Positions 1 to 52,699 of a stretch of DNA of 52,699 nt are shown here, in pieces. The stretch spans positions 1 through 52,699 of the forward strand of contig JBGAGQ010000043.1 in the NCBI GenBank assembly GCA_044226625.1, written 5' to 3'. The notes beneath the pieces were generated by a model. It had not been told where the DNA came from. It made no database searches and was given only the letters and a program-made list of their open reading frames with translations. Positions within the stretch are counted from its first letter, which is position 1; each line of letters opens with the position of its first letter. Both the position numbers and the translations under genes were made by a program. The stretch comes from Thermoanaerobaculia bacterium (GTDB taxonomy: Bacteria; Acidobacteriota; Thermoanaerobaculia; Multivoradales; UBA5704).

Positions 1-47
1 CCGACACGAAGATCCCCAGCCGCCCCCACCGGCAGCGACCGGACCGC

Positions 48-950
48 TCAAGACCGCCAAAAAGCGATCAGCATCGCGCAGCCGATGACGGCATAGAGCG
101 CGCGATAGCGCGTCTGCAAACGGTGGATGCTCGCGTAGCCGAGGCCCTCCCGCTGGGCCCGATGGGCCCAGCGCAAGTGCAGCGGAGAGAGCGCGGCGAG
201 CGCCGCCAGCGGCAGAGGAAGAAAGCCGCTGAACGCGAGGACGGGCAGCAGCGCATAGGCCACCGCGAAGAGCGCCAGGCTCGCCCCAAAGGTGCGACGC
301 GGCCCGAAGCGGGCGGCATGCGTCCGGACTCCGTTCAGCACGTCGCCCTCATGGTCGCGGACCTCCTGGGTCAGATGGCCGGCAGCAAAGGTGATTCCGA
401 AGAAGGCGCCCACAGCGAGGCCGCGGAGGTCCAAACTTCCCGCCAGCGAAGCTCCGAGCAGGAAATGGAGGGTGCCCCCCGCCAGGTGAGCCGCCGAGGA
501 GAAGAAGGGCTTGCCCTTCCAATCCAGACGAGGCAGGGAGTAGAACGCGCTCAGCGCGGCAATGCCCGCGGCGAGGCCGAGCGGGAGCGCCCCCAGGCGG
601 CTCATCAACACGAGGCTCAGAGTCAGGGCAACTAGGGCCAGCAGGCCGATCTCGTTCGAGGCGACGCCACGGGCAGTGAAAACCGCCGAGGCTTTGTGGG
701 GATCAACGAGGTCCTTGGTCTCCCCGGCCCAATCGTTGAGCAGGAACACGTGCGCCACCAGCAGGAAGTTGGCGACGAGGAGCAGGACGAGCGATTCGAG
801 ATGGGCTTCCGTCGCGCGCCCTAGAACGAGCACGGCGCCGAGCAGCGGCGAGCCCTGGAGGACGAGGATCTCCGGCAACCGAAGGCAGGAGAGATAACGC
901 GCCGCCGAGGCTCTAGCGGAGGCCGGGGCGGCGAGCGTGCGAAAACTCAT
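48..950 (-). CDS. UbiA-family prenyltransferase (integral membrane)
   Basis: 300 aa, about 8-9 hydrophobic segments. Asp-rich motif I-like NDWAGETKDLVDPHK (second Asp replaced by Gly) and motif II QEVRDHEGDVLNGVRTHAARFG. Start overlaps the end of the upstream CDS by 38 nt. Confidence 0.85.
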   Translation of the reverse strand: MSFRTLAAPASARASAARYLSCLRLPEILVLQGSPLLGAVLVLGRATEAHLESLVLLLVANFLLVAHVFLLNDWAGETKDLVDPHKASAVFTARGVASNEIGLLALVALTLSLVLMSRLGALPLGLAAGIAALSAFYSLPRLDWKGKPFFSSAAHLAGGTLHFLLGASLAGSLDLRGLAVGAFFGITFAAGHLTQEVRDHEGDVLNGVRTHAARFGPRRTFGASLALFAVAYALLPVLAFSGFLPLPLAALAALSPLHLRWAHRAQREGLGYASIHRLQTRYRALYAVIGCAMLIAFWRS

Positions 951-3609
951 CGAAAATCCTCAACCAGAGGGCGTACCCGACGTCCTCCGACCAATAAAAG
1001 CGGGACACGGTGGCCGACAGGTCGTTGTGATAGAGCAGCGGCGGATCCTTCCTCAATATTGCGAAATCGTCGGCGGCGAGCCGGCTGAGCACCGATTCGG
1101 CATCCGACCTGAGGCCCTGGGATTTCTTTTCCTGCGCGCCTCCGAGGCGTTGGGCGACGGTCGTCCAGACCTCCTGTCCCGCCACGGTCGACCGCACCCT
1201 CGCCGACGGCAGCTCGATGTTGCAGCCGACGCGCTCGAGGTCCGCCTGGCGCAAGGTCGGAACGAGCGGAGCCTTACCGTAATAGACCCAGATTCGATCC
1301 TGATCGATCGCCGGCCGGAGCGCCGCGCAGAGCGCCCGTGCCGCCGCCGGCCGTTCCTTGGCGAACAGCAGCATCAAGTGCATCTGGATCGCGACGTCGG
1401 CTGGATTCGGGTCGCTTCCAGGATCGAGGCACTGGTATCTCTCTCGCGGCGCGAGCCAGGTTCGGTAGAGCCCCTCGGACGTGCGGTACTCCTCCAGGGT
1501 CGCAAGCGCGGTTTCGAGCCGCCGGCGGTCGCGGGCGGGAGCGAGCCGCCAGACGAGCGCCGTATCGTCGCTGTCGGGAGTGATCGAACATCCGAGTGTA
1601 CCGATCCCGGGACCGTCCGGCAGGCCGTGGTAACGCACCAGGCCGTCCGCCTCGATCTGGGCGGTCAGGTGCGCTCGCGCGCGATCCAGGTTGGATTCGA
1701 GGCCCGCTCGCGCGGCGACCGGTTCGAGCAATTCCACCAGCAGCGAGGTAGTGAACGTGTTCATCTCCGGACGCGGCGTCTCGTAGCGCGTCTCGCTGGT
1801 GTAGCTGGTGAGCCAGGAGCCGGGCCCTTGCTGATGCTCTCGGATGCGCCCAGCGGCCGCCTTCGCCGCCGCATCGAGGTCGACGCCTCCGGGAGCACTT
1901 CCCCCTGGGGCGCGCGAGGCGTCAGCCTCCTTCACAACCACTGTCCGCTCGCCGAGGTACCTCCCCTCCCCCCTCTCGGTCGCCCAGGCGAAGGCCGTGA
2001 GGCGGTGCTCACCGGGTACGAGGTCGCCCGTCCGGAGAGGGATGCGCCAACCCGCGGACGCCGTCTCGCCGACCGCCTCGCGCACGTCCTGGCGGTCGTA
2101 GAACAGGCGGGAAGCCACCGTGCGGTGGCCGTCGATCGAGACCGCCACCCGGTCCGCCGTCGCGCGACCGGCGAGCGCCCAGCCGACGGCGACCACGGGC
2201 TCGCCCACCTCTATGGTGGAAACCGGAAGGCCGTCGACCTCGAGGGAGTCGAAGCTCCCTTGCATCTCGATCCCAAGATCCGTCGGCGCCGGCCCGTGGC
2301 GCAAAGCGGCGGCGTACGGGGCGTTCCGCCAAGTCCACGCGGAAGCGGCGGAGGCCACCGGACCGTCGATCGCGCTCACGAACCAGAACGCACCGATCCC
2401 TTGAAGCCCCACGGCAGCGCCGACCCCGAGGCCGAACACGCCGCGGCCCAGCGTTCGGAACGACGCGACGACCGGCGCAAGCATCCAGACGAGCAGCGGC
2501 AGCAGGTCGGTCATATAGCGCGGTCCCCAGTAGATGCCGTTCCGCCAATCGGTCTTCGCGTACATCAGGAGCTGGAGCACGGCCGCGATCCCGATCGCCC
2601 AGCCGAGCCCGCGCTCCATCGGCGGATACCTCCAGACCCAGGCGAGGAGCAGCAGGAACGGGGAGAACACGAACAGCCCTCGCCCCGGGCTGAACAGTAA
2701 GCCGCCGAGACCGGAGAGGAGATCGTGGTCGAAGAAAGCGGCACGCCCCATCCGTCCGTAAGCACCCGCGAAATTACCGGCCATACGGAGGTTATAGAAC
2801 AGCACCAGCCCGACGGGAAGGGCAGCGGCCGCCGCCAGCCACGGCCACCGGCGGCCGGCCCAGACGAGAGCGTACGCTCCCAGAGCGGCCGCGATAATCG
2901 CGTCGGGAGGCCGGTTCCCGGCGAGGAGCCCCAGCAGGAACCCGACCGCCACGGTCCGCCATGGGCTCGACGGAGCGGTCAGGAGGAAGAGGGCGCCGAC
3001 ACCCAGCAGCTCGGCCAGCCCGTGCTGCCAGAGCGCCTGGCTCGAGATCATCCAGGTCGTGGTGCCGAATGCGTACGCGCACGTGAGCGCAAGAGCGATT
3101 TCCGTCGTGACCCGCCGCCGCAGAAGAAGAAAGAGGAACGCCGCGGACAGCGCCGCGACGAGCGATGCCGCGAGCTTTTCCATCACCCGCGCCACGTGGT
3201 CCAGCCGCGCGTCCGTCCAGCCTTTGAGGTGTAGGTACGCGACCGCGGGAAGGTAGAGCGGGGCGAGTAGCATCGGCTGCACTACCGGATAGAGCGACAG
3301 CGTGGGTCCGCCCGGAACCGCCACCATCCAGAACGCCGTGCTGCCCCGCCCCTGCGCGACGATCGGCGCGATCGGATCGAGCGCGAGCGTGTGGTACCGC
3401 CAGATCGCGAACGGCAGATACCGCGCCGGATAGGTGTCGCCCGCCCCGATCGATCGTCCGTTGGCGTTGTAGATGCCGAAGCAGAGGAGACCTACCAGAA
3501 GGCTCGCGCAAAGATCGCGGCGGGCGGGCTTCCCAGGAGCCGAGGGCGGCGCGGACGTCGGCGCAGTGGTCCGCGCGATCCGCTCTCGGCCGCTGGGAGC
3601 TTCACGCAT
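913..3609 (-). CDS. Fusion protein: GT-C-like multi-TM glycosyltransferase + Ig-like domain + class II terpene cyclase/(alpha/alpha)6-like C-terminal domain
   Basis: The N-terminal ~420 aa are polytopic, with GDT in the first loop, GTTTWMISSQALWQHG, NRP, LFSPGRGLF and WGPRYMTDLLP (GT-C/PMT-like). Middle beta-sandwich GWAL...IDG...RQDV...GW...GEHRL. C-terminal region has QW-like QQGPGSW and PDSDDTA (nt 1578-1558). ATGCGTGA overlap with the upstream gene. Confidence 0.75.
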   Translation of the reverse strand: MREAPSGRERIARTTAPTSAPPSAPGKPARRDLCASLLVGLLCFGIYNANGRSIGAGDTYPARYLPFAIWRYHTLALDPIAPIVAQGRGSTAFWMVAVPGGPTLSLYPVVQPMLLAPLYLPAVAYLHLKGWTDARLDHVARVMEKLAASLVAALSAAFLFLLLRRRVTTEIALALTCAYAFGTTTWMISSQALWQHGLAELLGVGALFLLTAPSSPWRTVAVGFLLGLLAGNRPPDAIIAAALGAYALVWAGRRWPWLAAAAALPVGLVLFYNLRMAGNFAGAYGRMGRAAFFDHDLLSGLGGLLFSPGRGLFVFSPFLLLLAWVWRYPPMERGLGWAIGIAAVLQLLMYAKTDWRNGIYWGPRYMTDLLPLLVWMLAPVVASFRTLGRGVFGLGVGAAVGLQGIGAFWFVSAIDGPVASAASAWTWRNAPYAAALRHGPAPTDLGIEMQGSFDSLEVDGLPVSTIEVGEPVVAVGWALAGRATADRVAVSIDGHRTVASRLFYDRQDVREAVGETASAGWRIPLRTGDLVPGEHRLTAFAWATERGEGRYLGERTVVVKEADASRAPGGSAPGGVDLDAAAKAAAGRIREHQQGPGSWLTSYTSETRYETPRPEMNTFTTSLLVELLEPVAARAGLESNLDRARAHLTAQIEADGLVRYHGLPDGPGIGTLGCSITPDSDDTALVWRLAPARDRRRLETALATLEEYRTSEGLYRTWLAPRERYQCLDPGSDPNPADVAIQMHLMLLFAKERPAAARALCAALRPAIDQDRIWVYYGKAPLVPTLRQADLERVGCNIELPSARVRSTVAGQEVWTTVAQRLGGAQEKKSQGLRSDAESVLSRLAADDFAILRKDPPLLYHNDLSATVSRFYWSEDVGYALWLRIFDEFSHARRPGLR

Positions 3610-4543
3610 GGCCCCGAAGATATTTCATCCCGGTGTCGCACATCAGCGTGACGATCGTCGCCCCCGGGCCGAGATCCTCGGCGACCCTCAGGGCGGCGAC
3701 GACGTTCGCGCCCGTCGAGGTTCCGGCGAAAATCCCTTCCTCGCGCGCGAGGCGGCGGGTCATCTCGACCGCATCTTCGGTCGAGACCGGTTCGATTCGA
3801 TCGGCGACGCCCTCGCGCCAGAGCGGCACCACGAACCCGGCGCCGATGCCGTCGATCTTGTGCGCGCCCGGCGGCTTGCCCGAAAGGACGGCCGACTCGG
3901 CGGGCTCGACGGCGACGACGCGAAGCCCTTCCCGGTGGCGCCGCAACCCTTCCGCCGTCCCCCGCAGCGAGGCCGCGGTGCCGACGCTCTGCACGTAGGC
4001 GTCGATCTCCCCGCCGGTCTGCGCCCAGATCTCCTCGGCCATCTCGTCGTAAGCGCGGAGCTGGTCTGCGTTGCTCAGCTGGTTCGTCCAGAAGCCCTCC
4101 GTCTCCTCGGTGATCCGCCGCGCCGCCTCGACCATGTCGCGCGTGAGCCTCTCGGTCATCCCGCCGCTCTCGCTCTCCAATACCTGAAGTTTCGCGCCGA
4201 ACCGCCTCATGTGGTCGAGCTTCTCCCCGGCGAACGCGTCGGAGGTCACGATGTGGAGCGTGTATCCCTTGACCGCGCAGATCATCGCGAGTGAAACCCC
4301 GGTGCTTCCAGCGGTGTATTCGACCACCGAGCCCCCCGGCCGGAGACGCCCGTCCGCCTCCGCCGCCTCGATCATCGCGAGCGCCATCCGGTCCTTCATG
4401 CTGCCGGTTGGATTCTCGTCTTCGAGCTTTAAGAGGATGCGCGGACCGCTGGCCGGCACCACACGACGCAAGGCCACCACGGACGTCTTGCCGATGCGAT
4501 TCAAGATGTCCGGCCGAATGGGTCCCCAACCCGTGCTCATCAC
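3602..4543 (-). CDS. PLP-dependent cysteine synthase/CBS-family enzyme (divergent substrate loop)
   Basis: KLEDENPTGSMKDR (PLP lysine), VEYTAGSTG in place of TSGNTG, SVGTAAS in place of GTGGT, HKIDGIG, EGIFAGTSTG, CDTGMKYL. Start is GTG 4543 or ATG 4540. Confidence 0.9.
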   Translation of the reverse strand: MMSTGWGPIRPDILNRIGKTSVVALRRVVPASGPRILLKLEDENPTGSMKDRMALAMIEAAEADGRLRPGGSVVEYTAGSTGVSLAMICAVKGYTLHIVTSDAFAGEKLDHMRRFGAKLQVLESESGGMTERLTRDMVEAARRITEETEGFWTNQLSNADQLRAYDEMAEEIWAQTGGEIDAYVQSVGTAASLRGTAEGLRRHREGLRVVAVEPAESAVLSGKPPGAHKIDGIGAGFVVPLWREGVADRIEPVSTEDAVEMTRRLAREEGIFAGTSTGANVVAALRVAEDLGPGATIVTLMCDTGMKYLRGHA

Positions 4544-4674
4544 GATCTCCCGCGGAAGGTTTGTTTCGTCCTGAGGGGCCTTAACCGGTGCGAGGGGAGG
4601 AGAAATTGCAGCGTGACGCCCCGCGATGGAACGTGCTAGGAATGGTGCCTCGAAAGACTTACGAGAGAACCCAA

Positions 4675-5211
4675 ATGCCCTCGTTCCGCGAAGGTTGGCT
4701 CCGCGCCCGGAGCGCGTTTCTCATCGTCTTCCTCTCCATGGTCGGCTGCGGGGCGCTCTTCATCGGCCTCGAGCTCGCAGGGATGGACGACTGCCGTCAG
4801 TTTCCGGGGGTGCTCGGGCGCGACGCGTGCGAGCGGTTCGGGTCGATCGCCGCTGCGGCGCCGTGGATCCTGCTCGGGGCGGCCTGCATCGTCTTCCTGT
4901 TCAAGGGCTCTCGGTGGCTCAAGGAACCGCCCACACCACCCACGCCTCCCTTGACTCCGCGGTCGCGACGAATCACCAAGATCATTCTCCTTCTGATCGG
5001 CCTCTGGATGATCGTCGACGGCGGTTTGCTCGTCACCCGGGTCGAGCCCTGCTCCGACCTGAAGATCGGAGCGGGTCAATACAAGGCCGCGGGAGACGGG
5101 CTCGCGAAGCTCTGTGAGTGGCTGGGACCGTGGGTCCCTGGCTTGTTCTTCATCGGCTTCGGTGGGCTGATCTTGTTCGGTCTCTACAAAGGAATGCTCG
5201 ACGGCGAGTGA
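4675..5211 (+). CDS. Hypothetical 4-TM membrane protein with two Cys-bridged loops
   Basis: Four hydrophobic helices arranged as two TM-(C...CExxG)-TM halves joined by a Pro/Arg-rich linker. ATG 4675 chosen over GTG 4588. Confidence 0.65.
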   Translation: MPSFREGWLRARSAFLIVFLSMVGCGALFIGLELAGMDDCRQFPGVLGRDACERFGSIAAAAPWILLGAACIVFLFKGSRWLKEPPTPPTPPLTPRSRRITKIILLLIGLWMIVDGGLLVTRVEPCSDLKIGAGQYKAAGDGLAKLCEWLGPWVPGLFFIGFGGLILFGLYKGMLDGE

Positions 5212-5308
5212 GCCGGCGGGCCGGTCACACGGCCGTTCGGCGGACGGAGCCTCTGAGATCACACTCCCGGGCTTCACGGAACGAGAGAGAAATGCTACTC
5301 GCCGGGTC

Positions 5309-5872
5309 TCAGCGATTCACCTCCACCCCCAGGCGCCGCAGCTCTTCGACGACGCGGCGGCTGCGCTCTTCGAGGCTTCGGCGTTCCTCCGGGCTCGCGA
5401 AGATCCAGGCTCCAGCGAGCCGGGCGGCCTCTTCGCTAAGGCGGCGGATTTCCGGTGAGTCGGGAGGGAGGGTGCGGCGCCGCTCGGCCGCAAGCCGGTC
5501 GAAGCGCTCTTTTCGTTCGACGGAGAGCGCTTGGGCGGCGAGACCGGCGCGCAGACGGGCGATTTCGAGATCATCGTAGCGGGCAGCCCGGGAGGCTTCG
5601 GCGGCACGACGCGCGTCGGCGGTCGCTCGGCGGCGGGCCGGGACGAGCGCATCCTGGAGCGAACGAGCCGTGACCTTGCGGCCCCGAACGATGAAGACGT
5701 CGGTGGGAGCGGCCCGCTCGACCCGGCGAATCGCCTCCTTTTCTGGGAGGCGATCGAGCACGACCGGGCGGGAATCGGCGCGACCAGCCGGAGTAACGAG
5801 AAGGAAGCTGGCGGCGAGCCCCAGCGGGAGCAGCGACCGTACGATGCGGCGTTTCCGGGTGTTGCGGTCCAT
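5309..5872 (-). CDS. Hypothetical exported helical protein
   Basis: ATG 5872 preceded by GGAGA. Basic N-terminus and hydrophobic signal peptide (MDRNTRKRRIVRSLLPLGLAASFLLVTPAGRA); the rest is Arg/Glu/Ala-rich and helical. The longer ORF from 6259 overlaps the upstream gene. Confidence 0.65.
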   Translation of the reverse strand: MDRNTRKRRIVRSLLPLGLAASFLLVTPAGRADSRPVVLDRLPEKEAIRRVERAAPTDVFIVRGRKVTARSLQDALVPARRRATADARRAAEASRAARYDDLEIARLRAGLAAQALSVERKERFDRLAAERRRTLPPDSPEIRRLSEEAARLAGAWIFASPEERRSLEERSRRVVEELRRLGVEVNR

Positions 5873-5937
5873 GGCGTTCTCCAGTCGGCCCAGCGTTCGG
5901 GGCGGATGGCAGGGCGAAGCGTCCATCGATCTGGCGC

Positions 5938-7476
5938 TCATTGGAACGGCACTCCGCGCGGCCCTTCGATCACCAGCTCGACGGTGTAATCGATCGTCTT
6001 GCAACCGTCGACGTGCCAGGAGACGTCGCCCGAGATGGCGCTCGCTCCCAGCGTGAAGCCGGGGGTTCCGGTGATCTGGCCGGAGCCGTAGGGCTGGTGG
6101 ACGCCGACCGCCGCGAGCTTCCAGCCGTTCGCGAGGCTCGCCGTGTAGTGGTCGGTTCCGCTGCCGCCGCCCAGGGCGCAGATGCCGAAAAAGCCCAAGA
6201 TCGGAATCGATTGGTGCCACCCCTCGATCGAGGTCGTCGGCGCGCCGGAGAACTCGCATCCGTCGATCTTGTCATTGCACCAGTTGCATGAGACTTCGTT
6301 CGCGCACGACGCCGAAACCGCGGAGGGTGGCAACGTCTGAAAGTCGATCGCGGGCGAAAAGACCACCGGATAGAGGTTGCTCTGCTTGCCGTCCGCTCGA
6401 GTCGCCCGGAAGAACCCCGTCTGCGCCATGGCACCCGACGCGTCGAGGGGGATTCGGGCGAGGATGAACTCCTTCGTCCAAGCGCCCGAAGAGGGGCCGA
6501 TCTCCAAGGGAATCAGCAGCTCCCCACCCGTCGGATTCTTGAGCAGGAATTCCAACTTTCCCTTCCCGGAACCGGCGAAGACGAAGTCCTTGCCATCGAT
6601 GACCAGCCAATCGCCCGGGGCGACCCCTCCGACATAGTCGACGCTCACGATTTTCGGCGGCCCGGTGTTGACGAGTTCGATGATCGCGGCGCAGATGCCG
6701 GGGTTTACGTCACAACAGTCGAAGATTTTCTCGCAGACTTTGAACAGGGGGAGGAAGAAGGGGCAGGCTGTATCTGCTACCTCGATCTGGCTGGTCACCG
6801 TGCCGCCGCAGCCGGTCGCCTTCAACGGGAACTTACCTTTGGGGTAGGAATGGAGGATCCCGGCTTCCGTCGGCGAAAGCGTCGCCTTCGTCCCGTCGCC
6901 GAAATCGAGCTCGATCGAGCAGTTTCCCTCGCGCAGGACGAAGATCTTTTCGAGCGAGGTCGGAGTCGCCAGCGGATACCACGGGACGATGCCGGAGATC
7001 GAGCCCACCGCCGGAGCGTCCTTCACCTTGACGGAGAAGGGGCCGCCGAGATTCGCCTTGTCGACCGTCGAAAACCAGGTGACCCCCTCCTGCACCATGT
7101 CGAGGGTGAGGACGTAGTCGCCCGCCTCGTCCGGTGCTTGGATGACCATCGAGACCTTCGCCGAATCCCCTTTCTTCATCGTCTTCGGCACCGGCGTGCG
7201 CTGTCCTTCGAGGTTGGGCCCTTCGCTCACGCCGTTCAGCGACCAGTGATAGAAGAGATTGAACTTGGTGTCCGCCGCGCAGTCGTCACGCGTCCAAGGG
7301 TTGTCGCCGGTGTTCTGGATCACGACATCGAGGGCCAACACCTGGCCGACGGTGACCGCCGAGGGAGGGGTCGCCGTGAAAGTCACGCCATAGCCTGCCG
7401 CTCGCGCGCCCGCCGAGCAGAAGACCAGGGCTACGAACGCGCACAGGCGCCGCAATCTGCCCGATCTCTTACGCAT
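5938..7476 (-). CDS. Secreted Cys-rich multidomain protein (NBR1-type Ig-like, PKD-like, IPT/TIG-like domains)
   Basis: Signal peptide ending AGARA. IQNTGDNPW...YHW...APDEAGDYVLTLDMVQEGVTWF (NBR1-Ig-like). ELDFGDGT...HSY (PKD-like). PKIVSVD...GDWLVIDGKDF (IPT-like). Two Cys clusters. Confidence 0.75.
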   Translation of the reverse strand: MRKRSGRLRRLCAFVALVFCSAGARAAGYGVTFTATPPSAVTVGQVLALDVVIQNTGDNPWTRDDCAADTKFNLFYHWSLNGVSEGPNLEGQRTPVPKTMKKGDSAKVSMVIQAPDEAGDYVLTLDMVQEGVTWFSTVDKANLGGPFSVKVKDAPAVGSISGIVPWYPLATPTSLEKIFVLREGNCSIELDFGDGTKATLSPTEAGILHSYPKGKFPLKATGCGGTVTSQIEVADTACPFFLPLFKVCEKIFDCCDVNPGICAAIIELVNTGPPKIVSVDYVGGVAPGDWLVIDGKDFVFAGSGKGKLEFLLKNPTGGELLIPLEIGPSSGAWTKEFILARIPLDASGAMAQTGFFRATRADGKQSNLYPVVFSPAIDFQTLPPSAVSASCANEVSCNWCNDKIDGCEFSGAPTTSIEGWHQSIPILGFFGICALGGGSGTDHYTASLANGWKLAAVGVHQPYGSGQITGTPGFTLGASAISGDVSWHVDGCKTIDYTVELVIEGPRGVPFQ

Positions 7477-7628
7477 GGGATGTCCTCAGGAATATGCCGG
7501 TTTCCCAGGTTGGGCCGCAGGCCCATCCGATTCGTTACGCGGTTGCGAGCGGTGAGCGGGTTCGACTAACCTAGCCTCGGCTCCACGCCGACAAGCCTCG
7601 GACCGCTCGAAGGTCAGGAGATTCCCTC

Positions 7629-8870
7629 ATGCCACAGTCCTCTGTCGTCGAGCGCTTCCTGCGCTATGTGACCTACGACACCCAGTCCTGCGAGAATTCG
7701 GATACCTACCCGAGCACGCTCAAGCAGCTCGACCTCTTGCGCCAGCTCGTGGACGAGCTTCGCACCCTGGGGCTCTCCGACGCGGCGATCGACGAGCACG
7801 GCTACGTGATGGCGACGATCCCGGCGACGACGCAGAAGGCGGGCGTGCCGACGATCGGCTTCATCGCCCACGTCGACACCTCCCCGGAGATGAGCGGCGC
7901 GGGGGTCAAGCCGATCATCCATCGCAACTACCAGGGGGGCGACATCGTCCTGCCCGACGATCCCTCCGCCGTGCTCCGCCCGTCGGAACTGCCATACCTG
8001 CTCGAGCGGATCGGCGACGATCTGATCACCGCCTCGGGCACGACGCTGCTCGGCGCCGACAACAAATCGGGCGTCGCCGAGATCATGGCGGCGGCGGAAT
8101 TCTTGCTCGCGCACCCCGAGATTCCCCACGGACCGATTCGGGTCGGCTTCACACCGGACGAAGAGGTGGGCAACGGTACGAAATACCTCGACGTCCAGAA
8201 GTTCGGCGCGCTCTGCGCCTACACGATGGACGGCGGGCGGCGCGGCGAGCTCGAGTACGAAAGCTTTTCGGCCGACGCGATGACGATCACGTTCAAGGGG
8301 CGGAACACCCACCCCGGATTCGCCAAGGGTGTGATGGTCAACTCGATCAAGGTCGCCGCCGACTTCATCCACCGTCTTCCCAAGGACGGCCTCGCCCCCG
8401 AGACGACCGAGGATTATGAGGGGTACGTCCATCCGTACGTGGTCGTCCCGAGCGTTGACCAGACGGCGGTGAAACTGCTGATCCGCGACTTCAAGACCCC
8501 CGGCCTCGGCGAAAAGGAAGCCTGGCTCGCGAAGCTCGCCGAGGAGACCGTTGCGGACTGGCCCGGCGCCTCGTTCGAGTCCAAAGTGGACGAGAGCTAT
8601 CGCAACATGCGCGAGGTGCTGGACCACCACCCGCAGGTGGTCGAGAACGCGCGCGAGGCGATCCGCCGCGCGGGCATGGAGCCGCACACCCAGCCGATCC
8701 GCGGCGGCACCGACGGCTCCAAGCTCTCCTTCATGGGTCTCCCCACGCCGAACGTCTTCGCGGGCGAGCAGAGTTTCCACTCCCGGTTCGAGTGGGTCTC
8801 GGTCCAGGACATGGAGAAAGCGGTCGAGGTGATCGTTGAGCTCGCGAAGGTTTGGGAGGAGCGGACGTAA
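7629..8870 (+). CDS. pepT: Peptidase T (M20 tripeptide aminopeptidase)
   Basis: ERFLRYVTYDTQS, IGFIAHVDTSP, LLGADNKSG, FTPDEEVG, PIRGGTDGSKLS, HSRFEWVS. RBS AGGAG. Confidence 0.97.
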   Translation: MPQSSVVERFLRYVTYDTQSCENSDTYPSTLKQLDLLRQLVDELRTLGLSDAAIDEHGYVMATIPATTQKAGVPTIGFIAHVDTSPEMSGAGVKPIIHRNYQGGDIVLPDDPSAVLRPSELPYLLERIGDDLITASGTTLLGADNKSGVAEIMAAAEFLLAHPEIPHGPIRVGFTPDEEVGNGTKYLDVQKFGALCAYTMDGGRRGELEYESFSADAMTITFKGRNTHPGFAKGVMVNSIKVAADFIHRLPKDGLAPETTEDYEGYVHPYVVVPSVDQTAVKLLIRDFKTPGLGEKEAWLAKLAEETVADWPGASFESKVDESYRNMREVLDHHPQVVENAREAIRRAGMEPHTQPIRGGTDGSKLSFMGLPTPNVFAGEQSFHSRFEWVSVQDMEKAVEVIVELAKVWEERT

Positions 8871-8918
8871 GGGAACTTCGGGCGCCAGTCGGTTTCGCGG
8901 TTCACTCGTAGCGAACAG

Positions 8919-10646
8919 CTAACGAACCGTGATCTTCACGACGTTCGAAGGGAACGAGAACCCCGCGCCTCCTCTCGCCAGCACTCGGAAGCTGTAGGTA
9001 CCTGGCCCCGGCGGAAGGAAAAAAGCAAAATCGAGCTTTCCTCGATCCTGGTACTCCTTGAAGTCTTCGGCGTCCTTTTTGATCTCGATGACGTAGGCGG
9101 GCGGTGGACTCGTCGGACTCTTCCGCCAGGCTAGATAGAACTGAGCTTGGTCGAATCTTCGAATGGTTAGACTGGAGGCCGATCGGGGAACCCTCGTGGG
9201 CTCGAGGTATTTCCGAAGCCGGCTGAGACCTCCGCCGAATCGACCGTCGACCTGCTTGCTCTGCGCCAACCCGGGGCAGTCGGCCACCGAAGTTGGTCCG
9301 CAGTGACCTCGAAGTTGGCCTTGGATTACACCTCCATCCGATAGCAACGCGGATCCCGAGCTTCCATTCCAGGTCGCCCCGCGGGGAAAGGTCGTGCCCG
9401 GCATCGGAATGTCGTCAAAATAACTGAACACATAGCTCGGATACCCCGCGTCGGCACACGACCGAAGGCCGGCGGAGATCGCGACCGTGAACTTCATCGG
9501 CAAAGCACACGGATGCGAGAGCCTATGGTGAAGGAGGTTCGCCGGAGGAGGCGAGAAATCAGGAGGATCTACCCCGGCCCAATCAAGGAACGTGCGGCCC
9601 GGCGGGAGTCGTTGGAGGCGGAGAAAGAGAAGGTCCACCTCCGGCATCCGCTCGAGAACGCGGCCGCCGTTGACGCGATGAAGCTGGGACAGAGGAGGTG
9701 TCGCACCGTTGCAGGTTGCGGGAATGTAATCGAAGTAGGACTCGAGACCGGTCAGAGTGGAGCTCGCTCCCAGGCAGTGGCTGGCAGTAAGCAGGTAGGG
9801 AATCTTGGTTCCGGGTACCGCGTCGGCGACCAGCGTGCCGGTACAAGACCAGGCTCCGGCGCCGGCGATCAGGTCGACTCTCGCGACCGCCTTCTTCTCG
9901 GATTCGATGTTGCGGTAGAGGAGATACTGGTCGACCCCATCGTCGTAATGCACCGGGTGAGCGCAAGCGGCGTCCACTAGGCATGCCTCGACAGGACACG
10001 CCGTGTTTCCCAGGCTCGAGAGATCGAAGATCTCGAGCACGGAATCCACCGTGAGGGCGTAAGAAGCCCCGGCGGCGCCATCCGGAACGGGAACCTGAAC
10101 CAAGAGATGCGCAACCGGACCCGCCACACTTGGAGTCCAAAGATCGCCCTCCCTCTCTTGAAGTTCAAGCCCAAAGGCGGTGACGTCATAATCCTCTGTT
10201 CCGAAGACCCAAAATCTCGTCCCAGGCGGATATCTCCGAGGAGCGAGGTGCAGTCGGAGGCGATAGGAATCCCGAACGTCCACCGCGGCCGCTAGGTAGA
10301 CTGCGGCGGACCGGGAATCCACGAAACCTCCCGGCCGGAGCTTCACCGGGTCCCGGGGGTTCACCGAGAGCGTCAACGGCTCTTCAAGGGCTCGGACGAA
10401 GCCGATCTTCAGCGGAGGCGTGCCCGAGGTGTTCCACTGGACGAGCTCCTTCAGATCGTCGGGCGAACCTTCACGCGCAGGAACCAGATCGGCCTGCGGA
10501 AGGCCCTCTCGCAGGCGGCTCCATACGGAAGGTAAATCGCTGATTCGGAGGGTGGGCCCCACGGCGAGTTCGCTGGCGGGATAGGCGGCGCGACTCGCTG
10601 TCGGGCAAAAAAGCAATGCTCCACAAAGCAGGAAGCGGAGGCTCAT
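8919..10646 (-). CDS. Secreted trypsin-like (S1) serine protease, lysyl-endopeptidase-like, with long prodomain and C-terminal FN3
   Basis: Signal peptide. Triad YLLTASHC (His), EVDLLFLRL (Asp), WNGSSGSAL (Ser). WSCTGTLV. C-terminal FN3 (LAW...YSFRVLA...SNVV). Alternative GTG start at 10661. Confidence 0.85.
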   Translation of the reverse strand: MSLRFLLCGALLFCPTASRAAYPASELAVGPTLRISDLPSVWSRLREGLPQADLVPAREGSPDDLKELVQWNTSGTPPLKIGFVRALEEPLTLSVNPRDPVKLRPGGFVDSRSAAVYLAAAVDVRDSYRLRLHLAPRRYPPGTRFWVFGTEDYDVTAFGLELQEREGDLWTPSVAGPVAHLLVQVPVPDGAAGASYALTVDSVLEIFDLSSLGNTACPVEACLVDAACAHPVHYDDGVDQYLLYRNIESEKKAVARVDLIAGAGAWSCTGTLVADAVPGTKIPYLLTASHCLGASSTLTGLESYFDYIPATCNGATPPLSQLHRVNGGRVLERMPEVDLLFLRLQRLPPGRTFLDWAGVDPPDFSPPPANLLHHRLSHPCALPMKFTVAISAGLRSCADAGYPSYVFSYFDDIPMPGTTFPRGATWNGSSGSALLSDGGVIQGQLRGHCGPTSVADCPGLAQSKQVDGRFGGGLSRLRKYLEPTRVPRSASSLTIRRFDQAQFYLAWRKSPTSPPPAYVIEIKKDAEDFKEYQDRGKLDFAFFLPPGPGTYSFRVLARGGAGFSFPSNVVKITVR

Positions 10647-10694
10647 GGCGCACCTCGTCACATCCTCTAAATTTACTATTTATTTTTTGTTAAT

Positions 10695-13070
10695 TCAAGC
10701 TCTTCCGGTTTTTGCCTCAGCCGCAGACCACCCGTACCTGCAGCGTCCTTCCCGCCTCGACCTTGCCGAGCACCCCTCCGGGAAGGGACCGGCCATCGAC
10801 CTCGACGTTCGCCTCGCCGAGGCGGAGCCCCGGCTGCCGTTCGATCTCGACCTCCAGGGTCGCGCCGCGGTAGGGGCGACGCATCCGGGCGCGCGGCCAG
10901 GAGGGGGGCAGACAGGGACGCCGAGCACGTTCTCGGCGACGACGCGCGGCAGCCAGGCGGCCGAGCCGGTGTACCAGGTCCAGCCGGCGCGGCCGCGGAA
11001 GGGGCTCTCGGGACCGTCGACGTTGCCTGGCAGCACGTAGGGCTCGGCCCAGTAGAAGTCCGGCTCGTGGAGCGACGGGTTGATCCAGGCGAGGAGCCGC
11101 TCGACCGACTCGCAGTCGTTCATCGCGGCGGCCGCGGCGATCGCCCAGGTTGCCGCGTGCGTATACACGCCGCCGTTTTCGCGCAGCCCCGGCGCGTAGC
11201 GAGTGATGTAGCCGACCGTCTCGTCCGGCTCGCTCCACGCGGGAGCCAGAAGCAGCGCGCCGACGCCCGGGCAGAGAAGGTGGGTGCGCACGGAGGCCCA
11301 GGCCGCGGCGGCTCGCTCGGGCCGGGCGGCGCCTGACAGGACCGCCCAGGTCTGGGCGTTCAGGAAGATCCGGCCGAACCGGTTGTCGGCGCTGCCGATC
11401 CAGGTGCCGTCGTCGCGCGTGGCGCGGCGGTACCAAGCGCCGTCCCAGGCGTGCTCCTCGATCGCCGAAAGATAGGCGGCGCGGCGCGCGAGGAAGTCCT
11501 CGGCCTTGCCCGCCTCGCCGCGGCGGCGGGCGATCTCGGCCCAGTCGGCGAGCAGACCGACGAGGAACCAGGCGAGCCAAACCGACTCCCCCGCTTCCAG
11601 CAGACCCACGGCGGAAAGACCGTCGTTCCAATCGCCCGCGCCGATGTAGGGCAGTCCGCGCTCGCTGGTGCGGGAGAAGACTCGCGCGAAGGCGCGATCG
11701 ATGTGCTCGGAAAGGGAGCCCGGCCGCGGCTCGTCGAGATACGGCGCGCGGTCGTCGAGCAGCGCGAGCTCCCCTACTTCTTTGGCGTAGTTCGCGGTGA
11801 CGAACGCGAGCCAGAGCAGGTCGTCGGTCATCCGGGTGACGTGGCCCTGCTCGGTGAGCGGGTGCCACCAGTGGACGACCGATCCGTCGGCGAACTGGTG
11901 GCCGGAATGGAGAGCGATCTGCGCCCGGCAGCGCGCGGGCTCGATGGTGAGCCAGACCTGCGAGTCCTGGAGCTGGTCGCGAAATCCGAACGCTCCGCTC
12001 TGCTGGTAGTAGCCGGCGCGCCCCCAGAGCCGCGCCGAGATCGCCTGGTAGCGCAGCCAGTTGTTCGCCAGCCGGTCGAGCGAGGCGTCGGGGGTTTCGA
12101 TGCGGAAGCCGGCGAGGAGGTCGCGCCAGCGCGAGACCGCGCGCTCGAACGAAGCGTCCATCGCCTCCGTGGGGGCGAAGCGCCGACCGAGCTCCGCGGC
12201 CGAGCCGGCCTCTTCCGTGGTCGCGAGGACGAACCCGCCGTCCCACCGGCCGTTACCGGGCAGGTCGATCTCGGCGCGGAGGACCGCGATCGGGTCGTAA
12301 TGCCGGCCGAACCGCCCGGCCCAGAGCCGCGTCGGCTCGAGCGCCACGGGGCGCCGCCAGTCGCCGCCGATTCCGAGGAACGCCGCCTTGTCCCCCTCCG
12401 CCGCGGCGATCGGCTGCGCGGAGACGAACGCGCTCCAAAACGGGAAGGAGGTGTTCCAGTGCCCCCAGCGGGAGCTTCCGACGTCCCACATGTGGCTGCC
12501 GGCGACGATTCCCGGCAGCTCCGGCAGCCAGCGGGTTTCGAGGAACAGCTTCTGGAACTCGCGCCGCGGCGCGGGCGAGGTACCGCAGTTCCATTCGAGG
12601 AACGGAACGAGCGAAAGGCGCCGGGCGCGTCCCTGCCGCTCGACGAGCGAGACGCGCCAGATTTCGACCGTCTCGTCCGGGACGACGAACAGCGTCCAGG
12701 TCGCCCGGACGCCGTCGTGCTCCGATTCGAAGGTCGTATAGCCGAGACCGTGCCGGCAGACGTGGCCGCCGAGCTCGAAGCCGCACGGGGCGGGGGCGAG
12801 CGAGGCGATCCGGCCGTCCTCCCGATCGCTCAGGTAGAGGAAGCGGCCGGACCGGTCGTCGGCGAGATCCTGCTGCCAACGCACGATCGCGCCCAGCTGC
12901 GAGTTGTCGATCCAGGAAAAGCCGCTCCCCGTCTGCGACACCGCGAGCCCAACGCGCGGATTGGAGATCACGTTCGCCCAGGGACGCGGCGTCCGCGGGT
13001 CGGTGATCACGTATTCGGAACCGTCGGCTGAGAAATGCCCGTAGCGGTTGTGGTCGTGCCCTGCGCTCAT
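10695..13070 (-). CDS. GH94 glycoside phosphorylase, NdvB/Cgs C-terminal-like; frameshifted near the C-terminus
   Basis: TPRPWANVI, GYYQQSGAFGFRDQLQD, HWWHP, DDLLWL, GDWNDG (catalytic Asp), GESVWL, RENGGVYTHA, GWTWYTGSA. ATG 13070 has a GGAGAGG RBS; alternative TTG start at 13112. The sequence after VLGV leaves the family frame. Confidence 0.9.
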   Translation of the reverse strand: MSAGHDHNRYGHFSADGSEYVITDPRTPRPWANVISNPRVGLAVSQTGSGFSWIDNSQLGAIVRWQQDLADDRSGRFLYLSDREDGRIASLAPAPCGFELGGHVCRHGLGYTTFESEHDGVRATWTLFVVPDETVEIWRVSLVERQGRARRLSLVPFLEWNCGTSPAPRREFQKLFLETRWLPELPGIVAGSHMWDVGSSRWGHWNTSFPFWSAFVSAQPIAAAEGDKAAFLGIGGDWRRPVALEPTRLWAGRFGRHYDPIAVLRAEIDLPGNGRWDGGFVLATTEEAGSAAELGRRFAPTEAMDASFERAVSRWRDLLAGFRIETPDASLDRLANNWLRYQAISARLWGRAGYYQQSGAFGFRDQLQDSQVWLTIEPARCRAQIALHSGHQFADGSVVHWWHPLTEQGHVTRMTDDLLWLAFVTANYAKEVGELALLDDRAPYLDEPRPGSLSEHIDRAFARVFSRTSERGLPYIGAGDWNDGLSAVGLLEAGESVWLAWFLVGLLADWAEIARRRGEAGKAEDFLARRAAYLSAIEEHAWDGAWYRRATRDDGTWIGSADNRFGRIFLNAQTWAVLSGAARPERAAAAWASVRTHLLCPGVGALLLAPAWSEPDETVGYITRYAPGLRENGGVYTHAATWAIAAAAAMNDCESVERLLAWINPSLHEPDFYWAEPYVLPGNVDGPESPFRGRAGWTWYTGSAAWLPRVVAENVLGVPVCPPPGRAPGCVAPTAARPWRSRSNGSRGSASARRTSRSMAGPFPEGCSARSRREGRCRYGWSAAEAKTGRA
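10717..10917 (-). pseudogene. Out-of-frame native C-terminal beta-sandwich of the GH94 gene
   Basis: The alternative frame reads PCLPPSWPRARMRRPYRGATLEVEIER...VEVDG...LQVRVVCG-stop, the typical GH94/GH65 C-terminal domain. Confidence 0.75.
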
Positions 13071-13108
13071 CTTCGATGCCCTCTCCGTCCCAGATTCCTC
13101 AATCGGCT

Positions 13109-16100
13109 TCAAGGCTTCCGATCAACGTCCAGCCCACGCCTCGAGGGCCGCAGCTCCACCGTCGTCGGAACACGGCGGACCGTCACGGTCCCGTCGCCCG
13201 CAATCGCCGCCGGCGCGCCGTCCACTCGCGCTTCGCCCGTTCGGCCTTCGAGGGGCCAGGTGAGGACGAGCCCTCCCGGCGGGATCTCCAACCCCTCCCC
13301 TGAGATCTCGTATCGAACCGCCTCGCCCTGGCGTGTGAGGCGGTAGCTGAGCGCTCCCCACGGGGTGCGCATCTCGGCCACGCCGAGTCCGCCTGGGCGT
13401 CCCGGCGTCGGATCGAGCCAGGACGCCGGGATCCCCGCCCCGAGGACGAGCGCCTCGTCCGACCTCCGCTCGTAGGCGAACAGGTCGAGCGCCGAGCGGA
13501 CGAAGTCGGTCGCCACCCAACCGTGCGGCAGGTCGCCGACGAACCGCGCGGCGCGCGGGTCGCGGCTCACCACCTCCGGCCATTGGTTCCAAGCGAGAGG
13601 GCGCCGATCGCCAAGATAGAAGTCGAGGGCGGAAAGCGCCCGCTCCTTCCACCCGAGCCGTAGGAAGGCTCCGACGTGGCGGATCTCGTACGGGGTATAG
13701 ACCTCCCAAGGCTTCTCGCCGGAGCGGCGTGCCGCGAGATCGCGCCAGAACGTTTCGAACGTAGCGTCGAGTGCCGTCTTCGGCAGGCGCCCCTCGAGCC
13801 CGGCGGGATCGAGCGCGATCGTGGTCGCGGTCGAGTCGAAATCTGCGAGGTCGGCCGAACCGGGAACGTAGGCGATCCCGGCGCGCGCCCGGGTCTTTTC
13901 GATCGAGGCGAGCAGGTCGGTCCGGAATTCGTCGCGCCGCGTTCCCCAGGTCGCGGCAAGGTCGGGACGTCCCAGCGAGCGCGCCAGGTCGACCGCGTCG
14001 TCGAGCCCGCGATAGGCGAAGAAGTCGTCCCAGTAAGAGTGGACCGCCTTGGCCGAATACCCCTCGTGGCTGATCGATTCGGGAAGCAGGCCGTAGGCGG
14101 CGACGCCGTTCCGTCCATCCTGGGCGCCGCGCCAGGCTTCGGTGCGCCGCGATTGGCGGAGCGCTTCCAGGTGATCGACCACCCTCCCCACCAACGGGAG
14201 CATCCGCTCACCCCAAGCTCGATTCTCGACCGGGTGGTCGTGACGGCCGTAGCGATAAACCTCGGCGATCAGGTGGATCAGCTCGCCGTGGCTGTCGTGC
14301 TCCGGCACCGAGTCGGCGCCGCGCCGATCGACGCAGCAGGAGACCGTGCCGTCGGGTGAAACGTAGCCAGAGAACCAGTCGACGAACTCGCGCACGGCGT
14401 CGATCTCGCCGAGCCGCAGGAGCGCTACCCCCGTCAAGGCGCCGTCGCGGATCCACGAGCGGGCGTAGGCCCGCGAGCCGGGTTGAAACGCCGGGCCGTC
14501 CCGATGGACCAGAACCCAGGCGAGGCTCGAGCGGACGGTTCGCGCGATCGGCTCCGCCGACGGCGGCAGGTCGAGGCGGACCCGGCCGAGGCGGCGGCTC
14601 CAGGCGGCGGCGACCTCCGCTTCCAGAGCGGCGAAGCGTTGCGGTCCGCCGGCCGCGAGCTCGGCTGCGGCGGGGCGAGACGCCGGGTTGGAGCCTCCGG
14701 CGGCGACGACTTCGAGGGCGTCGCCCGGGGCGAGAACGAACGGCCAAGCGAGGAGGCCGGTCGCTTGGCCTTCGGGGTCGACGACCTGGGAGCGCGCGGG
14801 GAACGTGGTGGAGGCGTCGGCGAGACGCTCGACGGGGTTGCCTTCATCGAAGGTCAGCGCGCCGAATTTCGCCGAGGGAGACGTGAAGAGGGAAGGCTCT
14901 CCTTCGATCTCGACGGCGTGACCGTCTCCGAAAAGGTGGGAAAGCCGCGAGGTGCCGCCGGGATCGTTCAGGAACTGCTGGGGCGGGTTCACCTGGAACG
15001 GTCGGGCCGCGAGGTAGAGGGTTCCGGTGCGGCGCTCGTCGGAACGGTTTTCGAGCCGATACCGAGCGAGGAGCGCGCTGCCGGTTTGCACCGGGGCGGC
15101 GAGCGCGGTGATCGAGAGCCGAAGCGCCGGGGTCTCGGCCGGAAAGCTCCAGGCGACGGTCGGGATCGGCAGGTCCCCCTCGGCGAGGGATTGGTCGATA
15201 CGCGCGTCGGCCCAGGTGATGAGGCGGCTCGGTGCGCCGGAGCTCGACTCGAGCCGAACGAACGGCTCAAGAGTGTAACGCTCGGCCATCTCGATGGCGC
15301 CATCCTCGGAGACCAGCATCTCCACGGGATCTTTGTCGACGCCGACGACCGTCCAGTAGCTCTGCTCGCCGAGAAAGGCGCGCGGATAGGCGCCGCGCGG
15401 CGCCTCGGCGGCAAGCATCGAGACGAAGGCGTTGCGCGAGGCGCCTACCGAAAGAGGCCGGACGGACGGGACGATGAGGCCGAATCCCTCCGGCCCCGGA
15501 TCGCGCATCAGGAGGCGGAGCACACGGGCTTCCGTCTCCGGCAGGAAGAAATCGGTCCGTGGAGCGCCTCGCGGCTCGGCCTCGCGGACGAGGTGGAAGG
15601 TCTTGCCGTCCTCCGAGGTCTCGAGCGCGACACGGCCGGGAGCGCGCCCCGGAATCCAACGAATGCTGAGCGCCCCCACCTCGGTGAGCCCTCCGAGGTC
15701 GAGGACGTCCGGCCGAGCACCCGTCGAGTCGGTCGGCAGGCCGGTTACGGCGAGCCTCGGCGGGGTTGGGCTCGCCTTCTCGCGCGGTACCACGCCGAGT
15801 TCGGAAATCCAGACGGTCCCCTTGCCCCCCGAGGCGGCGGTGACGGTCAGCTCGAGCTGCGCGAGACGCCGGAGCGGTGGCGGCGATGCGGAATCGGGTC
15901 CCCAGGCAAACGAGACCTGCCGCTCCCGCACTCGCCACGGCTCGGCCGTGTGCGGCCAGGCGACGTTGCGGAAGACGTACCAATAGACGTTCTCGCGCGC
16001 GTCCACGAGCTTGACTTCCAGGTGGTTCGACGGCCCATCGCCGCGCACGTCGAAGCGCACCTCCCACCTCTCCGGCAGCTCCAATTCCAACGCCCGCCGG

Positions 16101-16351
16101 GCGGCCGCCCAGCCTGCGCGGCCATGAAAGTCGTACTCGAGCCGAAGGGCAGGCGCCCCGGAAGGCTCGCGGTCCGCCGAGATCGCGAGCGAGACTCCAT
16201 CGGCTGGAAGCGATTTCCAGGCGACGGGGTCGAGCAGATCGGAGGCACGGGCGGGGGAGGCGCCCAGCGCGAGATCGAGAACGACAACGAGAAGACCGAC
16301 GGCGACCTTGGCCGCCCAGCCCCAACCCGCGGCGAGCTCCTCTCTGTTCAT
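13109..16351 (-). CDS. Secreted discoidin/F5-8-type + six-hairpin (alpha/alpha)6 glycosidase-like protein
   Basis: Signal peptide. N-terminal carbohydrate-binding-like sandwich (LRLEYDF...RGDGPSNHLEVKLVD), partial F5/8 domain (LDLG...W...SEDG...EARVLRL). C-terminal YARSWIRDG, EHDSHGE, LLPESISHEGY, HSYWDDF, WNQWPEVV, GDLPHGW. 4-nt overlap with the upstream permease gene. Confidence 0.8.
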   Translation of the reverse strand: MNREELAAGWGWAAKVAVGLLVVVLDLALGASPARASDLLDPVAWKSLPADGVSLAISADREPSGAPALRLEYDFHGRAGWAAARRALELELPERWEVRFDVRGDGPSNHLEVKLVDARENVYWYVFRNVAWPHTAEPWRVRERQVSFAWGPDSASPPPLRRLAQLELTVTAASGGKGTVWISELGVVPREKASPTPPRLAVTGLPTDSTGARPDVLDLGGLTEVGALSIRWIPGRAPGRVALETSEDGKTFHLVREAEPRGAPRTDFFLPETEARVLRLLMRDPGPEGFGLIVPSVRPLSVGASRNAFVSMLAAEAPRGAYPRAFLGEQSYWTVVGVDKDPVEMLVSEDGAIEMAERYTLEPFVRLESSSGAPSRLITWADARIDQSLAEGDLPIPTVAWSFPAETPALRLSITALAAPVQTGSALLARYRLENRSDERRTGTLYLAARPFQVNPPQQFLNDPGGTSRLSHLFGDGHAVEIEGEPSLFTSPSAKFGALTFDEGNPVERLADASTTFPARSQVVDPEGQATGLLAWPFVLAPGDALEVVAAGGSNPASRPAAAELAAGGPQRFAALEAEVAAAWSRRLGRVRLDLPPSAEPIARTVRSSLAWVLVHRDGPAFQPGSRAYARSWIRDGALTGVALLRLGEIDAVREFVDWFSGYVSPDGTVSCCVDRRGADSVPEHDSHGELIHLIAEVYRYGRHDHPVENRAWGERMLPLVGRVVDHLEALRQSRRTEAWRGAQDGRNGVAAYGLLPESISHEGYSAKAVHSYWDDFFAYRGLDDAVDLARSLGRPDLAATWGTRRDEFRTDLLASIEKTRARAGIAYVPGSADLADFDSTATTIALDPAGLEGRLPKTALDATFETFWRDLAARRSGEKPWEVYTPYEIRHVGAFLRLGWKERALSALDFYLGDRRPLAWNQWPEVVSRDPRAARFVGDLPHGWVATDFVRSALDLFAYERRSDEALVLGAGIPASWLDPTPGRPGGLGVAEMRTPWGALSYRLTRQGEAVRYEISGEGLEIPPGGLVLTWPLEGRTGEARVDGAPAAIAGDGTVTVRRVPTTVELRPSRRGLDVDRKP

Positions 16352-17199
16352 TCCTTCACGCTCCCCATCAGGATCCCCTCGACGTAATGCCGCTGGAGGG
16401 CGAAGAACAGGAGCAGCACCGGCAGCACCGTGATCACGGCGCCGGCCATCATCAGCTCGGTGTCCTGGACGTGCTCACCGGAGAGGTTCGCGAGCGCCAC
16501 CGGAAGCGTCTGTTTCGCCTCGTCGGTCAAGACGACGAGGGGCCACATGAAGTCGTTCCAGGCGGAGAGAAAGGTGAAGACGCCGAGCGTCACCAGGATG
16601 GGCTTGAGCGCCGGCAGAACGACGGAGACGAAGATCCGCATTTCCGAGGCGCCGTCGACGCGCGCGGCGTCGAGCAGCTCGTCGGGGATCGAGAGCGCGA
16701 ACTGGCGGACCAGGAAGATACCGAACACCGTGGCGATGCCGGCCACCAGGACGCCCAGCCGCGAATTGACCATGCCGAGTGATTTGATCTCGAGGAAGAG
16801 CGGCAGTACCCCCACCTGCGGCGGAACGACCAGGGTGGCGAGCAGCAACGCGAACAGGCGGTCGCGCCCTTTGAAGCGGAGCTTCGCGAACGCGTAGCCC
16901 GCGGCGGCGTTGCAGAACAGCGAGACCGCGGTGATCGACAGGGCGAGGATCAGGCTGTTGCCGAACGCCCGACCGAGGTGGAGCCGGGCGAAGAGCGTCT
17001 CGTACTGCGCGAGGGTCGGCCGGCTTGGCAGCCAACGGAGCGGCAGGGCCAGCGCCTCGCCCGAAGGCATGAGCGAGGCCGAGATCATCCACAACAGCGG
17101 CAGCAGCGTGACCACCGCGAGCAGGAGGAGCAGGGCGTTGACCGCGAACGCCGCGACCCGGCGTCGCACCTTGGGATCGATCCGCCCCGCGCCGCTCAT
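16348..17199 (-). CDS. Carbohydrate ABC transporter permease (MalG-like)
   Basis: EAA loop IPDELLDAARVDGASEMRIF, WNDFMWPL, 6 TM. ATG 17199 overlaps the upstream stop. Confidence 0.95.
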   Translation of the reverse strand: MSGAGRIDPKVRRRVAAFAVNALLLLLAVVTLLPLLWMISASLMPSGEALALPLRWLPSRPTLAQYETLFARLHLGRAFGNSLILALSITAVSLFCNAAAGYAFAKLRFKGRDRLFALLLATLVVPPQVGVLPLFLEIKSLGMVNSRLGVLVAGIATVFGIFLVRQFALSIPDELLDAARVDGASEMRIFVSVVLPALKPILVTLGVFTFLSAWNDFMWPLVVLTDEAKQTLPVALANLSGEHVQDTELMMAGAVITVLPVLLLFFALQRHYVEGILMGSVKE

Positions 17200-18119
17200 G
17201 AGCGCCCTCCGAGCGAGCCGTCGGAGAACCGCCGCAGCGCCATCTGCAGCCCGGAGGCCGCGAGGATCAGGACGAAAAGCAGGAAGGCGATCGCGGCCGC
17301 GCGCCCGAGGCTCCACCAGCGGAATCCCTGCTCGTACATCATCAGGGCCAGCGACGTGGTCGACTCGAGCGGCCCGCCCCGGGTGATGACGTACGGCTCG
17401 GCGAAGATCTGAAACAGCCCGACGCCGGTGATCACGGCGACGAAGAATGTGGTCGGCTTGAGGAGCGGCAAGGTGATGTCCACCGTCATCCGCCAGGCGC
17501 CCGCCCCTTCGAGGCGCGCCGCTTCATAGAGCGAAGGCGAGATGCTCTGGAGACCGGCGACGAAGATGACCAGGCAGTAGCCGAAGGTCCGCCAGACCGA
17601 GAGCGAGACGATCGCGAGCGTCGCCCAGCGCGGATTCCCGAGCCAATCGATCGCCGGAAGGCCGACCGCGGTGAGGATGCGGTTGACCGGTCCGTAGGTC
17701 GGATGGAGAAATGCCCGCCAGACGACCGCGGCGGCGACCAGCGTGGTGACGACCGGCGCGAAATACAGGGTGCGGAACAGGCTCTTCGCTCGGGCGAGCT
17801 TCGAGTCGACGAGCACCGCGCCGACGAGCGAGGCGGCGATCGTCGCCGGCCCCCCGAGGAGCGCGAAGAGCAGGGTGTTCCGGACCGCCCGCCAGAAGCG
17901 CGGATCGCCCAGAAGATCGGTGTAGTTGCCAAGGCCGACGAAGCGGACCGTACCGAGGTCGGCGATGCCGTAGAGGTCGAAGTCCGTGAGCGAGAGGAAC
18001 AGCGCGGCGACGAGTGGCAGGGCGAAGAAGAGACCGATCGCGAGCAGCGCGGGCGACAGGAGCCACCAGGCCGCGCGCGCCTCGGCGCGCGAACCCCCGG
18101 CGGTTCGCGGTGCGCTCAC
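17196..18119 (-). CDS. Carbohydrate ABC transporter permease (MalF-like)
   Basis: FVGLGNY, GLQSISPSLYEAARLEGAG, ITLPLLKP. GTG start at 18119 overlaps the binding-protein stop. Confidence 0.95.
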   Translation of the reverse strand: MSAPRTAGGSRAEARAAWWLLSPALLAIGLFFALPLVAALFLSLTDFDLYGIADLGTVRFVGLGNYTDLLGDPRFWRAVRNTLLFALLGGPATIAASLVGAVLVDSKLARAKSLFRTLYFAPVVTTLVAAAVVWRAFLHPTYGPVNRILTAVGLPAIDWLGNPRWATLAIVSLSVWRTFGYCLVIFVAGLQSISPSLYEAARLEGAGAWRMTVDITLPLLKPTTFFVAVITGVGLFQIFAEPYVITRGGPLESTTSLALMMYEQGFRWWSLGRAAAIAFLLFVLILAASGLQMALRRFSDGSLGGRS

Positions 18120-19453
18120 TTCGCGGGGCCTCGTCGCTCGGCCGCGCGGTCGAGCAGGAAACGCCGCTTTTCCAAGATCCGGTCGGTGTCGGCGTCGAGC
18201 GCCGCGAGCGCCTGCTCGGGCTCGCTGGCACCGCGCACGACCTGCTCGGTCGCGACCGCGAGCCGGGCGCCGATCTGCTCCCATTCCGGAACCTTCGGGG
18301 AGGGCGCCACCTGAGACAGCTGGGTGAGGAACGCCGCGGCGCGCGGATCGTCCGCGAGGCCGGTCGTCGCCCAAGCCGAACGGCGCGCCGGCAGGTCGCC
18401 CGCGCGCCGGTAGAACTCCGCCTGCTGGGCCGGCTCGGACAGGTACTCGATCCACCGCCAGGCCCCCTCCGCCCGCTTCGCGCCTCGGAACATCACGAGG
18501 CTCGCTCCCCCGGCGAGCGAGAAGCCGGGATAGGTCCCTTCCGCCTCCGGCGCCGGCATCGGCGCCGTCGCCCATCGGTCCTTCATTTTGGGAGGCAGGC
18601 GGCGCGCCATCTCGGCCAGATTCCAAGGGCCGGAGATGAACATCGCGAAATACCCCTCCGCGAACTGCTGATAGAGGTTCGCGACGGCCGACTGGTCGAG
18701 CGGCGGCGCCAACCGATCGCGGAAGATCCCGGTGTAGAAATCGAGGGCGGCGCGGAAGCGCGGCTCGGCGAAGTTACCGCGTCGACCGCCGTCTTTGAGC
18801 AGCGGCGCGCCGCGCGCCTGGGCGAGCGACATCACCTGCGCCCACTCGTCGATCGGCAGCAGGATCGCGTAGCGGTCGGGAAAGCGGGCGCGGAGCCTCT
18901 CCATCGCGGCCCGCCACTCGCTCCAGGTTTTCGGTGGCCAAGGCGCCCGCGCCTCGGAGATCAGATCGGTGCGATAGAAGATCACCCGAGTGTCGACGTA
19001 CCACGGGACGCCCCAGGTCTCGCCGTCCACGTCGTTCGAGCGCAAAACCCCTTCGAACCAGTCGGCTCGATCGACGCTCTTCGAGCGCGCGATCCGCTTC
19101 CCCAAGGGCTCGAGCACCGACAGCGCCGTCATCTCGGGGATCCAGGTGTTGCCCATCTGCGCCGCGTCCGGCAGCGCGTCGCCGACATAGGCGGTGAGCA
19201 GCTTCTCGTGCGCGGCGGTCCAGGGGACCTGCTCGACTTGGATCTTCAGATCGGGGTTGCGCCGTTCGAACTCCGGCACCAGCGCGCGGACCTCTTCTCC
19301 TTCGCGGCCGAACGCCCAGAAGCGGACGACGGCGCGATCGTCCGCTCCCGCGCACGCGGCGCTCGAGAGGACGAGGAGCGCGAGGGGCGTCCACGGAGCG
19401 AGGCGGCCAAGCCGCGCGAGAGAGAGCCTTCCCAGAGCCCGGTCTCGGCTCAC
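18116..19453 (-). CDS. Sugar ABC transporter substrate-binding lipoprotein
   Basis: Lipobox-like LSSAAC. FWAFGREGE, PDAAQMGNTW, GVPWYVDTRVIFYRTDL, GPW. GTG start at 19453 overlaps the upstream stop. Confidence 0.93.
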   Translation of the reverse strand: MSRDRALGRLSLARLGRLAPWTPLALLVLSSAACAGADDRAVVRFWAFGREGEEVRALVPEFERRNPDLKIQVEQVPWTAAHEKLLTAYVGDALPDAAQMGNTWIPEMTALSVLEPLGKRIARSKSVDRADWFEGVLRSNDVDGETWGVPWYVDTRVIFYRTDLISEARAPWPPKTWSEWRAAMERLRARFPDRYAILLPIDEWAQVMSLAQARGAPLLKDGGRRGNFAEPRFRAALDFYTGIFRDRLAPPLDQSAVANLYQQFAEGYFAMFISGPWNLAEMARRLPPKMKDRWATAPMPAPEAEGTYPGFSLAGGASLVMFRGAKRAEGAWRWIEYLSEPAQQAEFYRRAGDLPARRSAWATTGLADDPRAAAFLTQLSQVAPSPKVPEWEQIGARLAVATEQVVRGASEPEQALAALDADTDRILEKRRFLLDRAAERRGPAK

Positions 19454-20928
19454 GGCGCCTCGTCGAGCCAGCCGCCGGTAAAGCCCGCGCGGGCGAGGCC
19501 GCGGCGAAGGTGGGGGTTCTTCCGCATCGTCTTCCAGATCAGGCCGGAGCGATGGTTCTCGATCATGGCGAGAATCGGTCCCTGGTCGATGCCGAGCCAA
19601 TCGGTGTCGAACCAACCAACCCCCGGATGGTAGCGGCCGTGATGGAGCTTGGCCACCTCGGCCGGATAGCTCCACGACGGGTTGAACGCGTCGACGAAGC
19701 CATAACGGCCATAGAGCGGCTCGCCGTAGCGCGCGGCCATCGCGCGAAGCGCCGGGATCGCCACCTCGGGCGCGAACGGGATGGAGCCTCCCGCCGCCGT
19801 GGGCGCGATCGTTCCGTCGTCGAGCACGAAGTCGGCGCCGACCCCGCGACCGGCGTAAGTCCAGAAGCGGCGCGTCTCGCCCTCGTAGGGCAGCTCCACG
19901 TCGGCCGGTCCGTCGCAGGCGGAGACCCCCCAGACGTCGGCGGAGAGACCTTTCCAACCGCGCGGGTTGCGGATCGCCCAAGCGCGTTGCGCGAGGGTCG
20001 CGCGGCGCGTGTTCTCGAAATAGTCGAAGCCCATCGCCGCGGCGGCCGGATCGCGGATGCCGCGATAGTCGACCCAAGCGTGGCTGTAGTGGTGACCGAA
20101 CAGGGGCGCGAACTGCAGATACCGCTCGCCCTCGAACTCGGCGACCTTGTAGCGGCTGGTCCACTCGCCCCAGGCGTCTTCGCCCACCGGATGGGTGGTC
20201 GAGCCGAGCGCGAGCAGGTAGACGATCATCGCCTCGTTGTAGCCGCGCCAATCGGAGTGGATGAACCCGCTCTCCGGATGCCAGCCGAGGACGATCGACG
20301 GCGGCCGCGGCTGCGCCCAGGTCCAGTCGACGCGATCGTGGAGCCGCTCGGCGAGAGTGCGGATCTCGCGCTCCCCCGGCTCGTCGCGATCGAAATACTC
20401 GCCGACGAACATCACCCCGGCGATCAGGAGCGCGGTGTCGACCGTCGACAGCTCGACCCGCTCGAACCGGCGGCCGGTCGAGGGATCGAGGAAGTGGTAG
20501 AAGAAGCCATGGTACGTGGTCATCCCCGCGGGGGCGTCCCCTTCGGGCGCGGCGGCGAGGAAACGCAACGTTTTCAACGTCCGCTCGCGCGCCGCTTGGC
20601 GCGAGACCCAACCGCGCTCGACGCCGACCGGATAGGCGGTCAGGCCGAAGCCGGTCGCGGCCACCGAGGCGAACGACCGAGTAGGCCAGCGATCGGGAAT
20701 CAGACCTGTGGTGGGATCGGCGAGCTCCCAGAAGTAGAGGAAGGTACGGTGCGAGACGTCGTCGAGAAACGCCTCGGTGGATCCCGCGGCCGCGGAAGCC
20801 GCGGTCGACTCCGGCGTAGCAACTCCGCCGTCGGGAGCCAGGACCGGCGGGGAGGCGGGTGCCCCCCCGCAGCCCAGGAAGGCGAAAGCGAGAAACGGGG
20901 CGAGGAGCCGGTATTTCACGATCGTCAC
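19450..20928 (-). CDS. GH144-like ('glucoamylase family') endo-beta-1,2-glucanase, lipoprotein
   Basis: Lipobox FLGC. TFLYFWE, ASVAATGFGL, GFFYHF, ELSTVDTALL, GYNEAMIVYLLA, PLFGHHYSH, GTIAPTAAGGS, YGFVDAFN, LGIDQGPI, IENHRSGLIW. Confidence 0.85.
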   Translation of the reverse strand: MTIVKYRLLAPFLAFAFLGCGGAPASPPVLAPDGGVATPESTAASAAAGSTEAFLDDVSHRTFLYFWELADPTTGLIPDRWPTRSFASVAATGFGLTAYPVGVERGWVSRQAARERTLKTLRFLAAAPEGDAPAGMTTYHGFFYHFLDPSTGRRFERVELSTVDTALLIAGVMFVGEYFDRDEPGEREIRTLAERLHDRVDWTWAQPRPPSIVLGWHPESGFIHSDWRGYNEAMIVYLLALGSTTHPVGEDAWGEWTSRYKVAEFEGERYLQFAPLFGHHYSHAWVDYRGIRDPAAAAMGFDYFENTRRATLAQRAWAIRNPRGWKGLSADVWGVSACDGPADVELPYEGETRRFWTYAGRGVGADFVLDDGTIAPTAAGGSIPFAPEVAIPALRAMAARYGEPLYGRYGFVDAFNPSWSYPAEVAKLHHGRYHPGVGWFDTDWLGIDQGPILAMIENHRSGLIWKTMRKNPHLRRGLARAGFTGGWLDEAP

Positions 20929-20944
20929 CTCGCCCCTTTCGACC

Positions 20945-23908
20945 TTAGAAGCTCACCCGGGCGCCGATCTGGAAGCGGCGGGTGTTGAACTGGCCGTTCG
21001 GTTGGCCGAAACGTGCGTTGACGTTCGGCAGCCGCGGCTTGAAGTTCTCGAAGTCCTTGTTGTTGTCGAAGTTGAAGATGTTGAACCCTTCGCCGACCAA
21101 CGTGACCCGCACGCGATTGGCGATCTCCGGCGCGTCCCATTCGAGCCGTAGGTCGACGCTCCGGTAGGCCCATGCGTTCGGGATGATGAAGTCGTCCTTG
21201 GCCGGCCGACCCTCGTTCCAGCGGACGGTGAACGGATCGCGCGAGTCGTCGAAGATGGTGAACGGCACGCCCGAGCCCAAGGTGATCAGGCTCGACGCTC
21301 GGAAGCTCCAGGGCAGCGCGACCGTGCCCGAGACCACCAGGCGATGACGCTCGTCGTTGGTCCCTGGGAACTTGTAGTAGTTGGCCGAAGAGAGGTAGTC
21401 GAACGCGCCGAACGCGAGTCCCTCGCTCGGGTTGTCGGTGCCGTTCTGATACGCCTTCGCGTAGGTGTAAGCAATGTTCAACGCCCACTTCGACCCGGCC
21501 GTGTACGGCTTGTCGAGCGTGAGGTAAAGAGCGTCGTACCAGGTGCGACGAGCGGTCGACGTGATGAACACCCGGGCATAGCCCGGAATGTTGACGTTGC
21601 CGCCGAACCGGTCGTTGAAGGTGGTTCCCGGTGGTAGGTCGCCGAAGAAGTAGGACAGGCCGTTGTAGCCGCGCGCGCCCGCGTAGGTCGCCGAGGCGAG
21701 CCAGGCGCCGAGCTGCTGGCGAACGCCCAGGTTCCACTGGTCGGAGCGGGGGGGCTTGAGGTCGTTGGCCACCAGCCAGATTTCCGGACCGGGCGCCTGG
21801 CCGCTCGCGATCAGGCCGCGCAGCCCTTCGGCGCTCTGATACTCGGGGCGCCATTTGATCGCCGGCACGCTGCAGTTCGGCGTCGGACGGCCGTCCGCCG
21901 AGAAGCAGAAGCTGTAGATGCTCCACTGCTGGCGGTATTCCTCGTCGAAGATGTCGTTCAGGACCACGCGGTCGTAGTACTTGCCCCAACCGCCGAACAC
22001 GACGGTCTTGGCGTCCCCGCGCACGTCCCACGCGAATCCGAGGCGCGGTTGGACCATCCCGTAGTAGGGATCGCGATCGTTGCCGTCGGTCGTGTAGCGG
22101 TTGAAGTCGAAGAAATCGCGGATGCACCAGGTGGACTTGCCGCCGACCGGCTGGCCGTAAGTGCGGCAAGCGCTCTGGAGCGCGTTGACCACCGCGTCCG
22201 GGGTGCGGAAGTCGTTGTTCAACATGTTCGACTCGTAATCCCAACGCACGCCGATGTTCAGCGTCAGGTTCGGTCGCACCCGCCAGTCGTCCTGGAGATA
22301 GAGACCGAGCTGGTTGTTGCTGAAGGAAAGCCCCGGCTCGCCGAACCCGAGCCGCGCCTGGAACGGGAACTGCCACTGCTCGTCGCTACGGAACTCGAAC
22401 AGCGGGTTGTCGAAGAGCTTCTTGTTGACGTCGTAGTCCTGGTGGTTCAGCGAGACGCCGGTCTTCACCAGATGGTCGCCGTGCCAAGCCGTGGGGAGCG
22501 AGAGGTCGTCGCGGATGGCGTACTTCTTCTGCAGGAAGTCCTGCGTCGCGTCCTTGCCGCCGATGTCCAAGATGCCGATGTAGTTCAGGTGCGGCGTGGC
22601 GGGATTGAGCGCGGTCGGGTTCCACTGGAGCTTCTGATACGCGAGCGCCGCCTCGTTCAGGGCGTTACCGAGGATCGCCTGGTGCTTGATCACGAACGCG
22701 TCGGTTCCCACCTCGAAGCTCTCGGCGCCGTCGCGGGTGCGCTGGCCGCCGAAGCCGCGGACCTCTTGTTCGTCGCGAACGTTCGCCGAGAAGTCGATCG
22801 TCTGTCCTGCGCCCGGCTGCCACGAGAGCTTGCCGAAGTAGAGACGAGACTCGAACGGCGCCGTGAGCACGCCGGTCGATTGCTGCGCAAGGAGGTTCTG
22901 CACGTTCGCCGGAGCGCGCGAGAAATCGGGGCCGCGGAAAACGGTCGCGTTCCGATCCTGGTCGTTGGTTTCCAACGAGAGAAAGAAATGAACCTTGTCC
23001 TTGACGATCGGACCGCCGAACGACAGGCCGCCCTGGTCGCGCTGGTAGTCGGCTTTCTTTTCGCCGCGCGCCTTCGCGAAGTCGTCCTGGGCGACCAGGC
23101 TCTTGTCCTGCGTGAAGTAGAACAAGTCGCCGTGATACTCGTTGCCGCCCGACTTGGTGACCGCCGAGATCACCGCCGCCGCGGCTTTCTCGTACTCGGC
23201 CTTGTAGTTCTGGGTGAGGACGCGGAACTCCTGCACCGCGTTCTGCGGGAACGGATTGCCGCGGCTCGAATCCTGCGCGAAGGCGCCGCCCGAGAGGACG
23301 TCGTTCTTATAGGACAGGCCGTCGATGAAGACGTTGACCTGCCGCGAATCGGCGCCGCCGCTGCGGAACTTCTGCCCCGCGTCGTCCTGGTTGTCGGTGG
23401 ACCGCACGCCGGGGGCGAGCGCCGCGAAATTGAGGAAGTTGCGGCTCCCTTGCGGCAGCTTCTCGATCTGCTCGGGAGTGATGCTGGTCGCCACCTCGGA
23501 GGTCCGCGTTTCGACGAGCAACTGGACCGAGTCGCCGACCACCGTGATGTCGTCGGCGATCACCTCGCTCGGCGACAGGACGAAATCGACCACCACGTCC
23601 TGGCCCAACAGCACCTGCACGGTCTTGGACTGTTCGGCGTAGGCGTCCGACGACACCTTGATCTCGTACCGGCCGGGCTTCAAGCCTTGGAGCGCGAAGC
23701 TGCCGTCCGGCCCCGCCTTCGACTCGTAACGGAATCCGCTCTCCGTGTCGACCGCCGCCACCGTGGCACCCGCGAGGGGCCCGCTCGAATCGAGCACGGC
23801 GCCGCGGATCGAGGCGTTCGTGTCCTGGGCTCTCGCCCCCATCGCGCAGAGCGCGGCGACGAAGACCGCCGCGAGCGCCCGAGCGAGCCTGCTGTGCATC
23901 CCACTCAT
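20945..23908 (-). CDS. TonB-dependent outer-membrane receptor (Oar-like, N-terminal carboxypeptidase-regulatory-like domain)
   Basis: Signal peptide. LPQGSRNFLNFAALAPGV, AVQEFRV, VTKSGGNEYHG, YLQDDWRVRPNLTLNIGVRWD, PRLGFAWD. C-terminal RRFQIGARVSF ends in Phe. Confidence 0.93.
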   Translation of the reverse strand: MSGMHSRLARALAAVFVAALCAMGARAQDTNASIRGAVLDSSGPLAGATVAAVDTESGFRYESKAGPDGSFALQGLKPGRYEIKVSSDAYAEQSKTVQVLLGQDVVVDFVLSPSEVIADDITVVGDSVQLLVETRTSEVATSITPEQIEKLPQGSRNFLNFAALAPGVRSTDNQDDAGQKFRSGGADSRQVNVFIDGLSYKNDVLSGGAFAQDSSRGNPFPQNAVQEFRVLTQNYKAEYEKAAAAVISAVTKSGGNEYHGDLFYFTQDKSLVAQDDFAKARGEKKADYQRDQGGLSFGGPIVKDKVHFFLSLETNDQDRNATVFRGPDFSRAPANVQNLLAQQSTGVLTAPFESRLYFGKLSWQPGAGQTIDFSANVRDEQEVRGFGGQRTRDGAESFEVGTDAFVIKHQAILGNALNEAALAYQKLQWNPTALNPATPHLNYIGILDIGGKDATQDFLQKKYAIRDDLSLPTAWHGDHLVKTGVSLNHQDYDVNKKLFDNPLFEFRSDEQWQFPFQARLGFGEPGLSFSNNQLGLYLQDDWRVRPNLTLNIGVRWDYESNMLNNDFRTPDAVVNALQSACRTYGQPVGGKSTWCIRDFFDFNRYTTDGNDRDPYYGMVQPRLGFAWDVRGDAKTVVFGGWGKYYDRVVLNDIFDEEYRQQWSIYSFCFSADGRPTPNCSVPAIKWRPEYQSAEGLRGLIASGQAPGPEIWLVANDLKPPRSDQWNLGVRQQLGAWLASATYAGARGYNGLSYFFGDLPPGTTFNDRFGGNVNIPGYARVFITSTARRTWYDALYLTLDKPYTAGSKWALNIAYTYAKAYQNGTDNPSEGLAFGAFDYLSSANYYKFPGTNDERHRLVVSGTVALPWSFRASSLITLGSGVPFTIFDDSRDPFTVRWNEGRPAKDDFIIPNAWAYRSVDLRLEWDAPEIANRVRVTLVGEGFNIFNFDNNKDFENFKPRLPNVNARFGQPNGQFNTRRFQIGARVSF

Positions 23909-23955
23909 CTTCGGTTCCTCCTGGAGTTTCAGTCCTGACTTTCCGTTTCCTTACT

Positions 23956-24966
23956 TCAAGGTTTCGAACCGGCGGTCGAGGCGCGCACCACGAGCGTCGC
24001 CGGGATCGTCTCTTCGCGCGGTTCCACGGCGCGTCCGTCCACCTCTTCGAGCAGCCGCTCGATCGCCCGCTCGCCCAGCTCGGCGATCGCAACTCGCACG
24101 GAGGTGAGCGGAGGGGTGACGTAGCGGACGATCGGTATGTCGTCGAAGCCGGCGAGCGCCACGTCGTCCGGGACGCTCAGGCCCAGCTCGCGCAACGCCG
24201 AGAGGCAGCCGATCGCCATCGCGTCGTTGGCGGCGAAAATCGCGGTCGGCCGCGGGGAGAGGGCCGCGATCCGCCGCGCCGCCTCGCTCCCGGATTCCTC
24301 GCGAAAATCCCCGCCGACGATCAGCGCCGGCTCGATACCGCGCGCGGCGAGCGCGGCTTTGAATCCCGACAGCCGGGCCTCGGCGTCCGAGTTCTCGTCG
24401 GGCCCGGCGATGATCGCGATCCGCCGGTGTCCGAGGTCGAGCAGGTGCTCGGTCGCCGCCCGGGCGCCGCCGGCGTTATCGATGCGTAGGGACCGATGCG
24501 CTCCTTGGGCCAGCGAGTCGCCGACGAACACGGCGGGGACGCCGTGCGGGATGCGGATTGCCCCGGCATTCGGCATCGAAGCCATGACGATCAGGCCGTC
24601 GACCCGGCCGTGGAGCGCTCGCAGCAAGGCGTCGACCTCGACGGGGTCGCTGTGCGAGCCGGAGACGAGCAGGTGGTAGCCGGCGCGTTTGGCCCCTTGG
24701 TCGATGCCCCGGATCAGCTCGGAGAAGAACTCGCCATAGACGTCGGGTAGGATCACGCCGACGCTGGAGGTCCGCCGCGTGCTGAGCGAACGGGCGCCGC
24801 TGTGGGGCACGTACCCGAGCTCGGCCACGACCTCGAGCACGCGCTTTCGGGTGTCCGGATGGATCGGCCCTTTGTCGTTCAGTACCCGGGAGATGGTCGC
24901 CACCGAGACGCGTGCCACCGCCGCCACCTCTCGGATCGAGATGCTCGGGTTGCTCTTCGGTTCCAT
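23956..24966 (-). CDS. LacI-family transcriptional regulator
   Basis: N-terminal HTH SIREVAAVARVSVATISRVLN, YVPHSGARSL, GHRRIA, AIFAANDAMAIG, VPDDVALAGFDD, PPLTSV. Confidence 0.96.
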   Translation of the reverse strand: MEPKSNPSISIREVAAVARVSVATISRVLNDKGPIHPDTRKRVLEVVAELGYVPHSGARSLSTRRTSSVGVILPDVYGEFFSELIRGIDQGAKRAGYHLLVSGSHSDPVEVDALLRALHGRVDGLIVMASMPNAGAIRIPHGVPAVFVGDSLAQGAHRSLRIDNAGGARAATEHLLDLGHRRIAIIAGPDENSDAEARLSGFKAALAARGIEPALIVGGDFREESGSEAARRIAALSPRPTAIFAANDAMAIGCLSALRELGLSVPDDVALAGFDDIPIVRYVTPPLTSVRVAIAELGERAIERLLEEVDGRAVEPREETIPATLVVRASTAGSKP

Positions 24967-25008
24967 GGCGGAAGGCCTCCGAGTTCGGGCGTTGTACCGC
25001 GTTCAGGG

Positions 25009-25083
25009 CGAAGCGCTTCGGGTAAGCGTTTACAGCGACGCGTGTAACCGGTTACAGTTTGCGGGAATGTAACGCCGCGTTAC
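25009..25083. promoter_or_regulatory. LacI-type operators in the divergent lacI/GH1 promoter
   Basis: Perfect palindrome TGTAACCGGTTACA (25043-25056). Related GGTAAGCGTTTACA (25021-25034). Also CGAAGCGCTTCG (25009-25020) and GTAACGC-C-GCGTTAC (25069-25083). The central CG core fits LacI operators. Confidence 0.8.
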
Positions 25084-25109
25084 GGCCAAGTCAAGGAGGA
25101 AATACGCCC

Positions 25110-26444
25110 GTGAGCTTCCCTCGCGAATTCCTGTGGGGTGCGGCCACCGCCGCCTACCAGATCGAAGGCTCTCCGCTCGCCGATGGCGCGGGTCCGAGCA
25201 TCTGGCATCGGTTCGCTCATACCCCAGGCCGGATGGCGAACGGCGACACCGGAGACGTCGCCTGCGACCACTATCGCCTATGGAAGGAAGACGTCGCCCT
25301 AATGCGCGAGCTGGGGCTCACCGCCTACCGTTTCTCCATCTCCTGGTCGCGCATCCTCCCCGAAGGGACCGGCCGGGTGAATCAGAAAGGGCTCGACTTC
25401 TACCGCCGCTTGGTGGAAGCGCTCCGCGAAGCCGGGATCGCCCCGTCGGCCACGCTCTACCACTGGGATCTTCCCGCCGCGCTCGACGATCGAGGCGGCT
25501 GGCTCAACCGGGATTCGGCCGCTTGGTTCGGCGACTACGCGAAGATCTGCTTCGAGGCGCTCGGCGACCAGGTCGAGCTCTGGGCGACGCTCAACGAGCC
25601 CTGGGTGATCACCGACGGCGGCTATCTCCACGGCACGCTCGCCCCCGGCCATCGTAATCTCTTCGAAGCGCCGCGCGTCGCCCACCACCTCCTCCTCGCG
25701 CACGCGACCGCGGTCGAGGCGTTCCGCGCCCACGGACCGGGAAAGATCGGCATCGTGGTGAACATCGAGCCGAAACACGCGGCGTCCGGTTCGCCCGAGG
25801 ACCTCGCGGCCACCGCCCGCGCCGACGCCGCGATGAACCGCCACTACCTCGATCCGCTCTTCTTCGGCCGCTACCCCGAGGAGCTGCGAGAGGTTTACGG
25901 CGAGGCCTGGCCCGATTTTCCCGAGCCAGATCTCGACCGGATCCCGATCCCCTTCGACTGGCTAGGCCTCAACTACTACACGAGAGCGGTCGTCCAGGCC
26001 GACCCGACCGCCTGGCCCACGGGAGCGAGCAAAGTCCATCAGCCGCGCGCGACGTACACGGAGACCGGCTGGGAGGTCCATCCGCAAAGCCTCATCGAAA
26101 CGCTCCAATGGCTCGCCCACCGTTACGGTCCGATTCCTCTCTACGTCACCGAAAACGGCGCCGCGTTCTACGACCCGCCAACCGCGACCGACGGCAAGGT
26201 GGACGACCCCCTCCGAGTCGACTACCTGCGGGAGCATCTGAAAGCGGTCGAACGCGCGATCGAAGCAGGCGTCGACGTCCGCGGCTATTTCGCCTGGTCC
26301 CTGCTCGACAACCTGGAATGGAGCCTCGGCTACGCCAAACGCTTCGGAATCGTGCACGTCGACTTCGCGACGTTGCATCGGACGGTTAAGGCTAGCGGTC
26401 GGTTCTATGCGGGGGTGGTGCGGGCCGATGAGGTGGCAACGTAA
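25110..26444 (+). CDS. GH1 beta-glucosidase (cytoplasmic)
   Basis: FLWGAATAAYQIEG, TLYHWDLP, TLNEP (acid/base), YVTENG (nucleophile), WSLLDNLEW. AAGGAGG RBS before GTG 25110. Confidence 0.96.
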   Translation: MSFPREFLWGAATAAYQIEGSPLADGAGPSIWHRFAHTPGRMANGDTGDVACDHYRLWKEDVALMRELGLTAYRFSISWSRILPEGTGRVNQKGLDFYRRLVEALREAGIAPSATLYHWDLPAALDDRGGWLNRDSAAWFGDYAKICFEALGDQVELWATLNEPWVITDGGYLHGTLAPGHRNLFEAPRVAHHLLLAHATAVEAFRAHGPGKIGIVVNIEPKHAASGSPEDLAATARADAAMNRHYLDPLFFGRYPEELREVYGEAWPDFPEPDLDRIPIPFDWLGLNYYTRAVVQADPTAWPTGASKVHQPRATYTETGWEVHPQSLIETLQWLAHRYGPIPLYVTENGAAFYDPPTATDGKVDDPLRVDYLREHLKAVERAIEAGVDVRGYFAWSLLDNLEWSLGYAKRFGIVHVDFATLHRTVKASGRFYAGVVRADEVAT

Positions 26445-26478
26445 AGGCAGGCTGGACCGGTCGAATCAATGTCTTGCG

Positions 26479-26784
26479 CTACAAACCGAAGATCGGCCCC
26501 GTTCCTCGCCGAGAATGCCAGAGAGCCCTAATGACAACCTCATGTTCATCGTAGGTGTAGTAGAGGTGTGACGTGAGCCGGCTCAGGTAGAAACGTCGAA
26601 CTCCCACGACCGGAGAGGGTCGGTAGACCGAGCCAATTCCAGGTGCGATCGCCAACATACCGAGCGCCACCTCGAGATCGTGCGACAGAAGCTCGGGCCG
26701 CATCGCGTTCTCCTCCCACCATGCCCTGAGGAGACGAAGCTGCTCTCTAGCCTTCGCAGTGAACCGTACCTTTCGTCGCGTCAC
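26479..26784 (-). CDS. Type II toxin, RelE/ParE family
   Basis: 101 aa, basic. VRFTAKAREQL, PGIG, VRRFYL...HLYY, VVIRALWHSRR. 4-nt overlap with the upstream gene. Confidence 0.85.
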   Translation of the reverse strand: MTRRKVRFTAKAREQLRLLRAWWEENAMRPELLSHDLEVALGMLAIAPGIGSVYRPSPVVGVRRFYLSRLTSHLYYTYDEHEVVIRALWHSRRGTGPIFGL

Positions 26785-27005
26785 GAGAGCCGCAGCTCTC
26801 GCAGAACCTCCTCAGCATCGAAAAGACGGCCCGCTTCGACATCCTCCTGGGATGCGAGGAGAGCTCCGTGAAGCGCTTCACGATCTCTGAGGTCGAGCCA
26901 GTCGCCGGGATCGAGGGGAAGAAACTCCACCTCGGTTCCTTCGGGGAGCTGGGTGGGCTCGTCGACCACAAATCGGCCTTCGTGAACATGAGCTTTAAGC
27001 GTCAT
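26781..27005 (-). CDS. Putative type II antitoxin
   Basis: 74 aa, acidic. N-terminal LKAHVHEGRFVVDEPTQLPEGTEVE (AF2212/swapped-hairpin-like). C-terminal SQEDVEAGRLFDAEEVLREL (ParD-like). Directly upstream of the toxin. Confidence 0.75.
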   Translation of the reverse strand: MTLKAHVHEGRFVVDEPTQLPEGTEVEFLPLDPGDWLDLRDREALHGALLASQEDVEAGRLFDAEEVLRELRLS

Positions 27006-27120
27006 AGAGAAAGGGTAACACGGGCGCACCCAGACTTAGTTCGGAGGCTTTCGGACCTTGCGATTGCGCGACCGGCAAAGCGCAATGAGGTGTTCACGTC
27101 TCGGAGCTCGTAAGTAGCGC

Positions 27121-27262
27121 CGGACTTCCGCCCCACCCTTCGGACCGTGGCCCCGATTCTCCAGACCACGGTCCCCGATCACCCAGACCTCTAACGCGAG
27201 CACTCGGACCCAGGTCGCAAACATCCAGGCCCAAGTCCCGATCCTCCGGACCGCGGTACGAG
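27121..27262. repeat. Degenerate ~21-bp tandem repeat, 7 copies, palindromic core GGACCnnGGTCC
   Basis: C(A/G)GACC-like anchors at 27121, 27141, 27162, 27184, 27205, 27226 and 27247 (spacing 20,21,22,21,21,21). Confidence 0.7.
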
Positions 27263-27310
27263 CCCCCTATTCCCCCCTCTCCGCCTGGAAAACCGCGAAC
27301 CGGGCATCCT

Positions 27311-27374
27311 GGTGGGACCCGAAGTGGCCCCTGGTGGACAAAATTGGACAGAAGTGGAGCAAGAGGCTTAGAAT
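27311..27374 (+). promoter_or_regulatory. dcw promoter with MraZ-binding repeats
   Basis: GTGG at 27312, 27324, 27334 and 27354, plus TTGG at 27344 (about 10-bp period). -10-like TAGAAT at 27369-27374, upstream of mraZ. Confidence 0.75.
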
Positions 27375-27409
27375 CGGCGTCCAAATAGCTGGACCCATAG
27401 GTGGGGGTC

Positions 27410-27853
27410 ATGTTTCGGGGTAGCTCACCAGCGAAGATCGACGAAAAGGGCCGCCTCAAAGTGCCGACGGATTTCCGCCGGTTCGTTGAGGAGAGGTATG
27501 GGCGCGAGCTTTTCGTGACCTCGATCCACGGCGACTGCGCGCAGCTGTATCCGCTGCCGGTCTGGGAGGAGATCGAGGGGAAGCTACAGGCCATGCCTTC
27601 GGCCGATCCGGCGAAACGGCGCTTCCTCGAACGGTCGAGCTATTACGGCCAGCAGGTTCGGCTCGACGACCAGGGGCGACTGGTGATTCCGCAGATCCTC
27701 CGCGAGAGCGCCGGGATGAACGGCGACGTGGTGGTGATGGCGCAGATCGACCACCTGATCGTCTGGAACCACGAGCGCCTGGTCGCCCGTCTCGCCGAGC
27801 AGCCGTTCACCGAGGACGACTCCCGCGCGTTGGCGGAGCGCGGCGGAATCTAG
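27410..27853 (+). CDS. mraZ: Division/cell-wall cluster transcriptional regulator MraZ
   Basis: MFRG...IDEKGRLKVPTDFR and LDDQGRLVIPQILR (two DxxGR repeats); first gene of the dcw cluster. Confidence 0.96.
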   Translation: MFRGSSPAKIDEKGRLKVPTDFRRFVEERYGRELFVTSIHGDCAQLYPLPVWEEIEGKLQAMPSADPAKRRFLERSSYYGQQVRLDDQGRLVIPQILRESAGMNGDVVVMAQIDHLIVWNHERLVARLAEQPFTEDDSRALAERGGI

Positions 27854-27888
27854 TCCGTGCGACCCGCCAGCGACGAGATCGAGAGCCC

Positions 27889-28833
27889 GTGGCCGACCGG
27901 CACGTCCCCGTCCTGCTCCGCGAGGTGGTCGAGCTGCTCGCCCCCGAACGCGGAGGCGTCTTCGTCGACGCGACGCTCGGACTGGGCGGGCACGCCGAAG
28001 CGATCCTCAATGCCGGCCCCACGGTCGAGCTGGTGGGGATCGACCGCGATCCCCAGGCGCTCGAGATCGCGCGCGAGCGGCTCTCCCGATTCGGCGACCG
28101 GGCGCGCTTCCTCGAAGGGAACTTCTCCGACCTGTCGGATCTGCTCGAGGCGGCCGGGATCGGCCGGGTGGCCGGGATCCTCGCCGACCTCGGCGTTTCG
28201 TCGCTGCAGCTCGACTCGCCGGAGCGGGGCTTCAGCTTCCGCTTCGGCGGGCCTTTGGACATGCGGATGGGCCGCTCGGGCTTCTCCGCCGCGGACCTGG
28301 TGAACGAGAGCTCGGAGGAAGAATTGGCCAAGATCTTCTGGGAGTACGGCGAGGAGAGACAGTCGCGGCGGATCGCTCGCGCGATCGTAGCGGCGCGCCG
28401 CGAGAAGCCGATCGAGACCACCTCGGAGCTGCGCCGGGCGATCGACCGCGGCAAGGGATTCGAATCCGGACCGCGCCACCGCGAGGGCCGGGTCGATCCG
28501 GCGACCCGCGTGTTCCAGGCGCTGCGGATCGAGGTGAACCAGGAGCTGACTGGCCTCGAGAGCTTTCTCGACCAGGCGGTCGGCCAGCTCGACGCCGAGG
28601 GGCGCCTGGTCATCATCTCGTACCACAGCGGCGAGGACCGGATCGTCAAGAACCGGTTGCGCGACCTCGACCGAGGGGAGATCGACCCGGTGACCGGACG
28701 CCCTCGCTCCGAGAGCCAGGCGATCGAGCTGCTCACCCGCCGCCCGGTGCGCCCGACGGACGAGGAAGTGGCGGAGAACCCGCGTTCGCGCTCGGCGCGA
28801 CTGCGCGCCGCCCGGAGACTGGAGACGCGGTGA
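27889..28833 (+). CDS. rsmH: 16S rRNA C1402 methyltransferase RsmH (MraW)
   Basis: HVPVLLREV, DATLGLGGH, DLGVSSLQLD, RGFSF, LDMRM, FQALRIEVN, ISYHSGEDRIVK, NPRSRSARLR. Confidence 0.98.
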   Translation: MADRHVPVLLREVVELLAPERGGVFVDATLGLGGHAEAILNAGPTVELVGIDRDPQALEIARERLSRFGDRARFLEGNFSDLSDLLEAAGIGRVAGILADLGVSSLQLDSPERGFSFRFGGPLDMRMGRSGFSAADLVNESSEEELAKIFWEYGEERQSRRIARAIVAARREKPIETTSELRRAIDRGKGFESGPRHREGRVDPATRVFQALRIEVNQELTGLESFLDQAVGQLDAEGRLVIISYHSGEDRIVKNRLRDLDRGEIDPVTGRPRSESQAIELLTRRPVRPTDEEVAENPRSRSARLRAARRLETR

Positions 28834-29174
28834 GGAATGCCTACGCCTTCACGCGTCCGGTCGCCAACGCCTACCTGGTTCGGGAGCGCGATAGGAAGCG
28901 CTTTCGCGAGCTGGGCCTGGTGCTCGCGGCGGTCGGAACGCTAGGCGTAGGCCTGCTCGCCTATACCTGGATCCACCTCGAAGTCCTGTCGACCGGCTAT
29001 CGCATCGACCAGCTCGAAACCCAGCTGCGGGAGCTCACCCGCACCGAGCGGCAGCTGTCGCTCGAAGCGGCGTATCTCGCGAGCCCGCAGGTCATCGAGG
29101 AGCGCGCGCGGCGCGACCTCGGCCTCGAGCCTCCGGCCCTCGACCGGGTGATCTTCTGGGAGGAGCTGCCTTGA
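28830..29174 (+). CDS. ftsL: Cell division protein FtsL
   Basis: Single TM followed by a coiled coil, ending LASPQVIEERARRDLGL; located between rsmH and ftsI. Confidence 0.85.
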   Translation: MRNAYAFTRPVANAYLVRERDRKRFRELGLVLAAVGTLGVGLLAYTWIHLEVLSTGYRIDQLETQLRELTRTERQLSLEAAYLASPQVIEERARRDLGLEPPALDRVIFWEELP

Positions 29175-31048
29175 AGACGCGGCTCCGGGTGGTCGCCGGC
29201 CTCGGGCTCGTCTGGGCGGCGCTGATCGCCGGGCGGCTCTATTTCCTGCAGGTCGTCCGCCACGATCACTACGCCACGCGCGCGGGCAATCAGCAGCAGC
29301 GCGTGATCGAGCTCGATCCGCCGCGCGGCACCATCTACGACGCGCGCGGCCGCGAGCTCGCGGTGTCGATCGAGGTCGACTCGCTCTACGCGGTGCCCTC
29401 CGAGATCGACGATCCGAAAGCGGTCGCCCGTCAACTCTCGGGTCTGGTCGAGAAGGAGCCGGCGAAGCTCGCCCGGCAGCTCGGCGACCCCGGGAAGGAT
29501 TTCGTCTGGATCCAGAGGAAGCTCGATCCGCCGAACGCCGAGAAGATCCGAGCGCTCGGGATTGCCGGGCTCCACTTCGTCACCGAGAGCAAGCGCTACT
29601 ACCCGATGAAGGAGCTTGCGGCGCAGGTGCTCGGGTTCGTCGGCACAGAGAACCATGGGCTCGAGGGACTCGAGAAGCTCTACGACTCGACGATCGCCGG
29701 CAAGCCCGGACGCCGCACCGTCCTGCGCGACGCGCGCAAGGGGACGGTGATGGACCCCGAGCTGTCGTTCACGGACCCCGAGCCGGGACGCGACCTCCAC
29801 CTTTCGCTCGACGCGACGATCCAGCACATCGTCGAGCGCGAGCTCGGCCGGGCGGTCGAGGAGCGCGGCGCGCGCAAGGGGATGGCGGTCTTTATCGATC
29901 CGCGCACCGGCGGCGTGCTCGCTCTCGCGAGCTACCCGGCGTTCGATCCGAACCGGTACGGCAAGGCCTCCGACCTTTGGCGCAATCGGGCGGTCACCGA
30001 TTTCTACGAGCCGGGCTCGACGTTCAAGATCGTGACCGCCGCGGCGGCGCTCGAGAGCGGCTTGGTGAAGGCGAGCGACACGTTCGATTGCGGCATGGGC
30101 GGCATCACGCTCGCGGGGATTCGGATCCGCGACCACAAGCCGTTCGCCACGCTCACCTTCGCCGAGGCGATCGCCAAGTCGAGCAACGTCGGCATGATCA
30201 AGACCGCCCTGCTCCTGGGCGACGAGCGGCTATACGGCATGGCGAGCGCCCTCGGCTTCGGCCGCAAGACGGGGATCGACCTGCCCGGTGAGGCCTCGGG
30301 AATCCTCCACCCCCTGCCGATCTGGCGCCGCTTCCCGCTCAGCAAGGCCTACATCTCGTTCGGCCAGGGCGTCTCGGTGACGCCGCTCCAGCTGGCCGTG
30401 GCGGCGGCGACGGTCGCCAACGGCGGCGTCCGACTGAAGCCGTACGTCGTCGCCGCGACCGGCGGGGGCGAACGCATCGAGCCGCTCCATCCGACCGCCC
30501 AACCGGTCGGCCGGGCGATGTCGCCGGCCACGGCCGCCGAGGTGACGCGCCTGCTCGAAGGCGTGGTGACCGTCGGCACGGGCAAGTCCGCCGGAATCGA
30601 CGGCTACCACGTAGCGGGCAAGACCGGGACGGCGCAGATTCCGGTCGCGGGCGGCTACGACCGCAACCGCTACGTGCCCAGCTTCGTCGGTTTCGCGCCG
30701 GGCGATCGGCCCGAGATCGTCGGGGTGGTCGCGGTCGACGCGCCGCAGGGCTTCGAGTATCACGGCGGCCAGGTGGCGGCACCGATTTTCGGTGCGATCG
30801 CCCGGCAGGTGCTCCTCTACCTCGGCGTCCGCCCGGAGCGTCCTCGCCCCGACTGGCCGGACGGCCGGCCGCTGCCGAAGATCGTGACCGCGGGTCTCGA
30901 AGGACCTCCCGCTCCCTCTTCTCCGCTTCCGGCGGCTCGAATGGACGGGAAGGCGGCGCCCACGGCACCGCCTTCCGCCGTTCGGCCGGTCCCGGCCAGC
31001 TCGATCCGGATCACCCCGGCGGCCACCGCGCCCGGCGGTCGAGGATGA
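29171..31048 (+). CDS. ftsI: Class B penicillin-binding protein (FtsI/PBP3)
   Basis: RGTIYD, RYYP, GLEGLEK, EPGSTFK (SxxK), SSNVG (SxN), KTGTAQ. TTG start. Pro/Ala-rich tail, no PASTA domain seen. Confidence 0.93.
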   Translation: MKTRLRVVAGLGLVWAALIAGRLYFLQVVRHDHYATRAGNQQQRVIELDPPRGTIYDARGRELAVSIEVDSLYAVPSEIDDPKAVARQLSGLVEKEPAKLARQLGDPGKDFVWIQRKLDPPNAEKIRALGIAGLHFVTESKRYYPMKELAAQVLGFVGTENHGLEGLEKLYDSTIAGKPGRRTVLRDARKGTVMDPELSFTDPEPGRDLHLSLDATIQHIVERELGRAVEERGARKGMAVFIDPRTGGVLALASYPAFDPNRYGKASDLWRNRAVTDFYEPGSTFKIVTAAAALESGLVKASDTFDCGMGGITLAGIRIRDHKPFATLTFAEAIAKSSNVGMIKTALLLGDERLYGMASALGFGRKTGIDLPGEASGILHPLPIWRRFPLSKAYISFGQGVSVTPLQLAVAAATVANGGVRLKPYVVAATGGGERIEPLHPTAQPVGRAMSPATAAEVTRLLEGVVTVGTGKSAGIDGYHVAGKTGTAQIPVAGGYDRNRYVPSFVGFAPGDRPEIVGVVAVDAPQGFEYHGGQVAAPIFGAIARQVLLYLGVRPERPRPDWPDGRPLPKIVTAGLEGPPAPSSPLPAARMDGKAAPTAPPSAVRPVPASSIRITPAATAPGGRG

Positions 31049-32580
31049 GCGCCATCTCCCTCTCTCGGCTGGTCGAGGGGATGGACGGCCGCGGCGGCCT
31101 CGAGCTGCCGAGCGATTTCGGTGTCGACCCCGCGATCGCCGGCGTGAGCCACGACTCGCGATCGGTCGCCCTGGGCGACCTATTCGTGGCCTGGCCGGGT
31201 GGGAAGTTCGACGGTCGGACGTTCGTTCCGCAGGCGGTCGAGCGCGGGGCGGTCGCGGTGGTGGCACCGGGCGCGCGACCGGCTGGACTCTCGCCCGGGG
31301 TGGCTTGGCTCTCGGCCGAGCATCCTCGACAGTTGCTCGGCCCGCTCTCCGCCCGCGTATATGGCAATCCGGATCGCGAGCTGCTCCTCGCCGGGGTGAC
31401 CGGAACGAACGGCAAGTCGACCGTAGCGACCTTGCTCGCGGCGATCTTCGAGCAGGCCGGGCTCGTTGCCGGATTCATCGGCACGCTCGGCTATCGGCTG
31501 CGCGGCGAGACCTTTCCTGGCGAGCGGACGACCCCGGAGGCGAGCGACCTCTTTCGCACCCTGCGGGCGATGCGCGCGGCGGGGGCGGTCGCGGTCGCGA
31601 TGGAGGTCTCCTCGCACGCGCTGGAGCAGGGGCGGGTCGACGGTGCGGCGTTCGACCTCGCGCTGTTCACCAACCTGACGCGCGACCACCTCGACCTCCA
31701 CGGCGACATGGAGAGCTATTTCGCCGCCAAGCGCCGGCTGTTCGATCGCCTCAAAGCGGGCGGACGGGCGGTGATCAACGTGGACGATCCCTACGGCCGC
31801 CGGCTCGCGGCCGAGCTTCCCGACGCCTGGACCTTTGGCGTCGAAGGGCACCCGGCGACCGTGACGGTGCGCGACGTGAAGCTCCACCGCCACGGTCTTT
31901 CCGCTACGGTGGTGGTGACCGACCCGGGGACCGCTCGTGTGGAGGAATTCCCTCTCGTGTCGCCGCTGCTCGGCCGCTACAACCTGTCGAACTTGGTCGG
32001 CGCGGTCGCCGGGGCGCTGGCGCTCGGGACGGCGAGGATCCCGTGGTCGGCGATCGCCGCGGCCGCCGCCGCGCAGCGTCCCGTTCCCGGCCGGATGGAG
32101 CCGGTCGAGCGCGGCCAACCGTTCGCCACGATCGTGGATTACGCGCACACCGACGCCGCCCTGGCCGCCGCGATCTCGTCGGTGCGCGAGCTCGTGCCGG
32201 GCCGCACGATCGTCGTCTTCGGCTGCGGCGGCGACCGCGACCCCGGCAAGCGCCCACTGATGGGACGGATCGCGGGCGAGCAGGCCGATCTGGCGATCGC
32301 CACTTCGGACAACCCGCGCAGCGAAGATCCCCTGGCGATCCTCGCGGCGGTCGAGGAAGGACTGCGCGCCTCCGGCCGCAACAACTATCTGCTGATCCCC
32401 GACCGGCGCGACGCGATCCGTACCGCGATCGCCGCCGCCGACGAGGGCTCGGCCGTGCTCATCGCGGGCAAGGGGCACGAGCGGAACCAGACGATCGGCG
32501 ACCGGAAGCTCCCGTTTTCCGACTTCGAAGAGATCGAGCACGCTTTGACGGAGAGATTCGGTGCACGCGTCGGCGGCTGA
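31045..32580 (+). CDS. murE: UDP-MurNAc-dipeptide:meso-DAP ligase
   Basis: GVTGTNGKST, TTPEA, MEVSSHAL, FTNLTRDHLD, VDYAHT, FGCGGDRD, DNPR (meso-DAP signature), AGKGHE. Confidence 0.97.
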   Translation: MSAISLSRLVEGMDGRGGLELPSDFGVDPAIAGVSHDSRSVALGDLFVAWPGGKFDGRTFVPQAVERGAVAVVAPGARPAGLSPGVAWLSAEHPRQLLGPLSARVYGNPDRELLLAGVTGTNGKSTVATLLAAIFEQAGLVAGFIGTLGYRLRGETFPGERTTPEASDLFRTLRAMRAAGAVAVAMEVSSHALEQGRVDGAAFDLALFTNLTRDHLDLHGDMESYFAAKRRLFDRLKAGGRAVINVDDPYGRRLAAELPDAWTFGVEGHPATVTVRDVKLHRHGLSATVVVTDPGTARVEEFPLVSPLLGRYNLSNLVGAVAGALALGTARIPWSAIAAAAAAQRPVPGRMEPVERGQPFATIVDYAHTDAALAAAISSVRELVPGRTIVVFGCGGDRDPGKRPLMGRIAGEQADLAIATSDNPRSEDPLAILAAVEEGLRASGRNNYLLIPDRRDAIRTAIAAADEGSAVLIAGKGHERNQTIGDRKLPFSDFEEIEHALTERFGARVGG

Positions 32581-34039
32581 GGCGGTCGCGGCGATGTCCG
32601 GCCGCCTCGTCGCGGGCGGCGCGGAGGCGCGCTTCGGAGGCGCGGCGTTCGACTCGCGCCTGATCCGCGGCGGTGAGCTGTTCTTCGCCTTTCGGGGCGA
32701 GCACGCCGACGGCCGCGCGTTCGTACCCGACGCGCTCACCCGCGGCGCCGCGGGAGCCGTGGTCGAAGCCGGGGGCGAGCCGCTTCGGCTGCCCGAGGGG
32801 TCGAACCGCTTCGTCATCGAGGTTGCGGACGTTGGCGACGCGCTGGTCGAGCTCGCCCGCTCGCTCCGCCAGAGGGCGTTCGAGAAGATCGCCGGCATCA
32901 CCGGATCGGCGGGCAAGACGACGACGAAAGAGCTGCTGGCCGCGATGCTCGCCCGTCGTTTCCGGGTCGGGCGGACGCTCGGCAACTTCAACAACCGGAT
33001 CGGTCTGCCCGTCTCGCTGCTCAACGCGCCCGACGACACCGAGTGGATGGTCGCCGAGATGGGGATGTCCTCGGCCGGCGAGCTCGCGGAGCTGTCGCGG
33101 ATCGCCCGGCCGAACGTGGCGATCTTCACCGTCGTTCGGCCGGTCCATCTCGAGTTTTTCGACTCGGTGCGCGCGATCGCCGAGGCCAAGTCCGAGCTCC
33201 TCGCCGGACTGGCTGACGACGGCTGGATCGTCGCCAACGCCGCCGATCCCGAGGTGGTTCGGATCGCCCGAAGGTATCGGACCGAACGGGCGAAGCCCGG
33301 CTTCCGCATCGTCTGGTACGCCCTCGGCGAGCCCACGCCCGAGTTCTTCCGCGACGCGGACCGCGAGAGCGACCGCATCGACCTGCGCGCGTTCGACGTC
33401 TCCCCGCTTCCGGACGGGCGCGGCACGCGCTTCCTGCTCGCGGTGGACGAGGACGTGCGCGTGGTCCACCTCGCGCTCCACGGCGCCTACAACGTCGAGA
33501 ATTTCCTCGCTGCGGCCGCCGCGGCCTGGTCGATCGGCGTACCGATCGAGGACCTCGCCGCGGTCGCCGCCGAGATTCCGGGCGCGCCGGGCCGGGGCGA
33601 AGTCCATCGCCTCGAGCTCGCGGGCGGCGGCCACGCCCTGCTGGTCGACGACTCGTACAACTCGAATCCCGACGCGGTCGGCAAGGCGCTCGCGGGCGCC
33701 GCCGCCGTTCCCCGCCGGTCGGGATCGGGACGCCAGATCGCAATCCTCGGGGACATGCTCGAGCTGGGTCCCAACGCGCCTTCTTTCCATCGTGAGGCGG
33801 GCGCGCGCGCGGCGGCCCTCGGGTTCTCCCCGGTGGTCGGCGTGGGCGAGCTGTCTCGCGAGTTGGTGGACGCGGCGGCCGCGGGAGGGGCCGAGGCGAT
33901 CCACCGCGAGGACGCCGAAAGCGCGGCGGATTGGGCGATCGAAAACGTCGCGCCGGGAGACGTGGTGCTGGTCAAGGGCTCGCGGGGCGTTCGACTCGAC
34001 CGGGTCGTGGCGCGTCTGCGCGGCGAGGCGAGGGGCTGA
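32561..34039 (+). CDS. murF: UDP-MurNAc-tripeptide:D-Ala-D-Ala ligase
   Basis: [53 protein letters not shown]. Confidence 0.96.
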
Positions 34040-35118
34040 TGCTCTACGAGCTGCTCTATCCGCTCCACGAGCGGTTCGCGATCTTCAACGTCTTCCGCTA
34101 CATCACCTTCCGAGCGGCGGCGGCGATCCTCACCGCGCTGCTGCTGTCGTGGCTGCTCGGACCCTGGTTCATCCGCACGCTGCGCCGGTTGTCGGTCGGC
34201 CAGAACATCCGCGAGCTCGGCCCCCAGGCGCATCAGGTGAAAGCGGGCACCCCCACCATGGGCGGGCTGCTCATCCTGTTCGCGCTGATCGTGCCGACGC
34301 TCCTGTGGGGCAACCTGCGCAACCGTTACCTCTGGCTCGCGATGGGGATCACGGTCGCCTTCGGTGTCGTCGGCTTCCTCGACGACTATCTGAAGGTGAG
34401 GAAACGGCGGAACCTCGGCCTTACCGCGCGGGCGAAATTCCTCCTCCAGGTCGTGGCGGCGCTCGCGCTCGGGCTGTTCCTCTGGGCGATTCCGGAGTTC
34501 GATTCGACGCTCGCTTTCCCATTCTTCAAGCGGCTGGTGATCCCGCTCGGCATCGCCTACGTGCCGTTCGTGGTCCTGGTGCTGGTGGGCGCCTCGAACG
34601 CGGTCAACCTGACCGACGGGCTCGACGGGCTCGCCATCGGCGCGACCACGATCGCCGCCGCGACCTACGCATTCTTCACCTACGTCGGCGGCAACCGGGT
34701 GATCGCGAACTACCTGCAGATCTCCTACGTGCCGGGGGTGGGCGAGGTGACGGTGTTCTGCGCCGCGCTCGTCGGCGCCGGCCTCGGCTTCCTCTGGTTC
34801 AACTCGCACCCGGCGGAAGTCTTCATGGGCGACGTCGGCTCGCTCTCGCTCGGCGCGGCGATCGGCGCGGTCGCCGTCCTCGCCAAGCAGGAGATCCTGC
34901 TGGTCGTGGTGGGCGGAGTCTTCGTCCTCGAGGCGCTCTCGGTGATCGTCCAGGTCGCCTCGTTCAAACTGCGCGGCGGCAAGCGGGTGTTCCGCATGGC
35001 GCCGCTCCATCACCACTTCGAGCTTTCGGGCTGGGCCGAGCCGAAGGTGATCGTGCGCTTCTGGATCCTCTCGATCCTGTTCGCACTCCTTTCCCTCTCG
35101 ACCCTGAAACTGCGATGA
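34039..35118 (+). CDS. mraY: Phospho-N-acetylmuramoyl-pentapeptide transferase
   Basis: [53 protein letters not shown] overlaps the murF stop. Confidence 0.98.
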
Positions 35119-36587
35119 CGCCGACCGCCAACCCATCGATGATCGCGCCCTGGGGCGATCGACGCCTCGAGCGAGCGCTGGTCTACGGCCTCAAACTGTC
35201 CGGGGTCTCGGCGCTGCGTTTCCTCCGCCGGCGCGGCGTCGCCGCGATCGGCGTGGATCGGAAGAGCGCGGCGGATCTCGATCTCGGCGAGCTCGCGAGC
35301 GATCCCGGCGTCGACCTCCGCCTGGGCGAGGCCGCGACGGCTCCCGACGCGCCGCTCCCCGACGGCCTCGACGCCGTGGTCGTCTCCCCGGGCGTGCCGA
35401 TGGACCAGCCGCTGCTCGAGAAGGCGCGCGCCGCGGGGATTCCCGTGATCGCGGAGGTGGAGCTGGCGTTTCCCGCGCTCGAGGCGGAGGGGGCGAGCCT
35501 GGTCGCGATCACCGGCAGCAACGGCAAGAGCACGGTAACCCGGATGGTCGGCGCGATCCTCGCCGCGGCGGGCCGCCGGGTAGAGGTCTGCGGCAACATC
35601 GGCACTCCGCTCACCCGAAGCGTCGACGAGCCATCGGTCGGCGCTCCCGAGGGCACCGAGCCGGGGCGGGCGTTCGTGGTCGAGATGTCGAGCTTTCAGA
35701 TCGAGGGGATCGACCGCTTCCGCCCCGACGCCGCGGCGCTGCTCAACATCTCCGAGGATCACCTCGACCGTTATCCGAGCCTCGTCGCCTACGCCGACGC
35801 CAAGAAGCGCCTGTTCGCCCGCATGAGCCCGGAAGGGATCGCGGTGCTCAACGCCGACGACCCCATGACGCTCGGCGTCCGAACCGCCGCGCGCCGACGG
35901 ACCTTCTCGCGCCTCGGCCCGGTCTCCGACGGCTGCTTCCTCGGCGCCGACGGCTGGGTGGTCGAGGTCGAGCCCGACGGCCGGCGGACTCCCCTGTTCG
36001 AAGCGTCCAGCGTGCCGCTCGCCGGGGTGCAGAACGTCGAGAACGCAATGGCCGCCGCCCTGCTCTCCCGCGCCCTGGGCGCCGGGGTGGCGGCGATCCG
36101 CGAGGCGATCGCCGCGTTCCGCGGCCTCCCCCACCGGCTCGAGCGGATCGGCGAGCGCGACGGCATCGCCTGGTACGACGACTCGAAGGGGACCAACCCC
36201 GCGGCGACGATGAAGTCGATCGAAGGGTTCGCCGACGGCACGGTGCACCTGATCCTCGGCGGCCGCAACAAGGGAGCGGACCTCTCGCTGCTCGCGCCGG
36301 TCGTCGCCGCCAAGGCGCGCCGGGTGTACCTGATCGGCGAATCGGCCGAAGAGCTCGCTCGCGCGCTCGAGGGCACGGCGCCGATCGAAGCGGCCGGGAC
36401 GCTCGATCGCGCGGTCGAGGCCGCGGCGGGCCACGCCCGCCCGGGGGAGGTCGTGGTGCTCTCTCCGGCCTGCGCGAGCTTCGACCAGTTCAAGAACTTC
36501 GAGCACCGGGGCCAGGTCTTCCAGGAACTCGTCCGCGGCCGCGTGCTCACGGCTCCAGCCACTTCGACGTCGGGAGGGACCGCCTGA
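35115..36587 (+). CDS. murD: UDP-MurNAc-L-Ala:D-Glu ligase
   Basis: [62 protein letters not shown] 35115 overlaps the mraY stop. Confidence 0.96.
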
Positions 36588-37672
36588 TGGCGAAGAAGCT
36601 CGCCTTCGACAAGGTCCTGTTCGGCGCGGTCGCGCTGCTCGCCGGCTTCGGCCTGGTGATGGTCTATTCGGCGAGCGCGGCGATCGCGCGCGGCCGGTCG
36701 ACGGGGATCAACCCCTTCTTCCTCAAGCAATCGGTCGCCGGGATCCTCGGCCTGATCGCGATGGCGGTCGTGATGCACATCGACTACCGGGTGCTGCGTC
36801 GGATCGAGGTGATCTACGGCCTGCTCGCGAGCGTCGCGCTCCTGCTGATCGCGGTGCTGTTCTCGGGCCATCTGAACGGCACCCAGCGCTGGTTCCTGCT
36901 CGGGCCGATCTCGATCCAGCCCTCGGAGATCGCAAAGCTCGCGCTGATCCCGTTCGCGGCCTACCAGATCTCGAAGAAGCTCGACCGGGTGAACGACCGC
37001 GACCTGCTCCTGCCGATCGCGCTCGGCTGCGGCTTGATCTGCGGCCTGATCCTGATCCAGCCCGATTTCGGCACCGCGGTGCTGCTCGGGAGCACAGTCT
37101 TCTTCCTGCTGTTCCTGGCCGGCCTGTCGTGGCGCTACGTGATCGGCGGCTTCGTGGTCGCTGTGCCGCTGCTCTACGGGCTCGTACTGGCCGTGCCCTA
37201 CCGCCGCGAGCGCTTCTTCGCCTTCCTCGATCCGGAGCGCGATCCGCTCGGCTCGGGATTCCAGGCGCTCCAATCGCTGATCGCGATCGGCTCGGGCGGC
37301 GCCTTCGGGCTCGGCCCGGGGCAGAGCCTGCAGAAGCTCTGGTTCCTGCCGCACCCGGAGTCGGACTTCATCTACGCCATCGTCTGCGAAGAGCTCGGCA
37401 TGGCGGGCGCGCTGTTCGTGATCGCGCTGTTCGGCGTCGTCGCCTGGCGCGGCTATCTCGCCGGGGCGAAGGCTCCGGACGCGTTCGGCCGCTACCTCGC
37501 CTGGGGGTTCACCCTGGTCGTCGTGCTGCAGGCGCTCTTGAACGTCAGCGTGGCGCTCGCGCTGCTGCCGACCAAAGGCATTCCACTCCCCTTCATCTCC
37601 TACGGCGGCTCGTCGCTAGTGGTCACCATGACCGCCTGCGGCGTCCTGCTCAATCTGTCGCAACACGGATGA
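36587..37672 (+). CDS. ftsW: SEDS peptidoglycan polymerase FtsW
   Basis: GLVMVYSAS, RWF, QPSEIAK, QPDFG, LPHPESDFIYA, EELG, LPTKGIPLPFISYGGSS. Confidence 0.96.
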   Translation: MAKKLAFDKVLFGAVALLAGFGLVMVYSASAAIARGRSTGINPFFLKQSVAGILGLIAMAVVMHIDYRVLRRIEVIYGLLASVALLLIAVLFSGHLNGTQRWFLLGPISIQPSEIAKLALIPFAAYQISKKLDRVNDRDLLLPIALGCGLICGLILIQPDFGTAVLLGSTVFFLLFLAGLSWRYVIGGFVVAVPLLYGLVLAVPYRRERFFAFLDPERDPLGSGFQALQSLIAIGSGGAFGLGPGQSLQKLWFLPHPESDFIYAIVCEELGMAGALFVIALFGVVAWRGYLAGAKAPDAFGRYLAWGFTLVVVLQALLNVSVALALLPTKGIPLPFISYGGSSLVVTMTACGVLLNLSQHG

Positions 37673-38847
37673 ACGGGAAGGAACGGGACACGGCCCTGAT
37701 GAGCGACACGACCCCCACCGCGGCGAGCCCCTCGCGCCACGCCCTGCTCGCGGGCGGCGGCACGGGAGGGCACGTCTTCCCGGCGATCGCGGTCGGCCGC
37801 GAGCTCGCGGCGCGCGGCTGGCGGATCAGCTACACCGGCTCCGAAACCGGGCTCGAAGCGCGCCTAGTTCCGAAAGAGGGTTGGCCGTTCCATCCGCTGC
37901 CGGCCAAGGCGTTCCTCGGCCGCGGGGTCGGCGCGAAGCTCTCCGCGTTGGCGACGCTCGCGCGGTCGAGCTTCGCCGCGCGCTCGCTGGTCAAGCGGCT
38001 GGACGTCGACGCCGTGCTCGGCACGGGCGGCTACGCCTCGGCGCCCGCGGTGGTCGGCGCCCGACTCGCCGGGCGGCCGATCGTGCTGCTCGAGCTGAAC
38101 GCCCGCGCCGGCGTCGCCAACCGGGCGCTCGCCCGCTGCGCCACCACCGCGGCGGTCGCGTTCGAGGACACCCGGCGCGATCTCTCCTGCCCCTCGGCGG
38201 TGACCGGCGTCCCCGTGCGCGACGCGTTCTTCGCCGCCCCGAGCGGGCTGCCGGACGGGCCTCCGCGGCTGCTCGTCCTCGGCGGCAGCCAGGGGGCGCG
38301 CCAGGTGAACCGCGCGTTGCCGCAGGCGGCGCCCCGCCTGCTCGCCGCGATCCCCGAGCTCACGATCACGCACCAGGCGGGCGGCAAGAACGTCGACGAG
38401 GCGCTCGCCGCCTATCGCGCCTCGGGCTTGAGCGCGGAACAGCTCGCCCGGGTCGCCGTCGTCCCGTTCATCGAGGACGTGGCGGGCGCCCTTTCGGCGA
38501 GCCATCTGATCGTCTCGCGCGCGGGCGCGGTGACGGTCGCCGAGATCTGTGCCGCCGGACGGCCGGCGCTGTTCCTGCCGCTCACGATCGCCAAGGGTCA
38601 CCAGGTCGAGAACGCCCGCCTGCTCGAACGGGCCGGCGCCGCGGAGGTGCTCGTCGAAGCGGGCGAGAGCCCGGCCGGCGCTTTTTCCGAGCGCCTCGCC
38701 GACCGATTGACCGCCCTGCTCTCCGACTGCGAGACGCTCGCGCGTTATGGAGCGGCGGCGCGCGGGCTCGCGCGGCCGGGCGCCGTCGCGGCGATCGCCG
38801 ACGAGATCGAGAAGGTCGCGCGAACCGGCGCGGGAGGGGCGCGATGA
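37669..38847 (+). CDS. murG: Lipid II GlcNAc transferase
   Basis: GGGTGGHVFP, GTGGYAS, GGSQGA, SRAGA, HQVENA. Alternative start at 37699. Confidence 0.95.
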   Translation: MNGKERDTALMSDTTPTAASPSRHALLAGGGTGGHVFPAIAVGRELAARGWRISYTGSETGLEARLVPKEGWPFHPLPAKAFLGRGVGAKLSALATLARSSFAARSLVKRLDVDAVLGTGGYASAPAVVGARLAGRPIVLLELNARAGVANRALARCATTAAVAFEDTRRDLSCPSAVTGVPVRDAFFAAPSGLPDGPPRLLVLGGSQGARQVNRALPQAAPRLLAAIPELTITHQAGGKNVDEALAAYRASGLSAEQLARVAVVPFIEDVAGALSASHLIVSRAGAVTVAEICAAGRPALFLPLTIAKGHQVENARLLERAGAAEVLVEAGESPAGAFSERLADRLTALLSDCETLARYGAAARGLARPGAVAAIADEIEKVARTGAGGAR

Positions 38848-40247
38848 GCTTCGCCCAGTTCGCCGACCTCGCGCGCATCCATTTCGTCGGCATCGGCGGC
38901 GCCGGCATGAGCGGCATCGCCGAGATCCTGCTCGAGTACGACCTCGAGGTTTCGGGGAGCGACCAGGCGGGCTCGGAAGCGACCGAGCGCCTCGCCTCGC
39001 TCGGCGCCACGATCCGGATCGGCCACGCGGCCGAAAACGTCGAGCGCGCCGACGTGGTCGTGGTCTCGTCCGCGGTTCCGGAAGCGAACCCGGAGATCCG
39101 CGAAGCGCGCCGCCGCGGCATCCCCGTGGTGCGCCGCGCCGAGATGCTCGCCGAGCTGATGCGGCTGAAGTACGGCCTCGCGATCGCCGGCACCCACGGC
39201 AAGACGACCACCACGTCGCTCGTCGGCCACGTGCTCACCGAGGCGGGGCTCGATCCGACGGTCATCGTCGGCGGCCGGGTGCGCGTGCTCGGCACGGGCG
39301 CGCGGCTCGGCCACAGCCAGTACCTGGTCGCCGAAGCCGACGAGTTCGACCGCAGCTTCCTCACGCTCGCGCCGATCGTCGCCGTGCTCACGAACATCGA
39401 CCGCGACCACCTGGACACCTACGGCACGATGGAGGCGATTCTCGACGCGTTCGTCGCCTTCGCGAACCGCGTGCCGTTCTTCGGCCGGGTGCTCGTCTGC
39501 CTCGACGATCCGAACGTCCAGACCATCCTGCCGCGGATCGCCGAACGGCGCATCGTCACCTACGGCCTCGCGCCGCAGGCCGATCTGGCCGCCGTCGACC
39601 TCGAGGCGACCCCGGCGGGCGTGCGCTTCGGCGTGCGCAGTCGCGAGCGCGGATTCCTCGGCACGATCGAGCTGCCGATGCCCGGCCGCCACAACGTGAG
39701 GAACGCCCTCGCCGCGATCGGCATCGGCCTCGTGCTGCGGCTCGAGTTCAGCGCGATCGCCGCGGCGCTCGCGACCTTCAAGGGGGTTCACCGCCGGTTC
39801 GAGACGCTCGGCACCTGGCGTGGTGCCACGGTGGTCGACGACTACGCGCACCACCCGACGGAGGTGCGCGCGACGCTCGAAGCCGCGCGCCAGAGCTTCC
39901 CGCGCGGCAAGGTCCACGCGGTGTTCCAGCCGCATCTGTTCTCGCGCACCCAGGATCAGGCCGAGGCGTTCGGCCGCGCCCTGCTCGGCGCCGACCGGGC
40001 GGTGGTGACCGACGTCTATCCGTCGCGCGAACAGCCGATCCCGGGGGTTACCGGCGAGCTGGTGGTCGACCAGGCGACGAAGAGCGGGCATCGCAACGTC
40101 GTCTATTGCCCCTCCTGGCGCGACGCGCCGGCCCTGCTCGCGCCCCAGGTCGCGCCGGGCGACCTGGTGATCACCCTCGGCGCGGGCGACGTCTACAAGC
40201 TGGGGCGCGCGCTGGTCGAAGAGTCGAGCTCGGAGGTGCCGCGATGA
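38844..40247 (+). CDS. murC: UDP-MurNAc:L-Ala ligase
   Basis: HFVGIGGAGMSGIA, RRAEMLAELM, GTHGKTTT, EADEFD, DDYAHHPTE, FQPH. Confidence 0.98.
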   Translation: MSFAQFADLARIHFVGIGGAGMSGIAEILLEYDLEVSGSDQAGSEATERLASLGATIRIGHAAENVERADVVVVSSAVPEANPEIREARRRGIPVVRRAEMLAELMRLKYGLAIAGTHGKTTTTSLVGHVLTEAGLDPTVIVGGRVRVLGTGARLGHSQYLVAEADEFDRSFLTLAPIVAVLTNIDRDHLDTYGTMEAILDAFVAFANRVPFFGRVLVCLDDPNVQTILPRIAERRIVTYGLAPQADLAAVDLEATPAGVRFGVRSRERGFLGTIELPMPGRHNVRNALAAIGIGLVLRLEFSAIAAALATFKGVHRRFETLGTWRGATVVDDYAHHPTEVRATLEAARQSFPRGKVHAVFQPHLFSRTQDQAEAFGRALLGADRAVVTDVYPSREQPIPGVTGELVVDQATKSGHRNVVYCPSWRDAPALLAPQVAPGDLVITLGAGDVYKLGRALVEESSSEVPR

Positions 40248-41197
40248 GGCACGACGGAACCGGCGTTCCGAGCCATCCGAGCCATTCCAGCCCCATCGGC
40301 ATGGAGGGCGAAGGAGCCGGACCCGGCGCCACCGTGATCCCGTTCCGGCGCGCCCAAGGGCCGCCGAAGCGGAAGAAGCGGAGCCTCTGGCGCAAGCTCC
40401 TCCGGCCGTTCGGCTCGGCGCTCGCGATCCTCGGCGCACCGCTCCTGCTCGCGCTCTGGGTCGCCACCGCGCCGCAGTTCGCGCTCGCCGAGATCTCGGT
40501 CGAAGGGGGCAGCCGCGTGAGCGAGGCCTGGATCCGCGGCCGGCTCGCGCCGCTGGTCGGCCGGAACCTCCCGTTGCTGCCGCTCGCGACCGCGGCCGAG
40601 CGCCTCTCGGTCCATCCGTGGGTCGCCTCGCTCGAGATCGGCAAGGACCTGCCGCGGCGGCTCACGGTCCGGGTGACCGAGAAGAAGCCGGCGGTCTTCC
40701 TGCGCAGCGGCGGCCGGCTCTATTGGGCCGACGCCGCGGGCGTCCTGATCGCGCCGCTTTCCGCGCGCGAGACCGCCGACGAGATGGCTCGCGAGCGGTC
40801 GCTCGCGGATTCGAGCTCCGGGGCTCCCGGCGGGTTTCTGGTCGTGAGCTTCGCCACGCCGACTCCCCACGGCGTCGCCCGCGCGCTCGGCGTGGCGGAC
40901 GAGCTCCGGCGGGCCAACGCCGCTTGGGCGAGCCGCCTCACCGAGATCGAGGTGTTGGGAGAGGAAGATTTCCGTCTGCGCATCGGCACCCTGCCCTATC
41001 CGGTGCTGGTGCGCGACGGTGACGTGATCGACAAAGTCCACCGGTTGGAGGCGCTGCTCCCCCGGCTCGCCGAGCGTTACCCGACGCTCGCCGCCGTGGA
41101 TCTCCGCTTCTCCCACCGGATCGTGGTGCAACCCGCGGCGGAAAGCGCGTCGGCCGGCGCGCGCTCCGAAGATGCCGCTTCGAGATTGGCAAGCTAA
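40244..41197 (+). CDS. ftsQ: Cell division protein FtsQ/DivIB
   Basis: Basic cytoplasmic N-terminus, one TM, POTRA domain (PWVASLEIGKDLPRRLTVRVTE), C-terminal VDLRFSHRIVV; located before ftsA. Confidence 0.88.
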   Translation: MRHDGTGVPSHPSHSSPIGMEGEGAGPGATVIPFRRAQGPPKRKKRSLWRKLLRPFGSALAILGAPLLLALWVATAPQFALAEISVEGGSRVSEAWIRGRLAPLVGRNLPLLPLATAAERLSVHPWVASLEIGKDLPRRLTVRVTEKKPAVFLRSGGRLYWADAAGVLIAPLSARETADEMARERSLADSSSGAPGGFLVVSFATPTPHGVARALGVADELRRANAAWASRLTEIEVLGEEDFRLRIGTLPYPVLVRDGDVIDKVHRLEALLPRLAERYPTLAAVDLRFSHRIVVQPAAESASAGARSEDAASRLAS

Positions 41198-41209
41198 AGG
41201 GTCGGGCCT

Positions 41210-42454
41210 ATGGCGAAACCGGAACCGTATTACGTAGCGATCGACATCGGGTCGTCCAAGGTGGGCGTGCTGATCGGCCAGCGGGACGCCAAGGGCGGCC
41301 TCGAGGTCGTGGGCAAAGGCCTCGCGCCGAACCGCGGCACCCGCAAAGGCAACATCGTCAACGTCGAGGCGACCGTCGAAGCGCTCAAGAGCGCGAGCGA
41401 GGAGGCCGAGGTGATGGCCGGCCAGGAGATCTCGCGCGCGTACGTCGGCATCTCGGGCGCCGACATCCGGAGCGTCAACTCGCGCGGCATGGTCTCGGTG
41501 GCGCGCAAGGACCGCGAGATCGCGCGCCCCGACATCCAGCGCGTCCTCGACGCCGCGAAATCGGCGGCGCTGCCGTCGGACCGCGAGATCCTGCACGCGA
41601 TTCCGCAGGAGTTCCTGGTCGACGAGCAGGGGGGCATCGGCGATCCGCTCGGCATGCTCGGCAGCCGGCTCGAGGTGATGGTCCACCTGGTGACCGGCAA
41701 CGTCACCCGCTCGAAGACCCTGCTCACCTGCGTCAACCGCGCGGGGATCGAAGTGATCGAGATGGTCTTCGAGCCGCTCGCGACCGCCGAGGCCGTGCTC
41801 ACGCCCGACGAGCGCGAGCTCGGCTCGCTCCTGATCGACGTCGGCGCGGGCACCACCGAGTACGCCCTGTTCGCCGACGGCGAGATCCAGTACAGCGCGG
41901 TCGCGCCGATCGGCGCCGGCCACTTCACGAATGACCTCGCGATGGTCCTGCGCACGCCTTTTGCCGAGGCCGAGAAGATCAAGACCAAACACGGCTGCTG
42001 CATGGCGAGCATGGTCAACGACGACGAGGGGATCTCGGTCCCGACGGTCGCCGGCGGCTCCTCGCGCGTGGTGCCGCGCCGCGAGCTGTGCGAGATCCTC
42101 CAGCCGCGCGCCGAGGAGCTGTTCGGTCTCCTGCGCGAGGATCTGATGCGCCACACCTCGGAGGACAGCCTGCGCGGCGGAATCGTGCTCACCGGCGGTG
42201 GCGCGCAGCTCGACGGGCTCCTCGAGCTCACCGAGCAGATGTTCGACGCGGGAGTGCGCTACGGTCTGCCGCGCGGCCTCGGCGGACTGGTCGACGTAAT
42301 CAGCAACCCGAGCTGGTCGACCGCCTCGGGTCTCCTGCTCTACGGCCTCGCGGCCGAGGAATCGCGGCAGGGCAAAGCGCTCAAGAAGAAGCAGGGCTGG
42401 AGCGTGCGCGGCATGGTGGGCAGCCTGCGCGGCATGTTCTCGGACCTGCTCTAG
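41210..42454 (+). CDS. ftsA: Cell division protein FtsA
   Basis: IDIGSSKV, DVGAGTT, AEKIK, GIVLTGGGAQL, C-terminal amphipathic helix (LRGMFSDLL). Confidence 0.97.
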   Translation: MAKPEPYYVAIDIGSSKVGVLIGQRDAKGGLEVVGKGLAPNRGTRKGNIVNVEATVEALKSASEEAEVMAGQEISRAYVGISGADIRSVNSRGMVSVARKDREIARPDIQRVLDAAKSAALPSDREILHAIPQEFLVDEQGGIGDPLGMLGSRLEVMVHLVTGNVTRSKTLLTCVNRAGIEVIEMVFEPLATAEAVLTPDERELGSLLIDVGAGTTEYALFADGEIQYSAVAPIGAGHFTNDLAMVLRTPFAEAEKIKTKHGCCMASMVNDDEGISVPTVAGGSSRVVPRRELCEILQPRAEELFGLLREDLMRHTSEDSLRGGIVLTGGGAQLDGLLELTEQMFDAGVRYGLPRGLGGLVDVISNPSWSTASGLLLYGLAAEESRQGKALKKKQGWSVRGMVGSLRGMFSDLL

Positions 42455-42512
42455 GGATTTTGACTTCGCATCGAAGGACGAACGTAGCGGAATACGAACA
42501 AGGGGGTAACGC

Positions 42513-43805
42513 ATGATTCTCTTCGACGACCAGGAGGCAGCGAACGACGAGCTCGAGCCGATCGTGATGCCGAGCCTCGACGTCGTACCCGCCCGGATCA
42601 AAGTCATCGGCGTGGGCGGCGGCGGGGGCAACGCGGTCAACCGGATGATCGACGCCAATCTGCGCGGCATCGAGTTCGTGGCCGCGAACACCGACCTGCA
42701 AGCGCTCGCCAAGTGCCGCGCCCGGACCAAGATCCAGCTCGGAACGCTCTTGACCAAAGGGCTCGGCGCGGGTGCCGATCCCGAGATCGGCCGCAAGTCC
42801 GCGCTCGAGGACACCGAACGGATCCTCGAGGTGCTCGACGGCGCCGACATGGTGTTTCTCACCGCCGGCCTCGGCGGCGGCACGGGGACCGGCGCGGTGC
42901 CGATCCTCGCCTCGCTCGCGTCCGAGATCGGCGCGCTCACCGTCGCCATCGTGACCAAGCCGTTCGGCTTCGAAGGCCGGCGGCGCATGCAGCTCGCGGA
43001 GCGGGGCGTCGAGGAGCTGCGCGCCTCGGTCGACACGCTGATCACGATCCCGAACGAGCGTCTGCTGAGCTTCGTCGAGCGCGGCACGCCGCTCACCGAG
43101 GCGTTCCGCATCGCCGACGACGTGCTGCGCCAGGCGGTCCAGGGCATCAGCGACCTGATCACCGTGCCGGGTGAGATCAACGTCGACTTCGCCGACGTGC
43201 GGACGATCATGACCGGCATGGGCATGGCGCTCATGGGCACAGGCGTCGCCCGCGGCGAGAGCCGGGCGATCGAGTCGGCGCAGCGCGCGGTCTCCTCGCC
43301 GCTGCTCGAAGAGACCTCGGTCCAGGGCGCGAAGGGCGTGCTGATCAACATCACCGGCGGCCACGACCTCACGCTCCACGAGGTCAACGAGGCGGCGAAG
43401 ATCATCCAGGAGTCGGTCGATCCGGACGCCAACATCATCACCGGCATGGTGATCGACCCGGCGCTCGACGACGCGATGAAGGTGACGGTGATCGCGACCG
43501 GCTTCGACCGGATCGAGGGCACGCGGGCGCGCGCCGTCTCGGCCCTCACCGCCCCTCGGCCGATCGCGGTGGCCCCCGCGGTCCAAGGCTTCGCGCCGGT
43601 CGCCGCCGTCTCGAGCGTGCCGATGCCGAGCCTCGCCGCGGCACCGATCTTCGAGAAGCCGGAGCCGGAGCCCGAGCTCGACGTGCCGTTCTACCGCAAG
43701 GTGATCGCGCAGGGCCGCGGTGAAGATCCGGGCGGCTTCGGCCCGAACTGGTCGAACGTCGACGACTACGACATCCCGACGGTCCTGCGCAAACAGATGG
43801 ACTGA
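42513..43805 (+). CDS. ftsZ: Cell division protein FtsZ
   Basis: [47 protein letters not shown]-terminal [11 protein letters not shown]. Confidence 0.99.
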
Positions 43806-43837
43806 TCGCCGGACCCGTAGGAGCTTTTGCAGGACGG

Positions 43838-43889
43838 CACCCGCTCCCTCTCCGGCCTTAACCCCCTTGGGGCCGGAGAGGGTCGGGTG
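43838..43889. terminator. GC-rich hairpin after ftsZ (terminator or REP-like element)
   Basis: CCCTCTCCGGCC (43846-43857) pairs with GGCCGGAGAGGG (43871-43882), extended by CACCCG/CGGGTG. No clean U-tract. Confidence 0.5.
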
Positions 43890-44023
43890 TCGGTTGTATC
43901 CCGAGGTACCCGTCGTACCCCTTTTCTTACCCCATCTCGGCCCGCGACCTTCGTTCCCCATTCCGGTGGAACCGTTCCATTCTTGGAAACGCGACGGGTG
44001 GAGAGTTCCGATATAGTTCACCC

Positions 44024-45808
44024 ATGAAACTCCTCTACTCGTACCTCCGCCGCTACTGGGGGCTCGTCACGCTCGCCCTGGTGCTCGCGGCGATCAACCA
44101 GGTCTTTTCCCTGCTCGATCCGCTGATCTTCCGCCACGTCATCGACGAGTACGCGACCCGCTACAGCGAGTACACGACCGAGCAGTTCTTCCGCGGTGTC
44201 TCGCTCCTGCTCGCCGCGGCGGTCGGGGTCGCGTTCGTCTCCCGGGTGGCGAAGAACTTCCAGGACTATTTCGTCAACGTGATCACCCAGCGGGTCGGCG
44301 CCGAGCTCTATTCGGACGGCGTCCGGCATTCGCTCGAGCTTCCGTACGCCCAGTTCGAAGACCAGCGGAGCGGCGAGACGCTCGGACGACTCCAGAAGGT
44401 TCGCGCGGACGTCGAAAAGCTGATCGCGATCGCCGTCAATCTGCTATTCACCACCCTCGTCGGCGTCGTGTTCGTGATGATCTACGCCTTCAGCGTCCAC
44501 TGGATCATCGCGCCGGTCTACCTGCTCACCGTGCCGCTGATCGGGCTGCTCAGCTCGGTCCTGTCGAAGCGGATCAAGAAGATCCAGAAGGTGATCGTCG
44601 CCGAGACCACCGCACTCGCGGGGTCGACCACGGAATCGCTGCGCAACATCGAGCTGGTCAAAAGCCTCGGCCTCGCGCGCCAGGAGATCGGCCGGCTGAA
44701 CGCGACGACCGCGAAGATCCTCAAGCTGGAGCTCAAGAAGATCAAATCGCTCCGCCTCCTGAGCTTCATCCAGGGGACGATGGTGAACGCCCTCCGGACC
44801 TCGATCCTGTTCCTGATGCTCTATCTGATCTTCACCCGTCAGATCACGGTCGGCCAGTTCTTCTCGCTCTTCATCTACTCGTTCTTCATCTTCGGCCCGC
44901 TCCAGGAGCTGGGCACGGTGATCAACACCTACCGCGAGACCGAGGCGTCGCTCGAGGTCTTCCAGGGGGTCCTCGCGACCCCGGTCGAGCCGAAGCCCGA
45001 GCATCCCGTGGCGCTTGGCGAGCTTTCGACGCTCGACTTCGACCACGTGGGGTTCACCCACCAGACCGCTTCGGCACCGGCGCTTTCCGACGTCTCGTTC
45101 TCGCTCCGCCAAGGGGAAACCGTGGCGTTCGTCGGGCCCTCCGGCTCGGGCAAAACGACGTTGGTGAAGCTGCTCGTCGGCCTCTACACCCCGGCCGCGG
45201 GCAAGGTCCTCTACAACGGCAAGACCGGCACCGACATCGATCTCGACGAGCTGCGCTCGCAGATCGGCTTCGTCACCCAAGACACCCAGCTCTTCTCGGG
45301 CTCGATCCGCGAGAACCTCGTCTTCGTAAACCCCGAGGCGACCGACGCGGAGTGCCTCGAGGTCCTCGACAAGGCGGCCTGCGAGAGCCTGCTCGCCCGA
45401 GCCGACCGCGGCCTCGACACGGTGATCGGCGAAGGCGGCGTGAAGGTCTCGGGCGGCGAAAAGCAGCGCCTGTCGATCGCCCGCGCCCTGCTCCGCCGGC
45501 CGCGCCTGCTCGTCTTCGACGAGGCGACCTCGTCGCTCGACTCGCTCACCGAAGAGGAGATCACCGACACGATCCGCGAGGTGGCCTCGAGCCAGGTGAT
45601 CACGATTCTGATCGCCCACCGGCTCTCGACCGTCCTCCACGCCGACCGCATCCACGTCCTCGAGCAGGGCCGCATCGTCGAATCCGGCCGCCACGACGAG
45701 CTACTCGCCCAGAAGGGGCTCTACTTCGCGATGTGGCGCCAACAGATCGGCGAGCGGCGGCCGACGCTGGTTCCGCCACCCCGGCCGGCGCTGGCTGCGG
45801 CGAGCTGA
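44024..45808 (+). CDS. ABC exporter, fused permease/ATPase (MsbA/Atm1-like)
   Basis: About 6 N-terminal TMs. Walker A GPSGSGKT, Q-loop VTQD, signature VSGGEKQR, Walker B LLVFDEATSSLD, H-loop IAHRLST. Confidence 0.95.
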   Translation: MKLLYSYLRRYWGLVTLALVLAAINQVFSLLDPLIFRHVIDEYATRYSEYTTEQFFRGVSLLLAAAVGVAFVSRVAKNFQDYFVNVITQRVGAELYSDGVRHSLELPYAQFEDQRSGETLGRLQKVRADVEKLIAIAVNLLFTTLVGVVFVMIYAFSVHWIIAPVYLLTVPLIGLLSSVLSKRIKKIQKVIVAETTALAGSTTESLRNIELVKSLGLARQEIGRLNATTAKILKLELKKIKSLRLLSFIQGTMVNALRTSILFLMLYLIFTRQITVGQFFSLFIYSFFIFGPLQELGTVINTYRETEASLEVFQGVLATPVEPKPEHPVALGELSTLDFDHVGFTHQTASAPALSDVSFSLRQGETVAFVGPSGSGKTTLVKLLVGLYTPAAGKVLYNGKTGTDIDLDELRSQIGFVTQDTQLFSGSIRENLVFVNPEATDAECLEVLDKAACESLLARADRGLDTVIGEGGVKVSGGEKQRLSIARALLRRPRLLVFDEATSSLDSLTEEEITDTIREVASSQVITILIAHRLSTVLHADRIHVLEQGRIVESGRHDELLAQKGLYFAMWRQQIGERRPTLVPPPRPALAAAS

Positions 45809-45848
45809 GCACCGAATTTTTCACCGTCGTTCCGCCGGAACCGCACCG

Positions 45849-45999
45849 CCCCCACCTCGATCCTCCCCCGCAAGCGGGGGAGGAAGCCCGCCCGCCACCC
45901 ATACGCCCTTACGTCTGCACCTTCCCGGCGCTCTCCATTCCTACGCCCTCTCGGCGCAGGGTCCCTCCCCCCGCTCGCGGGGGGAGGTCAGGAGGGGGG
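45849..45999. repeat. Inverted pair of REP-like palindromic elements
   Basis: TCCTCCCCCGC-AA-GCGGGGGAGGA (45861-45884) and CCTCCCCCCGC-TC-GCGGGGGGAGG (45964-45987). The flanks CCCCCACCTCGA and TCAGGAGGGGG make the two units near reverse complements of each other. Lies between convergent genes. Confidence 0.75.
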
Positions 46000-46030
46000 C
46001 TCCGGCTCTCGCCGTCCCCGCGTCGAGCGA

Positions 46031-49000
46031 CTACGGACAGCCCGCCGCGCCCGTGAAGTGGAAGGTCGCGGAGGTGACGCCCGAGTAGACGGTGTAGGCG
46101 TCGAACCAGTGGCACTTGTTGGTCGGATTGCCACTCGAAATGGTGTTCGACCAGGTGGTATCGGGCGACACCGTGGCGGCGTAGCCGACCGTGACCCAAT
46201 TCCCCCAGATGCCGGAAGAGCTGCGCTCGCGCCAGACCAGGGTGACGTTGCCCGTACCGTTCGCGGCATATCCCGCCGCGGTGAGCGTGCCCGCCGGCCC
46301 CCAGCTGCTCTCCGCCGGCTGTATCCAGGCGATGCTGGTCGTCGGCTGCGGCTGGGCCACGATCAGCGACACCGTATTGCTGTACGCCGAGCTTCCGGCC
46401 GCGTTGTAGGCGCGGACTCGGAATTGGTAGGAGCCGGTCGGCGGATTGGCGCCGCTCACGTAGGAGGTGACGTTGGCGCCCACCGGATTCACCAGGTCGG
46501 AGAACGCGCTTCCCGAGTAGGAAAACTGCGGCGCGAACCCTTGCTCGTTGTTGCTGTTGTCCGACCAGGTGAGGGTGAACTGGCGGGTCGACGTGTTGTA
46601 GGAGGCGGCGAGTCCGGACGGCGCCACGGGCGGAATCTGCGTGGTCGTCACGCTCACGACGTTCGAGAGGCCGCTTCCGACCGAGTTCTTCGCCGCCACC
46701 CGGTACTCGTAGGAGGTTCCGGCCGCCGCTGCGTTGTCGGTGTAGGTTACGACGTTGGCCGCGGTCGCCGCGATCGCGACGAATGCTCCCGAGGGGAACA
46801 GCCGACGCTGCACCTCGAACTGCGTTTCGTTGCCGCTCGCGTCGGTCCAGTTCAACCGCACCGACGTGGCGGAAAGGACGGTCGCTGCCAACCCAGTCGG
46901 CGGGTTGGGCGGGTTGCTGATCGAAAAGACCCTCTGCATCGAGAACGTGTTCCCCGCGCCGTCGGTGGCGATCGTCGTGAGCGTGTGGCTCCCGTCCGCG
47001 AGGCGGGTCGAATCGAAGAAGGCGCGCCAGCCGACGTTCGGACAGTTGGCGTCGCCCGTCGGCACGGCCGTACAGACGTCGGAACGACTGAGGCCGTACG
47101 TGTAGGCCGCGTTGAGGGACAGCGGCGCGCCGTCGAGTTGGAAAGCGAGGGCCGCGATCCTCGTCGCGTCGGTCGCCCAACCCGAAACCTGCACCGCGCT
47201 CCCGGAGACCGCGGCGCTCGCCGCCGGCACTTCGACGTTCAGGTTCGGAGCCCTGTTGTCGACGACTACGGATACCGCAGCCGAGTTGCCAACGTTGTTC
47301 GAGGTGTCGTAGGCCCGGGCAACGAGCGAATGGCTGCCGGCCGAAAGCGCCGAGGTGTTCCAGGCGAAGGAGTAGGGCACCGTGGTGTCGCTCGCGACGA
47401 GCGAGCCGTCGACGCGGAACTCGACCTTCGAGACACCGTTGGCGTCCGCGGCGGTCGCCGCGACGGTCAAGGTGCCGCGCACGTTGGCGCCCGCGGTTGG
47501 CGTGGTGATCGAAACGGTCGGCAGGCCGGTGTCGAGCACGACGGTGACTGGAACCTGCGCCGTGGCCGCGACGTTGCCGCACGCGTCGTAAGCCTTTGCT
47601 TTGAGCTGATGGGCGCCGGCCGTAGCGGCCCCTGAATTCCAACCGAAGGCATACGGCGATGCGGCGTCCGTACCGAGCCGTACGTTGTCGAGGTAGAACT
47701 CGACCTGGGTGACGCCCACGTTGTCGCTCGCCGTCGCTTGGAGCGTCGTAGTGCCGACGACCGTCGATCCGGAGGCGGGAGCCGACCAGGCTACGGAAGG
47801 CGGCGTCGTGTCGAGGCAGTTGCTCACCTCGAACGGGATGTCGACCCGGGTCGGCCCCGGCCGCGTCCCCCGCGCGTCGGCCGAGACCGCCGAGAGAAGG
47901 TGGGGGCCGTTGGTCAACGTCCGGGTGTCGAGCACGGCCGTAAAGCCGACGTTCGGGCAATTCGGATCGCCGCCGCAGCCGACGCTCGACGCCTGGCCGT
48001 AGACCGGCGTCGCCGCGACCGGCTGCTCGTCGACCCAGAGCGCGACGCGCGCGACGCCGTAGGGGTTCTGGAAAGCGCGACCGGTGATTGTCCAGTTGTC
48101 GTGCACGGGACCGCTCGGGAGGTCGAGCTCGGTCACCGGCCCCAACACCGAGAGCTCGTCCGGATTGACGTTGGCGGTGAGAACCGGTTGGAACCGAAGC
48201 GAGCAGTACGTGGTCGTCTCCGACGAGCAGTCGGATCCCGCGCAGCCCGTGACCGTGGCGGTCATGCAGGCGTAGGTGGGGGAGGTCTCCGGGTACCCCC
48301 ACCAGGGGGTGTTGCCCCCGGGGCTGCCGTTCGCGTCGACGCAGAGCTCCGGCACTCGCTCGCAGATACCACCAAGGCGGCCGATCCGATCTCCGGGATC
48401 CGGGCCACCCGGCTCCCCGCGCATGTTCCAGTTCTCGTCGACTTTCTGGCAGTCCTCGGGTTGAACGGAGCGTCCTTGCAGGTTCGCGCCGTTCGAGTAG
48501 AGCCAGGTCATGATGTTGTCCGAGCAGTCGGGGCAGTTCGGACTGTCCGAAAGACCCAGCCAATGGCCGAGCTCGTGGGCAAGGGTCAGGGCCGCGTCTC
48601 CGCAGGGAAACTGCTGGCCGCCCACTTCGGTGAAGTTGTAGATCGTGATGTGGTTACCGCTTCGCGTTCCGCAATGCCCGTCGCCGGCCGCGTTGAGCGG
48701 CTGAACGGTTACCGACACGGTGTAGTACGAGGAGGATCCGGACGGGGCGCTGGTTCCAAAGGTTGGAGCCTTTCCACCCGCACCGCCGTTGCACTGGTTC
48801 CACATCGAGAGGGCCGACGACACCTTCCCCGCGTCCACCGTGCTGTCCGCCTGGACGAAGACGTCCGAGAAAAACCCGACTCTCGGCTGTGCTTGGCTGC
48901 TGATGGTGCACTGGACGTTGGCGCAGTCGGTCGCTCCGGCAAGGATCTCCTCCAGGGAGAGGTCCTGCGCACGCAGCGATCCGCCACCGACCGACGAAGC

Positions 49001-49042
49001 GAAGGCGAAAACGGCCACGAAGCTGCCGAGGCGCCCGTTCAT
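46031..49042 (-). CDS. Secreted metzincin-like zinc protease with Ig-like (Big) and FN3 repeats
   Basis: Signal peptide. HELGHWLGLSD (nt 48577-48545) followed by Met-turn NIMTW. Two Ig domains with NCPNVG, two Big_7-like domains (ATASDNVGVTQVEFY; ATAADANGVSKVEF), two FN3 (LNWTDASGNE; LTWSDNSNNE). Confidence 0.85.
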   Translation of the reverse strand: MNGRLGSFVAVFAFASSVGGGSLRAQDLSLEEILAGATDCANVQCTISSQAQPRVGFFSDVFVQADSTVDAGKVSSALSMWNQCNGGAGGKAPTFGTSAPSGSSSYYTVSVTVQPLNAAGDGHCGTRSGNHITIYNFTEVGGQQFPCGDAALTLAHELGHWLGLSDSPNCPDCSDNIMTWLYSNGANLQGRSVQPEDCQKVDENWNMRGEPGGPDPGDRIGRLGGICERVPELCVDANGSPGGNTPWWGYPETSPTYACMTATVTGCAGSDCSSETTTYCSLRFQPVLTANVNPDELSVLGPVTELDLPSGPVHDNWTITGRAFQNPYGVARVALWVDEQPVAATPVYGQASSVGCGGDPNCPNVGFTAVLDTRTLTNGPHLLSAVSADARGTRPGPTRVDIPFEVSNCLDTTPPSVAWSAPASGSTVVGTTTLQATASDNVGVTQVEFYLDNVRLGTDAASPYAFGWNSGAATAGAHQLKAKAYDACGNVAATAQVPVTVVLDTGLPTVSITTPTAGANVRGTLTVAATAADANGVSKVEFRVDGSLVASDTTVPYSFAWNTSALSAGSHSLVARAYDTSNNVGNSAAVSVVVDNRAPNLNVEVPAASAAVSGSAVQVSGWATDATRIAALAFQLDGAPLSLNAAYTYGLSRSDVCTAVPTGDANCPNVGWRAFFDSTRLADGSHTLTTIATDGAGNTFSMQRVFSISNPPNPPTGLAATVLSATSVRLNWTDASGNETQFEVQRRLFPSGAFVAIAATAANVVTYTDNAAAAGTSYEYRVAAKNSVGSGLSNVVSVTTTQIPPVAPSGLAASYNTSTRQFTLTWSDNSNNEQGFAPQFSYSGSAFSDLVNPVGANVTSYVSGANPPTGSYQFRVRAYNAAGSSAYSNTVSLIVAQPQPTTSIAWIQPAESSWGPAGTLTAAGYAANGTGNVTLVWRERSSSGIWGNWVTVGYAATVSPDTTWSNTISSGNPTNKCHWFDAYTVYSGVTSATFHFTGAAGCP

Positions 49043-49893
49043 CGCTCCACCTCTCGCGCGCCCGCCAACTGTGCCGCAACCGCCGAGGTCAGCCCCGTCA
49101 TGTCGAGGGTGCCTGCCATGCTCGCGTCCTTGCGCAGCGCCTGGGGCACCTCGACCTTGCCGTTCGCCTTCTGCACGAAGATCCCGTCCGGCTCGGGCAA
49201 GAGGATCTTCCGTTCCTCGTCGAGCGGCGGCCGACGGTGGATCACCAGCACGTCGTCTCCGATCCCTGGCAGCGCCGGATAGGCGGGGTCGGCCTTACAG
49301 AAGGAAAACGAGCCGGCGCGGAAGCTCGTCACCGGGTAATAGAGACGCAGATGCTTGCCGCCCGCGATCTCCGACGACGCTTTGAGGGTCTCCTCGACTT
49401 CGAGATCGACCAGGGAGCCGACGTCGCCGCCGAAGAATCCAGGGGTCACCGCGACCACGCGGCCCCGTACGACCCCCCGGGCCGTGGCGAGAGAAGCGGT
49501 CAACGTCTGGACCGGCGCGCGACCGGAGGCCTCGAACGATCCGGGCGCGTAATACAAGCAACCGGCGATCGGCCGCGAATAGGCCGGATCGGGCGCACCG
49601 AGGGGCGTCGGAACACCGGGACGCTCAGGAGGAGCCGGCAAAGCCGGCGCGTTGGCGACGGAATCGAACGCCGCTTCAGCCCGGCTGCCGAGGAGATCCC
49701 AATCGATCGAGCCGTCCGGACGCCCGGCGAGATCGGCGGGAACGAACAGCGGGGCGCCGGTGGGCTCCGCCAGCGAGCGAACGAGCCGGGATGCCGGCGG
49801 CTGCGCGAGGGCGGCGCCCCCGGGCAACAGAAGGAGGAAGGCCGCGAGAAGGCGCCTCCCGAAATCGAGCAAAGCCTTCGATGAAAGGGACAT
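49039..49893 (-). CDS. Exported hypothetical protein, possible TIMP/NTR-like OB fold
   Basis: Signal peptide ending ALA-Q. GGAGG RBS. TLTASLATARGVVRGRVVAV...LEVEETLK...PGIGDDVLVI pattern. 4-nt overlap with the protease gene. Confidence 0.7.
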   Translation of the reverse strand: MSLSSKALLDFGRRLLAAFLLLLPGGAALAQPPASRLVRSLAEPTGAPLFVPADLAGRPDGSIDWDLLGSRAEAAFDSVANAPALPAPPERPGVPTPLGAPDPAYSRPIAGCLYYAPGSFEASGRAPVQTLTASLATARGVVRGRVVAVTPGFFGGDVGSLVDLEVEETLKASSEIAGGKHLRLYYPVTSFRAGSFSFCKADPAYPALPGIGDDVLVIHRRPPLDEERKILLPEPDGIFVQKANGKVEVPQALRKDASMAGTLDMTGLTSAVAAQLAGAREVER

Positions 49894-50044
49894 GTGCGCT
49901 CCTCCGGACGAGGGAGCCGGCTCCCCAGAATCGGGCAGCCGGGGCCGGATTGCTACTTCCGGCTGGCGCAGCCTAGATCCATCCTCCGACGCGTCGCTGT
50001 CGAAAACTTGCTCGGAAATGCCGCCGTTCGCGGATCGCTCGCGG

Positions 50045-52189
50045 CTACTCGACCGCCGGCACCTCGCCGCCGAGAACGTACCGCTCGAACCAGGGCCGCC
50101 ACGGCTTGCCGGTCATCTCTTCGAGGATCGCCACGACATCCCCCGTGTGGGTGATCCGGAAATGCCGGTCCTTCAAGATGCGCCGAAGCCAGCCGAAGAA
50201 CGCCCGGTCTCCATCGGCCTCGTTGCCGGCGTTTCGTTGCAGCTCCTGCCGCAAGGCGTGGAGGACGAGCGGCCCTTTGCCGTAGAGCAGCGCGCGGCGG
50301 ACCGCGAAGTCCTCGCCGTTGCGTACCGGCATGTGGTTCGCGAGGAGGACGCTCGCCGCGGGGTCGGAGCCGAGGGAGCGGGTGAGATCTTTCCACCGGG
50401 TGAGCTGCGACCGCCAAGCGGCGTCGCGCTCGCTCGGCCCCGGCGCGAGGAGGCTCGCGCAGATCGAGGAGACGTACTCGGCGAAGCTCTCCGAGAGCCA
50501 GGCCTCCGTGGGGTCGTCGACCCGCGCCACGTGGGGGAACCAGCCGTGCGCCACCTCGTGGGTCAGGCGCGCGTCGACGTTCAGGACGAGCGCCTTCGCA
50601 AGACGCTGCTGACTCGGCATCGCCCGCACGCGCGCCTTGCTGAAGAACGCCTCCTTGGTGATGAAGATCATCCCCGGCGGCGCCTGCCCCCAGCCCCATT
50701 CGTTGACCTCGACCAGCTGCAGCTCGGAGAAGGGATAGGGCTCGGCGAGCAGTTCGGCGAGGCATTGGCGCGCGCCGATCACCACCTGACCGGCGTGCTC
50801 GAGCTCCCCTTCGAGCCGCGCTCCGTAGGTGGAGATCCCCACCTTGAAGTTACCGTCTTCGACCGTCGCGCTCTCGTATTTGCCCGCCGCGAGGTAGGCG
50901 ATCGACATGGGACCGGACAGCTCGGTGAGGACGCGGTTCGTCTTCGGCGTGGAGGTCCGTTCGACGACCGTCCCCGGCGCGAAGGGAACGAACGGCTTCT
51001 TGACCTCGAGCGCGATGCGGAAAGCCGAGGCCGCATCCGTGCCCGCCCCGGTGGGCGCGGGATACCAAGGGATGCCCCCGACCCGCCAATAGCTGTCGCC
51101 GTTCGGACGGATGAACAGCTCGCCCGACCAGACGGTCTCGACCTCGACCGTCCCCCCTTTCGGCGGCGCCATGGGCAGGGCGATGATCACGTGGTTGCGG
51201 TCGGCAACGTAGCTCGCTTTCGCTCCGGCGACGGTCACCCGTTCGAGGTTCGCCGGCCGCAGGCTTCCCGCCGCGTTCACCGTTTCGGACAAGAGCGAGA
51301 GGGCGACCATCCGAAGCCCCGGAGCCTCGGCCTTCAGGAGGATCCGGCTCGCCACCCGCGCCCGACCGCCGTCCTCCTCTCGAACGTCGATCTCGGAATC
51401 GACGCCGGTCCACTCGAGCGCCGTCGGAGCCTCCCACCACGACCGTCCGATCGGCTGGGTCGCTATCTCCAGGCTGCTCCAACGGCCATGGTAGGGGCTC
51501 GCGATCCCCTCCGTCTCGGCCTGCACGAGGTTCTCAGACGCGACCGCCGCGCGGGCGTCCCAATCGAGGACGTAATCCTCGCGGTCGCCGTGGAAGAGCG
51601 CCCAGGCGTAGCGGGGGGCGCCTTCGGCGTCGCTCATCAGCAGATCGCGCGACGGATTGGCGGAAAGCCGGCGCTCCAGCCGTTCGCTCGCCCAGGTGGG
51701 GAACCTCGGCGCGTCCTCCTTCTCCCACCGCCGATCGCCGGAAGCGATCTCCCCCGCGATCGACCAGCTCCAGACCGCCGCGCCGCGCAGGTTGCCCCGC
51801 AGCAGGAGAGCCCCCTCGTCGTCGGTCGTATCCAGGCGCACTCGGCGCGCGTTCTTCTTCGCGACCGGTCTCGAGAAGCGGTCCTCGACCCGGTAGATCC
51901 AGGCTGCCGCGCCGTCGAGCAGGACGCCACAAGGCCGACCGTTCGCGGTCATCCGCCAGATCTTGGAGCCCGGAGCCGGACGAACCTCCGCCCGCCCGAC
52001 CATGATGCGCTCCGGCGCCGGCATCGAAGCGTCGAGCTTCGGCGCCTCGATCGCGCGATATAGACCGGCGAGTTCCGAGGAGGAGAGGGCAGGTTGGGAG
52101 GAAGGAGAGTCGGCAACGACCGGCAATCCCGCGAGCGCAAAGACGATTCCCGCGGCGATCGCCGCACCCCGACCCAGAAGCCACTTCAT
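50045..52189 (-). CDS. Secreted M1-family (gluzincin) metallopeptidase
   Basis: HEVAH-x18-E (HEVAHGWF...WLSESFAEY), YGKG, PYPFSEL, signal peptide. The GAMEN position reads GWGQAPPG. Confidence 0.88.
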   Translation of the reverse strand: MKWLLGRGAAIAAGIVFALAGLPVVADSPSSQPALSSSELAGLYRAIEAPKLDASMPAPERIMVGRAEVRPAPGSKIWRMTANGRPCGVLLDGAAAWIYRVEDRFSRPVAKKNARRVRLDTTDDEGALLLRGNLRGAAVWSWSIAGEIASGDRRWEKEDAPRFPTWASERLERRLSANPSRDLLMSDAEGAPRYAWALFHGDREDYVLDWDARAAVASENLVQAETEGIASPYHGRWSSLEIATQPIGRSWWEAPTALEWTGVDSEIDVREEDGGRARVASRILLKAEAPGLRMVALSLLSETVNAAGSLRPANLERVTVAGAKASYVADRNHVIIALPMAPPKGGTVEVETVWSGELFIRPNGDSYWRVGGIPWYPAPTGAGTDAASAFRIALEVKKPFVPFAPGTVVERTSTPKTNRVLTELSGPMSIAYLAAGKYESATVEDGNFKVGISTYGARLEGELEHAGQVVIGARQCLAELLAEPYPFSELQLVEVNEWGWGQAPPGMIFITKEAFFSKARVRAMPSQQRLAKALVLNVDARLTHEVAHGWFPHVARVDDPTEAWLSESFAEYVSSICASLLAPGPSERDAAWRSQLTRWKDLTRSLGSDPAASVLLANHMPVRNGEDFAVRRALLYGKGPLVLHALRQELQRNAGNEADGDRAFFGWLRRILKDRHFRITHTGDVVAILEEMTGKPWRPWFERYVLGGEVPAVE

Positions 52190-52323
52190 CGCCGCGGCAT
52201 CCTAAGCCGGGTGCGTCCGAGAAAACGATAGTTTTGGGACGGGAATCTTTTTTCGTACCGCGAGCTGTCCCAGGCGAGGGTGGCCTTCGGCTCGGCGCCG
52301 AGATCAGATTGGACCTGGAGCCA

Positions 52324-52680
52324 GGGAACGATGACCTGCCACAGCACTCCGCCAGGCCGCGCTGGAGAAATAGAACCTGGCGCAGGGCTCCGCCAAGCTG
52401 CGCTCGGAAAAGTCACCTAGGCAGAGTGCTGCGCCAGGATGCGCTCCGGAAAAATAACTCGGCAAATCACTTTTCGAAGCTCGCACTCGGGAAAATCGGC
52501 GCGACGCTGCCTTGCGCCAAGCCGCGCTCGGAAAAATCGACCCGGCTATGCGCTCCGCCAAGCTGCGCTGGGAAAATCCCGCCTAGCCATTCAGTACGCC
52601 AAGCCCGCGCGCCGGAAAATCGACCCGGCAGAGCACTCAGGCAAGCGGGTACTCCACTACGCCCGCCAGAAAATTGGCGC
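52324..52680. repeat. Degenerate 41/42-bp tandem array (about 8 units) of palindrome + A-tract
   Basis: Units resembling CTCCGCCAAGCTGCGCTCGGAAAA(A)TCGACCCGGCAGAGCA start at 52347, 52388, 52429, 52470, 52512, 52553, 52594 and 52636. Confidence 0.85.
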
Positions 52681-52699
52681 GACAGGCTCCGAATTTAGT

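Follow-up and report, generated by a model that had tools for sequence, protein, structure and literature searches.

We identified a conserved two-gene unit, in which a gene for an atypical UbiA-family intramembrane prenyltransferase accompanies a gene for an 898-aa protein that joins a predicted GT-C membrane glycosyltransferase domain to a class II terpene-cyclase-like domain predicted to face the outside of the inner membrane, in the soil bacterium Thermoanaerobaculia bacterium (GCA_044226625.1, contig JBGAGQ010000043.1, positions 1 to 52,699; this whole 52,699-nt stretch is hereinafter the window). The unit probably makes an undescribed envelope lipid or glycan decoration, whereas the neighboring CysK-like PLP enzyme gene is only a local passenger. 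The first-pass annotation of the window had described three minus-strand genes with overlaps of 8 and 38 nt as one operon, and this observation is confirmed. Its interpretation, a prenylate-cyclise-glycosylate route to a hopanoid- or sterol-like envelope lipid with the PLP enzyme supplying an amino-acid-derived acceptor or side chain, is only partly supported: the domain assignments, the linkage of UbiA with the fusion gene and the distinction of this UbiA from plain polyprenyl-phosphate phosphoribosyltransferases hold, but the PLP enzyme as a pathway member is not supported and a hopanoid- or sterol-like product is unproven. The beta-sandwich between the GT-C and cyclase-like parts, the predicted export of the latter, the loss of a conserved Mg-binding Asp in the UbiA and the location of a minority of loci inside polysaccharide gene clusters had not been recorded.

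Table 1 Coordinates of the genes, predicted domains and motifs in the window.
Positions	Strand	Feature	Residues
48-950	minus	Atypical UbiA-family prenyltransferase	300 aa
699-737	minus	First acidic motif of the UbiA, NDWAGETKDLVDP	N72, D73, G76, D80, D83
342-365	minus	Second acidic motif of the UbiA	E196-x-R198-D199-x-x-x-D203
913-3609	minus	Three-domain fusion protein	898 aa
2290-3528	minus	Predicted GT-C-fold membrane glycosyltransferase domain	about 28-440
3436-3438	minus	Candidate GT-C catalytic residue within AGDTYPARYLPF, first extracytoplasmic loop	D58
1930-2265	minus	Predicted beta-sandwich domain	449-560
931-1878	minus	Class II terpene-cyclase-like (alpha/alpha)6 barrel, single domain, predicted periplasmic	578-893
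1564-1575	minus	DSDD, class II general-acid-type motif, within ITPDSDDTALVWR	679-682
3602-4543	minus	CysK/CysM-family PLP enzyme, physically first in the local operon	313 aa
913-950	minus	Overlap of the fusion and UbiA genes	38 nt
3602-3609	minus	Overlap of the PLP and fusion genes, junction ATGCGTGA	8 nt

All three genes are real and are not shadow ORFs of high-GC DNA. The UbiA protein matches PF01040 at 74.4 bits (cut-off 34.2), the PLP protein matches PALP at E = 3e-66, and the fusion protein has 1,529 relatives at E ≤ 0.001 among the 8,000 candidates scored. At the junction of the PLP and fusion genes, the ATG of the fusion gene lies inside the last codons and stop of the PLP gene, so that the two are probably co-transcribed, an inference from sequence alone. 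A UbiA start that overlaps the stop of the fusion gene recurs in relatives, for example in loci L003 (ORF end at 10748 and start at 10708) and L020 (10652 and 10621). The window starts at the first base of its contig and, accordingly, the DNA downstream of the UbiA gene is not seen in this genome.

When comparing gene neighborhoods, the UbiA gene was found directly downstream of the fusion gene in 29 of 31 genome loci, was present in 21 of 24 loci from relatives and in 40 of 44 fused metagenome loci, and followed the fusion in all 35 of the fused metagenome loci with at least 900 nt downstream. The UbiA gene follows the cyclase-like domain and not the GT-C domain: it was present in 9 of 11 unfused loci of at least 6 kb, often in a different gene order, but in 0 of 7 loci of GT-C-only paralogues, which were searched with six UbiA types. 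Genes for the cyclase-like protein, UbiA and GT-C also occur as separate neighbors, as in loci L089-L091, a fission/fusion pattern that argues for one shared pathway. By contrast, the CysK-like gene was adjacent in 0 of the 31 genome loci, 0 of the 24 loci from relatives (including four same-genus genomes with 1.5-kb flanks) and 0 of 80 metagenome loci; lack of co-conservation of the three genes had been named in advance as grounds for rejecting the three-gene pathway, and by this criterion that pathway fails and a two-gene module remains. The genes of the window upstream of the PLP gene were not found near the module elsewhere. The PLP gene is one of at least six CysK-family copies in this genome, with five further paralogous places; its product contains the Lys motif SMKDR but scores below the cut-offs of the cysKM (274.7 bits, cut-off 344) and cysK (266.8 bits, cut-off 351) models as well as those of the cysM and SbnA models.

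The UbiA belongs to its superfamily by the PF01040 match, but its best NCBIfam match reaches only 52.5 bits against a cut-off of 205, and a profile search of the PDB found only UBIAD1 (E = 0.0056). In an alignment of 21 sequences, N72, D73 and D80 of the first acidic motif are invariant, and G76 and D83 are conserved in at least 90%. Thus, the first motif reads NDxxGxxxDxxD rather than the canonical NDxxDxxxD, with Gly in place of the middle Asp, whereas the second motif is present, with E196, R198, D199 and D203 invariant; both motifs were checked by translation. An hhalign comparison pairs G76 with the Asp of the true phosphoribosyltransferase of the same genome; the equivalent Asp77 of Rv3806c binds Mg2+ and is described as conserved in the superfamily (PMC10994848), so the chemistry of the UbiA in the window may be unusual. 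By sequence, this UbiA is not a decaprenyl-phosphate phosphoribosyltransferase: neither NF008977 nor NF008978 was among its hits at E ≤ 0.1, and the hhalign probability was 0.8%. In the whole genome, only a gene at positions 933-1811 of another contig (C5) passes the cut-off (310 bits on NF008977, cut-off 234), contig C75 gives one weak fragment and the UbiA in the window gives nothing. The neighbors of the C5 gene include a GT4, a methyltransferase and PhyH, and gave nothing decisive.

The fusion protein has no Pfam match. Its relatives form 280 clusters at 50% identity; among the 120 listed, every name that a source gives is 'hypothetical protein', and none has a Pfam family. The AF2 model of the fusion has a pLDDT of 86.5. 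Foldseek hits of the N-terminal part include ArnT (5ezm, E = 5e-4, 416 columns), ALG12 (9s6t, 4e-3), STT3 (8pn9, 4e-3, and 6c26, 5e-3) and PimE (9dm5, 5e-3), in agreement with a GT-C fold; ArnT and PimE glycosylate membrane lipids. At the sequence level, the NCBIfam model for the LA_3751/LA_3752 putative glycosyltransferase was hit at E = 1.3e-9 but at only 37.4 bits against a cut-off of 200, and relatives in loci L030 and L077 gave weak PMT_2 hits. D58 is conserved in at least 90% of 34 full-length relatives and lies just after TM1 (helix 28-48); its catalytic role is inferred by analogy with GT-C enzymes. The central domain is all-beta with a pLDDT of about 85-94 and is possibly a carbohydrate-binding or spacer module; the beta-sandwich and the alpha/alpha barrel combined match complement and alpha2-macroglobulin chains.

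The C-terminal part has the fold of a single-domain class II cyclase, fitting cyclases more closely than sugar-acting barrels. In an alignment of 30 fused-type sequences, a PDxDDTA motif is near-invariant (alignment positions D106, D108, T110 and A111 are invariant and D109 is conserved in at least 90%), and DxDDT is invariant in 14 diverse stand-alone forms at 28-59% identity; of 15 stand-alone forms examined, only the most distant one (P0236) lacks the DxDD motif. The same seven-residue pattern occurs in Acidobacteriota squalene-hopene cyclases (SHCs), and a QQxxGxW segment aligns with the SHC QW repeats. However, sequence profiles do not link the domain to the known cyclases: none of the 30 domain sequences hit any cyclase family at E ≤ 10, a Pfam search with the domain alignment gave only chance-level hits, and PDB searches with the single protein and with profiles returned no cyclase. 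The hhalign comparisons with 13 and then 10 Acidobacteriota SHC sequences (E = 1e-4 to 8e-4) aligned only the QW-like repeat, so that the register of DxDD was not confirmed by sequence, and its placement at the catalytic acid position is an inference. The domain also has many invariant polar residues, which would equally suit a sugar-binding site. All 15 stand-alone relatives start with signal-type segments, suggestive of an extracytoplasmic location of the domain, and seven of these have lipobox-like Cys sites and would sit on a membrane surface.

Our preferred, although tentative, explanation is a self-contained envelope module. In this view, the UbiA-family enzyme, working at the cytoplasmic face of the inner membrane, makes a polyprenyl-bearing lipid, on which the fusion protein then acts from the periplasmic side: the GT-C domain would transfer a sugar from a polyprenyl-phosphate-sugar donor, and the C-terminal domain would protonate an isoprene double bond through DSDD and cyclise the prenyl tail, neither reaction requiring ATP or nucleotide cofactors. 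The product would be a glycosylated, cyclised prenyl (meroterpenoid-type) lipid of the envelope. What the analysis establishes is the gene linkage, the three predicted folds, the conservation of the motifs, the export of the cyclase-like domain as predicted from signal segments and the separation of the UbiA from the phosphoribosyltransferase family, whereas every substrate, the order of the steps and cyclase activity itself are inferred. Several observations weigh against this scheme: the cyclases named in the papers we consulted are described without any export signal, and an exported cyclase would be without precedent; no isoprenoid-supply gene is among the recurrent neighbors; and, where neighbors have a theme, it is polysaccharide synthesis. 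We also considered a hopanoid substitute, given that this 98%-complete genome has no SHC, but full-length SHC (E < 1e-100) was detected in 7 of 41 family genomes, of which four (G129, G135, G136 and G139) also carry the module; there is no complementarity, and the idea was dropped.

The main rival, somewhat less likely, is periplasmic glycan decoration, in which the UbiA-fold enzyme would make a polyprenyl-phosphate-linked sugar or other donor, the GT-C domain would transfer it to a finished polysaccharide or O-antigen-like glycan, and the beta-sandwich and the alpha/alpha barrel would bind or process the glycan or the donor, for example as a cofactor-free epimerase or hydrolase, without cyclising a terpene. 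However, besides the separation of the UbiA from the phosphoribosyltransferases, neither a flippase (MATE or SMR) nor a 5-phosphatase was detected among the recurrent neighbor clusters or the 25 most frequent Pfam families of 143 neighbor ORFs from 62 loci; the absence of UbiA next to GT-C-only paralogues indicates that it is not a general donor supplier for this GT-C family; most loci have no glycan neighbors; and this reading gives no reason for the near-invariant PDxDDTA motif or the closer fit to cyclases. Considerably less likely, the cyclase-like domain acts on an existing membrane isoprenoid, conceivably the polyprenyl-phosphate carrier released by the GT-C reaction, a carotenoid or a quinone, or is only a lipid-binding module feeding the GT-C site. 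The predicted periplasmic position next to a lipid-using GT-C, the lipobox-like sites and the lack of linked isoprenoid-supply genes are compatible with this possibility, but it does not explain why UbiA accompanies the domain almost without exception and has no known precedent, and an intact acid motif argues for catalysis over binding alone. The three-enzyme pathway including the PLP enzyme, although the PLP gene overlaps the fusion gene and, scoring below the equivalog cut-offs, may not encode a housekeeping cysteine synthase, is largely refuted by the missing co-conservation.

Cyclic terpenoid lipids such as hopanoids and sterols shape membranes and leave molecular fossils, and the known class II cyclases work from the cytoplasmic side. 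If, as is possible but doubtful, the C-terminal domain is a working cyclase on the outer face of the inner membrane, this would be the first extracytoplasmic terpene cyclisation, coupled through gene fusion to GT-C glycosylation and fed by an atypical UbiA enzyme; many soil Acidobacteriota and some Burkholderiales would then carry an undescribed class of cyclic-terpenoid glycolipids in their envelopes, which could leave a new kind of fossil record alongside hopanes. If the module makes a lipid, that lipid is a new envelope component of abundant soil bacteria; if it decorates glycans, it is a new branch of the periplasmic side-chain systems and shows a cyclase fold put to a new use. The question is open to experiment because a cultured strain, Variovorax paradoxus NBRC 15149, carries an intact copy (locus L019). 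Literature searches yielded no description of this architecture, no paper that covers both terpene cyclases and GT-C enzymes or Thermoanaerobaculia together with a prenyltransferase and a cyclase, and no text on the merosterol prenyltransferase, although supplementary data of PMC11127046 (a survey of GT-C and synthase systems) and PMC12324236 (lists of MstE-like sequences) might mention relatives.

Among known systems, SHC differs in having two domains and about 630-720 aa. Exported 'terpene cyclase/mutase family' proteins of actinobacteria, Tat-dependent, tail-anchored candidates, show that alpha/alpha-toroid proteins carrying this annotation can bear export signals (PMC10924467), with no GT-C or UbiA link reported in the text examined. 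MstE, the single-domain class II meroterpenoid cyclase of Scytonema (PDB 6sbb and related entries), shares only 12-15% identity with the domain, without a profile-level match, and is reported to use DxD (PMC12324236), whereas the present family keeps DxDD and the domain is predicted to be exported and is fused to a GT-C enzyme; the survey of MstE relatives in that paper kept only proteins of 300-400 aa, so that 900-aa fusions fell outside it. In the drimenol synthase AsDMS (9mhs, 9m7d-f; 8-10% identity), the class II beta domain is fused to a HAD phosphatase instead of a GT-C plus beta-sandwich, and the substrate is farnesyl diphosphate. The three-component pentofuranose systems (UbiA-fold polyprenyl phosphoribose synthase, flippase, and GT-C of family GT136 with a CBM; Kelly et al. 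2024) share with the present unit a UbiA-fold gene next to a GT-C with an extracytoplasmic beta-rich module and the location of some loci in ABC-transporter-type glycan clusters; in the module described here, however, the UbiA is outside the phosphoribosyltransferase family, no flippase, phosphatase or epimerase is conserved nearby, and an extra cyclase-like domain is present.

The three minus-strand ORFs lie at the start of contig C34 of a 6.6-Mb Thermoanaerobaculia (Acidobacteriota) assembly (98% complete, 5.5% contamination) of which the window is the first 52.7 kb, so that the DNA downstream of the UbiA gene is off the contig. These ORFs overlap by 38 and 8 nt, the junction between the PLP and fusion genes having been read directly, and all three have homologues; thus, the gene arrangement described in the first-pass annotation stands.

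Coordinates of the features discussed in the window, in the same genome and in related loci
Feature	Location	Strand	Size or extent
UbiA-family gene	window 48-950	-	300 aa
Fusion gene	window 913-3609	-	898 aa
Predicted helical membrane region of the fusion protein	about residues 28-440		
Predicted beta-sandwich of the fusion protein	residues 449-560		
Predicted alpha-helical barrel of the fusion protein	residues 578-893		
PLP gene	window 3602-4543	-	313 aa
Hypothetical membrane protein	window 4588-5211	+	207 aa
Predicted secreted protein	window 5938-7476	-	512 aa
Decaprenyl-phosphate phosphoribosyltransferase homologue	same genome, contig C5:933-1811 (locus L072/L154)		
ISL3-family transposase upstream of a stand-alone cyclase-like gene (Bryobacterales MAG)	L027:3317-4390		
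Relaxase-domain gene and haemagglutinin-repeat gene near the Variovorax copy	L019:15911-17140		
Cyclase-like domain fused to a longer, divergent membrane N-terminus (Rhodocyclales, Hydrogenophaga and one metagenome contig)	L026:5454-9020 and L030:43-3198; L153:325-3579		1050-1190 aa

To identify the genes that are conserved together, one genome per species was scanned, which yielded 31 loci, most of them from Thermoanaerobaculia and the others from Bryobacterales, a Holophagales MAG, a Pyrinomonadaceae MAG, Candidatus Binatia, a Rhodocyclales MAG, Hydrogenophaga sp. A37 and the cultured Variovorax paradoxus NBRC 15149. In 29 of the 31 loci, a UbiA homologue lies directly after the fusion gene, the two exceptions being a contig end (locus L029) and locus L031, whereas the PLP gene was found in 0 of 31. 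When all 1349 ORFs of these loci were clustered, only the fusion and the UbiA were shared genes, apart from shadow ORFs; the next real cluster covered 7 loci. Among relatives, 23 of the 41 genomes searched (own genome counted), and 20 of 24 in the same family, carry the fusion. In the 24 loci fetched from this set, each with 1.5-kb flanks and four of them from same-genus genomes, UbiA is present in 21 and the PLP gene in 0; of the three UbiA misses, one is covered by a neighbouring locus and two are weak matches to the N-domain only. A metagenome scan found 398 relatives, of which 80 were kept; the PLP gene is present in 0 of these 80, whereas UbiA is present in 40 of 44 fused loci and in 35 of 35 that have at least 900 nt downstream. 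The genome itself holds five further CysK-family places. Thus, the pathway is a two-gene module and the PLP gene is a local passenger, so that the interpretation given in the first-pass annotation is supported only in part. Some copies of the fusion gene are interrupted: among the relatives, genome G122 has one in-frame TGA, G123 has a TAA between the GT-C and cyclase parts, and G142 has a copy in pieces with a TGA, which could reflect decay, assembly errors or natural splitting.

No Pfam family was detected in the fusion protein. An AF2 model built from 34 relatives (pLDDT 86.5) shows a helical membrane region followed by a beta-sandwich and an alpha-helical barrel. In a Foldseek comparison, the membrane part was linked to the GT-C enzymes ArnT, ALG12, STT3 and PimE, in agreement with a weak NCBIfam hit to a putative glycosyltransferase family and with weak PMT_2 hits in two relatives. 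Asp58, just after the first membrane helix, is conserved in at least 90% of sequences. In Rhodocyclales, Hydrogenophaga and one metagenome contig, the cyclase-like domain is instead fused to a longer, divergent membrane N-terminus that tblastn with the N-domain of the window protein does not detect, although the Hydrogenophaga copy gives a weak PMT_2 hit.

The C-terminal domain, when modelled alone (pLDDT 89.4, pTM 0.90), was placed closest to class II terpene cyclases by both aligners. The first 10 rows of the Foldseek output are drimenol synthase and a 347-aa 'squalene-hopene cyclase' of Cystobacter (8pak), followed by 6ij1, SHC, OSC and MstE. The motif ITPDSDDTALVWR is near-invariant in 30 sequences, and DxDDT is invariant in 14 stand-alone relatives that share only 28-59% identity with the first of them; the position of this motif in the predicted barrel is inferred from sequence and not from coordinates. 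Of the 13 Acidobacteriota SHC sequences that were fetched, 5 carry YPDxDDTA, 4 more carry Ser or Gly variants (PDxDDS/PDxDDTG), and 10 have a D.DD motif. At the sequence level, however, the family stands alone: there was no Pfam or PDB profile hit, the profile of the family finds only 280 clusters among 1.8 billion representatives, and hhalign to SHC aligns only a QW-like repeat. All 15 stand-alone relatives examined begin with a strongly hydrophobic N-terminal segment, and seven of them have a lipobox-like Cys; the fused form follows a GT-C membrane domain with an Arg-rich N-terminus. From these signal-type sequences alone, without a signal-peptide prediction, we infer that the cyclase-like domain is extracytoplasmic.

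The UbiA belongs to PF01040 but to no named subfamily, its best NCBIfam score being 52.5 bits against a cut-off of 205. It is not a decaprenyl-phosphate phosphoribosyltransferase by sequence: the models for that family do not hit it, the genome encodes a true homologue of that enzyme on contig C5 (NF008977, 310 bits against a cut-off of 234), and profile comparison between the two gives a probability of 0.8%. The C5 gene lies near a GT4 gene, a methyltransferase and a PhyH-family gene, and a separate pentofuranose-type donor pathway may therefore exist in this organism. The other UbiA genes of the genome are a heme o synthase, an MqnP-like enzyme and two prenyltransferases without an assignment. 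In the clade of the window UbiA, the first acidic motif reads NDWxGxxxDxxDP, whereby Gly takes the place of the Asp that binds Mg2+ in Rv3806c, an Asp described as conserved in the superfamily (PMC10994848).

To determine which parts travel together, loci were analyzed in which the cyclase-like domain is a separate gene. Among the 11 such loci of at least 6 kb, a UbiA of the same clade is nearby in 9, often divergently transcribed, and a GT-C homologue is nearby in 5; in the unfused loci L089-L091, the order is GT-C, UbiA and then the cyclase-like gene on the other strand. By contrast, GT-C-only paralogues of the N-terminal domain of the fusion (36-48% identity; relatives G130, G131, G132, G135, G136, G138 and G142, loci L161-L167) lack the cyclase-like part and have no UbiA of any of six types within about 5 kb (0 of the 7 loci with a GT-C hit, out of 11 fetched). 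Thus, UbiA tracks the cyclase-like domain more closely than the GT-C domain. Residues 38-155 of the 512-aa predicted secreted protein of the window resemble (29-34% identity) the C-terminal part of the separate GT-C proteins of roughly 700 aa in L089-L091, which is probably a shared Ig-like or beta-sandwich module.

Most loci share nothing else, but a minority sit among polysaccharide genes. A giant sulfotransferase-GT2-GT4 protein family is present in 14 of 111 loci, Wzm and Wzt genes (with Wzt_C) are present in 4 loci, and GDP-mannose dehydratase, a pyruvyl transferase and PAPS-synthesis genes occur in others; in Variovorax, the neighbours are GT4, GT2, UDP-glucose dehydrogenase and an epimerase. 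No isoprenoid-supply family is among the 25 most frequent families of the 143 neighbour ORFs scanned. The 207-aa hypothetical membrane protein of the window, which has no Pfam family, has a 58%-identical homologue in locus L003, about 7 kb away from the module there and on the other strand. The transposase, relaxase-domain and haemagglutinin-repeat genes found in L027 and L019, together with the patchy taxonomic spread, hint at horizontal transfer of the module.

Whereas the gene linkage and the motif conservation were observed directly, export of the cyclase-like domain, glycosyl transfer, cyclization and co-expression are inferred. We tentatively favour a periplasm-facing lipid route, in which UbiA would make a prenyl-bearing lipid, and the fused enzyme would glycosylate it through the GT-C domain and cyclize its tail through DSDD. 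This scheme accounts for all three conserved parts, for the fusion and for the UbiA-cyclase linkage, and both periplasmic steps are chemically possible without ATP. The main rival, unlikely but not far behind, is a variant of the periplasmic glycan side-chain systems of Kelly et al. 2024 (PMC11127046), which fits the glycan neighbourhoods and the layout of GT-C plus beta-sandwich but leaves the conserved cyclase motif and the non-phosphoribosyltransferase UbiA unexplained. Action on an existing membrane isoprenoid appears less likely still, and the three-gene model that includes the PLP enzyme is very improbable.

With respect to previously described systems, no paper joining a terpene cyclase with a GT-C enzyme was found in a literature search that did not extend to supplementary material. 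A widespread clade of single-domain MstE relatives has been noted, but these were filtered to 300-400 aa (PMC12324236), and an exported 'terpene cyclase/mutase family' protein has been listed as a Tat candidate (PMC10924467). The closest known systems are MstE and the drimenol synthase beta domain by fold, the pairing of an MstE-type cyclase with a UbiA enzyme as stated in the first-pass annotation, and the three-component pentofuranose systems by gene logic. The module appears to be a variation on these, with an architecture and a location that are, on present evidence, unprecedented.
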